Source: Escherichia coli (GTDB lineage Bacteria > Pseudomonadota > Gammaproteobacteria > Enterobacterales > Enterobacteriaceae). From it: a stretch of 64,000 nucleotides of DNA. How positions within the stretch are numbered: position 1 is the first letter of the stretch; each line of letters starts with the position of its first letter. Below are positions 1 through 64,000 of this stretch, one piece after another. The stretch is taken from the NCBI RefSeq assembly GCF_003790525.1, contig NZ_CP033635.1, one strand, 5' to 3'. Position numbers and translations under genes: made by a program. The notes under the pieces are model-generated. The model made no database searches, had not been told where the DNA came from, and was given only the letters and a program-made list of their open reading frames with translations.

Positions 1-36
1 TTCCCTGGAAAGTTGCAGATACCACGAAGGCAAACG

Positions 37-507
37 ATGACCGAAATACAACGCCTGCTGACCGAAACGATTGAGTCTCTGAATACCCGCGAAAAACGCG
101 ACAACAAACCCCGCTTTAGTATCAGTTTTATCCGTAAACATCCGGGGCTATTTATCGGTATGTATGTTGCTTTTTTTGCCACCCTGGCGGTGATGTTGCA
201 GTCCGAAACGCTTTCAGGCTCTGTCTGGCTACTGGTGGTATTATTTATCCTGCTAAATGGTTTCTTCTTTTTCGATGTCTACCCACGCTACCGCTATGAA
301 GATATCGACGTGCTGGATTTCCGCGTTTGCTATAACGGCGAATGGTACAACACGCGCTTTGTACCTGCCGCGCTGGTTGAAGCCATCTTGAACTCTCCGC
401 GTGTCGCGGATGTTCATAAAGAACAACTGCAAAAAATGATCGTCCGTAAAGGTGAACTGTCTTTTTACGATATTTTTACCCTCGCTCGCGCCGAATCAAC
501 ATCTTAA
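37..507 (+). CDS. ylaC: inner membrane protein YlaC
   Basis: ORF 13..507; internal Met MTEIQRLL gives the ~156 aa protein I recall; hydrophobic segments; position next to pdeB. Confidence 0.85.
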
Positions 508-664
508 GTTAGGGTTACATACCAGGCGTAAAGCTCTGCGCCTGGTCAAATGACAACGTTCGTTTCCACCCATCACTTCATGAAATCCCGGCTCTACCTC
601 CTTATCTCCTGCCAGCCTTTTTCCACAATCAGATATACTTTCCCTACACTGTGTTAATAAGGAT

Positions 665-2221
665 ATGCTGGTGAGAACACGACATCTGGTCGGCCTTATT
701 TCGGGAGTACTGATTCTTTCAGTATTGCTGCCTGTCGGCTTAAGCATCTGGCTGGCCCATCAGCAGGTAGAAACATCATTTATTGAAGAGCTGAATACGT
801 ATTCCTCCCGCGTCGCTATTCGGGCCAATAAGGTGGCGACACAAGGGAAAGATGCGCTGCAAGAGCTGGAAAGATGGCAAGGCGCTGCCTGTAGCGAAGC
901 CCATCTCATGGAAATGCGTCGGGTATCTTACAGTTATCGCTATATTCAGGAAGTGGTTTATATCGATAACAACGTTCCCCAGTGTTCGTCTCTGGAGCAT
1001 GAAAGCCCGCCCGATACCTTCCCCGAGCCAGGTAAAATTTCGAAAGATGGTTATCGTGTCTGGTTAACATCGCATAACGATTTAGGCATTATCCGTTACA
1101 TGGTCGCCATGGGAACGGCACATTATGTCGTCATGATCGACCCCGCTTCCTTTATTGATGTCATTCCCTATAGCTCATGGCAAATTGATGCCGCCATTAT
1201 TGGCAATGCCCATAACGTTGTGATAACCAGCAGTGATGAAATTGCTCAGGGAATTATTACCAGACTACAAAAAACACCCGGTGAGCATATCGAAAATAAT
1301 GGAATCATTTACGATATCCTGCCCTTACCGGAGATGAATATTTCGATCATCACCTGGGCTTCAACGAAAATGTTGCAGAAAGGCTGGCATCGGCAAGTCT
1401 TTATTTGGTTACCGTTCGGGTTGGTGATTGGCCTGCTGGCAGCGATGTTTGTGCTGCGTATTTTGCGCCGTATCCAGTCACCGCATCATCGGCTGCAGGA
1501 TGCTATCGAAAATCGTGATATTTGCGTGCACTATCAGCCGATTGTCTCCTTAGCCAATGGCAAAATTGTCGGTGCTGAGGCACTGGCGCGCTGGCCGCAG
1601 ACAGACGGTAGTTGGTTGTCACCAGATAGTTTTATTCCGCTGGCACAGCAAACGGGGCTTTCTGAGCCGTTGACGCTACTGATTATAAAAAGTGTCTTTG
1701 AAGATATGGGCGACTGGCTGCGTCAGCATCCGCAGCAGCATATTTCGATCAATCTTGAATCCACCGTGCTCACCTCGGAAAAAATCCCGCAATTGCTGCG
1801 TGAAATGATCAATCACTATCAGGTTAATCCCAGACAGATCGCGCTTGAACTCACTGAACGCGAGTTTGCCGATCCGAAAACCAGCGCCCCGATAATTTCT
1901 CGCTACCGGGAGGCGGGCCATGAAATTTATCTCGATGATTTTGGTACGGGGTATTCAAGTTTAAGCTATTTACAGGATCTGGATGTCGACATTCTGAAGA
2001 TCGATAAATCTTTCGTTGATGCGCTGGAATATAAAAATGTCACGCCACATATCATCGAAATGGCAAAAACACTGAAACTGAAAATGGTAGCGGAGGGAAT
2101 CGAAACCAGTAAACAAGAAGAGTGGCTACGTCAGCATAGCGTGCACTACGGCCAGGGCTGGCTCTACAGCAAGGCATTACCGAAAGAGGATTTCTTACGC
2201 TGGGCCGAGCAACATTTGTGA
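665..2221 (+). CDS. pdeB: c-di-GMP phosphodiesterase PdeB (YlaB), membrane sensor plus EAL domain
   Basis: 518 aa ORF; N-terminal TM segment, second TM ~aa 240, C-terminal EAL-type domain (ELTERE, DDFGTGYSSL, KIDKSF motifs). Confidence 0.9.
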   Translation: MLVRTRHLVGLISGVLILSVLLPVGLSIWLAHQQVETSFIEELNTYSSRVAIRANKVATQGKDALQELERWQGAACSEAHLMEMRRVSYSYRYIQEVVYIDNNVPQCSSLEHESPPDTFPEPGKISKDGYRVWLTSHNDLGIIRYMVAMGTAHYVVMIDPASFIDVIPYSSWQIDAAIIGNAHNVVITSSDEIAQGIITRLQKTPGEHIENNGIIYDILPLPEMNISIITWASTKMLQKGWHRQVFIWLPFGLVIGLLAAMFVLRILRRIQSPHHRLQDAIENRDICVHYQPIVSLANGKIVGAEALARWPQTDGSWLSPDSFIPLAQQTGLSEPLTLLIIKSVFEDMGDWLRQHPQQHISINLESTVLTSEKIPQLLREMINHYQVNPRQIALELTEREFADPKTSAPIISRYREAGHEIYLDDFGTGYSSLSYLQDLDVDILKIDKSFVDALEYKNVTPHIIEMAKTLKLKMVAEGIETSKQEEWLRQHSVHYGQGWLYSKALPKEDFLRWAEQHL

Positions 2222-2261
2222 ATTTTAGGGCTGACGGCACGCCGCACAGCCCGTCCGCTAC

Positions 2262-2615
2262 CTACTCGTCGATGATTGATTCGAATCCACCATAGATCAT
2301 TCGCTTGCCGTCAAACGGCATGGACTCGCCGAACTCTTTCATCCGTGGGTCCGACATCATCTTTTGATTAGCAGCGTCGCGGACCTCTTTTGAAGGGTAT
2401 TCAATCCAGCTAAAGACAACCTCTTCATTCTCTTCAGCTTTTACCGCCATACGAAAATCGGTCACTTTGCCATCCGGTACATCGCTGGCCCAGCATTCGA
2501 CAATACGAAGCGCGCCAAACTCTTTAAACAATGGCGCGGCCTTAGCGGCCATTTCCCGATAGGCATCCTTTTTATCGGCAGGAACGGCAACAACAAAACC
2601 ATCAACATACTTCAT
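2262..2615 (-). CDS. ybaA: DUF1428 family protein YbaA
   Basis: 117 aa ORF, size and synteny match. Confidence 0.8.
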   Translation of the reverse strand: MKYVDGFVVAVPADKKDAYREMAAKAAPLFKEFGALRIVECWASDVPDGKVTDFRMAVKAEENEEVVFSWIEYPSKEVRDAANQKMMSDPRMKEFGESMPFDGKRMIYGGFESIIDE

Positions 2616-2915
2616 CAGACATACCTCCGAAGCGTACTGCGCAGCCAGACAATTCTTGCGACGTCAGTTGTGGTTAAAGTTTAGCCATGTTGGGATTTTT
2701 TGACGAAACGGTGGGAGGCAGAAATGGGTGGGGGCCCTGCCAGCTACATCCCGGCACACGCGTCATCTGCCTTGGCTGCTTCCTTCCGGACCTGACCTGG
2801 TAAACAGAGTAGCGTTGCGGGAGAACCAACAGAGCCCCCATTGAGAGCGTTGAGAACCAACGCGCAGGCGCATTATCACTGCTGCCCCAGCTAATTGCAA
2901 CCCATTGCGTGCCGG

Positions 2916-3305
2916 ATGCTGGTTTCTTGCGCAATGCGACTTCACTCGGGCGTTTTTCCAGATTATGCTGAAAAATTACCTCAGGAAGAAAAGATGGAAA
3001 AAGAAGATTCATTTCCCCAACGCGTCTGGCAAATCGTCGCCGCTATTCCCGAAGGCTATGTCACCACTTACGGTGATGTGGCGAAACTGGCAGGATCGCC
3101 CCGCGCCGCGCGCCAGGTGGGCGGTGTGTTAAAGCGTCTCCCTGAAGGCAGCACCTTGCCCTGGCACCGGGTGGTTAATCGCCACGGCACAATTTCGCTA
3201 ACCGGACCGGATTTACAGCGTCAACGACAGGCATTACTGGCAGAAGGTGTGATGGTATCGGGAAGCGGGCAAATCGACTTGCAGCGTTATCGCTGGAACT
3301 ACTAA
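2916..3305 (+). CDS. atl: alkyltransferase-like protein Atl (YbaZ)
   Basis: ORF 2895..3305; internal Met gives ~129 aa; MGMT-like C-terminal fold without the active-site Cys motif; synteny. Confidence 0.85.
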   Translation: MLVSCAMRLHSGVFPDYAEKLPQEEKMEKEDSFPQRVWQIVAAIPEGYVTTYGDVAKLAGSPRAARQVGGVLKRLPEGSTLPWHRVVNRHGTISLTGPDLQRQRQALLAEGVMVSGSGQIDLQRYRWNY

Positions 3306-3327
3306 CCCTCTCCGGGCGGAGAGGGTT
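3304..3327. terminator. bidirectional stem-loop between convergent atl and ybaY
   Basis: AACCCTCTCCG-GGC-GGAGAGGGTT perfect hairpin. Confidence 0.7.
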
Positions 3328-3335
3328 AACTGCGC

Positions 3336-3908
3336 TTAATATTGCGTAGGAGCTGGAACTGCCGAAGACGGATTCACCTGAGTTGGTGAAGTCGAAGGTA
3401 CGGTAGTCGTTGCGCCACCGCTGGCCTGAACCGGCACGGCGGTTTGCTGCACCGGCACCAATGTCAGGTCGGCTTTAGTTCCGCCCTGGTTGATCACCGG
3501 CTGAACGGTATCGGTAATAAATACCAGTTTGTCATTCACGGTAATCGCCGCACTCAACAGAATACGCGCATTCGGCTGAACATCTGCCGGGTTAAATGGC
3601 AGAACAAAGCTGAATGGTGACTGTTTACCTTCGGTACGCACCGCTTTCTGCGCCAGCACTTTTGACGGTGCATCGGCTAACGACGCGTCAGAAAGTGTCA
3701 CGGTCAGCACGGCATCAGGCGGCAGTGCGACTTTCTGACGGATCCAAACGGTACCGGAGACATTCGGTTGCTGGATAGCAGGTTGTTGTGTTGCTGAAAT
3801 AGACGTATTTGCAGCCGGTGCTGGCGTCTGAATATCCGCGCTTTTATCTGCGCAAGCCGCCAACGCAATCGCAACCGCTAAACCACTGGCCATGTGCACG
3901 AGTTTCAT
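3336..3908 (-). CDS. ybaY: lipoprotein YbaY
   Basis: 190 aa; signal peptide with lipobox LAACAD; synteny. Confidence 0.85.
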   Translation of the reverse strand: MKLVHMASGLAVAIALAACADKSADIQTPAPAANTSISATQQPAIQQPNVSGTVWIRQKVALPPDAVLTVTLSDASLADAPSKVLAQKAVRTEGKQSPFSFVLPFNPADVQPNARILLSAAITVNDKLVFITDTVQPVINQGGTKADLTLVPVQQTAVPVQASGGATTTVPSTSPTQVNPSSAVPAPTQY

Positions 3909-4125
3909 TCTCTTCTCCTTATTATCAATGCACCAGCGGGCTAACTTTCCTCGCCGGAAGAGTGGTTAACAAAATAGTAACGTCAACAAGTGTGGCACAC
4001 ATCACGCATTTCTGCCTGTAATTAGCCCGTAATTCAGACCATTGCACCCATCGGACCAGTGGCAAATTTGCGTTATACTCAACTCACTTTGGCTTGCTGC
4101 GGCAGCTTTGTTACTGGAGAGTTAT

Positions 4126-4986
4126 ATGAGTCAGGCGCTAAAAAATTTACTGACATTGTTAAATCTGGAAAAAATTGAGGAAGGACTCTTTCGCGGCCAG
4201 AGTGAAGATTTAGGTTTACGCCAGGTGTTTGGCGGCCAGGTCGTGGGTCAGGCCTTGTATGCTGCAAAAGAGACCGTCCCTGAAGAGCGGCTGGTACATT
4301 CGTTTCACAGCTACTTTCTTCGCCCAGGCGATAGTAAGAAACCGATTATTTATGATGTCGAAACGCTGCGTGACGGTAACAGCTTCAGCGCCCGCCGGGT
4401 TGCTGCTATTCAAAACGGCAAACCGATTTTTTATATGACGGCCTCTTTCCAGGCACCAGAAGCGGGTTTCGAACATCAAAAAACAATGCCGTCCGCGCCA
4501 GCGCCTGATGGCCTGCCTTCGGAAACGCAAATCGCCCAATCGCTGGCGCACCTGCTGCCGCCAGTGCTGAAAGATAAATTCATCTGCGATCGTCCGCTTG
4601 AAGTCCGTCCGGTGGAGTTTCATAACCCACTGAAAGGGCACGTCGCAGAACCGCATCGTCAGGTGTGGATCCGCGCAAATGGTAGCGTGCCGGATGATCT
4701 GCGCGTTCATCAGTATCTGCTCGGTTACGCTTCTGATCTTAACTTCCTGCCGGTAGCTCTACAGCCGCACGGCATCGGTTTTCTCGAACCAGGAATTCAG
4801 ATAGCGACCATCGACCATTCCATGTGGTTCCATCGCCCGTTTAATTTGAATGAATGGCTGCTGTATAGCGTGGAGAGCACCTCGGCGTCCAGCGCACGCG
4901 GCTTTGTGCGCGGTGAGTTTTATACTCAGGACGGCGTGCTGGTTGCCTCGACCGTTCAGGAAGGGGTAATGCGTAATCACAATTAA
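4126..4986 (+). CDS. tesB: acyl-CoA thioesterase II
   Basis: ORF 4042..4986; start at MSQALKNLL gives 286 aa; double hot-dog thioesterase. Confidence 0.9.
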
Positions 4987-4987
4987 A

Positions 4988-5026
4988 AAAATAGCCGGAG
5001 GTGAAAACCGTCCGGCTGTTTTTTGC
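4988..5026. terminator. bidirectional rho-independent terminator between tesB and amtB
   Basis: A-run, hairpin AGCCGGA...TCCGGCT, then T-run. Confidence 0.75.
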
Positions 5027-5034
5027 AGTGCTTG

Positions 5035-6321
5035 TTACGCGTTATAGGCATTCTCGCCGTGGCTGTTGACGTCCAGCCCTTCTCGCTCCTGTTCTTCCGG
5101 TACACGCAGACCAACCGTCAGATCCGCCAGTTTGTAGCCAATAAACGCCACCACACCGGACCAGACGATCGTAATGGCGATGCTTTCCAGCTGTACCAGC
5201 AACTGATGGCCCATCGTCACACCTTCAGCGAAGCCCACGCCGCCCAGCGAGCTGGCGGCAAAAATCCCGGTCATGATACAGCCGACAATGCCACAAACGC
5301 CGTGCACACCGAAAACATCGCAGGGATCATCCACCCGCAGCAAACGTTTGAGCATGGTAACGCCCCACAAGCCCGCCAGACCAGCTACCACGCCGATAAT
5401 CAACGCGCCGCCAACCCCAATGTAGCCACAGGCTGGCGTCACGCCGACCAGACCGGCAATCGCGCCAGAACACGCTCCCAGCAGTGAAGGCTTACCGCGC
5501 AGCGCCCATTCACCGAAGATCCAGCCAAGAATTGCTGCCGCCGTTGCGACCACAGTATTCACAAATGCCAGTGCTGCGATTTCATTCGCCGTGCCCGCTG
5601 ACCCGGCGTTAAAGCCAAACCAACCGATATAGAGAATGGCAGTCCCGGTGAAGACCATCGGCAGGTTGTGCGGTTTAAACGCCTCTTTGCCGAAGCCCAC
5701 GCGTTTGCCTATCAGATACGCGCCCACCAGACCGGCGATTGCGGCGTTAATGTGCACCACCGTGCCACCCGCGAAATCCAGTGCACCGTGAGAAGCCAGC
5801 AAACCGCCGCCCCAGACCATATGCGCAATCGGAATGTAGGAGAGCGTCAGCCATACCACCACGAAAATCAACACAGCTGAGAAGCGGATTCGTTCCGCCA
5901 GTGCTCCAACTATCAAGCCTACGGTAATGCAGGCAAACGATCCCTGAAACGCTACGTGGATATACTGATAAATGCTGCCCATCACCGCCGTCAGTTCGAT
6001 GTTTTTCAGCATCAACCAGTTAATGTTGCCGAAGAAGTTGTTTCCCTCACCAAACGCCAGCGAGTAACCGTAAACCACCCAGAGAATACAGACCAGTGCA
6101 AACGTCACCGTCACCTGCGTCAGCATCGACAGCACGTTTTTGCCGCGAATCAACCCACCGTAAAACAGGGCAATCCCCGGAATAGTCATAAACAGCACCA
6201 GCGCAGTACAAATCATCATAAACGCATTGTCGGCTTTATCGGCCACCGCAGGTGCAGCCATTACCAGTCCCGGCAGCATCGCCAGTGAAGCAAGCCCAGT
6301 TTTTATCGTCGCTATCTTCAT
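5035..6321 (-). CDS. amtB: ammonium transporter AmtB
   Basis: 428 aa polytopic membrane protein with signal peptide; glnK-amtB operon arrangement. Confidence 0.95.
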   Translation of the reverse strand: MKIATIKTGLASLAMLPGLVMAAPAVADKADNAFMMICTALVLFMTIPGIALFYGGLIRGKNVLSMLTQVTVTFALVCILWVVYGYSLAFGEGNNFFGNINWLMLKNIELTAVMGSIYQYIHVAFQGSFACITVGLIVGALAERIRFSAVLIFVVVWLTLSYIPIAHMVWGGGLLASHGALDFAGGTVVHINAAIAGLVGAYLIGKRVGFGKEAFKPHNLPMVFTGTAILYIGWFGFNAGSAGTANEIAALAFVNTVVATAAAILGWIFGEWALRGKPSLLGACSGAIAGLVGVTPACGYIGVGGALIIGVVAGLAGLWGVTMLKRLLRVDDPCDVFGVHGVCGIVGCIMTGIFAASSLGGVGFAEGVTMGHQLLVQLESIAITIVWSGVVAFIGYKLADLTVGLRVPEEQEREGLDVNSHGENAYNA

Positions 6322-6350
6322 TTTTCGTTCCTGTTGCTGTGTGCCAGAGA

Positions 6351-6689
6351 TTACAGCGCCGCTTCGTCGGCTTCGCCGGTACGAATACGAATGACGCGTT
6401 GCAATTCAGCGACGAAGATTTTGCCGTCGCCAATTTTTCCGGTGTAAGCCGCCTTACTGACGATATCAATCACTTCATCGAGTTGGTCATCAGCAATCGC
6501 CACATCAATTTTTACTTTTGGCAGGAAGTTGACGCTGTATTCCGCCCCCCGGTACAGCTCGGCATGCCCTTTCTGACGCCCGAAACCTTTCACTTCGGTG
6601 ACGGTCAGGCCCTGAATACCAATGGAAGATAACGCTTCACGAACGTCTTCCAGCTTGAATGGTTTGATTATCACGGTCACCAGCTTCAT
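6351..6689 (-). CDS. glnK: nitrogen regulatory PII protein GlnK
   Basis: ORF 6351..6827; Met at MKLVTVIIKPFKLEDV gives 112 aa PII protein (T-loop GAEYSVNF). Confidence 0.95.
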   Translation of the reverse strand: MKLVTVIIKPFKLEDVREALSSIGIQGLTVTEVKGFGRQKGHAELYRGAEYSVNFLPKVKIDVAIADDQLDEVIDIVSKAAYTGKIGDGKIFVAELQRVIRIRTGEADEAAL

Positions 6690-6740
6690 AGATCCCCTCC
6701 GGTCAGAATTCGGTAATGGTTCTGCTACACGAAGAAGGTA

Positions 6741-6758
6741 TTGCAAGCGGTGTGCCAG
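6741..6758 (-). promoter_or_regulatory. sigma54 (RpoN) promoter of glnK-amtB
   Basis: Minus strand reads CTGGCACACCGCTTGCAA = TGGCAC-N5-TTGCA, ~40-50 nt upstream of the glnK start. Confidence 0.8.
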
Positions 6759-6810
6759 AAATGAAAAACGAGAAAGAGAGCAGGAAGTTAAGAAGATTGA
6801 AAATGAAAAC

Positions 6811-6825
6811 GCACTATGACAGTGC
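6811..6825. promoter_or_regulatory. NtrC-type enhancer site upstream of glnK promoter
   Basis: Inverted repeat GCACtatgacaGTGC upstream of the sigma54 promoter; a second TGCACC-like element at ~6841. Confidence 0.55.
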
Positions 6826-6869
6826 ACAGTGCGTTACATTATTGCACCAACGATGAAATATTGCGCTAT

Positions 6870-10416
<3,547 letters not shown>

Positions 10417-10445
10417 GCGTTGTGTCCTGACCTGATTCTGGATAT

Positions 10446-10904
10446 TTATTCGATGGGTAAAGAAGTGGTGTATTTAATCTGTTCCATCGCGAAGCTGGAA
10501 GTGACGTCCGACAGCCCCGGCACGCTGTTTACCAGACGCTTATAAAACTCGTCGTAGCGTTTCATGTCGGCAACCTGGACGCGCATCAGATAATCGTATT
10601 CACCGGCCATGCGCCAGAACCCCAGCACTTCTGGCATTTCGGTAACCACCGTGACAAAGCGGCAATACCATTCGCTGCTGTGATGTTGCGTTTTTATCAG
10701 CACAAAGGCGGTCAGGCCGAGGCCTATTTTTTCCGGATCCAGCAGGGCGACTTTGCCGATAAGGATACCGTCGTCCTCCAGCCGTTTCAGACGCTTCCAG
10801 CAGGGGGTGGTTGTCAGATTAACGGCTTCAGCCAGTGCCTGCAAAGAGAGGGTGCAATCCTGCTGTAGCAAGGCCAGCAGCTTACGGTCAATTTTATCTA
10901 ACAT
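10446..10904 (-). CDS. decR: Lrp/AsnC family transcriptional regulator DecR (YbaO)
   Basis: ORF 10446..11132; internal Met [10 protein letters not shown] gives 152 aa HTH plus RAM domain. Confidence 0.85.
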
Positions 10905-11056
10905 AGCCCTTCCACAGAGAATTTTTTTCTCTTTTAATTCTATTTTAAAGGTGAAATCGCGACAATTTATTCTGTGCGGTTTAAGCACCACGGCACAAAA
11001 TGACAAATTCAACGCAAAAAAAACCGGGCAATTGCCCGGTGCTGGAAGGGATCTCG

Positions 11057-11875
11057 TTATTCGGGGGAATAAGGTAGATGTGGATAGTCCAGCCAGTGCG
11101 TCAAATAGTGAGAGACAGCCTGATTTCGGCAATGTCCAATCACCGGTAAATGCGGGAGCTCCGCGCGCAGTTGCGGCATCGCATTGCCCATAATAAATCC
11201 GCTACCGACACTGCCTAACATTTCGCGATCGTTCATCGCATCACCAAAGGCCATGCAATCGCGTAACGATAAACCTAAATGTTGGGTCAGCACCGTCAAT
11301 GCAGCGCCTTTATTGCAGCCCACCGGCAGCACTTCGAGGCAATCCGTGGCGGAAAAACATAAATGTGCACGCTCGCCTAATGCTTCGTATAGCTGGATCT
11401 GCAAGCGTGTAAGATCGTCGTGATCGCCACAGAAGCAGATCTTGGTGACGCTGCCGAGTGGCATTTTTTTGACATCGATTATCTGATAACGAAAACCGCT
11501 ATAGACAAATGCCTGCAACAACGCAGGGATCTCTTTCCCGGTAAACCAACCGTCGTCATTGAAGATATGCATGCTGGCTCGGGTATCCCATTGCTGATAC
11601 AGCACCAGCTCCGCGACATCCGCAGGTAAATCATCACGATGTAAAAGTTCACCTTCCAGAGAATGCACGCGCGTTCCGTTGCCAGTAATCAAATATGCAT
11701 CCAGCGATAGCGCCCCGAGAATATGCTGCATCTCCAGCGCATGACGCCCCGTGGCAAAAGTGAGGGTAATGTCGCGTTCACGCAGCCGCGCCAAAGTAGA
11801 GAGGGTTTTCTCACCTAAATGATGGTCAGGCATCAATAAAGTGCCATCCATATCAAATGCTGCCAGACGAGCCAT
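11057..11875 (-). CDS. cof: HAD-superfamily phosphatase Cof (HMP-PP phosphatase)
   Basis: ORF to 11887; HAD motif [10 protein letters not shown]; ~272 aa. Confidence 0.9.
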
Positions 11876-11974
11876 TTCTTTCTCCACTCTGTGACACGGT
11901 TAATTGTGATTGAGTATCACCTGATATATACGGAAGTAATAGTGAATAGTTAAATAATATTGTTCCGGGTTTAT

Positions 11975-13675
11975 ATGCGACTGCTCAACCGTCTTAACCA
12001 GTATCAACGTCTGTGGCAACCTTCCGCCGGAAAGCCGCAAACCGTCACCGTCAGCGAACTGGCCGAACGCTGTTTTTGCAGCGAACGCCATGTTCGTACG
12101 CTGTTGCGTCAGGCACAGGAGGCGGGATGGCTGGAGTGGCAGGCGCAGTCAGGACGCGGAAAGCGCGGACAATTACGCTTTCTGGTCACGCCAGAATCGC
12201 TACGCAATGCGATGATGGAACAGGCGCTGGAAACCGGAAAGCAGCAAGATGTGCTGGAGCTGGCGCAACTGGCCCCAGGTGAGCTGCGCACTCTGTTACA
12301 GCCGTTTATGGGCGGACAATGGCAAAACGATACGCCCACGTTGCGTATTCCCTACTATCGCCCGCTCGAACCGCTACAACCGGGCTTTTTGCCCGGCCGT
12401 GCCGAGCAGCATCTGGCCGGGCAGATATTTTCCGGCCTGACCCGCTTCGATAATAATACCCAGCGCCCGATTGGCGATTTAGCGCATCACTGGGAAACCT
12501 CTACTGACGGGTTACGCTGGGATTTTTATCTTCGCTCAACCTTACACTGGCATAACGGCGATGCAGTAAAAGCCTCCCACTTACACCAGCGGTTATTGAT
12601 GCTGTTACAACTGCCAGCACTGGATCAATTATTTATTAGCGTGAAGCGTATTGAAGTCACCCATCCGCAGTGTCTGACCTTCTTTTTACATCGCCCCGAT
12701 TACTGGCTTGCGCACCGGCTGGCGAGCTATTGCAGCCATCTGGCGCATCCGCAATTCCCCCTGATCGGCACGGGTCCTTTTCGCTTAACACAATTCACAG
12801 CGGAACTGGTGCGCCTGGAAAGCCATGATTATTACCATTTACGTCATCCGCTGCTTAAAGCGGTTGAGTACTGGATAACTCCGCCGCTTTTCGAAAAAGA
12901 TTTGGGAACCAGTTGTCGGCATCCCGTGCAAATCACCATCGGCAAACCGGAGGAGCTGCAACGGGTCAGCCAGGTCAGTAGTGGCATCAGTTTAGGTTTT
13001 TGCTATTTAACGTTGCGCAAAAGTCCCCGACTGTCCCTCTGGCAGGCGCGAAAAGTGATCTCCATTATTCATCAATCCGGTTTATTACAAACGTTAGAAG
13101 TCGGAGAAAACCTGATCACCGCCAGTCATGCATTACTGCCAGGCTGGACTATTCCGCAATGGCAAGTACCGGATGAGGTCAAACTACCGAAAACCTTGAC
13201 GCTGGTTTATCACCTACCGATAGAACTTCATACCATGGCAGAACGTCTACAGGCGACACTGGCAGCGGAAGGCTGTGAACTCACAATTATTTTTCATAAC
13301 GCAAAAAACTGGGACGACACGACCCTACTGGCACACGCAGACCTCATGATGGGCGACAGATTAATTGGCGAAGCACCGGAATATACCCTGGAGCAATGGC
13401 TGCGTTGCGATCCACTGTGGCCACATGTTTTCGACGCTCCAGCATATGCACATTTGCAATCGACACTGGACGCGGTGCAAGTAATGCCTGATGAGGAAAA
13501 CCGATTTAATGCCCTGAAAGCGGTTTTTAGCCAGTTAATGGCAGACGCGACGCTGACGCCGCTATTCAACTATCACTATCGCATTAGTGCCCCTCCCGGC
13601 GTGAACGGTGTGCGACTGACACCGCGCGGCTGGTTTGAATTTACCGAAGCCTGGCTTCCCGCGCCGTCGCAATGA
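11975..13675 (+). CDS. ybaE: uncharacterized solute-binding-like protein YbaE
   Basis: ORF 11960..13675; start MRLLNRLNQ gives 566 aa; synteny. Confidence 0.8.
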   Translation: MRLLNRLNQYQRLWQPSAGKPQTVTVSELAERCFCSERHVRTLLRQAQEAGWLEWQAQSGRGKRGQLRFLVTPESLRNAMMEQALETGKQQDVLELAQLAPGELRTLLQPFMGGQWQNDTPTLRIPYYRPLEPLQPGFLPGRAEQHLAGQIFSGLTRFDNNTQRPIGDLAHHWETSTDGLRWDFYLRSTLHWHNGDAVKASHLHQRLLMLLQLPALDQLFISVKRIEVTHPQCLTFFLHRPDYWLAHRLASYCSHLAHPQFPLIGTGPFRLTQFTAELVRLESHDYYHLRHPLLKAVEYWITPPLFEKDLGTSCRHPVQITIGKPEELQRVSQVSSGISLGFCYLTLRKSPRLSLWQARKVISIIHQSGLLQTLEVGENLITASHALLPGWTIPQWQVPDEVKLPKTLTLVYHLPIELHTMAERLQATLAAEGCELTIIFHNAKNWDDTTLLAHADLMMGDRLIGEAPEYTLEQWLRCDPLWPHVFDAPAYAHLQSTLDAVQVMPDEENRFNALKAVFSQLMADATLTPLFNYHYRISAPPGVNGVRLTPRGWFEFTEAWLPAPSQ

Positions 13676-13739
13676 ATAGCTGGTCCGGGTTAATCGCAGG
13701 CGTTACCATAACGCTTTTATTGTTCAAGCAGGATTATCT

Positions 13740-14435
13740 ATGAAACGTGCTGTCGTTGTGTTCAGTGGAGGCCAGGATTCCACCACCTGTCTGGTGCAGG
13801 CATTACAACAATATGATGAAGTCCATTGCGTGACGTTCGATTACGGTCAGCGACATCGCGCAGAAATCGACGTGGCACGCGAACTGGCGCTGAAACTGGG
13901 GGCACGCGCGCATAAGGTTCTTGATGTAACGCTGCTCAACGAGCTGGCGGTCAGCAGCCTGACGCGTGACAGCATTCCAGTGCCTGATTATGAACCTGAA
14001 GCTGATGGCATCCCGAATACGTTTGTCCCTGGGCGTAATATTTTGTTCCTGACACTGGCGGCAATATATGCGTATCAGGTAAAAGCAGAAGCGGTGATTA
14101 CCGGCGTCTGCGAAACGGATTTCTCCGGCTACCCGGATTGCCGCGATGAGTTTGTGAAAGCACTAAACCATGCCGTCAGTTTAGGCATGGCGAAAGATAT
14201 TCGTTTTGAAACGCCGCTGATGTGGATTGATAAAGCGGAAACCTGGGCGCTGGCAGATTATTACGGCAAGCTGGATTTAGTCCGTAACGAAACGCTGACC
14301 TGCTATAACGGCATTAAAGGCGACGGTTGCGGTCATTGTGCGGCATGTAATTTACGCGCCAACGGTTTGAATCATTATCTGGCCGATAAACCGACGGTGA
14401 TGGCAGCGATGAAGCAGAAAACCGGGTTGAATTAA
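13740..14435 (+). CDS. queC: 7-cyano-7-deazaguanine synthase QueC
   Basis: 231 aa; PP-loop SGGQDS and C-terminal Cys cluster CxxC. Confidence 0.95.
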
Positions 14436-14486
14436 TTATTCCGGGTGTCGCCGGATGCGGCTTGAGCATCCGGCACCACAAAACGT

Positions 14487-14885
14487 TTACTTAACCATCT
14501 GCTCCAGCTTTTCGCGCAATTCCCCTTCCAGAGCTAATGCTTTCTGCGTTTTAAGATCAATACAAACAAACGTAATAAGCGCATCCGCTACTACCTGCCC
14601 TTCCGGCTCCAGTGTAATGACCTGGCTTAAGATGCCACTTTTACCGTTTAATTGCTGCAACTGACTGGTAATAGTTAACAGGTCGCTTAATACCGCCGGG
14701 CGACGATAGTTAATATTGATATTGACCACGACGAAGGCGATGTTATGGGCCGTCATCCACTGAAAACTGTCGCTATTTTCCAACCCATCCCAGCGGGCTT
14801 CTTCGAGAAATTCAAGGTAGCGGGCGTTGTTTACGTGCTGGTAAACGTCGAGATGATATCCACGAACTTTGATTTGTGTTTGCAT
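14487..14885 (-). CDS. fadM: long-chain acyl-CoA thioesterase III FadM
   Basis: 132 aa hot-dog fold thioesterase; synteny. Confidence 0.9.
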   Translation of the reverse strand: MQTQIKVRGYHLDVYQHVNNARYLEFLEEARWDGLENSDSFQWMTAHNIAFVVVNININYRRPAVLSDLLTITSQLQQLNGKSGILSQVITLEPEGQVVADALITFVCIDLKTQKALALEGELREKLEQMVK

Positions 14886-14938
14886 AGCGCAATAACCTTA
14901 CGTTGTTTTTATAAAAACTGTTATAAGTACAGAGGTCA

Positions 14939-17384
<2,446 letters not shown>

Positions 17385-17575
17385 GGTGTAACAACACTCC
17401 GCTGTAGATGACTGTGTACCTCACGCAACGTATCGATGCGCGCAAAGGCCTATTGTGACAAGAAACGGGGGCAATTGTCAGCCCACAAGACGCAGAAAGT
17501 CACCGATTACAAATAAAAAAGGCACATCAGTAGATGCGCCCTTGAACTTCGTCACATCCCCACTGGGGACAACGC

Positions 17576-17848
17576 TTAGTTTACCGCGTCTTTCAGTGCT
17601 TTACCTGCACGGAAGCTCGGTACTTTAGCGGCAGCGATGGTGATCTCTTTACCGGTCTGCGGGTTGCGGCCAGTACGGGCAGCACGCTCTTTAACGGCAA
17701 AAGTACCAAAACCTACCAGTGCTACATCATCCCCTTCTTTCAGAGATTCAGTTACGGAAGCAATAATAGCATCTAACGCACGGCCAGCCGCAGCTTTAGA
17801 GATATCAGCCCCTGCAGCAATCTTGTCGATCAATTGAGATTTATTCAC
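17576..17848 (-). CDS. hupB: DNA-binding protein HU-beta
   Basis: 90 aa; [11 protein letters not shown]... classic HU sequence. Confidence 0.97.
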
Positions 17849-17987
17849 TCTTCTCTTCCTCTTTATAATTTATATCGCACTTGAATCCTTCAAGGTACGA
17901 ACGCGCAGCAGTTATATCAGGCCAGCCATCCCCTTACAACACCCCTTAATAAGGGCAAGCCCAATCCGCCATCTAACTTAGCGAGAC

Positions 17988-18035
17988 AAAAAAAGGCTGG
18001 CAAGTCCGAATTAGCCTGCCAGCCCTGTTTTTATT
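17988..18035 (-). terminator. rho-independent terminator downstream of lon
   Basis: GGCTGGCA...TGCCAGCC hairpin flanked by A7 and T5. Confidence 0.75.
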
Positions 18036-18056
18036 AGTGCATTTTGCGCGAGGTCA

Positions 18057-20411
18057 CTATTTTGCAGTCACAACCTGCATGCCAGACGGTTCATTTTGCA
18101 GCGCCAGAGTCAGAACTTCCTCAATGCGTTTCACAGGATGAATATCCAGATCGGCAATTACGTTGTCAGGAATCTCTTCCAGATCGCGTTTATTTTCGAA
18201 CGGAATTAACACTGTTTTAATCCCGCCGCGATGCGCTGCCAGTAGTTTTTCTTTCAAACCACCGATAGGCAGTACCTGACCACGCAGAGTGATCTCACCG
18301 GTCATTGCCACATCGGCACGAACCGGGTTACCGGTCAGGCAAGAAACCAGCGCGGTGCACATAGCAATACCGGCACTCGGACCATCTTTCGGCGTCGCAC
18401 CTTCCGGTACGTGGACGTGGATGTCGCGTTTTTCATAAAAATCAGGGTTGATCCCCAGTTTTTCCGCACGCGCACGAACCACCGTTAACGCCGCCTGAAT
18501 GGACTCCTGCATCACTTCGCCAAGCGATCCGGTATAGGTCAGTTTGCCTTTACCCGGAACGCACGCGGTTTCAATGGTCAGCAAGTCACCGCCCACTTCC
18601 GTCCACGCCAGACCAGTTACCTGACCGACACGGTTTTCGTTATCCGCGCGACCATAGTCGAAACGCTGAACACCGAGATAGTCATGCAGGTTATCGCCGT
18701 TAATTTCGATATGTTTTAATGACTTATCGAGCAGTAACTGCTTAACCGCTTTGCGACACAGTTTGGAGATTTCACGCTCCAGACCACGCACGCCCGCCTC
18801 ACGGGTGTAGTAACGAATAATGCCGATAATGGCGCTATCGTCGACGGTCAGCTCACCTTTTTTCAGTGCATTACGTTCAATCTGCTTCGGCAGCAGGTGA
18901 CGTTTGGCGATGTTCAGTTTTTCATCTTCGGTATAACCGGAGAGGCGAATCACTTCCATACGATCCAGCAGCGGTGCCGGAATGTTCATGGAGTTCGACG
19001 TCGCGACAAACATCACGTCGCTAAGGTCGTAATCCACTTCCAGGTAGTGGTCGCTGAACGCTACGTTCTGCTCTGGATCCAGCACTTCAAGCAGTGCGGA
19101 AGCCGGATCGCCTCGCATGTCAGAAGACATTTTGTCGATCTCATCGAGCAGGAACAGCGGGTTTTTCACGCCCACTTTCGCCATTTTCTGGATCAGTTTA
19201 CCCGGCATAGAACCGATGTAAGTACGGCGGTGACCACGGATTTCCGCTTCATCACGCACGCCGCCCAGCGCCATACGGACATATTTACGCCCGGTGGCTT
19301 TGGCGATGGACTGCCCCAGGGACGTTTTACCTACCCCCGGTGGCCCTACCAGGCAGAGGATCGGTCCCTTGATTTTGTTGACACGGCTTTGAACCGCAAG
19401 ATACTCAAGGATGCGATCTTTCACGCGCTCCAGACCATAATGGTCGGTATCAAGGATTTCCTGCGCCTGACGCAGGTCTTTTTTGACCTTGCTACGCGCA
19501 TTCCACGGTACCTGTACCATCCAGTCGATATAACCACGCACTACGGTCGCTTCTGCCGACATCGGAGACATCATTTTCAGCTTCTGCAACTCTGCTTCCG
19601 CTTTCTCTTTTGCCTCTTTCGGCATTTTCGCCGCGTCGATTTTGCGCTTCAGGGCTTCGTTTTCGTCCGGCGCGTCGTCCATTTCACCGAGTTCTTTCTG
19701 AATAGCTTTCATTTGCTCGTTCAGATAGTACTCACGCTGGGATTTCTCCATCTGCTTTTTAACACGGTTGCGAATGCGTTTCTCAACCTGCAGCAGATCG
19801 ATTTCCGATTCCATCATTGCCATCAGATATTCCAGACGTTCGTTAACGTCGGACATCTCCAGAACGGACTGTTTGTCAGCCAGTTTCAGCGGCATATGTG
19901 CAGCAATGGTATCCGCCAGACGCGCCGGATCGTCGATGCTATTCAGCGACGTCAGCACTTCTGGTGGAATTTTTTTGTTCAGCTTGATGTAGCCTTCGAA
20001 CTGGCTGATTGCAGTACGCACCAGCACTTCCTGTTCCCGCTCATCAATGGTCGGCGACTCCAGATACTCCGCCTTCGCAGAAAAGTGTTCGCCATTGTCA
20101 GAGAGCGCAGAAATACGCGCGCGCTGTAACCCCTCGACCAGCACTTTGACGGTGCCGTCAGGCAGTTTCAGCATCTGCAATATAGAGGCCACGGTCCCGA
20201 CGGTGAAAAGATCGTTTACACCCGGCTCATCCGTTGAAGCTTCTTTCTGCGCGACCAGCATAATTTTTTTATCATGGTCCATCGCCGCTTCCAGACAACG
20301 GATAGATTTTTCCCGCCCGACAAATAAGGGGATGACCATGTGCGGATAAACCACCACATCGCGCAGCGGCAATACGGGGATTTCAATGCGTTCAGAACGC
20401 TCAGGATTCAT
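18057..20411 (-). CDS. lon: ATP-dependent Lon protease
   Basis: ORF 18057..20456; start [16 protein letters not shown] gives 784 aa; Walker [10 protein letters not shown]; catalytic Ser in DGPSAG. Confidence 0.97.
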
Positions 20412-20495
20412 AGAGCTCTCTCTTAGTTTAATTTCCGCCAGGTAATCAGATGACACGACTGTGCTTCACGCCATCTATTAACATGTACGTCAGTA

Positions 20496-20521
20496 TATGG
20501 GGATGTTTCCCCCACATTCAA
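20496..20521 (-). promoter_or_regulatory. sigma32 heat-shock promoter of lon
   Basis: Minus strand reads TTGAA-N(13-14)-CCCCATAT upstream of lon. Confidence 0.75.
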
Positions 20522-20598
20522 CGCCGAGAATAGAGGAAAAATTAAAGGGGAGATAAAATCCCCCCTTTTTGGTTAACTAATTGTATGGGAATGGTTAA

Positions 20599-21873
20599 TT
20601 ATTCACCAGATGCCTGTTGCGCTTCCGGCTTGCCATAAATCAGCAACGGCTTGCTTTGACCATCAATTACCGATTCGTCGATAACCACTTTTTCGACGTC
20701 TTCCATGGACGGCAGATCGTACATGGTATCGAGCAGTGCGGCTTCTACGATGGAACGCAGGCCACGGGCACCGGTTTTACGCGCCATCGCTTTCTTAGCG
20801 ATAGCATCCAGCGCCTCGTCACGGAATTCCAGATCCACACCTTCCAGATTAAACAGCGCCTGATACTGCTTGGTCAGGGCGTTTTTCGGCTCTTTGAGGA
20901 TCTGAATCAGAGCTTCTTCGCTCAGTTCATTCAACGTTGCGACAACCGGCAGACGACCAATGAACTCAGGGATCAGACCAAACTTGATCAGATCTTCCGG
21001 TTCAACCTGCGCCAGCAGTTCACCTTCGCTTGCTTTGTCGGACTTCGCTTTTACCGTCGCGCCAAAACCAATGCCGGAACCGGTTTCTACTCGATGGGAA
21101 ATCACTTTATCCAGACCGGCAAACGCACCGCCACAGATAAACAGGATCTTAGAGGTATCAACCTGCAAGAATTCCTGCTGCGGATGTTTACGCCCACCTT
21201 GCGGCGGAACAGCAGCTACCGTACCTTCGATCAGTTTTAACAGTGCCTGCTGTACGCCTTCACCGGAAACGTCTCGGGTAATGGACGGGTTGTCTGACTT
21301 ACGAGAAATCTTGTCAATTTCATCGATGTAGACAATCCCGCGCTGCGCTTTCTGTACGTCGTAATCGCACTTCTGCAACAGCTTCTGAATGATGTTTTCA
21401 ACGTCTTCGCCCACATAACCGGCTTCGGTCAGCGTGGTTGCGTCAGCCATGGTGAACGGAACGTCCAGCAGGCGCGCCAGCGTTTCGGCCAGCAGCGTTT
21501 TACCGGAACCGGTCGGACCGATCAGCAGAATGTTACTTTTGCCCAACTCGACGCCATTGCTGGTATCTCCGTTGCGCAGACGTTTGTAGTGGTTGTATAC
21601 CGCGACCGCCAGCACTTTTTTCGCCTGTTCCTGACCGATAACGTAATCGTCCAGGTGGTTGCGAATTTCATGCGGCGTCGGTAGCGCACTGCGTTCACGA
21701 TGCGGTGCAACTTCTTTAATCTCTTCGCGAATGATGTCGTTACATAAATCAACACATTCGTCGCAGATATACACGGATGGACCGGCAATCAGCTTGCGCA
21801 CTTCATGCTGGCTTTTGCCGCAAAAAGAGCAATACAGCAATTTGCCTGAGCCATCTTTGCGTTTATCTGTCAT
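20599..21873 (-). CDS. clpX: ATP-dependent Clp protease ATPase subunit ClpX
   Basis: 424 aa; N-terminal zinc finger CSFCGK...CDEC; Walker A GPTGSGKT. Confidence 0.97.
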
Positions 21874-21998
21874 GGGTCAAAACCTCTTCTTTGTTCTTTG
21901 TGCCGCACACGACGACGCAAATGCCATTCTCAGGCGCAAGCCGCTTACAGCGTTGTGCCGCCCTGGATAAGTATAGCGGCACAGTTGCGCCTCTGGCA

Positions 21999-22622
21999 TC
22001 AATTACGATGGGTCAGAATCGAATCGACCAGACCGTATTCCACCGCTTCAGGGGCGGAAAGGAAGCGATCGCGCTCGGTATCACGTTCAATCTGTTCTAA
22101 TGATTGACCCGTATGAAGCGCCATAAGTTCATTCATGCGCCCTTTAACTTTCAGAATTTCACGGGCATGAATTTCGATATCGGTCGCCTGGCCCTGGTAG
22201 CCGCCCAACGGCTGGTGAATCATCACGCGCGAATTCGGCAGGCAGAAACGTTTACCTTTTGCCCCTGCAGTCAGCAAGAAAGCGCCCATCGAGGCCGCCT
22301 GGCCCATACAGATGGTGCTGACATCAGGCTTGATAAACTGCATGGTGTCATAGATAGACATCCCGGCAGTAATCACCCCGCCTGGAGAGTTAATGTACAG
22401 ATAGATATCTTTTTCTGGGTTTTCTGCTTCCAGGAACAGCATCTGCGCCACAATCAGGTTAGCCATGTGGTCTTCAACCTGGCCAGTCAGAAAAATGACG
22501 CGTTCCTTAAGTAGACGAGAATAGATATCAAAAGAGCGCTCACCTCGTGAGGTCTGTTCAATGACCATCGGCACCAGCGCCATATGGGGTGCAAAGTTAT
22601 CTCGTTCGCCGCTGTATGACAT
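21999..22622 (-). CDS. clpP: ATP-dependent Clp protease proteolytic subunit ClpP
   Basis: 207 aa; catalytic Ser motif GQAASMGA. Confidence 0.97.
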
Positions 22623-22800
22623 TTCCGTCTCCTGGATAAAATTGAAAAAACCTGCTGTACCGATTGTAACCTTATGGACGGATTATCAGCTAGTCCCTGT
22701 GTTATGGGTACGGCATCACCATATTTCAAGCATAACAATCTTTTGTTGTTACGCTAACACCGAAAGAGGCTTTTCGCACGGTTCCATGCAAAATTCATGA

Positions 22801-22840
22801 CAAAAAAAAGCCCACCACCTGGCGGTGACGGGCCTTTGTG
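22801..22840 (-). terminator. rho-independent terminator downstream of tig
   Basis: On minus strand a GC-rich hairpin followed by T8. Confidence 0.7.
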
Positions 22841-22867
22841 CGAATTTAGCGCGTTATGCTGCGTAAA

Positions 22868-24175
<1,308 letters not shown>

Positions 24176-24435
24176 TCAAAAAATCACAGTGCTCGGTCAA
24201 CTCTTACCCCGCAAGCACAGGTTGTTGGCTTCGCGGAACCGGGATGTTCTTATAATCAATCACATTCCCTGTTACCAGAATCATCCCGAAAGCATTCAAA
24301 TAGGACGCGGCATTATAGCGGCATCACTTTTATGAGTCGAGAACGGTTATTGCGCGCTGTCGCGTATTTTTTCACAATTCCCGGGCAATTTTCGTCTGAA
24401 TGCTGGGCAAAAAGCGCAAAATCCAGACAAAACAA

Positions 24436-24462
24436 AACGGCCCGCAGGCCGTTTTTCATAAA
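24436..24462 (-). terminator. terminator hairpin downstream of bolA
   Basis: ACGGCC-CGCA-GGCCGT hairpin with flanking T/A runs. Confidence 0.65.
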
Positions 24463-24509
24463 ATCTTTAGCAACATACTGGAAAAGCGCCGACAGTTGCA
24501 AATGCGTTT

Positions 24510-24827
24510 TTACGCGATGCTTCCTGCTCCACGACAGGGAGGAGAGGCAAAGACGGTGTCCTGCAACCCTTCCCACTCCTTAATAGTGTAAGTATGCAGA
24601 GCCAGCGCATGAACGGTAGTAGAGAGTTCCTCCGCTAAAGTACTGTAAATCATTCGATGACGATTCAGAAAACGTTCACCCGTAAAACGATCGCTGACCA
24701 GCACAACTTTAAAATGGCTTTCAGAGCCGGCTGGGACATTGTGACGATAGCTTTCATCCACTACTTCGAGGAATACGGGTTGGAACGCCGCCCTTAATTT
24801 TTCTTCTATCCGCTCACGTATCATCAT
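24510..24827 (-). CDS. bolA: transcriptional regulator BolA
   Basis: ORF 24510..24860; start [11 protein letters not shown] gives 105 aa. Confidence 0.9.
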
Positions 24828-25131
24828 GAAATATCTCCTCCGACAACGCTGAGATGTCATCCATCCCTTTAAATACTAGCCGCTTTTACCGTTTCCATTG
24901 CAGCTTAACAACAAATATTTAGGTTTCGTCCTGGTTTTTCCGTCAAGCGTATGAAGTTTACTGATTTAAAGATTGAAACACAGGCCTCGCATCAGCGTTT
25001 CTTTTACCAGGGGCGATTATTTCGTCAACATGATGAATTTACATGCCTTACCCACTTCCCCTCGCCGTTGGCAATGTTATGATGGCGGGAATTTTTACCA
25101 AACACGCTTAAGAGTCTCTGAGAGCCCGAAC

Positions 25132-25710
25132 ATGTTCAAAAAAATCCTCTTCCCGTTAGTTGCTCTGTTTATGCTTGCAGGATGCGCAAAACCGCCAACA
25201 ACTATTGAAGTTTCACCGACGATAACACTGCCACAGCAGGATCCAAGCCTGATGGGCGTCACCGTAAGCATTAATGGTGCCGATCAGCGTACCGATCAGG
25301 CGCTGGCAAAAGTCACCCGCGATAATCAAATCGTTACCCTGACCGCCTCCCGCGATCTGCGTTTCCTGCTGCAAGAAGTGCTGGAAAAACAGATGACCGC
25401 GCGTGGTTACATGGTTGGTCCGAATGGCCCGGTTAATCTGCAAATCATCGTTAGCCAACTGTATGCTGACGTGTCCCAGGGCAACGTGCGCTATAACATC
25501 GCCACCAAAGCGGATATCGCTATCATCGCTACCGCGCAGAATGGCAACAAAATGACCAAAAACTATCGTGCCAGCTACAACGTTGAAGGTGCGTTCCAGG
25601 CCTCCAACAAAAATATCGCCGATGCGGTTAACAGTGTGCTGACCGATACCATCGCTGATATGTCTCAGGACACCAGCATCCACGAATTCATCAAGCAGAA
25701 CGCGCGTTAA
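25132..25710 (+). CDS. yajG: lipoprotein YajG
   Basis: ORF 24973..25710; internal Met MFKKILFPLVALFMLAGC (lipobox) gives 192 aa. Confidence 0.85.
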   Translation: MFKKILFPLVALFMLAGCAKPPTTIEVSPTITLPQQDPSLMGVTVSINGADQRTDQALAKVTRDNQIVTLTASRDLRFLLQEVLEKQMTARGYMVGPNGPVNLQIIVSQLYADVSQGNVRYNIATKADIAIIATAQNGNKMTKNYRASYNVEGAFQASNKNIADAVNSVLTDTIADMSQDTSIHEFIKQNAR

Positions 25711-25753
25711 TTTCTGCCCTCTGGCCCGGTGCAAGTCGGGCCTGTAGACGCCC

Positions 25754-27229
25754 ATGTCCAGTCAATATTTACGTATTTTTCAACAGCCGCGTTCAGCCAT
25801 ATTGCTGATTCTGGGTTTTGCTTCCGGGCTACCGCTCGCCCTGACATCCGGCACCTTACAGGCCTGGATGACGGTCGAGAATATCGATCTTAAAACCATT
25901 GGTTTCTTCTCTCTGGTAGGCCAGGCTTACGTTTTTAAATTCCTCTGGTCACCACTGATGGACCGCTACACGCCCCCATTTTTCGGGCGGCGGCGCGGTT
26001 GGCTGCTCGCCACGCAAATTCTGTTATTAGTCGCCATTGCGGCGATGGGTTTTCTCGAACCAGGCACCCAGCTCCGCTGGATGGCGGCACTGGCGGTGGT
26101 GATCGCTTTTTGCTCTGCCTCCCAGGATATTGTCTTCGATGCGTGGAAAACCGATGTGCTCCCGGCAGAAGAACGTGGTGCGGGCGCGGCAATCAGCGTG
26201 CTGGGTTACCGTTTAGGGATGCTGGTTTCCGGCGGCTTAGCCCTGTGGCTGGCAGATAAATGGCTGGGCTGGCAGGGCATGTACTGGTTGATGGCGGCGC
26301 TGTTGATCCCCTGTATTATCGCGACGTTGCTTGCACCAGAACCCACCGACACCATTCCTGTGCCCAAAACGCTGGAACAAGCGGTTGTTGCACCTCTGCG
26401 CGATTTCTTTGGTCGCAATAATGCCTGGCTTATTTTGCTTCTTATCGTGCTGTATAAGCTGGGCGACGCATTCGCTATGAGCCTGACAACCACGTTTTTG
26501 ATTCGCGGCGTCGGGTTTGATGCGGGTGAAGTAGGCGTGGTTAACAAAACGCTTGGCTTACTGGCGACCATTGTTGGCGCATTGTACGGTGGGATTTTGA
26601 TGCAGCGCCTGTCGCTGTTCCGTGCACTGCTGATTTTCGGCATTTTACAAGGTGCATCTAACGCCGGTTACTGGCTGCTGTCGATTACTGATAAGCATCT
26701 CTACAGCATGGGTGCAGCCGTCTTTTTCGAAAACCTCTGTGGCGGGATGGGTACATCAGCCTTTGTCGCGCTGTTAATGACGCTGTGTAATAAGTCATTT
26801 TCCGCTACTCAATTTGCCCTGCTCTCAGCGCTTTCTGCTGTAGGGCGAGTTTATGTCGGCCCCGTGGCGGGTTGGTTTGTTGAAGCACACGGCTGGTCGA
26901 CATTCTATCTGTTCTCCGTCGCCGCTGCCGTACCAGGGCTTATTTTACTGCTGATTTGTCGCCAGACGCTTGAATATACACGAGTAAATGACAACTTTAT
27001 CTCCCGTACCGAATATCCGGCAGGTTATGCCTTTGCCATGTGGACACTGGCGGCGGGCGTCAGCCTGTTGGCCGTGTGGTTACTGCTGTTGACGATGGAC
27101 GCGCTGGATTTGACGCACTTCTCTTTCCTGCCTGCTCTGCTGGAAGTCGGGGTTTTAGTCGCCCTTTCTGGCGTCGTGCTTGGTGGTTTACTGGATTATC
27201 TGGCGCTACGAAAAACGCATCTGACGTAA
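25754..27229 (+). CDS. ampG: muropeptide permease AmpG (MFS)
   Basis: 491 aa polytopic MFS protein; synteny. Confidence 0.95.
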   Translation: MSSQYLRIFQQPRSAILLILGFASGLPLALTSGTLQAWMTVENIDLKTIGFFSLVGQAYVFKFLWSPLMDRYTPPFFGRRRGWLLATQILLLVAIAAMGFLEPGTQLRWMAALAVVIAFCSASQDIVFDAWKTDVLPAEERGAGAAISVLGYRLGMLVSGGLALWLADKWLGWQGMYWLMAALLIPCIIATLLAPEPTDTIPVPKTLEQAVVAPLRDFFGRNNAWLILLLIVLYKLGDAFAMSLTTTFLIRGVGFDAGEVGVVNKTLGLLATIVGALYGGILMQRLSLFRALLIFGILQGASNAGYWLLSITDKHLYSMGAAVFFENLCGGMGTSAFVALLMTLCNKSFSATQFALLSALSAVGRVYVGPVAGWFVEAHGWSTFYLFSVAAAVPGLILLLICRQTLEYTRVNDNFISRTEYPAGYAFAMWTLAAGVSLLAVWLLLLTMDALDLTHFSFLPALLEVGVLVALSGVVLGGLLDYLALRKTHLT

Positions 27230-27685
27230 TCTGTAAATATTATTTAGCTGTAGTAATCACTCGCCGTAATTATTACGGCTAAATAAACATCAGCATCGCT
27301 TATTAATATTTGTTCTTTTGTGCGGCTTAGCGTCTGGAAATTATTGACGCTATTTATGAATTCTATTTTTCTTACACGATTCAGCAAATGAGTCTTTATT
27401 TTCTCACTACCAAGTTGTCACCTTAATGATAATTATTTGTTAAATAATTGTTTTATTTCGCATTGGTTATACCAATTGCCCGCCCAGACTCCTTCTGCAC
27501 TCCCCTTTTGTTATAACGCCCTTTTGCAACAGCTTCTTAAAATCAATCCGATATGTTTTGCAACATATGTGACCTGGAAGCCAAATCCAAGTAACAGGAA
27601 TTTAATCATGTTTACAGTAATGTAACCTTCCCGTAAAATGCCCACACACTTTAAACGCCACCAGATCCCGTGGAATTGAGGTCGT

Positions 27686-28636
<951 letters not shown>

Positions 28637-28645
28637 AGGGGTTGA

Positions 28646-31582
<2,937 letters not shown>

Positions 31583-31593
31583 GAGCGGCGGTT

Positions 31594-32484
31594 ATGATGT
31601 TTAAGCAATACCTGCAAGTAACGAAACCAGGCATCATCTTTGGCAACCTGATCTCGGTGATTGGGGGATTCCTGCTGGCCTCAAAGGGCAGCATTGATTA
31701 TCCCCTGTTTATCTACACGCTGGTTGGGGTGTCACTGGTTGTGGCGTCGGGTTGTGTGTTTAACAACTACATCGACAGGGATATCGACAGAAAGATGGAA
31801 AGGACGAAGAATCGGGTGCTGGTTAAAGGCCTGATCTCTCCTGCTGTCTCGCTGGTGTACGCCACCTTGCTGGGTATTGCTGGCTTTATGCTGCTGTGGT
31901 TTGGCGCGAATCCGCTGGCCTGCTGGCTGGGGGTGATGGGCTTTGTGGTTTATGTCGGCGTCTACAGCCTGTACATGAAACGCCACTCGGTCTACGGCAC
32001 ATTGATTGGTTCGCTCTCCGGCGCAGCACCGCCAGTGATCGGCTACTGTGCGGTAACCGGCGAGTTCGATAGCGGCGCAGCAATCCTGCTGGCTATCTTC
32101 AGCCTGTGGCAGATGCCTCATTCTTATGCCATCGCCATTTTCCGCTTTAAGGATTATCAGGCCGCAAACATTCCGGTACTGCCGGTGGTGAAAGGCATTT
32201 CGGTGGCGAAGAATCACATCACGCTGTATATCATCGCCTTTGCCGTTGCCACGCTGATGCTCTCTCTTGGCGGTTACGCTGGGTATAAATATCTGGTGGT
32301 CGCCGCGGCGGTGAGCGTCTGGTGGTTAGGTATGGCCCTGCGCGGTTATAAAGTTGCTGATGATCGAATCTGGGCGCGCAAGCTGTTCGGCTTCTCTATC
32401 ATCGCCATCACTGCCCTCTCGGTGATGATGTCCGTTGATTTTATGGTGCCGGACTCGCATACGCTGCTGGCTGCTGTGTGGTAA
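31594..32484 (+). CDS. cyoE: heme O synthase (protoheme IX farnesyltransferase)
   Basis: ORF 31549..32484; start [14 protein letters not shown] gives 296 aa; UbiA-family prenyltransferase. Confidence 0.95.
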
Positions 32485-32498
32485 TACAACCTCTCTAT

Positions 32499-32527
32499 AA
32501 AAAAGGTGCTACGGCACCTTTTTTATT
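32499..32527 (+). terminator. rho-independent terminator of the cyo operon
   Basis: AAAAAAGGTGC-TACG-GCACCTTTTTTATT. Confidence 0.85.
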
Positions 32528-32537
32528 GTCTGAGATC

Positions 32538-32564
32538 AGAGATACGGCTAATAACCGTATCTCT
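32538..32564. promoter_or_regulatory. palindromic operator candidate 1 (AGAGATACGG-N7-CCGTATCTCT)
   Basis: Perfect 10-bp-arm inverted repeat just upstream of the -35 box. Confidence 0.5.
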
Positions 32565-32593
32565 TGACAGAGTGAGCATATGCACATAAATTA
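32565..32593 (+). promoter_or_regulatory. sigma70-like promoter of the DUF1778/GNAT operon
   Basis: TTGACA, ~16-17 nt spacer, TAAATT; sits between two related palindromes. Confidence 0.55.
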
Positions 32594-32598
32594 ATCAC

Positions 32599-32613
32599 AC
32601 GGTTGATAGCCGT
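32599..32613. promoter_or_regulatory. palindromic operator candidate 2 (ACGG-N7-CCGT, shares GCCGTAT half-site)
   Basis: Second related inverted repeat just downstream of the -10 box. Confidence 0.45.
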
Positions 32614-32668
32614 ATTATGCATGAGATCGACTCCCTACGATTTCATTCAGTTAATCAAAGAGGTCATA

Positions 32669-32980
32669 ATGCCTGGAAAAACAGTCGCTCTACCCGATAT
32701 CGATAAAACGCTGAAAAATGCGCGGGTTGAACTCAAAACCAGCCCCGACGCCAAAAACAAACTTCGTGAAGCTGCGCAAGCCGTTGGGGTAGATTTAAGC
32801 GCTTTTATTTTGAGCGCAGCTATGGAACGCGCCGAAAGTGTGCTTGATAACCAACGTCGCCGTGAGCTTTCGAATCAAAGCTGGGAACTGATGAACCAAC
32901 TCATCGCTGAACCTGCTCAACCGACGCTCGCCCTCAAGGCGTTAATGAAAAGGAAAAACAGCGATGGTCGACAAGCATGA
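32669..32980 (+). CDS. DUF1778 (TacA/AtaR-like, RHH) antitoxin of a GNAT toxin-antitoxin pair
   Basis: ORF 32603..32980; Met MPGKTVALPDID preceded by AAAGAGG Shine-Dalgarno; ~103 aa; 17-bp overlap with downstream GNAT gene; resembles TacA/AtaR-type antitoxins. Confidence 0.75.
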   Translation: MPGKTVALPDIDKTLKNARVELKTSPDAKNKLREAAQAVGVDLSAFILSAAMERAESVLDNQRRRELSNQSWELMNQLIAEPAQPTLALKALMKRKNSDGRQA

Positions 32981-33506
32981 AGAGATTACTCTGCCCATAG
33001 TCCTCTCCTGTAATTATCAGTCTGATATTACTTATCCTGGGCAAAAACAGTTTGATTGCGGTAACCCTGTTATCGATAAATTTGTACGCGCATCGCTAAA
33101 GAAAAGTGTGCGTAATAGCGACTGTGCTGCTAAAGCTCTTATTGACAGACAAAGTGGTGAACTGATTGGCATCTGTACTTTTACGGCATATTCGCTGGAA
33201 AAACAACGCGTTTCTGGCGTCCTTCAGGGTTCACAACCTTCAGAGATTGGTGTTGTCAGATTAGTCATGTTAGGGGTAGCGCGGAAATATCAAAAGCGGG
33301 GCTTTGGTCAGGACCTACTATGTGATTTTTTTGAACATGTAAAAATAATTCACCGGGCATTACCAATTAAAGGGGTTTATCTTGATGCTGACCCTGCCGC
33401 CATTAACTTTTATACTCGCCTCGGCTTTGTTCAGCTTTCAGCGAGGCCCAATGTTTTCGGTGCTGTACCGATGTTTTTAGCGATTCAGCATATTCTCGCG
33501 GCTTAG
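32964..33506 (+). CDS. GNAT-family acetyltransferase toxin (TacT/AtaT/ItaT-like, predicted aminoacyl-tRNA acetylating)
   Basis: 180 aa; N-terminal FDCG motif; acetyl-CoA binding loop RKYQKRGFGQDLL; C-terminal FYTRLGF as in AtaT-like toxins; translationally coupled to the antitoxin. Confidence 0.75.
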   Translation: MVDKHEEITLPIVLSCNYQSDITYPGQKQFDCGNPVIDKFVRASLKKSVRNSDCAAKALIDRQSGELIGICTFTAYSLEKQRVSGVLQGSQPSEIGVVRLVMLGVARKYQKRGFGQDLLCDFFEHVKIIHRALPIKGVYLDADPAAINFYTRLGFVQLSARPNVFGAVPMFLAIQHILAA

Positions 33507-33561
33507 ATTATTATCGCCTCCGGCCAGGGCTAGTTTTGCCTCAGCCGGGGACTGAGCAGCG

Positions 33562-34497
33562 TTACCACTTTTGTTCAATTGCCCCCGCTTTCAGCAACTC
33601 CACATCCTTGCCGTTAATGGTTGCCGTTGCGGCAACGATTGTGGTCCTTACAGTTGCACAAGATTTTCGCTCAAATTCCGGTTTATAAAGAATTAGAGAC
33701 GAATTACTGGTAAATGAATCAAATATGTAATCAGTAAAGCTAATATTCAGCCGGTTTAAACCGAAAGGCGCGAAGCCAACCGTTTGGTTAATCTCCTTAC
33801 CGGATGGGCTACGAATGCTGAATGTCACGCGAAGATTGGCCACTTCGCCTAATTTATTGGTGGTGGCGAAGAGGCTATCCATGCAGGAAAAACCTTTATC
33901 TAAAAAATTATCCCGCATCCCAGAACGGGTAACCGTGATCACGGGTAACGTATCGTCAACCGTTTTTCTGTCAATCATGTCTTTTCGACATGTAGCCAGA
34001 AAGTCTTCCGGACCACCATAAATGTGGACACCTTTATCAAGATATTCCTTCGCTTTCTTACAATCTACCTCAACATACTGACCATTGGCGTACATCATGC
34101 CCAACCTGGACCATGCTAAATTCACACCGTATTGCGCGGCCTGATTAAATAGTGCATACGCTTTGGCATAATCCACCCGCACCAGCTCACCGTCGTAGTA
34201 GATACTCCCCAGCGCTAACGGAGCTTCTCTATCACCGTGTTTAGCGGCTAACTCAAACCATTTAATCGCTTCCTGAACATCAGGTTTGGTATCAAAGCGA
34301 GGCTGATAATATTCCCAGCCTAACAGGCTCTGCGCGTCGACATCTCCCAATTCAGCCATTTTATGCAGTCTATTTATAACATCGGGCGCAGGTTGACCAC
34401 CGTATATGCTGTCATACAATTCATGCGCTTTCTCGCTTGCCACCACGCATGGTGAAACTATTAGCATTAAAGAAAATAATATTCTTTTAGTTAACAT
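33562..34497 (-). CDS. secreted Sel1-repeat (TPR-like) protein with uncharacterized C-terminal domain
   Basis: ORF 33562..34557; probable start MLTKRILFSLMLIVSPCVVA (signal peptide); several Sel1-like repeats (AAKHGDREAPLALGSIYYDG, AAQYGVNLAWSRLGMMYANGQ); low GC; no K-12 counterpart recalled here. Confidence 0.65.
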   Translation of the reverse strand: MLTKRILFSLMLIVSPCVVASEKAHELYDSIYGGQPAPDVINRLHKMAELGDVDAQSLLGWEYYQPRFDTKPDVQEAIKWFELAAKHGDREAPLALGSIYYDGELVRVDYAKAYALFNQAAQYGVNLAWSRLGMMYANGQYVEVDCKKAKEYLDKGVHIYGGPEDFLATCRKDMIDRKTVDDTLPVITVTRSGMRDNFLDKGFSCMDSLFATTNKLGEVANLRVTFSIRSPSGKEINQTVGFAPFGLNRLNISFTDYIFDSFTSNSSLILYKPEFERKSCATVRTTIVAATATINGKDVELLKAGAIEQKW

Positions 34498-34903
34498 GTA
34501 TACCTTTATGTTCTCTCTGTCATATATTTCCATAATAATTAACCACCAAACATCCATTTAATGAATAAATACAGTACCATAAAGGCCCAAGTAATAAGCA
34601 CACATTTAACCTGAAACATTATCATCGATGTCACCAAATCGTTTATTTAGTGAGATAAAAATAGCATGTTCGCAAGATAAAAAATGCACATAGCAATCAA
34701 GAAATAATATTATTACTTTTGATGTAAAACTATTTAGCTTTAAGAATAATTTTTTCAACATATAGAGCATTCATTTTATGAATGCAAAATAAACATACCT
34801 GACACACAAACTATTCTCCTCTGTAATATTTTCTCATTAACACTCTGTTTACCCAACATGCGCTCCGCACTACACTATGTGGGCATTTTTTTAAGAGGTG
34901 GTA

Positions 34904-36268
34904 ATGAACGATTATAAAATGACGCCAGGTGAGCGGCGCGCGACCTGGGGTTTAGGCACCGTTTTCTCGTTGCGCATGCTGGGCATGTTCATGGTTCTGC
35001 CGGTTCTGACCACGTACGGCATGGCTCTGCAAGGTGCCAGCGAAGCATTAATCGGTATTGCCATTGGTATTTATGGTCTGACTCAGGCCGTTTTTCAGAT
35101 TCCGTTTGGCCTGCTTTCAGACCGCATTGGTCGCAAACCATTAATTGTCGGTGGGCTGGCGGTGTTTGCCGCCGGTAGCGTTATCGCTGCGCTCTCTGAC
35201 TCCATCTGGGGAATTATTCTGGGCCGGGCGCTACAAGGCTCCGGTGCGATTGCCGCTGCCGTTATGGCGCTGCTTTCCGATCTTACGCGCGAACAAAACC
35301 GCACCAAAGCGATGGCGTTTATCGGCGTGAGCTTTGGCATTACCTTTGCCATTGCGATGGTGCTTGGCCCGATCATCACTCACAAACTTGGGCTGCACGC
35401 GCTGTTCTGGATGATCGCTATTCTGGCAACAACCGGCATTGCGTTGACCATTTGGGTTGTGCCCAACAGTAGCACTCACGTACTTAATCGTGAGTCCGGA
35501 ATGGTGAAAGGCAGTTTCAGTAAAGTGCTGGCGGAACCGCGGTTGCTGAAACTCAACTTTGGCATTATGTGTCTACACATGCTTCTGATGTCTACGTTTG
35601 TTGCCCTGCCCGGACAGCTGGCTGATGCGGGGTTCCCGGCGGCTGAACACTGGAAGGTCTATCTGGCGACGATGCTAATCGCCTTTGGCTCGGTCGTGCC
35701 TTTCATTATCTACGCTGAAGTTAAGCGCAAAATGAAGCAAGTCTTTGTCTTCTGCGTCGGATTGATCGTGGTTGCGGAAATTGTGTTGTGGAACGCACAA
35801 ACGCAGTTCTGGCAACTGGTGGTCGGCGTGCAGCTTTTCTTTGTAGCGTTTAATTTGATGGAAGCCCTTCTGCCTTCACTTATCAGTAAAGAGTCGCCTG
35901 CAGGTTACAAAGGTACGGCGATGGGTGTTTACTCCACCAGCCAGTTTCTTGGCGTGGCGATTGGCGGTTCGCTGGGCGGCTGGATTGACGGCATGTTTGA
36001 CGGTCAGGGCGTATTTCTCGCTGGCGCAATGCTGGCCGCAGTGTGGCTGGCAGTCGCCAGTACCATGAAAGAACCGCCGTATGTCAGCAGCTTGCGCATT
36101 GAAATCCCGGCGGACATTGCCGCAAACGAAGCGTTAAAAGTACGTTTGCTGGAAACTGAAGGCGTCAAAGAAGTGTTGATTGCAGAAGAAGAACATTCAG
36201 CGTATGTGAAAATCGACAGCAAAGTGACGAATCGCTTTGAGGTTGAACAGGCAATTCGCCAGGCATAA
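34904..36268 (+). CDS. yajR: MFS transporter YajR
   Basis: ORF 34898..36268; start MNDYKMTPGERRATW gives 454 aa; MFS with C-terminal cytoplasmic domain. Confidence 0.9.
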   Translation: MNDYKMTPGERRATWGLGTVFSLRMLGMFMVLPVLTTYGMALQGASEALIGIAIGIYGLTQAVFQIPFGLLSDRIGRKPLIVGGLAVFAAGSVIAALSDSIWGIILGRALQGSGAIAAAVMALLSDLTREQNRTKAMAFIGVSFGITFAIAMVLGPIITHKLGLHALFWMIAILATTGIALTIWVVPNSSTHVLNRESGMVKGSFSKVLAEPRLLKLNFGIMCLHMLLMSTFVALPGQLADAGFPAAEHWKVYLATMLIAFGSVVPFIIYAEVKRKMKQVFVFCVGLIVVAEIVLWNAQTQFWQLVVGVQLFFVAFNLMEALLPSLISKESPAGYKGTAMGVYSTSQFLGVAIGGSLGGWIDGMFDGQGVFLAGAMLAAVWLAVASTMKEPPYVSSLRIEIPADIAANEALKVRLLETEGVKEVLIAEEEHSAYVKIDSKVTNRFEVEQAIRQA

Positions 36269-36283
36269 AAGCGAGGCGAAATT

Positions 36284-36373
36284 GCCTGCTGCGCTACGCT
36301 TACCAGGCCTACAAAGTTCCTGAGTTATAAACCTTTGTAGGCCAAATCAGGCGTTCATGCCGCATCTGACATG
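36284..36373. repeat. BIME: two REP units in inverted orientation between yajR and yajQ
   Basis: GCCTGCTGCGCTACGCTTACCAGGCCTAC and, inverted, GTAGGCCAAATCAGGCGTTCATGCCGCATCTGAC. Confidence 0.75.
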
Positions 36374-36395
36374 AACAAAGCGCAGGTTGTCGCGA

Positions 36396-36887
36396 TTAAT
36401 CGCGGAAGTTTTTGAACTGGAACGGCTGACCGAGATCGCCCCCACGTACCATCGCCATAACAGCCTGCAAATCATCACGAGATTTACCCGTTACACGGAT
36501 CTCATCGCCCTGAATTTGCGCCTGCACTTTCAGTTTGCTGTCTTTAATCATCTTGACGATTTTCTTCTGGGTCGCGCTCTCAATGCCCTGTTTCAGTTTC
36601 GCTTCCACAAACCAGGTTTTACCGCTATGAACGATATTTTCCGGTACATCCAGTGAACTGCCTTCAATGCCGCGCTTCAGCAGCTTGGCACGCAGAATAT
36701 CCAGCAACTGATTGACCTGGAAATCGGACTCGCTCAACACTTTGATGGTTTTGCTGGCGTCGTTCAGCTCAAATGAGGCTTCAACATTACGGAAGTCAAA
36801 ACGGGACTCCACTTCGCGGCTCGCGTTATCGACCGCGTTACGTGCTTCCTGAAGATCAACTTCAGAGACAATATCGAAAGATGGCAT
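36396..36887 (-). CDS. yajQ: nucleotide-binding protein YajQ
   Basis: ORF 36396..37055; start [14 protein letters not shown] gives 163 aa. Confidence 0.9.
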
Positions 36888-37054
36888 CTTTTCCTCTCCC
36901 TTCATTTTTGATGCGAAGCATAATACCTGCAAAGTTAAATAACCAACAGTCCTGCACCAGGACGTATCCCTTAATTGTGCATAGTCGCAACAGCATGCAC
37001 AATTAAGAGATAGCCTTATTGAACACCCGGAGTGGTTGCGGGTGAGGAGGAACA

Positions 37055-38519
<1,465 letters not shown>

Positions 38520-38521
38520 TG

Positions 38522-38561
38522 TCGGATGCGGTAAACGTCGCATCTGACCAGATGCGACGTT
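38522..38561. repeat. REP-like palindromic unit between convergent yajL and thiI
   Basis: CGGATGCGGTAAACGTCGCATCTGACCAGATGCGACG. Confidence 0.5.
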
Positions 38562-38572
38562 ACAACCACATA

Positions 38573-40021
38573 TTACGGGCGATACACCTTCACATTGTTA
38601 AAGCCCTGCTCGCGCAGATAGAGCGCCTGCAGGCGGCTCATCACCCCGCGCTCACACCACAACAGCCAGGTTTTGCTCTGGTCGAGATCGCCAAATTTGG
38701 TGCTCAGTTTATAGAACGGCAGAGAAACCACATCAATCCCTTCGACTTTCAGTGGCTTATCTTCCTGTTCATCGATAGAACGGATATCGAGGATCACGTC
38801 GTTCGGGCCGAAGCCATTGACGGTTTCCACTTCCACCACTTCCTGCTCGGTCTGCTGGGCGATTTCGCGGATATCAACGTTATTCGCTTCCTCAACCACT
38901 TTATCGAGAATGCTGAAGTCAAACTTCTCTTCTTCCGCTTCAATCTTCGATTTAACCGCTTTCACCGTCGGGCTTTTGGAAATCACGCCGCAATATTCCG
39001 GCATCGTGCGGGCAAAGTCTTCGGTGCCAATCTGGCGAGCCAGGTTGATGATGTGCTCTTTGTCGTAAGAGATCAGCGGACGCAGGATCAACGTATCGGA
39101 GACGTTATCAATCAGGCGCAGGTTGGTCAGCGTCTGGCTGGACACCTGGCCGAGCGCTTCACCGGTAACCAGCGCCTGAACGCCGTAACGTTCTGCCACT
39201 TTGGACGCGGCACGCACCATCATACGTTTGAGGATAACGCCCATCTGACCGTCGTCGATTTTCTCGAGAATTTCCCCGACGACCGGTTCGAAATTAATAG
39301 CGACAAAACGCACGCGGTGGGAGCTGCCAAAGCGGTTCCACAGATAATGCGCTACCTGACGCACGCCAATTTCATGCGCCGCGCCGCCAAGGTTAAAGAA
39401 GCAGTAATGCACACGACATCCGCGACGCATCAACATATAACTGGAAACGCCGGAGTCGAAACCACCAGAAATGAGCGACAGCACATCTTCCTGGGTACCA
39501 ATCGGGAAACCGCCAATACCTTCGTAGCGGCCTTTAATCAGCAGAAGACGATCGTCTTCCACTTCCAGATGGACAGTCACATCCGGATTGGTCAACTTCA
39601 CGCGCGCGGATTCAATATGCTGATTTAAACCGCCGCCGACGTAACGCTCCACATCAATCGAGCTAAAATCATGTTTGCCACGGCGCTTCACGCGCACGCA
39701 GAAGGTTTTGCCTTCCAACTGATCGCGATACTGAACCAACGCTTTCTCGAAAATATCGTGCATGTCGGTAAACGGCACGTCTTCGACTTCGAGAATATGG
39801 TGGATACCCGGAATACGGGTCAAGGCGTCGCGAATGGCCAGACGCTGGTTTTCATCTTTTGCGCGAACTTCGATGTTATCCCAGTGGCGGACGACAGCGA
39901 GCGTCTCATCATAGTGCTTTAAAACGTTACGAATGTTCCCGGTAAGGATTTTTATAAAGCGCAAGCGCACAGATTGGCTTTTGATGGTGATTTCCGGGAA
40001 CAATTTAATGATAAACTTCAT
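38573..40021 (-). CDS. thiI: tRNA 4-thiouridine synthase / thiamine biosynthesis protein ThiI
   Basis: 482 aa; THUMP, PP-loop SGGFDS, C-terminal rhodanese domain. Confidence 0.95.
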
Positions 40022-40226
40022 GGCGGCAATGGTTCGTTGGCAAGCCTTAAGCGACTTGTATAGGGAAAAATACAGCAGCCCACACCTGCGGCTGCATCCA
40101 GGCGCGGAAGTATACCACTAACATCGCTTTGCTGCGCACATCACCTTACCATTGCGCGTTATTTGCTATTTGCCCTGAGTCCGTTACCATGACGGGGCGA
40201 AAAATATTGAGAGTCAGACATTCATT

Positions 40227-40469
40227 ATGCCGAAGAAAAATGAGGCGCCCGCCAGCTTTGAAAAGGCGCTGAGCGAGCTGGAACAGATTGTAACCCGTCT
40301 GGAAAGTGGCGACCTGCCGCTGGAAGAGGCGCTGAACGAGTTCGAACGCGGCGTGCAACTGGCACGTCAGGGGCAGGCCAAATTACAACAAGCCGAACAG
40401 CGCGTGCAAATTCTGCTGTCTGACAATGAAGACGCCTCTCTAACCCCTTTTACACCGGACAATGAGTAA
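40227..40469 (+). CDS. xseB: exodeoxyribonuclease VII small subunit
   Basis: 80 aa; [22 protein letters not shown]. Confidence 0.95.
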
Positions 40470-41368
40470 TGGACTTTCCGCAGCAACTCGAAGCCTGCGT
40501 TAAGCAGGCCAACCAGGCGCTGAGCCGTTTTATCGCCCCACTGCCCTTTCAGAACACTCCCGTGGTCGAAACCATGCAGTATGGCGCATTATTAGGTGGT
40601 AAGCGCCTGCGACCTTTCCTGGTTTATGCCACTGGTCATATGTTCGGCGTTAGCACAAACACACTGGACGCACCCGCTGCCGCCGTAGAGTGTATCCACG
40701 CTTACTCATTAATTCATGATGATTTACCGGCGATGGATGATGACGATCTGCGTCGCGGTTTGCCGACCTGCCATGTGAAGTTTGGCGAAGCAAACGCGAT
40801 TCTCGCTGGTGACGCTTTACAAACGCTGGCGTTCTCGATTCTAAGCGATGCCGATATGCCGGAAGTGTCAGATCGCGACAGAATTTCGATGATTTCTGAG
40901 CTGGCGAGCGCCAGCGGTATTGCCGGAATGTGCGGTGGTCAGGCATTAGATTTAGACGCTGAAGGCAAACACGTACCTCTGGACGCGCTTGAGCGTATTC
41001 ATCGTCATAAAACCGGCGCATTGATTCGCGCCGCCGTTCGCCTTGGTGCATTAAGCGCCGGAGATAAAGGACGTCGTGCTCTGCCAGTACTCGACAAGTA
41101 CGCAGAGAGCATCGGCCTTGCCTTCCAGGTTCAGGATGACATCCTGGATGTGGTAGGAGATACTGCAACGTTGGGAAAACGCCAGGGTGCTGACCAGCAA
41201 CTTGGTAAAAGTACCTACCCTGCACTTCTGGGTCTTGAGCAAGCCCGGAAGAAAGCCCGGGATCTGATCGACGATGCCCGTCAGTCGCTGAAACAACTGG
41301 CTGAACAGTCACTCGATACCTCGGCACTGGAAGCGCTAGCGGACTACATCATCCAGCGTAATAAATAA
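40469..41368 (+). CDS. ispA: farnesyl diphosphate synthase
   Basis: 299 aa; first DDxxD motif (IHDDLPAMDDDDLRRG) and second (QVQDDILD). Confidence 0.95.
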   Translation: MDFPQQLEACVKQANQALSRFIAPLPFQNTPVVETMQYGALLGGKRLRPFLVYATGHMFGVSTNTLDAPAAAVECIHAYSLIHDDLPAMDDDDLRRGLPTCHVKFGEANAILAGDALQTLAFSILSDADMPEVSDRDRISMISELASASGIAGMCGGQALDLDAEGKHVPLDALERIHRHKTGALIRAAVRLGALSAGDKGRRALPVLDKYAESIGLAFQVQDDILDVVGDTATLGKRQGADQQLGKSTYPALLGLEQARKKARDLIDDARQSLKQLAEQSLDTSALEALADYIIQRNK

Positions 41369-41392
41369 ACAATAAGTATTAATAGGCCCCTG

Positions 41393-43255
<1,863 letters not shown>

Positions 43256-43309
43256 TCCCTACTCCACTCCTGCTATGCTTAAGAAATTATTCATGGCAGG
43301 AGTGGCAGC

Positions 43310-44284
43310 ATGCAATACAACCCCTTAGGAAAAACCGACCTTCGCGTTTCCCGACTTTGCCTCGGCTGTATGACCTTTGGCGAGCCAGATCGCGGTAATC
43401 ACGCATGGACACTGCCGGAAGAAAGCAGCCGTCCCATCATTAAACGCGCGCTGGAAGGCGGCATAAATTTCTTTGATACCGCCAATAGCTATTCCGATGG
43501 CAGCAGCGAAGAGATCGTCGGTCGCGCACTGCGGGATTTCGCCCGTCGTGAAGACGTGGTCGTTGCGACCAAAGTGTTCCATCGCGTTGGTGATTTACCG
43601 GAAGGATTATCCCGTGCACAAATTTTGCGCTCTATCGACGACAGCCTGCGCCGTCTCGGCATGGATTATGTCGATATCCTGCAAATTCATCGCTGGGATT
43701 ACAACACGCCGATCGAAGAGACGCTGGAAGCCCTCAACGACGTGGTAAAAGCCGGGAAAGCGCGTTATATCGGCGCGTCATCCATGCACGCTTCGCAGTT
43801 TGCTCAAGCACTGGAACTACAAAAACAGCACGGCTGGGCGCAGTTTGTCAGTATGCAGGATCACTACAATCTGATTTATCGTGAAGAAGAGCGCGAGATG
43901 CTGCCGCTGTGTTATCAGGAAGGCGTGGCGGTGATTCCATGGAGCCCGCTGGCGCGGGGCCGTCTGACGCGTCCTTGGGGAGAAACCACCGCACGGCTGG
44001 TGTCGGATGAAGTGGGGAAAAATCTCTACCAAGAAAGCGATGAAAATGACGCACAAATTGCAGAACGCTTAACGGGCGTCAGTGAAGAACTTGGTGCAAC
44101 ACGAGCACAAGTTGCGCTGGCCTGGTTGTTGAGTAAACCGGGCATTGCCGCACCGATTATCGGAACTTCGCGGGAAGAACAGCTTGATGAGCTGCTGAAC
44201 GCGGTGGATATCACTTTAAAGCCGGAACAGATTGCTGAACTGGAAACGCCGTATAAACCGCATCCGGTAGTAGGATTTAAATAG
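43310..44284 (+). CDS. yajO: aldo-keto reductase YajO
   Basis: 324 aa AKR family. Confidence 0.9.
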   Translation: MQYNPLGKTDLRVSRLCLGCMTFGEPDRGNHAWTLPEESSRPIIKRALEGGINFFDTANSYSDGSSEEIVGRALRDFARREDVVVATKVFHRVGDLPEGLSRAQILRSIDDSLRRLGMDYVDILQIHRWDYNTPIEETLEALNDVVKAGKARYIGASSMHASQFAQALELQKQHGWAQFVSMQDHYNLIYREEEREMLPLCYQEGVAVIPWSPLARGRLTRPWGETTARLVSDEVGKNLYQESDENDAQIAERLTGVSEELGATRAQVALAWLLSKPGIAAPIIGTSREEQLDELLNAVDITLKPEQIAELETPYKPHPVVGFK

Positions 44285-44290
44285 GTATGC

Positions 44291-44327
44291 AGGCCTGATG
44301 AGACGTGACAAGCGTCACATCAGGCAT
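44291..44327. repeat. REP-like palindromic unit between yajO and pgpA
   Basis: GGCCTGATGAGACGTGACAAGCGTCACATCAGGC imperfect palindrome. Confidence 0.55.
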
Positions 44328-44337
44328 CGGTGCACAA

Positions 44338-44856
44338 CTACGACAGAATACCCAGCGGCCAGTGATGTCCAATAAAGTACAGGATGCCTGCGGAAATCAC
44401 CCCGGCGACAATATCGTCAATCATGATCCCCATGCCGCCATGTACATTGCGATCAAACCAACGGATCGGCCACGGCTTCCACATATCCAGAATACGGAAA
44501 ATCACAAACCCGGCGGCAACCCACTGCCAGTCATTGGTCGGCAGCGCCATGAGCGTGATCCACATACCGATAAATTCGTCCCAGACAATGCTGCCGTGAT
44601 CGTGCACACCCATGTCTTTCGCCGTTTGATGACAAAGATACACGCCGATACAGATCCCCAGCATCACCACCAGCGAATAGAGCTGCCAGGGCAAAAAAGT
44701 CATCAGATACCAGAACGGAATCGCTGCCAGCGATCCCATCGTGCCAGGAACGATTGGGCTTAATCCACTTCCGAATCCGACAGCAAGCAGATGCCACGGA
44801 TTACTCATCTTCAGGCGACTTTTCGCGACATCTTTATGGCGTGGCAAAATGGTCAT
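44338..44856 (-). CDS. pgpA: phosphatidylglycerophosphatase A
   Basis: 172 aa membrane protein; 23-bp overlap with thiL. Confidence 0.9.
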
Positions 44857-45811
44857 ATCCTTTCCAGTCTAACGTGACAGGTTCGCCGTCACGAATAAAA
44901 CAAAGCCCTTCGATATCGGCGGTCATTTGCCCGATACAGGTAAACGGTACGCCCAGGTGTCCGAGAGCCACATCCAGCGCGCCACGGTTCAGTTCCGGCA
45001 CAGTGAAACACAACTCGTAATCTTCACCGCCAGAGAGCGCCCAGCGCAACGCCTGTTCAGGTTCAACATGGCGAGAAAGCGCATCAGAAAACGGCAGCAA
45101 TGCCAGGTCAATACGTGCGCCGCAGTCGCTGGCTTTCACGATATGCCCGAGATCGGAAATCAGACCGTCAGAGAGATCGATAGCTGAATTTGCCAGATCG
45201 CGCAGTGCCTGCCCCTGTAAAATACGCGGCGATGGACGGAGATGACGTTTGATCAAGTAGTCCGCATCTTTAGCATCGGCAACCTGCAAACGGTTTTGCA
45301 AAATCGCCAGCCCGGCGGCGCTATCGCCCGGTGTACCGGTCACATAGATCCAGTCACCCGGTTTCGCCCCAGCGCGCGTTAAGGCTCGTCCCATCGGAAC
45401 AAAGCCGTGGATACCCAGCGTCATTGATAATGGCCCACGCGTGGTATCGCCGCCAATGAGTTGCATATCGTAATAATTGAGAAGATCAAACAAACTGTCG
45501 CTGAAGGACTCAAGCCACGCTTCGTCGACGTCCGGTAAGGTTAATGCCAGCGTCAGCCAGGCTGGATCGGCCCCCATCGCTGCCAGATCGCTTAGGTTCA
45601 CCGCCAGTGCTTTATACGCCAGATCAGCAGGATCGATATCAGGGAGGAAGTGGTTGCCCGCCACCAGCGTATCAGTGCTGATCGCCAGGGTCTGCTTCTC
45701 GGGGATATTGAGAAGTGCGCAATCGTCGCCGATGCCCAGTTCGACATCAAGACGAGAACTTCTTACACGGTCAAAATAACGGGCAATCAGGGAGAACTCG
45801 CCACATGCCAT
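44834..45811 (-). CDS. thiL: thiamine-monophosphate kinase
   Basis: 325 aa AIR-synthase-like fold. Confidence 0.95.
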
Positions 45812-45888
45812 ACGTTATGCCTCAGCAGGTAAAAAAGAAAAGGCCGGCGATCGCGGAACGGTCTTCCGTGAATCTACCGGCCTGGATA

Positions 45889-46308
45889 TCACTTTTTGTT
45901 AGGGCGAATCACAGGTGCTGCTTTATCGAGTACGCCGTTGACGAACTTATGGCTGTCTTCTGCGCCGAACGATTTCGCCAGTTCGATCGCTTCGTTAATG
46001 GCCACTTTGTATGGCACATCGCTACGTTTAGACAGCTCGTACAGCGCAATGCGCAGTACTGCTTTTTCTACCTGGCCCAGTTCTTCCAGCAGGCGGGACA
46101 GGTATGGCTTCATCAGTCCGTCGAGGTATGCGGTGTTAGTCGCCACCCCGGCCAGCAGCTCACGGAAGTACAGGACGTCAACGTCTTTTACATCCTGTTC
46201 AGCCAGGAACTGGTATTCAACATCAGCGATGTCGTTCTGGGACAACTGCCAGGAGTAGAGCGCCTGGACGGCACACTCACGAGCGCGGCGACGAGCAGCA
46301 GGTTTCAC
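45889..46308 (-). CDS. nusB: transcription antitermination factor NusB
   Basis: 139 aa; [20 protein letters not shown]. Confidence 0.97.
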
Positions 46309-46327
46309 GGATTTCCCCTTACTAATT

Positions 46328-46798
46328 TCAGGCCTTGATGGCTTTCAATACATTAATCATTTCAAGCGCAGTCAGTGCAGCTTCTGCACCTTTGTTGCCA
46401 GCTTTGGTGCCAGCACGTTCGATCGCTTGTTCAATGCTTTCAGTGGTCAGAACACCAAAAGCAACCGGAATTTCGCTGTCCTGGGCAACATGCGCCAGGC
46501 CGTTGCTTGCACCACCAGCGACATATTCAAAGTGGGCAGTGCCACCACGAATAACCGTACCCAGCGCAATCACCGCGTCGTATTTACCGGTTTTAGCCAG
46601 TGCACCCGCCGCCAGCGGCAGCTCATAGGCACCAGGCACCCAAACAACGGTAATGTTTTCATCTTTTACCTGACCGATACGTTTCAGTGCGTCAATTGCA
46701 CCTTCCAGCAGGCTGTCATTGATAAAGTTGTTGAAACGCGCGATGGTGATGGCGACGCGAGCGTCCGGGGTAGCAACGTTAGCTTCAATAATGTTCAT
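46328..46798 (-). CDS. ribE: 6,7-dimethyl-8-ribityllumazine synthase
   Basis: ORF 46328..46894; start [15 protein letters not shown] gives 156 aa (gene also called ribH). Confidence 0.95.
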
Positions 46799-46886
46799 TT
46801 TCTTCCTTCGGGTTCGAGTATGGCCCCGCAGGGGGGCGGATTTTAGCATAATATTTCGTGCTCTGCTTCCCTTTCGAGCCGGGAGA

Positions 46887-47990
46887 TCATGCACCCACTA
46901 AATGCAGGCAAACATCCGGGCCTACATGACGTATCTCTTTGAATTTAAATTGGGGGGCGTCGGCTAATTTCTCAAGCCCTGGCAGCGAGCATAATCCACG
47001 GGCGTCGCTGCCTAATAGTTTAGGTGCGATATAGACAATCAGCTCATCGACTAACCCCGCCTGTAGCAATGCGCCAGCGAGCGTTGGCCCCGCTTCCACC
47101 CAGATGCTGTTAATTTGCTGTTTACCCAGTTGCATCATCAGTACAACCAGATCCAGATGACCTTTATGCTCTGGAATCAGCAAGGTACGCACCGTTTCCG
47201 GCCACTCACGAGAATCATCCTGAGTACGCGCGAACCAAGTTTCGCCGGGCTGCTGCACAATGCGATGTTCCGGCGTCACGCGATTTTGGCTATCAATCAC
47301 AATACGTATCGGCTGACGGAGATTTTGTTGCGGATAGAGCGCCTGAGTTTGTTCATCCAGTTCAGACCAACGCACTGTTAAGGCTGGATCATCCGCCAGC
47401 ACCGTGGCGCTGCTGGTTAAAATGGCATGACTTTGTGCGCGCAGTCGTTGTACGTCGCGCCGCGCCTGAGGCGAAGTGATCCACTGGCTTTCGCCGCTCG
47501 CCATCGCCGTGCGGCCATCAAGCGATGCGCCAAGTTTTAACTGAATATAAGGAAAGCCGGTGCGCATCCGCTTGAGAAAGCCTTTATTCAATTGCTCGGC
47601 TTCACTCATCATCAACCCGTGGCTGACGTCAATACCAGCCTGTTGTAGACGGTAAAGTCCACGCCCAGCGACCTGCGGATTGGGGTCTTGCATTGCAGCA
47701 ACCACGCGCGCCACGCCCGCAGCAATTAATGCATCACAACACGGTGGCGTACGACCATGATGGCTACAGGGTTCGAGTGTGACATACGCCGTTGCGCCTT
47801 TGGCTTTTTCGCCGGCCATGCGCAACGCGTGTACCTCGGCATGCGGTTCACCCGCTCGTTGATGGTAACCTTCACCGACAGTTTCGCCATCTTTGACAAT
47901 GACGCACCCGACATTCGGGTTGGGATGCGTGGTAAAACGTCCTCGTTGCGCCAGCTTTAGCGCCCGCGCCATGTAATACTCGTCCTGCAC
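46887..47990 (-). CDS. ribD: bifunctional riboflavin biosynthesis deaminase/reductase RibD
   Basis: 367 aa; CMP/dCMP-type deaminase zinc motif HAE...PCxxC. Confidence 0.95.
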
Positions 47991-47993
47991 GGC

Positions 47994-48479
<486 letters not shown>

Positions 48480-48593
48480 TTACCCTGAACTGACGATACA
48501 ACAAAGGCGCAACGCTTTTGAGATAAAGGATCGATGCTTTCACTGCTTTTACCCTCTACCATTAGGCTAATTGCGACGAGAAAGGGACGACCT

Positions 48594-48724
48594 ATGAATA
48601 CTAACGTTTTTCGACTGCTCCTGCTGGGAAGCCTGTTCAGCCTTAGCGCCTGTGTGCAGCAAAGCGAAGTGCGGCAGATGAAACACAGCGTCAGCACACT
48701 GAACCAGGAGATGACGCAACTCAT
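48594..48724 (+). pseudogene. yajI: yajI lipoprotein gene, 5' fragment interrupted by an IS insertion
   Basis: MNTNVFRLLLLGSLFSLSAC (lipobox) ... EMTQL then the reading frame runs into IS-derived sequence and stops; the remaining ~134 codons resume at ~50473. Confidence 0.75.
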
Positions 48725-48766
48725 TGACATCCTCCACGCCCTGAAGGACGTGGATCCCTGCTACGT

Positions 48767-49975
48767 TCAGGCTGTCGCCTGAATCATTTCGGTGGGTTCC
48801 TGCTTCAACGGGCGGCCTGACTGCACCATCCCTCCACAGGCAAGAACGGCGTGCCCCGCCGCTAAAATGTTACGAGCGCCATTTACATCGGCGTTCGCTG
48901 TATATCCACATACCTGGCATCTGAATTGACTTTGTGACAGGCGATTTTCTTTCGCTGTATGACCACAGCACGTGCAACGCTGGCTTGTGTACGCTGGCGG
49001 AACAGCAAGCACCTGACCGCCACGCCAGAGCTGCTTGTACTCAAGCTGGCGGCGCATTTCATACCAGCCCTGATCCAGTACCGAACGGTTTAAACCTGAT
49101 TTTGCCCGGACATTGCGTCCCGGCTGGCTGACCGTACCCGCTGCTGACTTTGACATGTTGCTGACCTTCAAATCCTCAATGACTATCATTGCGTGGTTTT
49201 TGCTGACGGTCGTTGTGACTTTGTGAAGGTAGTCCCTGCGGATATTTGCGATACGGGAATGCAGTCGCTGTATTTTGCGTTTCTGCTTCTGCCAGTTATT
49301 GCTGAATTCGACCTTGCGGCTTAACTGTCGCTGAAGTCTCGCCAGCGTCTTCTGGTTTTTCTGAAAACTGTTTACAGGCTCAAAGACTGTGCCATCTGAC
49401 AGCGTGGCGAGTTTAGCCACGCCAGCATCCAGCCCGACCATTGATGCTGAAGGGTGAACCGGAGTGGATACTTCACTTTCTGTCTGAATACTGATGTACC
49501 ACTTACCGCAGGACTGGCTGACAGTGACATTTTTCACAACACCCGTGACCTGGCGGCTGTTCCGGTAGCGCATCCAGCCCAGTTTCGGCAGAAAAATACG
49601 GCTGTTTTCCTGATCGAGCTTAACGCCCTGCGGGTAGCGGAATGCATCATTCTGTCCCCGCTTTTTGAATCGGGGAAAAGCAGCCCGCTTCTGGAAGAAG
49701 TTTTTGTAAGCCCGCTCAAGGTCTTTCAGTGACTGTTGCAATGGCTGTGAGGGCGAATCTTTAAGCCATTGCGTTCCAGTGGCGTTTTTCCACTCAACCA
49801 GCCAGGAAGCCATTTTCCCGTAAGGGATGTATTTATTACCGGCCTCATGATTCTCATTCTGAAGCGCCAGAGCACGATTGAAAACGAAACGACATGCGCC
49901 TGCGAAGCGCCTCATTTCATGCTCCTGTTGACCACCGGGTCTTAACTGGAATTTAAATGCCTGTAGTCGTTTCAC
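48767..49975 (-). CDS. tnpB: IS605-family TnpB (OrfB; RuvC-like RNA-guided endonuclease family)
   Basis: 402 aa uninterrupted; N-terminal [13 protein letters not shown]...RFVFN; RuvC-I LDAGV, RuvC-II IEDL, zinc finger CTCCGH...CQVCG, Ruv[12 protein letters not shown]. Confidence 0.85.
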
Positions 49976-49997
49976 AGGTCAAATTATATTTTGGTCT

Positions 49998-50470
49998 GTG
50001 AAAAAAGAAACCGATATCCGGCGTGGAAGGCATTGTGTTTTCCTGATGCATGTTCACCTGGTCTTTGTCCCAAATACCGACGCCAGATTTTTGACCATGA
50101 CGCGACAGAAAAACTACGCACTTACTTTTCAAATGTATGTGCTGATTTTGAAGCTGAACGGGTTGAAATGGATGGCGAACCAGATCACGTCCATTTGTTA
50201 ATTAACTATCCTCCCAAACTGGCGATATCCAGTCTGGTAAACAGCCTCAAAGGTGTATCGGGTAGGTGACTGCGACGAGATCGACCAGATATTGCAGTCA
50301 GGTATTACTACAAAGGCGTTTTGTGGAGTCCTGGCTATTTTGCCAGTAGCTGCGGAGGTGCGCCAATATCCGTCATCCGCCAATACATTGAACAACAGCA
50401 AACACCTGGTCAGGTGGAAAACCGCGCCTTATATCCCCGCCCTGAAGGACGGGGTTTTACGGCGCACCGG
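49998..50470 (+). pseudogene. tnpA: IS200-type Y1 (HUH) transposase TnpA, disrupted by multiple frameshifts
   Basis: TnpA-like segments spread over three frames: HVHLVFVP / PKYRRQIF...HVHLLINYPPKLAISSLVNSLKG / WSPGYFASSCGGAPISVIRQYIEQQ. Confidence 0.7.
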
Positions 50471-50472
50471 AT

Positions 50473-50880
50473 AAAGAAACCGTCAAAATCACTCAGCAAA
50501 ACAGGCTGAATGCAAAATCCAGCAGTGGGGTTTACCTTCTGCCTGGAGCGAAAACACCGGCAAGACTGGAAAGCCAGATCGGTACTTTACGTATGTCGCT
50601 AGTGAATATTACGCATGATACAGATGGCACCACCCTGACGCTACGTATTCAGGGCGAGTCGAATGACCCCTTGCCCGCATTCAGCGGAACTGTTGAATAT
50701 GGGCAAATTCAGGGAACAATAGACAACTTTCAGGAAATCAATTTGCAGAATCAATTGATTAATGCCCCTGCCAGCGTCCTCGTCCCCAGCGATGTTGATA
50801 TTCCGTTACAGTTAAAGGGGATTTCTGTAGAACAGTTAGACTTTGTACGTATCCACGACATTCAACCTGTTATGCAGTAA
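50473..50880 (+). pseudogene. yajI: yajI lipoprotein gene, 3' fragment downstream of the IS insertion
   Basis: In-frame ETVKITQQNRLNAKSS...DIQPVMQ continues the YajI sequence; ORF-track Met at 50593 is internal. Confidence 0.75.
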
Positions 50881-51178
50881 ACGTATAGCGGGGCGATTTT
50901 GTGCGTCCCGCAACATCTTTTCCCGTCATTTTGTTACTCCGCTTACATCACCTGGATTGATAGTAAAAGTTTGCAACAAGGGTGAAAGTCAGTACAATCC
51001 CCGCCCGAATGTGTGTAAACGTGAACGCAATCGATTACGTAAATGATAGAACTGTGAAACGAAACATATTTTTGTGAGCAATGATTTTTATAATAGGCTC
51101 CTCTGTATACGAAATATTTAGAAACGCAATTTGCGCCTTTTTCACTCCCGCAAGGGATTTTCAAACAGTGGCATACAT

Positions 51179-52063
51179 ATGAAAAAAACATTACTGGCAG
51201 CCGGTGCGGTACTGGCGCTCTCTTCGTCTTTTACTGTCAACGCAGCTGAAAACGACAAACCGCAGTATCTTTCCGACTGGTGGCACCAGAGCGTTAACGT
51301 TGTCGGAAGCTATCACACCCGTTTCGGACCGCAGATCCGCAACGATACCTACCTTGAGTACGAAGCATTCGCTAAAAAAGACTGGTTCGACTTCTATGGT
51401 TATGCGGATGCGCCGGTATTCTTCGGCGGTAACTCCGATGCAAAAGGTATCTGGAACCACGGTTCTCCGCTGTTTATGGAAATCGAACCGCGTTTCTCCA
51501 TCGACAAACTGACCAATACTGACCTTAGCTTCGGTCCGTTCAAAGAGTGGTACTTCGCGAACAACTACATTTACGACATGGGTCGTAATAAAGATGGTCG
51601 CCAGAGCACCTGGTACATGGGTCTGGGTACCGACATCGATACTGGTCTGCCGATGAGCCTGTCCATGAACGTCTATGCGAAATACCAGTGGCAGAACTAT
51701 GGCGCAGCGAACGAAAACGAGTGGGACGGTTACCGTTTCAAAATTAAATACTTTGTGCCGATTACCGATCTGTGGGGCGGTCAGCTGAGCTACATCGGCT
51801 TCACCAACTTCGACTGGGGTTCCGATTTAGGGGATGACAGCGGTAACGCAATCAACGGTATTAAGACCCGTACTAATAACTCTATCGCTTCCAGCCATAT
51901 TCTGGCTCTGAACTACGATCATTGGCACTACTCTGTCGTAGCTCGTTACTGGCACGACGGTGGTCAGTGGAACGACGATGCAGAACTGAACTTCGGCAAC
52001 GGCAACTTCAACGTTCGCTCTACCGGCTGGGGTGGTTACCTGGTAGTAGGTTACAACTTCTAA
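51179..52063 (+). CDS. tsx: nucleoside-specific outer membrane channel Tsx
   Basis: ORF 51131..52063; start [22 protein letters not shown] (signal peptide) gives 294 aa; C-terminal beta-barrel ending in F. Confidence 0.95.
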
Positions 52064-52071
52064 TTGTGAGA

Positions 52072-52099
52072 ATGCCGGATTTCATATCCGGCATTTTTT
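52072..52099. terminator. rho-independent terminator downstream of tsx (shared with convergent yajD)
   Basis: GCCGGAT-TTCAT-ATCCGGC followed by TTTTTTA. Confidence 0.85.
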
Positions 52100-52100
52100 A

Positions 52101-52448
52101 TCACTTCTTCTTGTTCATCATCGCTTTCAGGTCAGCGAATGGGTTGTACTTCGCTTCACCGACATCTTTCTGCGCATCTTCCCCTGCGATAACGGTCGTA
52201 CCATACTGATCCGCTTCGGTATATTTCGAATGCTCATGATCGTGGCAATAGAGACAAAGCAATTCCCAGTTACTGCCATCTTCCGGGTTATTGGTATGGT
52301 CGTGATCAATGTGGTGAACGGTAAGTTCACGCAGGTTGGAATAAACAAACTCACGGGAACAGCGACCGCAGACCCACGGATAGATTTTTAATGCTTTTTC
52401 GCGATAGCCGCTTTCTAACCGCGCATAGTTTTTTGGGATGATAGCCAT
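52101..52448 (-). CDS. yajD: HNH nuclease family protein YajD
   Basis: 115 aa; HNH/zinc motif CxxC...HH...C..CH. Confidence 0.9.
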   Translation of the reverse strand: MAIIPKNYARLESGYREKALKIYPWVCGRCSREFVYSNLRELTVHHIDHDHTNNPEDGSNWELLCLYCHDHEHSKYTEADQYGTTVIAGEDAQKDVGEAKYNPFADLKAMMNKKK

Positions 52449-52535
52449 GAAAAGTTACCTGGATGAAATGTAGGGTTACGCGCAGTTTCCCAAGATGCGG
52501 GGATTTTCGCAATCCTGAGTCAAGAAATTCTCACA

Positions 52536-52817
52536 TTACCAGTGACGGCGAGGTTCCATCAGCTGATGAAGAATGCGCGCAATGAGAATGTCATCGACTC
52601 TTATAACGTAATAAACAGTGTGAAACCTAAATGCGATCTTCTTTACCTCTGGAATCGCATCATAGTCTTGCCCTATCTCGGGCATTTGAGAGAGTGTATC
52701 CAGAAAAATGCCGAGAGAGTCGGTATAGCGATCCGCCTGCTCCTCACCAAACTTTCCCAGCGTGTAGTCATAGATCCCTCTGAAATCTTCAACAGCTTTT
52801 CCGCTAAGCTTATACAC
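52536..52817 (-). CDS. ParE/RelE-superfamily toxin of a type II toxin-antitoxin pair
   Basis: ORF 52536..52850; likely GTG start whose GTGTATAA overlaps the antitoxin stop, giving ~93 aa; ParE-like core. Confidence 0.7.
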   Translation of the reverse strand: MYKLSGKAVEDFRGIYDYTLGKFGEEQADRYTDSLGIFLDTLSQMPEIGQDYDAIPEVKKIAFRFHTVYYVIRVDDILIARILHQLMEPRRHW

Positions 52818-53052
52818 GATGTTTTTGCTTCCTTTCTGCTGCGATATCACGAAGCGTCATCGAACTTTCACCGCTCTCAAGACCTTCAATAACAGCATTT
52901 CTGACAGCTTCATCCCTGGATTCTTGTTGTTCCAATAGACGAAGCGCTGAACGCATTACTTCACTGGCCGAGCCATAACGACCAGACTGGACCATCCGTG
53001 TAATAAAACTATCTAATTGTTCGCCAACGCTTACTGAGGTAATTTTGCGCAT
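52810..53052 (-). CDS. ParD-family (RHH/CopG-like) antitoxin
   Basis: 80 aa; ...SGRYGSASEVMRSALRLLEQQE...GLESGES... typical of ParD/COG3609 antitoxins; directly upstream of and overlapping the toxin. Confidence 0.75.
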   Translation of the reverse strand: MRKITSVSVGEQLDSFITRMVQSGRYGSASEVMRSALRLLEQQESRDEAVRNAVIEGLESGESSMTLRDIAAERKQKHRV

Positions 53053-53065
53053 AAGCGATCTCCAT

Positions 53066-53082
53066 GTATTAACTATTAATAC
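53066..53082. promoter_or_regulatory. palindromic operator candidate upstream of ParD antitoxin gene
   Basis: GTATTAA-CTA-TTAATAC perfect 7-bp-arm inverted repeat 15-30 nt upstream of the parD-like start, overlapping a -10-like TATTAAT. Confidence 0.5.
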
Positions 53083-53142
53083 AAAGTATATGTCAGAACT
53101 CTTTCTACAACCAAACCGTATTCAGTTGCATGTGAAACAGGC

Positions 53143-53180
53143 AAAAAAAACCGCAGCGCAAATACGCCACGGTTTTTTTA
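53143..53180 (-). terminator. terminator downstream of secF
   Basis: On minus strand ACCGTGGCG...CGCTGCGGT imperfect hairpin followed by T8. Confidence 0.6.
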
Positions 53181-53202
53181 ACAGAACGGATTTAAAACAC
53201 CC

Positions 53203-54174
53203 TTAAGGCAGAATTGACGGCTGATCCGCCCCTTCTTTTTCCACTTTCTGCTGCAGCATGTGTTCGCGCTTCATACCCAGTTTCAGAGCCAGCGCCGATG
53301 CTACGTAGATGGAAGATGCAGTACCGATGGAAACACCGATAAGCATGGTCAGCGAGAAGCCTTCCAGTACCGGACCACCGAAGAGGTACAGCATCAGGAT
53401 AACCATCAAGGTAGTACCGGATGTGATCAAGGTACGGTGCAGCGTCTGGGTCAAGGACACGTTAAAGATTTCGTAAGGCGTACCGCGACGGATCTTGCGG
53501 AAGTTTTCACGAATACGGTCCGATACCACGATACTGTCGTTAAGCGAGTAACCGATAACTGACATCAACGATGCCACAATGGTCAGGTCAATCTCGATAT
53601 GGAATAACGACAAAATACCCAGCGTAATGATAACGTCGTGCGCCAGCGCAATAACAACCCCTGCCGCCAGTCGCCACTCAAAGCGGAAACCTACGTACAC
53701 GAGGATAGACAGCAGCGCCGCCATCAACGCCATCGCACCGGTTTGCGCAAGGTCTGCCCCCACGCTCGGCCCGACGAACTCAATACGCTTCACTGCCGCA
53801 TTCTGATTGGTGGATTCGTTAATCACCTTCAGAACCTGGCTGCCCAGCACCTGACCGCCGGTTTCGCCTTCAGCAGGCGGCATACGGACCATGATGTCGT
53901 GGCTGCTACCAAAGTTTTGCAGCATCGGCTCTTCAAAACCGGCTTTTTGCAATGCATCACGCATTACGTCAATTTCAGCCGGTTTTTCGAGCGTAATTTC
54001 AATAACCGTACCACCGGTGAAATCCAGCCCCCAGTTAAAGCCGCGCACGCCCATAATAACGATAGCGGCGATTAACAGCAGACCAGAGATGCCGAAAGCC
54101 CAGTAGTCCCAGCGCATAAAGTCATAGACTTTACGGCCGTGGTTTAGTTGTTCAACAGTATATTCCTGTGCCAC
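53203..54174 (-). CDS. secF: protein translocase subunit SecF
   Basis: ORF 53203..54219; GTG start at ..[18 protein letters not shown] gives 323 aa. Confidence 0.95.
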
Positions 54175-54184
54175 ATCGCACTCC

Positions 54185-56032
54185 TCAGATTGACAGCTTC
54201 TTGACGCGCTTGCCGCCATATAGCAGGTTTACGATGGCACGCGTACCGACAATCGCGGTAAACATCGACGTCGCCACACCGATACCGGTAGTAATCGCGA
54301 ACCCTTTAATTGCCCCGGTACCCACTGCGTACAGGATGATGACTTTAATCAGCGTGGTGATGTTCGCATCGAAGATGGAACTGAATGCGCCACGATAACC
54401 TTCATCAATTGCCTGTTGAACAGTACGTCCGTTGCTCAACTCTTCTTTAATACGTTCGTTGATCAGTACGTTCGCGTCGACCGCTACCGCAAGGGTTAAG
54501 ACGATACCCGCGATACCTGGCATACTCAGCGTTGCGCCTGGCAACAGCGACATAATACCGACGATCAAGATCAAGTTGGCAATCAGAGCACTGGTCGCAA
54601 TCAGACCAAACTTCTTATAGAAGATGATCATGAACAGAATAGAAACCAGCAGACCGGCAAGGCAAGCCTCCAGCCCCTGCTCAATGTTCTGCATACCCAG
54701 GGTCGGGCCAATTGTACGTTCTTCAACAATCTGAATCGGCGCGATCAACGCACCGGCACGCAGCAGCAGTGACAGCTGACGGGCTTCGTTCGGGTTGTTG
54801 ATGCCGGTGATACGGAAGCTGTTACCCAGACGAGACTGGATGTTAGCGATGTTAATCACCTCTTCCTGTTTCACCAGAACCGCACGACCGTTAGCATCTT
54901 TCTTGCCGCTGTCTTTGTACTCCACAAACAGGGTCGCCATCGGTTTGCCGATGTTGTCCTTGGTGAAGTTAGACATAATGTTGCCACCTGCGCTGTCGAG
55001 CGAGATGTTAACCTGCGGCTGGTTGTATTCGTCCTGGCTGGAAGTGGAGTCGGTGATATGGTCACCGGTCAGAATTACGCGTTTGTACAGCACAACCGGC
55101 TGACCTTCGCGGGTCTGTTTCACTTCAGAGTCGCCCGGTACGCGGCCGGATGCCGCAGCGGCCTGATCAACGTTGGTGTTTACCAGACGGAATTCCAGCG
55201 TTGCCGTCGCACCCAGAATCTCTTTCGCACGCGCGGTGTCCTGAATACCTGGCAGTTCAACAACGATACGGTCAGCACCCTGACGCTGAACCACCGGCTC
55301 CGCCACGCCAAGTTGGTTTACACGGTTACGCAGGATATTAATGTTCTGCTGCACCGCATATTCACGCGCTTCACTCAGACGAGCATCGCTCATTACCGCA
55401 CGCAGCTGGTTGCTGCCCTGGCTGCTAATCACCAGGTCCGGATGGCGCTTGCTCAGATACGCAATGGCTTCATCACGAGCTTTAGCATCGCGGAAAGTGA
55501 TGCTCAGGCCGTAGTTGTTTTCTTTACGAACGGTGGTATACGGGATGCCCTTTTCACGCAGGTCGCTGCGCAGGCTATCGATATTTTGTTCCTGGAGTTT
55601 GCCAAGCGCGGTGTCCATATCCACTTCCATCAGGAAGTGAACGCCGCCACGCAGGTCAAGGCCGAGCTTCATCGGCTCAGCGTGAATAGCTGCCAGCCAG
55701 CGCGGCGTTGCCGGGGCAAGGTTAAGCGCCACGACGTATTTGTCACCCATAACGCCCATTAATGCTTCACGAGCGCGCAGCTGGGTGTCAGTGGAGTCGA
55801 AGCGCGCAAGAATAGCGCCCTCTTCCAGTGCCACAGACTTAGCAGTTATTTTTTCTTCTTGTAACGTTTTCTGGACCTGGATCAGCGTTTGCTCACTGGC
55901 GGCGACTCCGCGCGCACCAGTGATCTGAACAGCCGGATCCTCACCAAACAGGTTGGGAAGCGCATACAGCAGACCGATGACAATCACCACGATCAGCATG
56001 ACGTACTTCCACAAAGGATAACGGTTTAACAC
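54185..56032 (-). CDS. secD: protein translocase subunit SecD
   Basis: 615 aa; [31 protein letters not shown]. Confidence 0.97.
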
Positions 56033-56059
56033 GGCAATTCCCTTAGGGAAAAATTTTAA

Positions 56060-56392
56060 TTACAGCGCCTTCATGGTGCCTTTCGGCAGGACGGCAGCTA
56101 CGAAGTCACGTTTAATAACTACTTCAGTGGTGTCATTCAGCGCGATAGCAATGTAGCCGTTTTCCGCTACTTTGGTTACGCGACCAACCAGGCCACCGTT
56201 CGTCAGAACTTCATCACCTTTGGCAATGGAGTCCATCAGCTTTTTGTGTTCTTTGGTGCGCTTCTGCTGTGGACGCAGGATCATGAAATAGAAAATCAGA
56301 CCGAATACCACCAGCATCAAAATCAAAGACATCGGGCTACCTTGCGCCGGTGCACCCGTTGCCGCTACCGCATCAGAAATAAAAAAGCTCAT
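56060..56392 (-). CDS. yajC: Sec translocon accessory protein YajC
   Basis: ORF to 56422; start MSFFISDAVAAT gives 110 aa. Confidence 0.95.
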   Translation of the reverse strand: MSFFISDAVAATGAPAQGSPMSLILMLVVFGLIFYFMILRPQQKRTKEHKKLMDSIAKGDEVLTNGGLVGRVTKVAENGYIAIALNDTTEVVIKRDFVAAVLPKGTMKAL

Positions 56393-56414
56393 TAAATTTC
56401 CCTCATTATTAATA

Positions 56415-57557
<1,143 letters not shown>

Positions 57558-57596
57558 TCAGAAAAACAGTCCAACGTTTAAACCAGCGCCGCGGAA

Positions 57597-58667
57597 TTAC
57601 TCCCCAACGCGCTCATTAATTGCCTGCGGATTGTACGTGATAAACATCGCATCACCGTAACTAAAAAAGCGATATTTCTCTTCTACCGCTGCTTTATAGG
57701 CATTCATGGTGTGTTGGTAACCGGCAAAGGCCGAAACCAGCATAATCAACGTCGATTCCGGCAGGTGGAAGTTAGTCACCAGCGCATCGACCACTTTGTA
57801 CTGGAAGCCGGGATAGATAAAGATTTGGGTATCGTCAAAGAACGGTTCGATGAGATCGTTTTTCGCCGCCTGGGCCGCGCTTTCCAGCGAACGTACCGAG
57901 GTGGTGCCAACCGCAATCACCCGATTTCCACGCGCTTTCGCCGCCAGTACCGCGTCAACCACATCCTGCGGCACTTCTGCATATTCCGAGTGCATGATGT
58001 GGTCTTCAATGGTGTCGACGCGCACCGGCTGGAAGGTGCCCGCACCAACGTGCAGGGTGACAAACGCCATCTCCACGCCTTTGGCGCGTAATTTTTCCAG
58101 CAAAGGTTCGTCAAAATGCAGACCAGCGGTCGGGGCTGCAACCGCGCCCGGTTTTTCGCTATAAACGGTTTGATAAAGTTCGCGGTCAGCGTCTTCGTCC
58201 GGACGGTCGATATACGGCGGCAGCGGCATATGGCCGATGCTGTTGAGGATATCCAGTACCGAACGATCATCATTAAATTCGACTTCAAACAGTGCGCCGT
58301 GGCGCGCGGTCATTGTTGCGTTAATACTTTCGTCATCGCCCAGCAACAGTTCTGCGCCAGGTTTTGGCGCTTTCGAGGCGCGAATATGCGCAAGAATGCG
58401 TTTGTCGTCGAGCATCCGCTCAACCAGCACTTCAATCTTGCCGCCGCTGGCTTTACGCCCAAACAGACGCGCCGGGATCACGCGGGTATTATTAAAAACC
58501 AGAAGATCGCCGGGGTTGAGCTTATCGAGTAAATCGGTGAAAGTACCGTGCGTCAGCGCGCCCGTCGGCCCGTCCAGCGACAGTAAACGACAGCTACTGC
58601 GTTCAGGCATGGGATAGTGGGCAATCAGGGATTCGGGCAATTCAAAGGAGAAATCGGTAACGCGCAT
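57597..58667 (-). CDS. queA: S-adenosylmethionine:tRNA ribosyltransferase-isomerase QueA
   Basis: 356 aa; [19 protein letters not shown]. Confidence 0.97.
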
Positions 58668-58759
58668 GACACTGACTCAGACTAAAATAAGAGGCGGGTA
58701 GTCTAGTGCCGGGGCGCTCTCCCTGCAACCTTTACCCCCCTTTGGATAGAATATAATCG

Positions 58760-59341
58760 ATGAATTTTTTAGCTCACCTGCATTTAGCCCATCTCGCGGA
58801 AAGCTCGCTTTCCGGCAATTTGCTGGCTGATTTCGTACGCGGAAATCCTGAAGAAAGTTTTCCGCCCGACGTCGTGGCTGGCATTCATATGCATCGGCGT
58901 ATCGACGTACTAACCGACAATCTGCCGGAAGTCCGCGAAGCACGGGAATGGTTTCGTAGTGAAACTCGCCGCGTTGCGCCTATTACGCTGGATGTCATGT
59001 GGGATCACTTTCTTTCCCGCCACTGGTCGCAGCTGTCGCCGGACTTTCCGCTACAGGAATTTGTCTGTTATGCCCGCGAGCAAGTGATGACGATTTTGCC
59101 GGACTCACCGCCACGTTTTATCAATCTGAACAATTACTTGTGGTCAGAGCAGTGGCTGGTGCGCTATCGCGATATGGATTTCATCCAGAACGTGTTAAAC
59201 GGCATGGCAAGCCGTCGCCCACGTCTGGATGCCCTGCGTGACTCCTGGTACGATTTAGACGCCCATTACGATGCTCTCGAAACCCGCTTCTGGCAGTTTT
59301 ATCCGCGGATGATGGCGCAGGCGTCACGCAAGGCGCTCTGA
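58760..59341 (+). CDS. acpH: acyl carrier protein phosphodiesterase AcpH (YajB)
   Basis: 193 aa; [17 protein letters not shown]. Confidence 0.95.
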
Positions 59342-59361
59342 AACTTCAAGCTCCGGCGTCA

Positions 59362-64000: not shown

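Follow-up and report, generated by a model that had tools for sequence, protein, structure and literature searches.

In the stretch of Escherichia coli DNA analyzed here (64,000 nt, hereafter the window), the lipoprotein gene yajI is split by a copy of the insertion sequence IS609. We conclude, with high confidence, that IS609 entered yajI by peel-and-paste transposition, that the lipoprotein is most probably no longer made, and that the resident copy, unable to move on its own, has kept an intact tnpB gene.

The borders of the insert were defined by comparing occupied and empty sites. Intact yajI alleles from SCU-313, JNE25-003, K-12 NCM3722, NC101, O157:H7 TW14359 and GPEC1042 were aligned to the window. 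Nucleotides 1–130 of the intact gene (strain SCU-313) correspond to the sequence on one side of the insert and nucleotides 131–540 to that on the other (Table 1). The intervening 1747 bp have unambiguous borders, with the flank base differing from the insert base at each junction, and not a single base pair of yajI has been gained or lost relative to the empty site. That site reads ...CAACTCA/ATAAAGAAAC..., where the slash marks the position of the 1747 bp in the window. These comparisons bear out the first-pass annotation of this DNA, which had described yajI as divided by an IS insertion that left no obvious target-site duplication.

Two details of that annotation did not hold. About two codons had seemed unaccounted for at the junction, yet the Asn44 codon is merely interrupted (A/AT) and the Lys45 codon is whole (AAA, 50473–50475). 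Residues 44–45 are Asn-Lys in the closest empty alleles and Asn-Gln in the K-12 allele, and the gap appeared because the comparison had been made with the latter. The reading frame had also been said to resume in frame. When YajI was compared with the 64-kb window by tblastn, residues 1–43 matched 48594–48722 in frame +3, and residues 44–179 matched 50470–50877 in frame +1. The fragments are thus contiguous in yajI coordinates only, and they fall in different frames of the window because the insert length, 1747, equals 3n+1. No second yajI copy was found by tblastn elsewhere in the 64-kb window; an intact copy in this region was the counter-evidence that the annotation had suggested looking for.

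YajI is a DUF3251 (SadB/YajI) lipoprotein whose lipobox, L-S-A-C, spans residues 17–20. The lipobox and signal peptide now lie on one fragment and nearly all of DUF3251 on the other: the 5' fragment matches Pfam profile positions 1–26, and the 3' fragment positions 27–157 of 161 (E = 8.7e-71). Broken after residue 43, the upstream piece would give a 62-aa lipoprotein stub at most. The downstream 136 codons would lack a promoter-proximal start, a signal peptide and a lipobox, so that no lipoprotein would be made from them; an internal ATG lies at 50593. A scan for promoters and terminators revealed none that the fragments could use, promoter-like sites occurring at chance level. Because the remnants encode only the stub and a C-terminal part without signal peptide, yajI is almost certainly inactive. 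On these grounds we strongly infer that the gene is inactivated and the mature lipoprotein lost, in agreement with the earlier view that yajI is probably inactive in this strain. RefSeq treats the locus in the same way in SMS-3-5, where both DUF3251 pieces are pseudogene fragments, one missing its C-terminus and the other its N-terminus.

The remnants themselves have changed little. Without the insert, yajI of the window is a complete open frame of 179 codons. The 5' fragment differs from intact yajI at a single position, synonymously, and the private changes of the window gene (five nonsynonymous, two synonymous) all lie in the 3' fragment. Relaxed selection on the remnants is not clearly indicated by these counts, the intact SCU-313 allele having four and two. 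Another carrier strain, MEI003, has an extra 1-bp frameshift in the 3' fragment. At the level of sequence there are weak signs of slight decay of yajI in the window.

Table 1. Features of the interrupted yajI locus, in window coordinates
Feature	Position	Strand	Basis or remarks
yajI 5' fragment	48594..48723	+	nt 1–130, Met1–Leu43 and first base of Asn44 codon; carries signal peptide and lipobox L-S-A-C
Fusion ORF, 62 aa	48594..48782	+	YajI 1–43, then 19 residues from the IS right end, stop
Predicted omega-RNA guide, 5'-UGAGUUGCGUCAUCUC	48708..48723	-	yajI antisense, adjoining the right end on its 3' side
IS609 (IS200/IS605 family), 1747 bp	48724..50470	- (top strand)	Left end begins at 50470, right end ends at 48724
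Right-end cleavage tetranucleotide, TCAA	48724..48727	-	Last four top-strand bases; identical in 11/11 copies compared
Predicted omega-RNA scaffold	48724..48900	-	3' end of tnpB plus right end
Right subterminal hairpin, CCACGTCC-TTCA-GGGCGTGG	48734..48753	-	Foot 10 nt from element end
tnpB (insQ-type), intact, 402 aa	48767..49975	-	GTG start; Pfam and ISDra2 TnpB homology
tnpA pseudogene (Y1 HUH transposase)	49998..50425	+	GTG at 49998; alignment to uninterrupted copies
Left subterminal hairpin, CCCCGTCC-TTCA-GGGCGGGG	50435..50454	-	Foot 16 nt from left cleavage point
AAAA	50455..50458	- (top strand)	5' of left hairpin foot; candidate guide for TTAT
Target motif TTTAT (core TTAT)	50471..50475	-	Directly 5' of left end; also predicted TnpB target-adjacent motif
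yajI 3' fragment	50471..50880	+	nt 131–540, last two Asn44 bases through stop; no signal peptide
Predicted TnpB target in empty yajI, TTTAT + TGAGTTGCGTCATCTC			16 nt after the motif

The insert is ∼98% identical, over its full length (1747–1748 bp), to copies at other E. coli loci annotated as IS609/InsQ. Some matching elements are labelled 'IS200/IS605-like element IS609'; in K-12, the copy beside ydcO carries insQ. Judged by this identity, the insert is a member of the IS200/IS605 family, the assignment that had been proposed for it. Matches to IS609 occur in 5015 of 5426 E. coli genomes, at a median of two places per genome and a maximum of nine. The minus strand of the window, on which tnpB lies, is accordingly the top strand of the element, and the true left end of IS609 corresponds to the junction on the right in window coordinates.

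The product of tnpB, an accessory gene that members of the family may or may not carry, matches three Pfam families above their cut-offs: HTH_OrfB_IS605 (PF12323), OrfB_IS605 (PF01385) and Cas12f1-like TNB (PF07282). Residues D183, E267 and D363 align with the RuvC Asp/Glu/Asp motifs of ISDra2 TnpB, the catalytic residues of which we take to be D191, E278 and D361. Two CxxC pairs supply the zinc-finger cysteines (C334/C337 and C353/C356), and similarity to ISDra2 TnpB extends over the full length (PDB 8bf8; E = 1.3e-53). From these features, TnpB of the yajI copy looks catalytically competent.

The state of tnpA, which is divergent from tnpB and 22 bp away, is quite different. A 1-bp deletion at codon 25, just past the HUH motif, shifts the frame, and codon 91 is TGA. 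The HUH motif (HVHLVF) and the tyrosine region (YIEQQ) are still recognizable, and an uninterrupted sister tnpA matches Pfam Y1_Tnp (PF01797) with E = 2.3e-42. The frameshift and stop would leave the yajI copy unable to move on its own. In K-12 mutation-accumulation lines, IS609 showed no transposition (PMC5009759), an immobility that fits a dead tnpA. RefSeq records the same two genes between the DUF3251 pieces of SMS-3-5, as an 'RNA-guided endonuclease InsQ/TnpB family protein' and a tnpA pseudogene ('frameshifted; internal stop').

To define the target, we compared seven independent IS609 sites: yajI, ydcL/ydcO, TetR/ytfB, yedK, DUF1869/yeaQ, gltX/yfeD and yidI. TTAT lies directly 5' of the left end at all seven, as TTTAT at five and as CTTAT at two. 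Flanking repeats or target duplications were found at none of the seven, and the right flanks are unrelated. In yajI the motif is TTTAT, which supplies the sequence 5' of the left end that the first-pass annotation had proposed to define by alignment. The two subterminal hairpins, 90% identical, are repeated in direct rather than inverted orientation, and they fold as single-stranded DNA. By analogy with IS608, where AAAG is matched to TTAC (PMC3201880), the AAAA next to the left hairpin could pair with the TTAT target.

These features are those expected of single-strand integration. A Y1 HUH TnpA would have catalyzed peel-and-paste insertion of IS609 into yajI, with the antisense strand of yajI, here the presumptive lagging-strand template, receiving the element directly 3' of TTTAT. 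That no target duplication arose and no bases were removed is normal for the IS200/IS605 family. GC skew is negative on the plus strand of the window in each of eight 8-kb bins, and therefore the top strand of the element lies on the G-rich strand, that is, the lagging-strand template. IS200/IS605 top strands are biased towards this template (PMC5027513), and the orientation in yajI is consistent with that bias, as a single insertion rather than a statistical result. By analogy with studied members of the family, TnpA probably integrated the single-stranded element at a replication fork (PMC3201880, PMC5027513).

The intact tnpB suggests a second step. In TnpB systems the omega-RNA derives from the right end, and the neighboring DNA supplies its guide (PMC8612924). 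Applied to IS609, this rule predicts a scaffold made up of the right end and the 3'-terminal part of tnpB, followed by a guide read from yajI (Table 1). RNA folding of the scaffold region gives -74.5 kcal/mol (z = -2.7 versus shuffled sequence). A search of Rfam returned no curated omega-RNA family above its gathering score; the matches in this region, all sub-threshold, were HgcC (23.8 bits, gathering 50), sot0042 (17, gathering 88) and RAGATH-18. An intact TnpB would bind an omega-RNA with ∼16 nt of yajI guide adjoining the right end. Thus armed, it would cut a restored or incoming empty yajI that carries TTTAT, and retention of the insertion would be favored. Targeting of empty, TTTAT-bearing yajI by TnpB and its omega-RNA is proposed here by analogy. 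Experiments on other IS605 elements support a homing model for TnpB (bioRxiv 10.1101/2023.03.14.532601), and IS609 TnpB was among nine purified candidates of a screen (PMC12781874).

Sequence variation among the compared IS609 copies differs between the two genes. In tnpB there are 31 synonymous and 34 nonsynonymous variants (dN/dS roughly 0.3), indicating purifying selection; in tnpA there are 8 and 23, plus stops and indels, indicating drift. It is conceivable, though we consider it doubtful, that the yajI copy, its transposase dead but its nuclease live, is maintained because of TnpB, which would act as a site-specific homing nuclease that blocks loss of the insertion, converts incoming intact yajI alleles and has aided spread of the occupied allele between E. 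coli lineages. If homing of this kind were real, yajI alleles of the K-12 type would be immune, since they read TTGAT there.

The occupied allele is not confined to one strain. Of 5426 complete E. coli genomes, exactly 340 (∼6%) contain the full region, and either junction by itself gives the same number; a 2601-bp query (48400–51000) is 100% identical to SMS-3-5 and more than 20 other complete genomes. For the 30-bp stretch across the empty site, at least 1889 genomes have the TTTAT version and at least 2028 the TTGAT version seen in K-12 and O157; the remaining genomes differ at other positions of the 30-mer. Carriers comprise at least two groups of yajI haplotypes that have diverged from each other and resemble different empty alleles. 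Copies of IS609 are 1.3–2.3% apart, and a tree of 11 copies is star-like, with no clustering of copies from the same site. The codon-25 deletion in tnpA is common to the window and PEC1021 copies only.

One account of this distribution is that the occupied allele was acquired by homologous recombination from another lineage, possibly with stimulation by TnpB cleavage (homing). Its presence on at least two diverged haplotypes points that way, as does the tnpA deletion common to the window and PEC1021, which suggests a single origin and later spread; homing by TnpB is also supported by experiment in other IS605 elements (bioRxiv 10.1101/2023.03.14.532601). Yet IS copies from the same site are no closer to one another than to copies elsewhere (24–27 versus 22–40 differences), there is no sign of a sweep, as the TTTAT empty stretch persists in at least 1889 genomes, and vertical inheritance combined with recombination in the flanks fits equally well. 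We consider such a transfer unlikely for this lineage. The distribution of yajI::IS609 would fit a single old insertion, several insertions or transfer of an occupied allele.

A still less probable account is that the insertion can be reversed and so works as a switch. Another IS609 would provide TnpA in trans, the element would be excised precisely and yajI restored; the gene would then be silenced rather than lost. IS200/IS605 elements leave no scar on excision (PMC3201880), IS609 copies with neither the tnpA stop nor the frameshift exist at the TetR/ytfB site, the insert-free yajI of the window is a complete 179-codon frame, and the TTTAT form of the empty site is found in at least 1889 genomes. 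Against this, the resident tnpA is dead, IS609 was immobile in the K-12 mutation-accumulation lines (PMC5009759), cleavage by an active TnpB would be expected at a restored site, and in one carrier lineage the 3' fragment is already frameshifted. Taken together, these points make the switch very improbable. Finally, an assembly artefact, or an inversion or deletion between two IS copies, is conceivable in principle for an element with a median of two and up to nine copies per genome, but can be dismissed. Put together, the two flanks give an intact yajI with base-level precision; the order nrdR-yajI-tsx is that of empty-site genomes (in the window, ribD and nrdR are minus-strand genes, yajI and tsx are plus-strand genes and yajD is again on the minus strand); and each junction is found in 340 independent complete genomes.

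We thus retain the reading in which IS609 integrated into yajI as single-stranded DNA. The yajI::IS609 allele is real but ordinary: the element is known, its behavior is typical of the family, and RefSeq had already flagged the disruption. A literature search found nothing specific on a yajI::IS609 allele or on the target motif of IS609. The present analysis fixes the junction to the base and identifies TTAT as the IS609 target. It also means that ∼6% of complete E. coli genomes are without an intact yajI, a gene for a lipoprotein of unknown role. Moreover, yajI could serve as a natural test of the 'keep the transposon' model of TnpB in E. coli, as three states of the locus are common in this species: occupied, empty with TTTAT, which should be cleavable, and empty with TTGAT, which should resist.

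The closest known relative is IS609 of K-12, represented by insQ and a tnpA pseudogene by ydcO. The two copies are ∼98% identical in nucleotide sequence and are alike in their ends, in the divergent arrangement of tnpA and tnpB and in the TGA at tnpA codon 91. They differ in location, the K-12 copy lying in the ydcL-ydcO spacer and the window copy inside yajI, and in the additional codon-25 deletion in tnpA of the window copy, because of which the latter is 1747 bp long.

The reference element for peel-and-paste transposition, IS608 of Helicobacter pylori, resembles IS609 in several respects (PMC3201880). Both insert without duplication next to a fixed tetranucleotide at the left end, and both have subterminal hairpins. 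The right cleavage site of IS608 is likewise TCAA, 10 nt from the hairpin foot, and in each element four bases that could pair with the target precede the left hairpin (AAAG, paired with TTAC, in IS608; AAAA, with TTAT as candidate partner, in IS609). However, the target is TTAC for IS608 and TTAT for IS609, and the distance from the left cleavage point to the hairpin foot is 19 and 16 nt, respectively. In addition, tnpA and tnpB are divergent in IS609.

For TnpB, the reference is the RNA-guided nuclease of ISDra2 from Deinococcus radiodurans (PDB 8bf8, 8exa, 8h1j). The proteins are homologous over their full length and agree in the RuvC and zinc residues, and in both cases the omega-RNA is expected to span the tnpB 3' end and the right end of the element. 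They differ in the motif recognized, which is TTGAT for ISDra2 and is predicted to be TTAT/TTTAT for IS609. The K-12-type yajI allele reads TTGAT at the insertion site, a sequence that coincides with the ISDra2 motif.

Variant counts were compared between the nuclease gene tnpB and the transposase gene tnpA across 11 IS609 copies. Distinct variants in tnpB numbered 31 synonymous and 34 nonsynonymous, giving a dN/dS of roughly 0.3, whereas tnpA had 8 synonymous and 23 nonsynonymous distinct variants, in addition to stops and indels, and appears near neutral. Judged from these sequences, the transposase gene of IS609 seems to be decaying while the nuclease gene is retained.

In an alignment of the window with E. 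coli loci L005–L014, a TGA at tnpA codon 91 was common to the IS609 copies at five loci (yajI, ydcO, yedK, DUF1869 and yfeD). The TetR/ytfB and yidI copies lack this TGA. That the same stop is common to several loci suggests either that copies with a dead tnpA spread in trans or that gene conversion occurred between copies.

The tnpA frame itself has no stop codon within IS609. It remains open across the left-end hairpin and, in the window, terminates at a TGA inside yajI, so that the residues at the C-terminus of TnpA would vary with the place where the element has inserted. Every tnpA copy carries the RefSeq label 'missing C-terminus'. At the other end of the gene, an inverted repeat spans the gap between the tnpB and tnpA starts and might serve as an operator or in the control of translation.

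Coordinates of IS609-associated features in the window
Feature	Position	Strand	Remarks
tnpB	48767-49975	-	compared for variants
tnpA	49998-50425	+	compared for variants
Inverted repeat	49970-50003		17 nt, 82% complementary; spans 22-bp gap between divergent tnpB and tnpA starts
tnpB start codon	49975	-	GTG; flanks 22-bp gap
tnpA start codon	49998	+	GTG; flanks 22-bp gap
Open tnpA frame	50426-50509	+	across left-end hairpin
TGA ending tnpA frame	50507-50509	+	inside yajI
Insertion site	50471-50475	-	in yajI
Rfam matches	48711-48894	-	sub-threshold
Terminator-like hairpin, then T-rich run	48686-48701	-	22 nt past right end, in yajI 5' fragment; weak match

The IS609 insertion site in yajI is polymorphic within E. 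coli, as seen at the same site in loci L003 and L016. Alleles encoding Asn-Lys have TTTAT on the antisense strand, consistent with a TTAT target; Asn-Gln alleles (K-12, O157:H7) have TTGAT, without this target. Exact 30-mers across the site were counted in 1889 genomes for the TTTAT form and 2028 for the TTGAT form. The yajI::IS609 carriers include a second haplotype group, represented by MEI003 (L013), PEC1021 (L014) and E-1246 (L017), whose IS sequence is ∼1.5% divergent from that in the window and whose yajI flanks differ at several sites. Within this group, the yajI 3' fragment of MEI003 contains an additional frameshift; in PEC1021, tnpB is interrupted by a premature stop at codon 386.

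Three sub-threshold Rfam matches, to RAGATH-18 (28.1 bits versus a gathering score of 44.9), HgcC (23.8 bits) and sot0042 (17 bits), all fall within the tnpB 3' end plus right end, the expected location of an omega-RNA. The terminator-like hairpin beyond the right end, a weak match, might determine where a predicted read-through omega-RNA stops.

What the first reader, a model, noticed from the sequence alone, without database searches (positions are those of the whole stretch)
48725..50472. IS200/IS605-family element with intact TnpB but decayed TnpA
The 402-aa TnpB has all three RuvC motifs and the zinc finger, while the Y1 transposase TnpA is split over at least three frames. This is the pattern of a non-autonomous element that retains a potentially active RNA-guided TnpB nuclease. 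The genes are divergent, as in IS605 rather than IS608.
Basis: partly seen in the sequence, partly recalled or inferred. Interest (0 to 1): 0.6.

Follow-up and report, generated by a model that had tools for sequence, protein, structure and literature searches.

The report
IS609 copy with dead transposase gene
This is a copy of the known E. coli insertion sequence IS609 sitting inside the yajI gene, with a broken transposase gene but an intact RNA-guided nuclease gene and guide-RNA region; it is an ordinary element that public annotation already describes.

Summary
The element spans window 48724-50470 (1747 bp) and is inserted precisely into the lipoprotein gene yajI. It has no target duplication and lies 3' of TTAT. 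It is IS609: 97.8% identical to the IS609 annotated in E. coli K-12 (insQ/yncK). The window is 100% identical to E. coli SMS-3-5 over the element, where RefSeq already marks tnpA 'frameshifted; internal stop'.

tnpA has one 1-bp deletion (between 50069 and 50070) and one in-frame TTA>TGA (50267-50269). That makes two reading frames, not three.

TnpB (402 aa) keeps D183/E267/D363 and the four zinc-finger cysteines. The last ~170 nt of the element form a guide-RNA scaffold conserved across 26 Enterobacterales relatives, with compensatory changes. Both end hairpins are intact.

So the copy is non-autonomous, could be mobilised in trans, and very probably still encodes a TnpB-guide RNA complex aimed at the empty yajI allele.

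The yajI insertion is present in 340 of 5426 complete E. coli genomes and is old. Intact IS609 tnpA genes exist at other loci in other strains.

Verdict: already known; low interest.

The parts
48724..50470 (-). Whole IS609 copy (1747 bp). The orientation given is that of tnpB and the guide RNA, which is also the strand carrying the end hairpins.
   Evidence: Exact boundaries come from comparison with empty yajI alleles. 97.8% identical to the K-12 feature 'insertion sequence:IS609'.
50471..50474 (-). Target/TAM tetranucleotide TTAT immediately 5' of the left end (reads ATAA on the + strand).
   Evidence: TTAT precedes the left end at five independent E. coli sites: yajI, ydcL/ydcO, yedK, the fklB-ytfB/rplI region and a P1-like plasmid. 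Relatives have TTAT or TTAC. A published IS609-type TnpB test target also used TTAT.
50421..50470 (-). Left end (LE) with subterminal hairpin CCCCGTCC-TTCA-GGGCGGGG (about 50435-50454).
   Evidence: DNA fold -14.1 kcal/mol, z = -2.8. The sequence is shared with copies that have an intact tnpA.
49998..50470 (+). tnpA pseudogene (Y1/HUH transposase). It has a 1-bp deletion between 50069 and 50070 and TTA>TGA at 50267-50269. The ORF has no stop inside the element and would run into yajI, ending at 50509.
   Evidence: RefSeq note in SMS-3-5: 'frameshifted; internal stop'. The repaired K-12 sequence scores 141.5 bits on NF033573 transpos_IS200.
48767..49975 (-). tnpB (insQ-type), 402 aa, intact. 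RuvC residues D183/E267/D363; zinc finger C334/C337/C353/C356.
   Evidence: It differs from the >=90% consensus of 27 relatives at only three non-catalytic positions: K223E, I299V and A335T.
48724..48893 (-). Predicted guide-RNA (omega RNA) scaffold. It overlaps the 3' end of tnpB and the right end. The core helices lie at 48727-48870.
   Evidence: In a 26-sequence alignment, 49 pairs are 95.1% paired, against 40-52% when partners are slid; 10 pairs show compensatory changes; covariation is 0.239 against 0.158 in shuffles (0/500). Sub-threshold Rfam hits to HgcC, RAGATH-18 and sot0042 fall exactly here.
48724..48766 (-). Right end (RE): hairpin TCCACGTCC-TTCA-GGGCGTGGA (48733-48754) followed by GGATGTCAA. 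The element ends in TCAA.
   Evidence: DNA fold. GGAGGATGTCAA is invariant in 26 relatives. There are no differences among four yajI copies in this stretch.
48708..48723 (-). Predicted 16-nt guide, TGAGTTGCGTCATCTC: yajI DNA immediately 3' of the right end.
   Evidence: Position is by analogy with TnpB guide RNAs (10.1101/2023.03.14.532601); sequence. Inference only; no transcript data.
48594..48723 (+). 5' fragment of the interrupted yajI (SadB/YajI lipoprotein).
50471..50880 (+). 3' fragment of the interrupted yajI.

Best explanation
This is a copy of the known insertion sequence IS609 (IS200/IS605 family, divergent tnpA/tnpB as in IS605). It inserted by single-strand 'peel and paste' transposition 3' of a TTAT in yajI, without a target duplication. 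Its Y1 transposase gene has since been inactivated by a nonsense codon and, in this lineage, also a 1-bp deletion, so the copy cannot excise or transpose by itself. Its left and right end hairpins, TnpB ORF and guide-RNA scaffold are intact.

Two consequences follow. First, it could be mobilised by TnpA supplied from an intact IS609. Second, it very probably still makes a TnpB-guide RNA complex whose guide is the yajI sequence next to the right end. That complex would cut only the uninterrupted yajI allele (TTAT + TGAGTTGCGTCATCTC), for example after excision or after incoming DNA restores yajI, which favours retention of the element.

What is shown: identity, boundaries, the lesions, the conserved residues and the conserved RNA structure. 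What is inferred: expression, nuclease activity and the retention effect. The confidence given (0.85) is for identity and non-autonomy; for actual TnpB activity I would say about 0.6.
For: Identity and boundaries:
- The window is 100% identical to E. coli SMS-3-5 over the element.
- The element is 97.8% identical to K-12 IS609.
- The insertion is exact relative to empty alleles.

Family hallmarks:
- TTAT target at five sites and a TCAA end.
- No target duplication.
- Subterminal hairpins at both ends.
- Y1 transposase and TnpB profile matches.

tnpA is dead:
-, plus the RefSeq note.
- The lesions recur in independent assemblies.

TnpB is intact:
- Catalytic triad and zinc finger are present, and there are only three departures from the family consensus.
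- Changes in tnpB are biased toward synonymous: pairwise dN/dS 0.16-0.69; 25 synonymous, 29 non-synonymous and 1 stop across 7 copies, against 78% non-synonymous expected, p = 1e-4.

Guide RNA:
- Conserved structure with compensatory changes.
- Rfam near-hits to three TnpB-associated RNA families (PMC4615843, PMC11061315).

Mechanism:
- Precedent in Meers et al. (10.1101/2023.03.14.532601).

A possible trans source of TnpA:
- Intact IS609 tnpA ORFs occur at other loci in many E. coli.
Against: - There are no transcript or activity data for this copy.
- No sigma-70 consensus promoter was found for tnpB or the guide RNA. The two start codons are only about 8-22 nt apart, so promoters must lie inside the neighbouring gene.
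- The selection signal is modest. It rests on few substitutions, a crude neutral expectation, and possible gene conversion between copies.
- One yajI copy (AR_0006) has a truncated TnpB (385 aa), and another IS609 copy (L005) has lost tnpB but kept tnpA. Retention of tnpB is therefore not universal.
- I could not locate the two other IS609 matches in SMS-3-5, so it is unknown whether TnpA is available in trans in this genome.
- H. pylori IS608 TnpB was inactive in one interference assay, so an intact sequence does not guarantee activity.
Confidence: 0.85

Rival explanations
1. Inert fossil. The whole element is a decaying relic, and TnpB and the guide RNA are not expressed or not active. The intact tnpB ORF persists only because too little time has passed.
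For: tnpA is already dead. One orthologous yajI copy has a truncated TnpB, and another IS609 copy has an 11-bp deletion in tnpB. No promoter consensus was found. Within-species dN/dS of 0.2-0.6 is only moderately below 1.
Against: Over the same period each of four yajI copies acquired one or two disabling lesions in about 480 bp of tnpA, while only one of four acquired a lesion in 1209 bp of tnpB. tnpB changes show a synonymous excess. The 43-nt right end is identical in all four yajI copies. The window TnpB matches the family consensus at all but three positions.
Confidence: 0.25
2. Domesticated TnpB. After loss of tnpA the nuclease and guide RNA were co-opted for a host function (for example regulation or defence), which would explain their retention at a fixed chromosomal site in a whole clade.
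For: The insertion is as old as the divergence of its flanks: tnpB differs by 1.2-1.9% and the left flank by 0.6-1.5%. It is present in 340 genomes. tnpB shows signs of constraint.
Against: The RuvC triad is intact, the guide is simply the flanking yajI DNA, and the ends are still those of a mobile IS609. Known exapted TnpB relatives have lost nuclease residues and have retargeted guides (my own knowledge, not tested here). The element disrupts yajI and sits beside no obvious partner gene. Retention is equally well explained by selfish homing.
Confidence: 0.07
3. tnpA is not really dead. The TGA is read through or recoded and the frameshift is compensated, so that the element remains autonomous.
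For: The same TGA occurs in the K-12 ydcL copy and in three yajI copies. That could hint at a tolerated or regulated stop.
Against: The codon is Leu (TTA) in all intact homologues. The window copy also carries a 1-bp deletion 200 nt upstream, which removes the HUH motif and the catalytic Tyr from the first frame. Other copies at the same loci have TTA (NR329, L011). I did not search for a slippery site or a stimulatory structure at the deletion.
Confidence: 0.02

Closest known systems
IS609 of E. coli K-12 (insQ/ydcM + yncK pseudogene, between ydcL and ydcO)
   Same: Same element: 1748 versus 1747 bp, 97.8% identity, identical ends, TTAT target, 402-aa TnpB, and a tnpA pseudogene with the same TTA>TGA.
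   Different: It sits at a different chromosomal site (yajI), and the ydcL/ydcO site is empty in SMS-3-5. The window copy has an extra 1-bp deletion in tnpA, and the two copies differ at 37 other positions.
IS605 / IS608 of Helicobacter pylori (family prototypes)
   Same: Y1 transposase plus TnpB, subterminal hairpins, no inverted repeats or target duplication, insertion 3' of a tetranucleotide, and a right end finishing in TCAA as in IS608. The genes are divergent as in IS605.
   Different: The target is TTAT rather than TTAC (IS608). The proteins are only distantly related. The IS609 tnpA ORF has no stop inside the element. The prototype features are quoted from my own knowledge and; they were not re-tested here.
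ISDra2 TnpB-omega RNA (Deinococcus radiodurans; PDB 8EXA/8H1J)
   Same: Full-length alignment (E = 1e-53) with the catalytic D/E/D and zinc finger conserved. The guide RNA derives from the tnpB 3' end plus the right end.
   Different: There is a 15-residue insertion after the catalytic Glu. The TAM is TTAT rather than TTGAT (own knowledge). Activity of the E. coli protein was not demonstrated here.
G. stearothermophilus ISGst TnpB (Meers et al.)
   Same: The proposed role is the same: cutting the TAM-flanked donor joint so that the element is restored by recombination. ISGst2 TnpB2 also uses TTTAT.
   Different: In the window copy tnpA is dead, so excision, which is the event that creates the target, would need TnpA in trans.

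Membership tests
IS200/IS605 family insertion sequence | Encodes a Y1 (HUH) tyrosine transposase, TnpA | tested here: met
   The repaired K-12 tnpA sequence scores 141.5 bits on NF033573 transpos_IS200, cut-off 55. Homologues carry PF01797. In the window the gene is a pseudogene.
IS200/IS605 family insertion sequence | No terminal inverted repeats and no target-site duplication; subterminal hairpins on one strand at both ends | tested here: met
   The insertion is exact relative to the empty site, with nothing duplicated. Hairpins lie 16 nt inside the left end and 9 nt inside the right end on the tnpB-sense strand.
IS200/IS605 family insertion sequence | Inserts 3' of a specific tetra- or pentanucleotide | tested here: met
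   TTAT precedes the left end at five independent E. coli sites. The tails of read-through TnpA ORFs at four further sites all start with Ile followed by a codon beginning with A, which is consistent with ATAA.
IS609 (the named element) | Near-identity to the reference element over its full length (ISfinder convention of more than about 95% nucleotide identity; own knowledge) | tested here: met
   1710 of 1748 aligned positions are identical to the K-12 feature annotated 'insertion sequence:IS609'. RefSeq names the ST2747 yajI copy 'IS609 family transposase'. The ISfinder reference itself was not available.
TnpB RNA-guided endonuclease | RuvC-like D-E-D catalytic residues and a CxxC...CxxC zinc ribbon | tested here: met
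   D183/E267/D363 align with ISDra2 D191/E278/D361. C334/C337/C353/C356 are present. NF040570 scores 386.5 bits, cut-off 100.
TnpB RNA-guided endonuclease | A structured guide RNA encoded at the 3' end of tnpB and the right end | tested here: met
   A conserved structure with 10 covarying pairs is seen in 26 relatives. Sub-threshold Rfam hits to HgcC, RAGATH-18 and sot0042 fall here. This is computational only; the right-end hairpin could equally be conserved for TnpA binding.
TnpB RNA-guided endonuclease | TAM-dependent and guide-dependent DNA cleavage | not testable with these tools
   This needs an interference or cleavage assay. An 'IS609' TnpB relative was purified and given a TTAT-flanked target in PMC12781874 (Table S2), but I found no result for it.

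The most novel reading that the evidence does not exclude
At the yajI site, tnpB and its guide RNA have been kept by selection for as long as the carrying lineages have diverged, while tnpA was knocked out independently several times (TGA, a 1-bp deletion, and a different stop in NR329). This would mean that a TnpB-guide RNA pair can maintain itself, or serve the host, at a fixed chromosomal locus without its transposase. It would be a natural intermediate between a selfish homing nuclease and a domesticated RNA-guided protein.
Probability: 0.2. Interest if true: 0.45.

Novelty: already known. Interest (0 to 1): 0.15.

Why it matters
It matters little as a discovery. IS609 is a named element annotated in E. 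coli K-12, and RefSeq already labels this very copy as TnpB plus a frameshifted tnpA.

It has three modest uses:
- The empty and occupied alleles give clean definitions of the IS609 ends, its TTAT target/TAM and the predicted guide.
- The 340-genome yajI::IS609 clade is a natural experiment for asking whether TnpB and its guide RNA persist under selection after the transposase is lost.
- E. coli's own TnpB could interfere with, or be exploited in, TnpB-based tools used in E. coli hosts.

Tried and rejected
1. Sequencing error as the cause of the tnpA lesions. Rejected: the sequence is identical in 23 independent complete genomes, and the lesions are shared by diverged strains.

2. Rejected: there are two frames plus an in-frame stop.

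3. The shared TGA as proof that the yajI copy descends from a K-12-type ydcL copy. Not supported: the window copy is no closer to the K-12 copy (38 differences) than to others (26-37), and both loci also have TTA alleles. Homoplasy or short-patch gene conversion cannot be told apart.

4. Looking for an intact tnpA in the same genome. I examined the ydcL/ydcO, yedK/yedL, rplI/ytfB and yoaG/yeaQ sites of SMS-3-5, and none carries IS609. The tool lists only one place per record, so the two other matches in that genome stayed unlocated.

5. Rfam. No family reaches its gathering score, only sub-threshold hits.

6. Promoter scan. Nothing above the shuffled expectation.

7. Literature search for experiments on IS609/InsQ TnpB. 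I found only a mention of a purified 'IS609' TnpB among screening candidates, with no result that I could find.

8. ISfinder was not available.

Full report
**What is there**

The region lies in an E. coli chromosome segment with the gene order ribD-nrdR-yajI-tsx. Over the element the window is 100% identical to E. coli SMS-3-5 and to 22 other complete genomes.

Uninterrupted yajI alleles from strain JNE25-005 and from K-12 fix the insertion at window 48724-50470, 1747 bp. The empty site reads ...GCAACTCA|ATAAAGAAAC.... The occupied site reads ...GCAACTCA[TTGACATCC...CACCGG]ATAAAGAAAC.... Nothing is duplicated.

**Name**

E. coli K-12 MG1655 carries a feature annotated 'insertion sequence:IS609' (1503161-1504908, 1748 bp). 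It contains insQ ('putative RNA-guided DNA endonuclease InsQ') and the pseudogene yncK. The window element aligns to it end to end with 38 differences, 97.8% identity.

RefSeq annotates the SMS-3-5 copy as 'RNA-guided endonuclease InsQ/TnpB family protein' plus 'IS200/IS605 family transposase; frameshifted; internal stop', flanked by two yajI fragments. The finding is therefore already in public annotation.

**Anatomy in tnpB orientation (window minus strand)**

- The flank ...GGTTTCTTTAT is followed by the left end CCGGTGCGCCGTAAAA-CCCCGTCC-TTCA-GGGCGGGG....
- The right end is ...TCCACGTCC-TTCA-GGGCGTGGA-GGATGTCAA, followed by the flank TGAGTTGCGTCATCTC....
- Both ends fold as subterminal DNA hairpins.
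- The K-12 copy (ydcL/ydcO), a copy next to yedK (L007), a copy between ytfB and rplI (L005) and a plasmid copy (L079) are all preceded by TTAT and all end in TCAA.
- The ydcL/ydcO site of SMS-3-5 is empty and reads exactly GGCGCTTTTTAT|TATCGGTTTC.
- Relatives in other Enterobacterales are preceded by TTAT or TTAC.
- A published screen gave an 'IS609' TnpB a TTAT-flanked target (PMC12781874, Table S2).

Together these are the family hallmarks: no inverted repeats, no target duplication, hairpin ends, and insertion 3' of a tetranucleotide.

**tnpA**

tnpA is on the plus strand and divergent from tnpB. The start codons are 8-22 nt apart, depending on which tnpA start is used.

Translation shows VKKETDIRRGRHCVFLMHVHLVFV in one frame. 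The rest (KYRRQIF...HVHLLINYPP...LKGVSGR*LRRD...WSPGYFASSCGGAPISVIRQYIEQQQTPG...) is in a second frame, and that frame contains a TGA.

Against K-12, the frame change is a 1-bp deletion between 50069 and 50070. The TGA at 50267-50269 replaces a Leu codon (TTA) that is present in every intact homologue. So there is one frameshift and one nonsense codon, in two frames rather than three. The ATG that gene callers use five codons upstream in other copies is ATT here.

These lesions are real. The sequence recurs unchanged in 23 assemblies. At the same yajI site, AR_0006 has both lesions, ST2747 has only the TGA, and NR329 has TTA but another internal stop.

**Intact tnpA elsewhere**

They occur at the ydcL locus (tail ...TAHRIKSAI), the ytfB/rplI locus and the yedK locus. 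Close relatives with a 138-aa TnpA in the same divergent arrangement occur in Citrobacter, Serratia, Morganella, Xenorhabdus, Yersinia, Klebsiella, Photorhabdus and others. The family is alive; this copy is not autonomous.

I could not establish whether SMS-3-5 itself has an intact tnpA. Its chromosome has two more matches, but the four known sites I inspected are empty.

**TnpB**

- The 402-aa ORF scores 386.5 bits on NCBIfam guided_TnpB.
- It has the Pfam HTH_OrfB_IS605, OrfB_IS605 and TNB domains.
- It aligns over its full length with ISDra2 TnpB (E = 1e-53). D183, E267 and D363 fall opposite D191, E278 and D361.
- The four zinc-ribbon cysteines are present.
- Against 27 relatives it departs from a >=90% consensus at only three non-catalytic positions.

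**Guide RNA**

The last 200 nt of 26 elements align well, and all end in GGAGGATGTCAA. I tested a structure of seven helices and 49 pairs:

- 95.1% of cells are paired, against 40-52% when partners are slid by 1-3 columns.
- 10 pairs show changes on both sides.
- The covariation score is 0.239, against 0.158 in shuffles (0 of 500 reach it).

The last helix is the right-end hairpin, which TnpA also needs as DNA. The upstream helices, including the CCUGUGGAG...GAAGCAGGAA stem, are best explained by an RNA.

Rfam gives only sub-threshold hits, but all three fall on this stretch and strand, and all three are to families tied to TnpB. HgcC and sot0042 are sense-overlapping transcripts at tnpB 3' ends (PMC4615843). 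RAGATH-18 is the source of guide RNAs for IS607 TnpBs (PMC11061315).

By analogy the guide is the 16 nt beyond the right end, TGAGTTGCGTCATCTC. With TTAT, that sequence is exactly the uninterrupted yajI allele.

**How it most likely works**

The family mechanism is as follows (10.1101/2023.03.14.532601). TnpA excises the top strand and reseals the donor. TnpB-guide RNA then cuts the resealed donor joint, so that recombination restores the element.

Here TnpA is dead, so excision needs TnpA in trans. TnpB and its guide RNA, if expressed, would act only on an empty yajI allele. Expression and activity are inferred, not shown. No consensus promoter was found.

**Age and selection**

The yajI junction is present in 340 of 5426 complete E. 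coli genomes. IS609 DNA of some kind is present in 5015 of them.

Four yajI copies differ from one another by 1.2-1.9% in tnpB. That is similar to the left flank (0.6-1.5%), so the insertion is old and has diverged along with its surroundings.

Pairwise dN/dS in tnpB is 0.16-0.69. Among the four yajI copies there are 13 synonymous changes, 19 non-synonymous changes and 1 stop, against 78% non-synonymous expected (p = 0.02). With seven copies the test gives p = 1e-4.

This is a rough test. It suggests some constraint on tnpB after tnpA was lost, but AR_0006 has a truncated TnpB, and the L005 copy kept tnpA and lost tnpB. I rate the reading 'TnpB maintained without its transposase' as possible but unproven.

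**Verdict**

The observation and the interpretation are right apart from the frame count. The element is the known IS609, and this copy is already annotated as such. It is ordinary, and interest is low.

Noticed in passing
window 50400-50509; loci L005, L007, L010, L011: The IS609 tnpA has no stop codon inside the element. Relatives end at ...QQQTPG/S (138 aa), but in IS609 the ORF continues (QVENRALYPRPEGRGFTAHR) through the left-end hairpin into flanking DNA. This gives locus-specific tails and protein lengths of 163-254 aa.
   Followed up: partly
window 50267-50269; L004 (K-12), L012, L013 versus L014, L011: The same TTA>TGA nonsense mutation is present in the K-12 ydcL copy and in three yajI copies. 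Other copies at both loci have TTA, and the TGA-bearing copies are not otherwise each other's closest relatives. The cause is homoplasy or short-patch gene conversion.
   Followed up: partly
L079 1501-2836 (E. coli plasmid pE148-2, P1-like); many Klebsiella plasmids: There are natural tnpA-less derivatives of about 1.33 kb. They consist of the first 62 nt of the left end, a short linker, an intact tnpB and the right end, inserted after TTAT between phage lysozyme and head-processing genes. About 75%-coverage matches of this form (and, in Salmonella, matches covering only tnpB and the right end) are common on Klebsiella, Escherichia and Salmonella plasmids.
   Followed up: partly
L005 1753-3489 (E. 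coli GCA_020085235.1, between ytfB and rplI): This copy shows the opposite decay pattern. tnpA is intact (204 aa), but tnpB carries an 11-bp deletion that stops translation at codon 36.
   Followed up: yes
L073 23118-25801 (SMS-3-5 chromosome 1745117-1747800): In SMS-3-5 the K-12 IS609 site between ydcL and ydcO is empty, and ydcO is instead interrupted by an IS4 element.
   Followed up: yes
window about 52536-53052 (minus strand): A ParD/ParE-type toxin-antitoxin pair sits between yajD and secF in SMS-3-5. It is not annotated at that position in strains ST2747 and NR329, where secF follows yajD directly.
   Followed up: no
loci L015, L022, L026, L051 versus the other relatives: Relatives in Yersinia ruckeri, an Escherichia sp. 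and a MAG are preceded by TTAC instead of TTAT, and they also differ near the start of the left end. In principle this allows a test of covariation between the TAM and the left-end guide.
   Followed up: no
SMS-3-5 chromosome about 1.23-2.10 Mb (L072, L073, L076-L078): Gene order in SMS-3-5 is inverted relative to K-12 across a terminus-spanning segment, from at least K-12 coordinates of about 1.11 to 2.01 Mb. I saw this while navigating the genome.
   Followed up: no

Follow-up and report, generated by a model that had tools for sequence, protein, structure and literature searches.

A predicted omega-RNA scaffold spanning the 3′ end of tnpB and the right end of an IS609 element in yajI of Escherichia coli

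Processing of a guide RNA, its binding by TnpB, cleavage of the empty site and restoration of the element by recombination are steps of TnpB systems of the Karvelis/Altae-Tran type. Action of the transposase TnpA on single-stranded DNA ends is established for IS608 and ISDra2. The TnpB family mechanism is treated by Meers et al. (doi 10.1101/2023.03.14.532601) and Nety et al. (PMC10278001). Structural detail comes from ISDra2 of Deinococcus radiodurans, for which TnpB with its omega-RNA has been solved by cryo-EM (8H1J, 8EXA), with a scaffold of 116 nt that comprises four stems and a pseudoknot in which an upstream loop pairs with tail nucleotides -6 to -2 (PMC10097598). For the IS609 group itself, an IS609-type TnpB has been purified and its ribonucleoprotein assayed in vitro, with another orthologue named in the text as the most active (PMC12781874). 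Table S3 of that study gives a predicted 207-nt omega-RNA scaffold for IS609, picked by position as the last 207 nt rather than mapped, and its Table S2 lists TTAT as the target-adjacent motif (TAM) used for IS609.

Several RNA families bear on the same question. RAGATH-18 is a guide RNA of IS607 TnpB, lies outside the open reading frame and has been reported only with IS607 TnpB (PMC11061315). In PMC4615843 and PMC11061315, sotRNAs are linked to tnpB as transcripts at its 3′ ends, and HgcC is linked through a shared right-end-like tetraloop motif. PMC4615843 also describes RNA-seq transcripts of E. coli K-12 that overlap the 3′ end of tnpB; a literature search on RNA expression of IS609, insQ or ydcM found nothing beyond that report.

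The locus considered here lies in a 64-kb stretch of E. coli DNA (the window), of which positions 48400-50800 match E. coli SMS-3-5 (NC_010498.1) at 100% identity. An IS609 element of the IS200/IS605 family (1747 bp, window 48724-50470) interrupts yajI, with the top strand of the element corresponding to the minus strand of the window. The RefSeq features at this place run from nrdR through a yajI fragment, an “RNA-guided endonuclease InsQ/TnpB family protein,” a tnpA pseudogene and a second yajI fragment to tsx; a copy that shares about 98% identity with the inserted DNA has a tnpA with the RefSeq name “IS200/IS605-like element IS609 family transposase.” The junctions, set by alignment to uninterrupted yajI (PCN033), read on the plus strand as ...GCAACTCA on the left, the element, and ATAAAGAAAC... 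on the right. Comparison with the empty allele places the insertion directly after TTAT with no target duplication, and the two yajI fragments rejoin to an intact gene in empty-site genomes. The right end at 48724 was placed by two comparisons, with the empty yajI allele and 38 related elements that lose similarity at the same point, and it abuts the yajI 5′ fragment, as an initial annotation of this DNA had proposed. On the minus strand the order is TTAT (50474-50471), the left end with its hairpin, a divergent tnpA encoded on the plus strand, tnpB (49975-48767) and the right end. Near-identity to annotated copies, a Y1 tnpA divergent from tnpB, the absence of a duplication and a fixed tetranucleotide 5′ of the insertion together identify the element as IS609, of the IS605 group. 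The coordinates of its features are collected in Table 1.

Table 1. Features of the yajI copy of IS609 and its flanks, in window coordinates
Feature	Position	Strand	Basis or remark
yajI 5′ fragment (codons 1-43)	48594..48722	+	RefSeq annotation NC_010498.1; adjoins IS609 right end
Predicted guide TGAGTTGCGTCATCTCCTGG, 16-20 nt	48704..48723	-	flank past right end; antisense to yajI, about codons 37-43
Predicted omega-RNA scaffold core, 148 nt, 5′ AACAUUUUAGCGG...GGAGGAUGUCAA 3′	48724..48871	-	covariance model, 28-sequence alignment, homology to published scaffold
Helix 8, subterminal right-end hairpin UCCACGU-CCUUCAGG-GCGUGGA	48733..48754	-	7 pairs, 4 with compensatory changes
Extra hairpin, helices 5-7	48757..48792	-	holds tnpB stop codon 48769-48767
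tnpB (insQ-type), 402 aa, GTG start, intact	48767..49975	-	RefSeq WP_000826423.1, “RNA-guided endonuclease InsQ/TnpB”
Helix 3, CCUGU/GCAGG	48840-48836 with 48803-48799	-	encloses helix 4; region 48799..48840
Helix 4	48831-48825 with 48816-48811	-	3 pairs with compensatory changes
Helix 2 hairpin, GCGGCG-GGGCA-CGCCGU	48846..48862	-	inside codons 371-377
tnpA (Y1 transposase) pseudogene	49983..50407	+	Pfam Y1_Tnp fragments in two reading frames
IS609 left end	50391..50470	-	aligns with left ends of related elements
Left-end subterminal hairpin CCCCGTCC-TTCA-GGGCGGGG	50435-50454	-	weakly picked up by Rfam and purpose-built models
yajI 3′ fragment	50470-50880	+	RefSeq annotation NC_010498.1
TTAT target site, the TAM	50471..50474	-	directly 5′ of IS609 left end, top strand

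The two genes of this copy are in very different states. Alignment to an intact IS609 copy (L003) reveals in tnpA the loss of 1 bp near 50070 as well as a TGA stop codon at 50267-50269, in agreement with the RefSeq remark “frameshifted; internal stop.” Because tnpA is a pseudogene, excision of the yajI copy would require TnpA supplied in trans, and the homing cycle cannot begin from this copy by itself; SMS-3-5 contains two more places that match IS609. TnpB, by contrast with tnpA an intact product, contains the Pfam domains OrfB_IS605, Cas12f1-like_TNB and HTH_OrfB_IS605 and matches ISDra2 TnpB with an E value of 1.3e-53. Its RuvC triad D183/E267/D363 aligns with the catalytic D191/E278/D361 of ISDra2 (residues from PMC10097598), and the CxxC...CxxC motifs of the zinc finger are present, so that the cognate nuclease expected of an OMEGA system, with both triad and zinc finger, is encoded beside the region of interest.

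The interval singled out by the initial annotation (48725-48900) is best explained as the right end of IS609, encoding the omega-RNA (reRNA) scaffold of the TnpB nuclease of the element; we put the probability of this reading at roughly 0.88. The location and strand proposed at the outset are borne out, with a predicted scaffold that runs on the minus strand from 48871 to 48724 and contains the tnpB stop codon, which itself falls within the flagged interval. Its coordinates can be refined in two respects: the scaffold core is 48724-48871, positions 48872-48900 showing no extra constraint, and the predicted guide, from 48723 to about 48704, lies just outside the interval. The 148-nt scaffold consists of the last 34 codons of tnpB (369-402), the stop codon and 43 nt that reach to the end of the element, the 3′ end of the scaffold being the last base of IS609. 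An RNA-like region on the tnpB strand thus extends over the 3′ end of the gene to the right end and stops exactly at the element boundary, the arrangement expected of an OMEGA system.

The relatives used to define this region were gathered from one genome per species, since a first search for protein homologues had returned only near-identical E. coli proteins with little diversity; the scan produced 57 loci, mostly from Enterobacterales, with 61-94% protein identity. All 38 related ends compared (38/38), from other Enterobacterales, finish in an invariant GGAGGATGTCAA, beyond which the flanks are unrelated. A conserved end followed by unrelated flank is the signature of a predicted scaffold with a copy-specific guide. 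Relics and miniature elements retain exactly the same 148-nt block.

A purpose-built covariance model, made from 19 homologues of which none came from Escherichia, was run against the entire window and aligned along its full length of 148 positions with minus-strand 48724-48871 (168.7 bits, E 1.9e-42), the runners-up being a match of 14.6 bits at 61066-61229 and the left-end hairpin. The expectation that the region would match omega-RNA models therefore holds for this model and only in part for Rfam, where the best three families are TnpB guide-RNA families on the right strand that remain below threshold. At gathering thresholds, sraA and SRP RNA were the only families detected anywhere in the window, and no omega-RNA family was among them. 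A permissive scan gave as its top three HgcC, RAGATH-18 and sot0042, all on the minus strand within 48711-48894 and all sub-threshold, and membership was rejected in each case. HgcC (RF00062) scored 23.8 bits against a threshold of 50 (E 0.0084, 48711-48834, minus), and sot0042 (RF02656) scored 17.0 bits against 88 (48733-48894), with only the terminal hairpin aligning well. RAGATH-18 (RF03064) scored 28.1 bits against 44.9 (48797-48840) and also fails by context, as the transposase here is a Y1 TnpA, of the IS200/IS605 rather than the IS607 type, and the motif falls within tnpB. What these families have in common with the IS609 scaffold is modular: HgcC and sot0042 share its terminal hairpin and tail, the terminal hairpin of both models matching helix 8, and RAGATH-18 shares the GGAG...GAAGCAGGAA core, which corresponds to helices 3 and 4. 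Their sources are archaeal IS1341-type or IS607 elements, unlike IS609.

The fold of the region was derived with RNAalifold from 28 distinct 148-nt ends, which include two ISAba30 scaffolds and the IS609 scaffold of PMC12781874 Table S3. The consensus contains 38 pairs, of which 10 show compensatory double changes, and 96.9% of the cells are paired, as against 37-47% once partners are displaced by 1-3 columns. In all of 500 shuffles the covariation score, the paired fraction and both counts of compensatory changes stayed below the observed values, although the count of further pair types is reached by 164 of the 500 and is hence not distinguished, and although related sequences can exceed shuffles without any structure. 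All 38 pairs form in the window sequence, which carries no disruptive change relative to the consensus. In comparison with shuffled sequences the minus strand folds with a z score of -3.06 and the plus strand with -1.91; because so many of its pairs are U-G, the structure is specific to the minus, or tnpB, strand. The minimum free energy of a single 257-nt sequence was mildly better than that of shuffles (z -2.25), and the long stem that this calculation proposed was dropped as unsupported by comparative data in favor of the alignment-based structure.

Within this fold, the pattern of change in the coding part points to constraint beyond that on the protein. In codons 379-398 (48841-48782), the pairwise synonymous diversity of 21 enterobacterial tnpB genes drops to 0.06-0.12 from a gene mean of 0.40, and amino-acid identity in these codons is no higher than in the rest of tnpB; over helices 3 and 4 the synonymous values are 0.06-0.10. 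Helix 2 covaries at two synonymous third-codon positions, with G-C in 14 sequences and A-U in 12, and compensatory changes at synonymous third positions of helices 2 and 4 lie 100-140 nt from the end, beyond the terminal hairpin. The region accordingly displays the covarying structure beyond coding constraint that is expected of an omega-RNA. In the hairpin around the stop codon, one pair is compensatory (11 sequences), and homologues exchange AUG/CGU for GCG/CGC and GGC/GCC for GAC/GUC. Helix 8 presumably doubles as a DNA hairpin bound by TnpA. The 3′ tail has two candidate partners, both nearly always complementary and both lacking compensatory changes: the 5′ AACAUUUU, in a closing helix (97.6% of cells paired), and the helix-2 loop GGGCA, in a pseudoknot of ISDra2-like topology (99.1%). 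By analogy with the solved structure, the helix-2 loop may pair with the tail as such a pseudoknot.

Comparison with the published IS609 scaffold indicates that the locus is an unremarkable example of a known system, for whose family a scaffold is already in print. The published sequence is identical to that of a Pantoea agglomerans element (L022) whose TnpB is 85% identical to that of the window, and it matches window 48724-48930 on the minus strand at 174 of 208 positions (84%), representing the homologous region of a sister element. The two agree in length class, in the GGAGGAUGUCAA tail, in all helices and in the TTAT TAM; they differ at about 16% of nucleotides, with many of these differences compensatory (helices 2, 6 and 8), and the conserved core defined here is 148 nt as compared with the 207 nt of the published scaffold.

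The resemblance to ISDra2 is more distant and is best described in terms of modules. In both elements the scaffold lies across the 3′ end of tnpB and the right end, on the same strand, with a guide derived or predicted to be derived from the flank. The ISDra2 core stem GCUCAU/GUGAGA has a likely counterpart in IS609 GCCUGU/GCAGGA, ISDra2 stems 2 and 3 in helices 3-4, with the inner hairpin following GGAG in both, and stem 4 in helix 8, where the terminal loop is of the CUUUAG type in ISDra2 and CUUYAG in IS609; the ISDra2 tail GAGGUUCAA resembles the IS609 tail GGAGGAUGUCAA in the shared pattern GAGG(A)U(G)UCAA. As a plain alignment of the two scaffolds is informative only in the 3′ third, this module correspondence is a resemblance rather than a statistical test. 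The pseudoknot of the tail with an upstream loop is solved in ISDra2, whereas in IS609 the pairing is possible. Other properties set the two apart: the TAM is TTGAT in ISDra2 and TTAT in IS609, tnpA is divergent from tnpB in IS609, unlike ISDra2, the hairpin of about 36 nt over the stop codon occurs only in IS609 and lacks a counterpart in the ISDra2 omega-RNA, and the 5′ stem 1/triplex region of ISDra2 is not recognizably alignable to IS609 by sequence.

The flanks of the insertion identify the sequence against which the native TnpB would be programmed. In related elements across species, TTAT or TTAC stands directly 5′ of the left end. The 20-mer predicted as guide occurs once in the window, and in the empty allele of PCN033 the minus strand reads TTAT followed by exactly TGAGTTGCGTCATCTCCTGG (junction TTAT/TGAGTTGCG), so that the TAM equals the target motif and the empty site equals TAM plus guide match, as in other OMEGA systems. 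The proposal that the guide is templated by the yajI-side flank thus agrees with a scaffold that ends exactly at the boundary, with unrelated flank next to it and TTAT at the left end. Among complete E. coli genomes, 1864 have a perfect match to TTAT and the 25 target-side bases, and 3195 differ from it by one base. In HH97, the sole one-mismatch genome checked, the mismatch is in the motif, with TGAT in place of TTAT; this empty site was considered as a conflict with a TTAT target and the objection dropped, given the TTAT allele in PCN033 and the 1864 genomes. Of 5426 complete genomes, 340 carry the yajI::IS609 insertion itself, with one copy among them that is 98.4% identical.

By analogy with the family, transcription of the tnpB strand would run past the end of the element into yajI, and the RNA would gain about 16-20 nt of flank as its guide. 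The omega-RNA would probably be cut from the tnpB mRNA by TnpB itself. A scan for sigma-70-like promoters on the minus strand near the scaffold found none, which is what processing of the RNA out of the tnpB mRNA, the origin that we infer, would predict. TnpB would then bind the scaffold and cleave DNA in which TTAT is followed by a match to the guide, that is, an empty yajI site. Such a cleavable site could be the joint that remains in the donor once the element has excised, or it could arrive with an uninterrupted allele, and recombinational repair from an occupied copy would restore IS609.

Each of the alternatives to this reading accounts for part of the evidence. The terminal hairpin and tail are also DNA signals for TnpA, so that their conservation alone is no proof of an RNA role, and it might be supposed that the region contains only DNA-level signals for transposition (a TnpA-bound right-end hairpin and a cleavage site) together with the coding constraint of tnpB, with no functional RNA. 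Helix 8 and the GGAGGATGTCAA tail do resemble the left-end hairpin and sit where IS200/IS605 TnpA acts on single-stranded DNA, and, since single-stranded DNA can form G-T pairs, strand specificity is also compatible with a DNA role. Signals of this kind do not account for compensatory and near-absent synonymous change 60-140 nt inward, at third-codon positions of helices 2-4, for a layout that agrees with the portion of the solved ISDra2 omega-RNA bound by protein, or for relics and miniature elements that keep the whole scaffold block, and we regard the proposal as very improbable. Even less credit, close to none, can be given to the idea that the hairpins serve solely as a 3′ stabilizer or terminator of the tnpB mRNA. 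Stable GC-rich hairpins do occur at and after the stop codon, and a terminator-like hairpin lies 23 nt beyond the end (48701-48686, minus), but no U-run follows any scaffold hairpin within 48724-48871, which leaves a terminator role unsupported, and a covarying multi-helix fold inside the open reading frame and an invariant tail would be left unexplained.

A different kind of doubt grants that the region is a true omega-RNA gene by descent and supposes that in SMS-3-5 it is idle, either not expressed or with nothing to cut, and drifting to decay. The lesions in tnpA and the promoter-like site that was not found fit this supposition, as does the presence of the insertion in 340 genomes, which suggests an old inherited insertion. 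Yet tnpB retains its full length and every catalytic and zinc-finger residue, the scaffold is undamaged with 38/38 pairs formed, the two other IS609-matching places in SMS-3-5 could provide TnpA, and recombination could bring in a cleavable allele of the kind found in 1864 other genomes; the supposition is unlikely, if somewhat less so than the two preceding ones. The reading of the region as an omega-RNA scaffold, already made in the initial annotation, is instead upheld by the conserved covarying fold inside the open reading frame, the suppressed synonymous sites, the homology to a published scaffold and the intact triad of TnpB.

Two more adventurous ideas, which we consider improbable, start from the same observations. 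The hairpin over the stop codon might couple termination of tnpB translation to folding or processing of the guide RNA, or the polymorphism of the motif in yajI might reflect selection for immunity. If the former were true, the terminating ribosome would gate the conversion of mRNA to omega-RNA, and the element would switch by autoregulation between producing TnpB and arming it; if the latter, the yajI polymorphism (TTAT in 1864 genomes, one mismatch in 3195) would represent alleles immune to both insertion and cleavage by IS609.

On the preferred reading, a guide-RNA gene lies at the end of a very common insertion sequence of E. coli, where RefSeq provides no annotation of it and Rfam no detection at threshold, and the 148-nt alignment and structure could seed an Rfam-type family of enterobacterial IS609-like omega-RNAs. 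The exact chromosomal sequence against which a native TnpB would be programmed can also be named. IS609 right ends occur in 4936 of 5426 complete E. coli genomes, K-12 and BL21 among them, so that endogenous TnpB/omega-RNA pairs would be present in laboratory E. coli used for tests of heterologous TnpB editors; the right-end copy of K-12, which adjoins ydcO, is about 98% identical to the copy in yajI.

The 148-nt omega-RNA scaffold of TnpB is retained at loci that lack the genes of the element, as illustrated by three relics (L062, L052, and L061) that preserve different amounts of the element ends. In the L062 relic, TTAT precedes the left end. These relics may represent PATE-like miniature elements that depend on TnpB provided in trans. 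A Photorhabdus/Klebsiella clade (L026-L031, L040, and L056; TnpB identity 61-63%) presents another type of variation: its 3' ends are without the stop-codon hairpin and have a longer terminal hairpin (…CCCCCTCTTGAGTCACGAAGTGCGAAAGTGGGGG…), while the upstream core is kept and the GGAGGATGTCAA tail is identical.

At the left end, comparison of the window copy with elements L006-L044 reveals that the flanking tetranucleotide covaries with the four nucleotides immediately 5' of the left-end hairpin, such that AAAA accompanies a TTAT flank in 9 of 10 elements, and AAAG accompanies a TTAC flank in 5 of 6. This covariation corresponds to the internal "guide" rule by which IS608-type elements choose their targets; it implies that the motif preference of TnpB must track that rule. 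Across 5426 complete E. coli genomes, the yajI site carries IS609 in 340; it is empty with TTAT and a perfect target in 1864 and empty with one mismatch in 3195. In strain HH97 the mismatch at the empty site produces TGAT, with a Gln codon replacing Lys, an allele that should be refractory both to IS609 insertion and to TnpB cleavage.

Features of the window and of the gene-less relics
Feature	Coordinates	Strand	Remarks
IS609 tnpA	window 49983-50407	+	two inactivating lesions
Terminator-like hairpin	window 48686-48701	-	T-rich tail; within yajI 5' fragment
yajI insertion site	window 48699-48723 + 50471-50480
Left end with flanking tetranucleotide	window 50440-50474	-
L062 relic (Arsenophonus endosymbiont)	L062:1433-1748		left and right ends ~316 bp apart, scaffold between
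L052 relic (Photorhabdus)	L052:~1416-1885		resembles L062 relic; ~470 bp
L061 relic	L061:~1501-1648		148-nt scaffold alone
sraA sRNA	window 20483-20578	+	Rfam gathering-level match
Small SRP RNA	window 2735-2831	-	Rfam gathering-level match

Relative to the intact IS609 copy L003, tnpA of the window copy has a 1-bp deletion within GGTCTTTGTC-CCAAATACC (about 50060-50078) and a stop codon at 50267-50269 (TTA to TGA). The terminator-like hairpin lies 23 nt past the right end and could set the 3' end of a primary read-out transcript; otherwise, read-through would enter nrdR (48443-47994) on the same strand. The covariance model of the IS609 scaffold also matches 61066-61229 (-) weakly (14.6 bits, E 0.03) and with poor sequence agreement, probably by chance. 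Only sraA and the small SRP RNA, both ordinary genes of E. coli, match Rfam at gathering level in the window.

Follow-up and report, generated by a model that had tools for sequence, protein, structure and literature searches.

Background

In the founding ParDE system, that of RK2, the ParE toxin targets gyrase (Jiang et al. 2002, as cited in later work), while the RK2 ParD antitoxin belongs to Pfam family PF09386 and is unrelated in sequence to the antitoxins of family PF03693 (PMC7848731). ParE2 of Vibrio cholerae poisons gyrase through its alpha-hairpin, and the C-terminal half of its ParD wraps the toxin; Trp25 of this toxin was found to be the key residue for gyrase-directed toxicity, its replacement by Phe reduced toxicity, and PrpT of Pseudoalteromonas rubra likewise lacks the Trp (bioRxiv 10.1101/2025.07.24.666505). 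The antitoxin of the latter system, PrpA, binds the motif TTTG(T/A)AAT within its own promoter (PMC7848731), and the two studies of the pair (PMC7848731, PMC9731233) report no target for PrpT, which is the closest solved relative of the toxin described below. For a pair of small genes between secF and yajD of Escherichia coli, we analyzed its gene layout, its distribution, its regulatory sequences, the family and predicted fold of its products, and its relatives on plasmids.

Gene layout at the secF-yajD junction

The window, i.e., the whole 64-kb stretch of E. coli DNA that was analyzed, carries on its minus strand the gene order secF, parD, parE, yajD (Table 1), and the region is 100% identical to the chromosome of E. 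coli SMS-3-5 (NC_010498.1). A preliminary description, made from the letters of the sequence, had proposed an 80-aa ParD-like ribbon-helix-helix antitoxin followed by a toxin of ~93-104 aa between yajD and secF, with a GTG start of the toxin overlapping the antitoxin stop. Both reading frames were recovered where it had placed them, both flanking genes were confirmed by the open reading frames and by RefSeq, and the GTG in GTGTATAA indeed gives an overlap of 8 nt. RefSeq names the two products "ParD family antitoxin" (WP_001226938.1) and "RelE/ParE family toxin" (WP_000277485.1).

The start of parD is preceded by a Shine-Dalgarno sequence (GGAG at 53063..53060, then 7 nt, then the ATG). For the toxin, the mechanical list of open reading frames begins at the first in-frame GTG (52850), which gives a product of 104 aa (52536..52850), while the second in-frame GTG (52817), inside GTGTATAA, yields 93 aa. 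The 93-aa form is favoured because all 25 aligned homologues start with MYKL or MYRL at the position of the GTG at 52817 (an upstream extension is present in 0 of the 25), because RefSeq gives the gene a length of 282 nt, and because AGGAAG sits 10 nt 5' of this GTG. The 104-aa start was dropped, since no homologue reaches it and no Shine-Dalgarno sequence precedes that GTG. The antitoxin-first layout and the 8-nt overlap recur in the plasmid homologues, and an overlap of this kind implies translational coupling of the two genes.

Table 1 Positions in the window of the features discussed in the text
Feature	Position	Strand	Details and basis
TnpB/InsQ RNA-guided endonuclease gene, intact	ends ~49975		RefSeq
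tnpA pseudogene, frameshifted	~49983..50407		RefSeq
DUF3251 pseudogene, partial	~50470..50880		RefSeq
yajD	52101..52448	-	flanking gene; HNH-nuclease gene
Accessory segment	52515..53202	.	688 bp vs 62 bp in K-12; terminator, promoter/operator, parD, parE
parE toxin gene	52536..52817	-	93 aa, GTG start; ORF, PF05016, RefSeq WP_000277485.1
parE start / parD stop overlap GTGTATAA	52810..52817	-	8 nt; read from the sequence
parD antitoxin gene	52810..53052	-	80 aa, ATG start; ORF, TIGR02606, PF03693, RefSeq WP_001226938.1
Candidate ParD operator TTGTATTAA-TAG-TTAATACA	53065..53084	-	perfect 8-bp arms 53065-53072 and 53076-53083
Putative parDE promoter	53085..53114	-	TTGGTT (53114..53109), 18-nt spacer, TATACT (53090..53085)
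Intrinsic terminator, hairpin and U-tract	53144..53179	-	after secF; arms 53144-53158 and 53165-53179
secF	53203..54174	-	flanking gene

Elsewhere in the window, upstream of tsx, the lipoprotein gene yajI (DUF3251) is truncated by an IS200/IS605-family element (window ~48767..50880; Table 1). Several metagenome contigs encoding this ParE show the same truncated-yajI arrangement; on others with an identical parE, yajI is intact and nrdR comes after it, as in O157 genomes.

Distribution in E. coli and comparison with K-12

The suggestion of the preliminary description that K-12 lacks the pair was borne out, as the gap between secF and yajD in MG1655 is 128 bp long and has no gene within it, and the MG1655 record holds no near-identical copy of the pair elsewhere. 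In a pairwise alignment, the 66 bp adjoining yajD are common to K-12 and to the SMS-3-5-type locus, while the 62 bp of K-12, which include its own secF terminator, are swapped for 688 unrelated bp that reach up to the secF stop codon. No flanking direct repeats or target-site duplication were found at the borders of the segment, and 62 bp appear to have been exchanged for the 688 bp.

A survey of the junction found the whole segment in 424 of 5426 complete E. coli genomes (about 8%), always on the chromosome; the yajD-proximal flank was matched in 5403 of the 5426. The accessory nature that had been proposed for the pair thus holds, while "strain-specific" does not, since the pair follows lineages and is present in all listed O157:H7 genomes as well as in SMS-3-5-like strains. 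Two allele groups were distinguished, one of 78 genomes with at least 99% identity to SMS-3-5 and one of 348 genomes at 95-99%, dominated by O157:H7, and neither reading frame is disrupted in 424 of the 426 carrier genomes. In O157:H7 Sakai the genes are annotated as ECs_0461 ('transcriptional regulator') and ECs_0462 ('plasmid stabilization system protein').

A comparison of SMS-3-5 with Sakai shows 10 differences in the 754 positions of the spacer, 16 in the 972 of secF, and 1 in the 348 of yajD. Within the spacer, parD has three synonymous and no non-synonymous differences, while parE has one synonymous and two non-synonymous ones (E25D and I37T). As judged from these alleles, the differences fit a module that has long been resident at the site and of which the antitoxin, at least, is under purifying selection.

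One carrier, E. coli E105 (NZ_CP071375.1), has an IS3-family element exactly between parD and parE (898..2728 of the extracted locus), by which parD is truncated to 76 aa and parE loses both its promoter and its translational coupling. Toxin and antitoxin have here been uncoupled by a natural event, and the cell tolerates it.

Terminator, promoter, and candidate operator

The RNA of the hairpin behind secF folds with -25.4 kcal/mol (z = -5.2), and none of 200 shuffled sequences was as stable; this terminator insulates parDE from secDF transcription. A simple scanner for promoters and terminators, run over 52050..53300, returned 0 sites. By inspection of the sequence, we infer a parDE promoter at 53085..53114 that is sub-consensus and too weak for a consensus scanner; at the position aligned with it, TTGACA-17-TATCAT is found in the plasmid homologues of Yersinia and Citrobacter.

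The candidate operator sits between the putative -10 box, which it follows directly, and the Shine-Dalgarno sequence of parD. Its palindrome occurs once in the 64-kb window, where 0 occurrences are expected by chance even with two mismatches, and it is found in identical form before parD on a ~5-kb Salmonella plasmid, the toxin of which is only 66% identical. The palindrome of Yersinia ruckeri (TGTGTTAA-TAG-TTAACACA) carries a mirrored change from A..T to G..C. In addition, the degenerate pattern TTGTRTTRATAGTTAAYACA was scanned in one genome per species, for a total of 100,044 species, and gave 31 matches. At ten of these a parD homologue (48-76% identical, tblastn) starts 9-23 nt past the palindrome, namely in Shimwellia, Pectobacterium, Cedecea, Yersinia, Serratia, Erwinia, Psychromonas, Halomonas, Marinobacter, and a gammaproteobacterial MAG. 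At an eleventh locus, in Rouxiella, the sequence ends right after the palindrome, and the upstream part is as in the parD-linked loci of Enterobacterales. The outer variable pair is symmetric (A..T or G..C) in every parD-linked palindrome and asymmetric combinations occur in unlinked matches only, and at an inner arm position (A or G) five of the parD-linked palindromes lack this symmetry. The half-site TTTGTATT also resembles the motif TTTG(T/A)AAT bound by PrpA. Because its changes across taxa are symmetric, we read the palindrome as probably the operator of ParD, placed where a bound protein could block transcription initiation.

The other 20 of the 31 matches are not linked to parD (tblastn) and were set aside; they come mostly from low-G+C genomes, and many apparently lie in coding sequence. 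The pattern recurs in 10 loci within what appears to be one conserved coding sequence of Flavobacteriia/Sphingobacteriia, with flanks such as ...TTTTTGTATTAATAGTTAATACAGTnCC..., and these matches were treated as unrelated coincidences in AT-rich genomes.

On the other side of the pair, we noted no terminator-like hairpin in the 87 nt that separate the stop of parE from the start of yajD (52449..52535), nor was one reported there by the scanner, so parDE transcripts may read through into yajD. In K-12, yajD is located directly downstream of the secF terminator.

Families and folds of the two products

The parD product matches TIGR02606 ('ParD family antitoxin', a model named after Caulobacter CC2985) with 95.7 bits (cutoff 46.2; E = 1.2e-27) and Pfam PF03693 with E = 1.9e-22. 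Its closest solved relative is V. cholerae ParD2 (7b22; E = 2.9e-19 over residues 1-69), followed by Caulobacter ParD1 (3kxe; E = 1.9e-13), and further solved relatives are M. tuberculosis ParD1 (8c24) and PrpA of P. rubra (7ycs). The two family models and the ParD2 match agree with the proposed ParD-type ribbon-helix-helix antitoxin, for which an N-terminal ribbon-helix-helix DNA-binding part and a C-terminal toxin-binding part would be expected.

The toxin, which the preliminary description had assigned to the ParE/RelE fold, matches Pfam PF05016 (ParE_toxin) with E = 7.9e-14 over model positions 1-88 of 89; no NCBIfam model matches it at E <= 0.01. A search of the PDB with the single sequence returned ParE-type chains only (7ycs, 8c24, 3kxe, and 7r5a; E = 8.1e-8 to 5.3e-4). 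A profile of 26 sequences found the same four at E = 8.5e-25 to 2.6e-18 and added ParE2 of O157 (5cw7, 5czf), ParE of Mesorhizobium (6x0a, 5ceg), and ParE1 of P. aeruginosa (6xrw), bringing the solved ParE-type chains to nine. RelE, YoeB, HigB, and YafQ chains were absent from these searches (E <= 1 for the single sequence, E <= 10 for the profile), and a direct comparison with E. coli K-12 RelE revealed no detectable similarity (hhalign probability 0.3%, BLASTP E = 0.6). The sequence relationship to RelE, YoeB, or HigB that would mark a RelE-type mRNA interferase was not found.

An AlphaFold2 model of the toxin, built on the alignment of its homologues, has a mean pLDDT of 90.5 and the element order beta-alpha-alpha-beta-beta-beta (E2-4, H6-23, H25-44, E58-63, E66-72, and E77-84, with a low-confidence tail). 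When this model was searched against the PDB with Foldseek, ranks 1-23 were all of ParE type, mostly with TMq 0.75-0.87 and with 0.66 as the lowest value (M. tuberculosis ParE2), while RelE, YoeB, and HigB structures appeared from rank 24 onward (TMq ~0.5-0.69, E = 2.6e-3 and weaker). The fold as predicted is of the ParE type, an alpha-hairpin on a sheet without the C-terminal catalytic helix of RelE, and as far as sequence and predicted fold tell, the toxin falls on the ParE side of the ParE/RelE superfamily.

Individual residues were also compared. The family alignment has 18 invariant positions, all of which are retained in the toxin, and its C-terminal motif R81-I-L-H-Q85-x-M87 is shared with the ParE1 toxins of Caulobacter and M. 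tuberculosis. In the loop between alpha1 and alpha2, where both of these have Trp, the toxin has Phe23, and the Trp of these two corresponds to Trp25 of V. cholerae ParE2 (bioRxiv 10.1101/2025.07.24.666505). This Phe is a caveat on the potency of the toxin and not on its family.

Origin and plasmid relatives

The segment has a G+C content of 43.5%, compared with 51% for the window. Outside E. coli, the nearest relatives share 56-66% identity and, among those found, are mostly plasmid-borne; relatives are present in 362 plasmid records from Salmonella, Yersinia, Serratia, Klebsiella, Citrobacter, and others, and several of them directly adjoin replication-initiator genes. The operator pattern was absent from the representative genomes of Escherichia species. 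As the closest relatives are mostly on plasmids, several of them beside rep genes, and the G+C content is low, a plasmid origin followed by chromosomal capture is probably the most economical reading. A phage origin was rejected, since a tblastn search of 50,697 phage records found no homologue.

On the Citrobacter freundii plasmid pF1917-3, a reverse-transcriptase family gene and an HTH regulator lie immediately downstream of the parDE homologue (2048..3274 of the extracted locus). This may be a retron-like or other reverse-transcriptase-based defence locus beside a toxin-antitoxin module.

Proposed mechanism and alternative readings

The pair has every computationally testable feature of the subgroup that combines ParE with a PF03693-type ParD, and it is almost certainly a ParD/ParE type II module. 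By analogy with the characterized systems, we consider it likely that the two genes form an autoregulated operon of this subgroup, probably derived from a plasmid, in which ParE poisons gyrase. Gyrase as the target, taken by itself, is a likely assignment held with less confidence.

The steps of this mechanism are modelled on RK2 ParE, V. cholerae ParE2, and the ParDE1 systems of M. tuberculosis and Caulobacter. A weak sigma-70 promoter would drive parD and parE as a single, translationally coupled message. Dimers of ParD, alone or together with ParE, would bind TGTATTAA-N3-TTAATACA just past the -10 box and so repress the operon, while the C-terminal half of ParD would wrap the alpha-hairpin of ParE and neutralize it. 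Should the degradation of ParD outpace its replacement, free ParE would be expected to bind gyrase on DNA and stabilize the cleavage complex, by which replication would be blocked. As a chromosomal element, the module is most likely a passenger, either selfish or neutral, and it may neutralize the related ParE toxins of plasmids as well. It counts against gyrase poisoning that ParE homologues are not uniformly strong poisons of gyrase, ParE1 of P. aeruginosa being described as non-toxic, that the Phe present in this toxin reduced toxicity when placed at Trp25 of V. cholerae ParE2, and that the two PrpT/PrpA studies name no target for PrpT. The sub-consensus promoter and the absence of an NCBIfam match for the toxin also weigh against the proposed operon.

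The first alternative is that the pair is a decaying or attenuated remnant, in which the genes are intact, the toxin is weak or non-toxic in its host, and the module has no measurable effect. A precedent for a non-toxic chromosomal ParE exists in ParE1 of P. aeruginosa, which is described as such in a preprint (bioRxiv 10.1101/2025.07.24.666505), and this reading would also accommodate Phe23, a change at the Trp25-equivalent position that lowers the toxicity of V. cholerae ParE2, the -35 box that is poor compared with those of the plasmid relatives, the tolerance of E105 for an IS3 element between the two genes, and the excess of non-synonymous over synonymous differences in parE (two to one). 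Against these stand the intact frames in nearly all carrier genomes, the retention of every family-invariant toxin residue, the restriction of parD to synonymous changes, and the perfect palindrome of the operator, and we regard a remnant as unlikely.

A second alternative retains the biochemistry of the proposed operon and adds a use to the host, either in phage defence by abortive infection or as a plasmid anti-addiction module. What speaks for such a co-option is that Salmonella plasmid modules have an identical operator and toxins that are 63-66% identical, that palindrome-linked ParD proteins 74-76% identical occur in representative genomes of five other Enterobacterales species, and that the module has persisted at one site with a divergence like that of its flanks (10/754 in the spacer vs 16/972 in secF). 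With an identical operator and related toxins and ParD proteins, cross-repression or cross-neutralization is conceivable. For a defensive role, on the other hand, no homologue was found in the phage records that were searched, no defence genes are adjacent (the neighbours are secDF, yajD, and tsx), and an assignment of the pair to a defence system was rejected, as no PADLOC model matched it. Host co-option is considered improbable, slightly more so than a remnant.

By far the least probable alternative is that the toxin does not poison gyrase but acts like RelE, as a ribosome-dependent mRNA endonuclease: although ParE and RelE share one superfamily fold, the RefSeq name is the generic one, and RelE, YoeB, and HigB do turn up weakly in the fold search, this reading is opposed by the negligible similarity to K-12 RelE, by the nine ParE-type and zero RelE-type PDB chains, by the 23 leading Foldseek ranks, and by a partner antitoxin of the PF03693 ParD type instead of the RelB or YefM type.

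Returning to the autoregulated ParD/ParE operon, a more speculative extension, to which we give little probability, is that the chromosomal ParD acts in trans on incoming plasmids, either by neutralizing their ParE or, in the manner of PrpA, by binding promoter or origin sites and thereby altering copy number. If so, strains of O157:H7 and of phylogroup F would handle some Enterobacterales plasmids differently from K-12-like strains.

Significance

The pair is already annotated in RefSeq, under correct names, and in O157:H7 Sakai, has for years been part of the O157:H7 reference genomes, and is an ordinary, catalogued accessory toxin-antitoxin module; therefore it is not a discovery. A 2020 review displays the TAfinder-predicted toxin-antitoxin systems of EDL933 in a figure in which those that have not been validated are asterisked. 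Our literature search found no work testing ECs_0461/ECs_0462 or WP_000277485, and nothing relevant on ParE in connection with yajD. The interest of the locus is modest and lies in a pair that is fixed in the O157:H7 lineage and yet has apparently no published experimental test, in a conserved palindrome that provides a ready-made operator prediction for a subgroup of PF03693 antitoxins, and in the secF-yajD spacer as a further case of a toxin-antitoxin cassette that replaces an intergenic terminator and leaves the core genes undisturbed.

Comparison with known systems

The PrpT/PrpA system of P. rubra plasmid pMBL6842 (PDB 7YCS; PMC7848731, PMC9731233) likewise combines a PF05016 toxin with a PF03693 antitoxin. 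PrpT matches the predicted toxin fold best (TMq 0.87) and also heads the single-sequence PDB search (E = 8.1e-8), with an identity of only ~28% to the E. coli toxin. The plasmid relatives of the E. coli pair adjoin rep genes, which is a further likeness to PrpT/PrpA. PrpA controls plasmid copy number through the iterons of the origin, whereas the E. coli pair lies on the chromosome, with no origin of a plasmid in its vicinity. A copy-number role of the PrpA type finds no counterpart at this locus, where neither a rep gene nor an iteron array was found and the palindrome is present once in 64 kb.

For V. cholerae ParD2/ParE2 (7B22, 7R5A), the antitoxin is the closest solved one and the toxin fold is similar to the predicted one (TMq 0.84), while the toxin sequence match is weaker (E = 5.3e-4) and its Trp25 is Phe in the E. 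coli toxin. This system is located in the superintegron and not in a spacer between core genes.

The ParDE1 systems of Caulobacter (3KXE) and M. tuberculosis (8C24) share the C-terminal V/I-L-H-Q-x-M motif with the E. coli pair at a toxin identity of ~31-32%, and their ParE1 toxins are matched by the toxin profile with E = 4.9e-22 and E = 8.5e-25, respectively. They come from other hosts and contexts and are experimentally characterized, while the E. coli pair is known from its sequence.

The RK2 system likewise has a PF05016 toxin and the same logic of an autoregulated operon of antitoxin and toxin. Since RK2 ParD belongs to PF09386, the E. coli pair is, strictly speaking, not an RK2-type ParD pair. 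Finally, the O157:H7 genomes that carry this pair have another ParE-family toxin in PaaR2-PaaA2-ParE2 of prophage CP-933P (5CW7), which is matched by the toxin described here with a profile E of 1.5e-5 and a TMq of 0.75 at an identity of ~19-20% and which, unlike the two-gene pair between secF and yajD, belongs to a prophage-borne system of three components, with PaaA2 as the antitoxin and a separate regulator.

Follow-up and report, generated by a model that had tools for sequence, protein, structure and literature searches.

A conserved 19-bp dyad directly downstream of the predicted parDE promoter of Escherichia coli is probably the operator for autorepression by ParD

Autorepression via a dyad in the promoter is the standard mode of control in type II toxin-antitoxin systems, and the mechanism considered here is therefore not new in itself. 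Operators of the Arc and CopG type are roughly 20 bp in size and overlap the promoter, and they are bound by two ribbon-helix-helix (RHH) dimers residing in adjacent major grooves about one turn apart, with the N-terminal β-strand reading the bases (Raumann 1994; Gomis-Rueth 1998; both as cited in PMC9731233). The operator of the parDE2 system in Vibrio cholerae consists of three GGTA / GTA[C/T] boxes without a long dyad and is read by a 6:2 ParD:ParE complex; two boxes are located 10 bp apart between the -10 element and the Shine-Dalgarno sequence, and the footprint of ParD2 together with ParE2 extends from -21 to +13, overlapping the core promoter and the start site (Garcia-Rodriguez et al. 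2024, PMC10776004). In the ParE_SO/CopA_SO system of the Shewanella oneidensis prophage CP4So, where the operator reads GTATTAC-CTA-GTAGTAC, CopA_SO represses its own promoter via the motif GTAnTAC-N3-GTAnTAC, to which it binds with a Kd of ~16 nM and no longer binds once the repeats are destroyed (PMC8706911). PrpA from the prpAT system of Pseudoalteromonas rubra sits as a tetramer on its own promoter in the model of its authors, with a motif (G/A)TTTG(T/A)AAT(A/G) that is maybe asymmetric, and also binds plasmid replication iterons (PMC9731233). For E. coli O157:H7 a validated system 'parD_EDL933-parE3' has been listed (Leplae 2011, PMC3141249), which may correspond to the parDE locus between yajD and secF that is considered in the following. 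A literature search returned no paper on this locus or on its dyad motif, and no operator described for the ParD clade to which it belongs.

The locus resides in a window of 64 kb, i.e., the whole stretch of DNA that was analysed, the sequence of which is 100% identical to that of E. coli SMS-3-5. On the minus strand, positions 52810-53052 code for an antitoxin of 80 aa with an N-terminal RHH domain (WP_001226938.1), which is identified as ParD by its matches to the profiles PF03693 (E = 1.7e-22) and TIGR02606 (E = 1.2e-27, 95.7 bits at a cut-off of 46.2) as well as to the structures of V. cholerae ParD2 (7B22, E = 2.9e-19, residues 1-69), 3KXE (E = 1.9e-13) and PrpA (7YCS, E = 1.4e-8). On the same strand follows a gene for a ParE toxin of 93 aa (52536-52817, WP_000277485.1, PF05016 with E = 6.9e-14), which has a GTG start and begins within the end of parD with an overlap of 8 nt. 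The neighbouring genes secD (54185-56032), secF (stop at 53203) and yajD (52101-52448) are all located on the minus strand, and tsx on the plus strand.

Alignment to a cassette-free E. coli genome shows that parDE belongs to a presence/absence block between yajD and secF (52515-53200), which takes the place of some 65 nt, terminator hairpin included, of the spacer otherwise found between secF and yajD. Within the inserted cassette, secF is followed by a terminator-like inverted repeat on the minus strand, i.e., a hairpin with a T-run (53144-53179), that differs from the hairpin in the cassette-free genomes and was not reported by a strict terminator scan because of G-T pairs and mismatches in its stem. 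The cassette is present in 424-426 (~8%) of 5426 complete E. coli genomes, in the chromosome every time. Amongst the carriers, 334 are of the O157:H7 / O55:H7 type with an allele that is 97.3% identical over the promoter region, and further ones are SMS-3-5-like strains.

A preliminary description of this DNA had reported a perfect 7-3-7 palindrome upstream of a ParD-like gene, located between the secF terminator and the start of the antitoxin. The palindrome, GTATTAA-CTA-TTAATAC, is indeed read at 53066-53082, between the hairpin at 53144-53179 and the ATG at 53052, and perfect dyad symmetry even extends to 8-3-8, giving the 19 bp of TGTATTAA-CTA-TTAATACA at 53065-53083. This dyad ends 12 nt upstream of the ATG of parD and is followed after 1 nt by the Shine-Dalgarno sequence GGAG (53063-53060), which is spaced 7 nt from the ATG. 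When the 60 nt upstream of parD were shuffled by mononucleotides, with loops of 0-5 nt allowed, perfect arms of at least 7 nt were obtained in 2.4% and of at least 8 nt in 0.6% of cases, the respective values for the whole intergenic region of 150 nt being 4.2% and 1.2%. The full dyad pattern occurs only once in the 64-kb window, even when three mismatches are allowed. Since perfect dyads with 8-nt arms occur at about 14 other places in the window, the dyad is, judged by the window sequence alone, only moderately unlikely to be there by chance, and as such suggestive. Perfect dyads were noted, e.g., at 54117-54133 within the coding sequence of secF (TAAAGTCATAGACTTTA, a 7-3-7 dyad) and at 52073-52093 between the convergent genes tsx and yajD (TGCCGGATTTCATATCCGGCA), the latter of which looks like a terminator shared by these two genes.

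For comparison with other genomes, 19 ParD homologues were aligned and the alignment was used to gather 80 loci from one-genome-per-species contigs. Their ParD proteins are 51-84% identical to the one in the window and come from Enterobacter, Pantoea, Xenorhabdus, Photorhabdus, Yersinia, Serratia, Erwinia and others and, beyond the Enterobacterales, from Acinetobacter, Vibrio, Rheinheimera, Marinobacter, Shewanella and others. A dyad of the form TGTrTkAA-N3-TTmAyACA is present at all 80 loci in unrelated flanking DNA, in each case 9-24 nt upstream of the start codon. On a consensus score with a maximum of 16, the 81 loci consisting of the 80 relatives and the window reach 12-16, and 75 of them at least 14, whereas none out of 5300 control windows of 80 nt from the same loci reaches 14 (42 reach 12) and the best score in 1620 shuffled upstream regions is 13. 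In an information profile computed from the 53 non-redundant loci having far-upstream DNA less than 60% identical, the information is about 0 bits upstream of the dyad except for a TTG at -29 to -27 and a TAnnnT at -6 to -1 relative to it, reaches 1-2 bits within precisely the 19 bp of the dyad, and then drops again, there being no conserved positions in this profile besides the dyad and the promoter hexamers. The dyad is likewise found at the same place on all four viral contigs with close ParD homologues and in all three close plasmid loci (IncT, IncR and IncFII/IncX5). Two further repeats in the window, namely an imperfect overlapping repeat of 17 nt at 53063-53092 and ATAC-TTT-GTAT across the -10 element, are not conserved in the relatives and were dismissed as incidental.

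A gene for ParE is located downstream of parD in 67 of the 80 relatives, the others mostly having an orphan ParD or a decayed ParE, with one locus ending too early to judge. In 11-12 loci that carry an orphan ParD without an intact ParE the dyad is retained (L008, L014, L038, L043, L047, L048, L056, L065, L071, L081, L083; in L043 a truncated ParE remnant follows parD), which indicates that it is tied to ParD rather than to ParE. With respect to the arms of the dyad, the allele of the O157:H7 type has a C instead of a T at 53065, which leaves the 7-3-7 core intact and breaks the eighth, outermost pair, and an equivalent change in the opposite arm is found in two Photorhabdus loci (L017 and L021); the outermost base (positions 1 and 19) therefore seems to be the least constrained position of the arms.

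In the reverse direction, an exact scan of IMG/VR for TGTGTTAA-N3-TTAACACA, the variant of the dyad with G at position 4 of the arms (see below), returned 23 viral contigs, none of them with a ParD nearby, so that the 19-mer motif alone is not diagnostic of ParD; the forward association leading from ParD to the dyad stands unaffected by this test. Amongst the 23 contigs there are several that share a single, recurrent phage sequence, others with isolated hits, and one with an iteron-like set of repeats. The recurrent sequence, GATGATGTGTTAATAGTTAACACAGTTGTCA, contains the exact dyad, is shared by about nine contigs (L084, L086, L089, L090, L097, L099, L101, L104, L105) and is unrelated to ParD. 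The set of repeats is found on contig L093, where TGTGTTAA-N3-TTAACACA is present five times within 270 bp (11430-11700), four times exactly and once in degenerate form, inside a minus-strand ORF of 394 aa, each copy encoding SVLK(F/I)NTD and again without a ParD nearby; the arrangement resembles that of iteron-type repeats within a replication-type (rep-like) gene.

Next to the dyad, the relatives have a conserved -10 element with T at -6, A at -5 and T at -1, a conserved TTG 17 nt above this TAnnnT in the place of a -35 element, and a G-rich ribosome-binding patch downstream of the dyad. The TAnnnT abutting the dyad together with the TTG further up is predicted to be a sigma-70 promoter. In the window the corresponding elements are a predicted -10 TATACT on the minus strand (53085-53090), which lies 1 nt upstream of the dyad, and a predicted weak -35 TTGGTT (53109-53114) with a spacer of 18 nt. 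A scan of 52400-53400 for consensus promoters and terminators reported no site, and TTGGTT was not picked up because it matches at three of six positions with the threshold of the scan being four. The Photorhabdus loci from the clade of the window have TTGGTA, 18 nt and (C/T)A(C/T)ACT, and the plasmid copies a near-consensus TTGACA, 17 nt and TATCAT followed by the dyad. The preliminary description had also proposed that the palindrome overlaps a -10-like TATTAAT. This sequence does occur within the dyad, yet no -35 is found 16-18 nt away from it, and it is missing in most relatives: the majority G-variant, TGTGTTAAT, lacks TATTAAT and has GTTAAT instead, in which the A at hexamer position 2 is missing, so that TATTAAT was rejected as the conserved -10. 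The -10 predicted by comparison is TATACT (53090-53085), and as this hexamer lies directly upstream, the dyad would cover the start site rather than the -10 itself. At the usual distance of 6-8 nt from the -10, transcription is predicted to start in the promoter-proximal arm on the minus strand (53077-53080), and the dyad would then span roughly -5 to +14.

With these data at hand, several roles of the dyad can be weighed against that of a ParD operator. That it is a functionless palindrome which arose by chance in AT-rich intergenic DNA could be argued from the other perfect dyads in the window and from the viral contigs that carry the exact G-variant without a nearby ParD; yet shuffling of the 60 nt upstream gives a probability of only 0.6-2.4%, all related loci conserve the dyad against divergent flanks, and the upstream flank identity of less than 60% and the protein identity of 51-84% exclude recent copies of one cassette. 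The comparative sequence data thus place the dyad beyond chance, and the likelihood of this explanation is negligible. If the dyad acted at the level of the RNA, it would form a stem-loop in the 5' leader of parDE that governs translation or mRNA stability, and a stem of 8 bp with a loop of 3 nt can in fact form, with 90% of the arm positions being complementary over 65 distinct sites. However, the fold is weak (-7 kcal/mol, z = -1.07, 35 of 200 shuffles being at least as good), GGAG stays unpaired, and with the -10 abutting the dyad the transcript should start within the first arm. Furthermore, the observed complementarity of 90.2% compares to 88.2% with the partners shuffled among the sequences, so that the symmetry stems almost entirely from the conservation of each half-site by itself. 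Pairing is lost at position 6 in 26 and at position 8 in 12 of the 65 sites, T and G at position 6 occur independently in the two arms (24 T/T, 15 T/G, 6 G/T, 7 G/G), and the primary sequence hardly varies from one class to another, a constraint that a stem would not impose. A search of Rfam gave no family match, the sole hit being Leu_leader with 16.9 bits at a gathering score of 50 (E = 0.8), and the scan of 52400-53400 found no terminator-like G+C-rich stem with a U-tract at the dyad. The pattern of substitutions in the aligned sites fits two degenerate protein half-sites and not an RNA stem, making the RNA explanation very unlikely.

As E. coli genomes either carry or lack the cassette as a block, the dyad might also be considered as a recombination or insertion site at the end of a mobile parDE element. 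The boundaries of the block at about 52515 and at the secF stop (~53200) are, however, at least 120 nt away, and in every context the spacing of the dyad is constant relative to the ATG of parD and to the -10 but not to any junction, which leaves hardly any room for such a role. Less far-fetched, though still improbable, is binding by a protein other than ParD alone, e.g., a host global regulator, a nucleoid protein with a preference for AT, or only the complex of ParD and ParE. The site is AT-rich, the protein bound to it is itself a prediction from sequence comparisons, and for the V. cholerae system DNase I gave a clear footprint with the 6:2 ParD:ParE complex only (PMC10776004). On the other hand, the dyad travels with ParD across genera, plasmids and phage contigs, which does not fit a host-specific factor, orphan ParD loci retain it, the equivalent place is taken by different dyads in other ParD clades, and ParE alone does not bind DNA in the cited systems (PMC10776004).

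The explanation favoured here, with a probability of about 85%, is that the dyad at 53065-53083 serves the parDE promoter as the operator through which ParD represses its own operon. The earlier proposal of an operator for autorepression by the RHH antitoxin is supported by the identity of the protein as ParD, the presence of the dyad throughout the family and its fixed position relative to the promoter; and as the dyad abuts the conserved -10 and -35 elements, it is found where an autorepressor would be expected to bind. Binding and repression by ParD are inferred from this conservation and from family precedent. According to the proposed mechanism, transcription of parDE on the minus strand would be driven by TTGGTT and TATACT with their spacer of 18 nt, and the dyad, which begins 1 nt after the -10 and stops 1 nt before the Shine-Dalgarno sequence, would be occupied by ParD dimerised via its N-terminal RHH domain. 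Two dimers, one per arm, with their centres 10-11 bp and hence about one helical turn apart, could insert their β-ribbons into successive major grooves, and ParD bound over the start site would then block RNA polymerase there, either excluding or stalling it. ParE, carried on the C-terminal tails of ParD, would probably tune the occupancy of the operator according to the ratio of toxin to antitoxin.

The dyads of different ParD proteins are not all alike, and the two arms shift in step from clade to clade, in keeping with the role of an operator. ParD proteins starting with MRKIT(S/T)(V/I)S have an A at position 4 in both arms (TGTATTAA...TTAATACA) at 15 of 15 loci including the window, which correspond to seven unique combinations of site and N-terminus, while the xRTTS(V/I)TI proteins have a G in both arms in 36 of 54 unique combinations, the exceptions including several xRTT proteins with A in one or both arms. 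The residues by which the ParD proteins of the A- and G-variant clades differ are located in the N-terminal β-strand. If the N-terminus of CopG (MKKRLTITLSE) is aligned with that of ParD, residues 4, 6 and 8 of ParD come to lie at the base-reading positions, and these are I/S/S in the A-variant clade as compared to T/S/T in that of the G-variant. Judged from the paired variants, a link between the residues of the β-strand and position 4 of the operator is suggested, and the association rests largely on one clade and may go back to a single event.

More distant ParD clades have different dyads at the same position, namely TGTATTAC-N3-GTAATACA in a clade encoded on Yersinia and Serratia plasmids and TGTAAGAA-CAA-ATCTTACA for a ParD from an Enterobacter IncF plasmid. 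In Serratia marcescens (L115, 365-383) and Yersinia enterocolitica (L116, 369-387), where ParD begins with MARVTSVTLGEH, the former dyad comes directly after TATAAT or TATATT. On the viral contigs L111-L113 the palindrome CATGTCA-N5-TGACATG is located about 20-40 nt before the start of a ParD-like gene that is only distantly related (MPNVSLTPELEGF). Plasmids of E. coli and Enterobacter (L119, IncR; L120, IncFII/IncX5) encode a ParD that is 75% identical to the one in the window behind a promoter TTGACA-17-TAT(C/T)AT and a G-variant dyad, TGTGTTGA-TAG-TTAACACA, so that chromosomal A-variant and plasmid G-variant systems can occur in the same species.

It is conceivable, though on balance rather doubtful, that the 19-bp dyad and the β-strand of ParD form a small and evolvable recognition code, with three clades reading three different arms. 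In such a code the chromosomal clade of E. coli, Photorhabdus and Pantoea (MRKITSVS; I4, S8) would read TGTATTAA, the widespread clade that includes the IncR, IncT and IncF/X plasmids (MARTTSVT; T4, T8) would read TGTGTTAA, and the Yersinia pYV-type clade (MARVTSVT) would read TGTATTAC. If this were true, symmetric switches of a single base could insulate co-resident parDE paralogues from cross-repression, and where the operators coincide, a plasmid-encoded ParD could silence the chromosomal copy.

What is added here to the general scheme of autorepression is a predicted consensus operator, TGTrTkAA-N3-TTmAyACA directly after the -10, for a large ParD clade that spans the parDE genes in the chromosomes of E. 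coli O157:H7 and SMS-3-5 as well as cassettes on IncR, IncT, IncF and IncX resistance plasmids. The consensus provides a ready target for EMSA and reporter experiments and may help to predict where parDE systems on plasmids and in the chromosome engage in cross-talk, and the natural operator variants paired with variants of the β-strand offer material for studies on the specificity of RHH proteins.

With respect to the known systems, PrpA is a ParD-family RHH antitoxin like the ParD of the window, for which nothing comparable to the PrpA motif or to iteron binding was seen. Arc and CopG belong to other protein families and have other half-sites, and the geometry proposed for the dyad would hold by analogy to their operators. 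With the operator of CopA_SO the window sequence GTATTAA-CTA-TTAATAC shares the layout of two 7-bp boxes with a gap of 3 bp, and it agrees with the CopA_SO motif at six of seven positions per box and at 12 of the 14 fixed positions overall, as compared to five of seven positions per box in the G-variant clade and a full match to GTAnTAC-N3-GTAnTAC at the Yersinia and Serratia plasmid loci (L115, L116). The boxes of CopA_SO are, however, each palindromes of the 3-1-3 type, whereas those of the window are not, their innermost base being A/T instead of C/G, and the dyad of the window is a global one. Both proteins are of the RHH type and are set apart by sequence search alone, in that searches of the PDB with the protein and with the profile returned no chain of 7ETR or 6IYA at E values up to 10. 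The closest solved homologue of the window ParD is V. cholerae ParD2 (7B22/7R5A), with which it shares the RHH domain and the disordered tail. Instead of three GGTA boxes within ~33 bp the window has a single 19-bp dyad, neither GGTA nor TACC occurs in 53053-53130, and a third upstream box as in V. cholerae was rejected because no positions outside the dyad and the hexamers are conserved. Since V. cholerae ParD2 uses this different operator grammar, its stoichiometry is not simply transferable to the ParD of the window. The position of its two boxes in the interval between the -10 and the Shine-Dalgarno sequence is the very position at which the dyad of the window is found.
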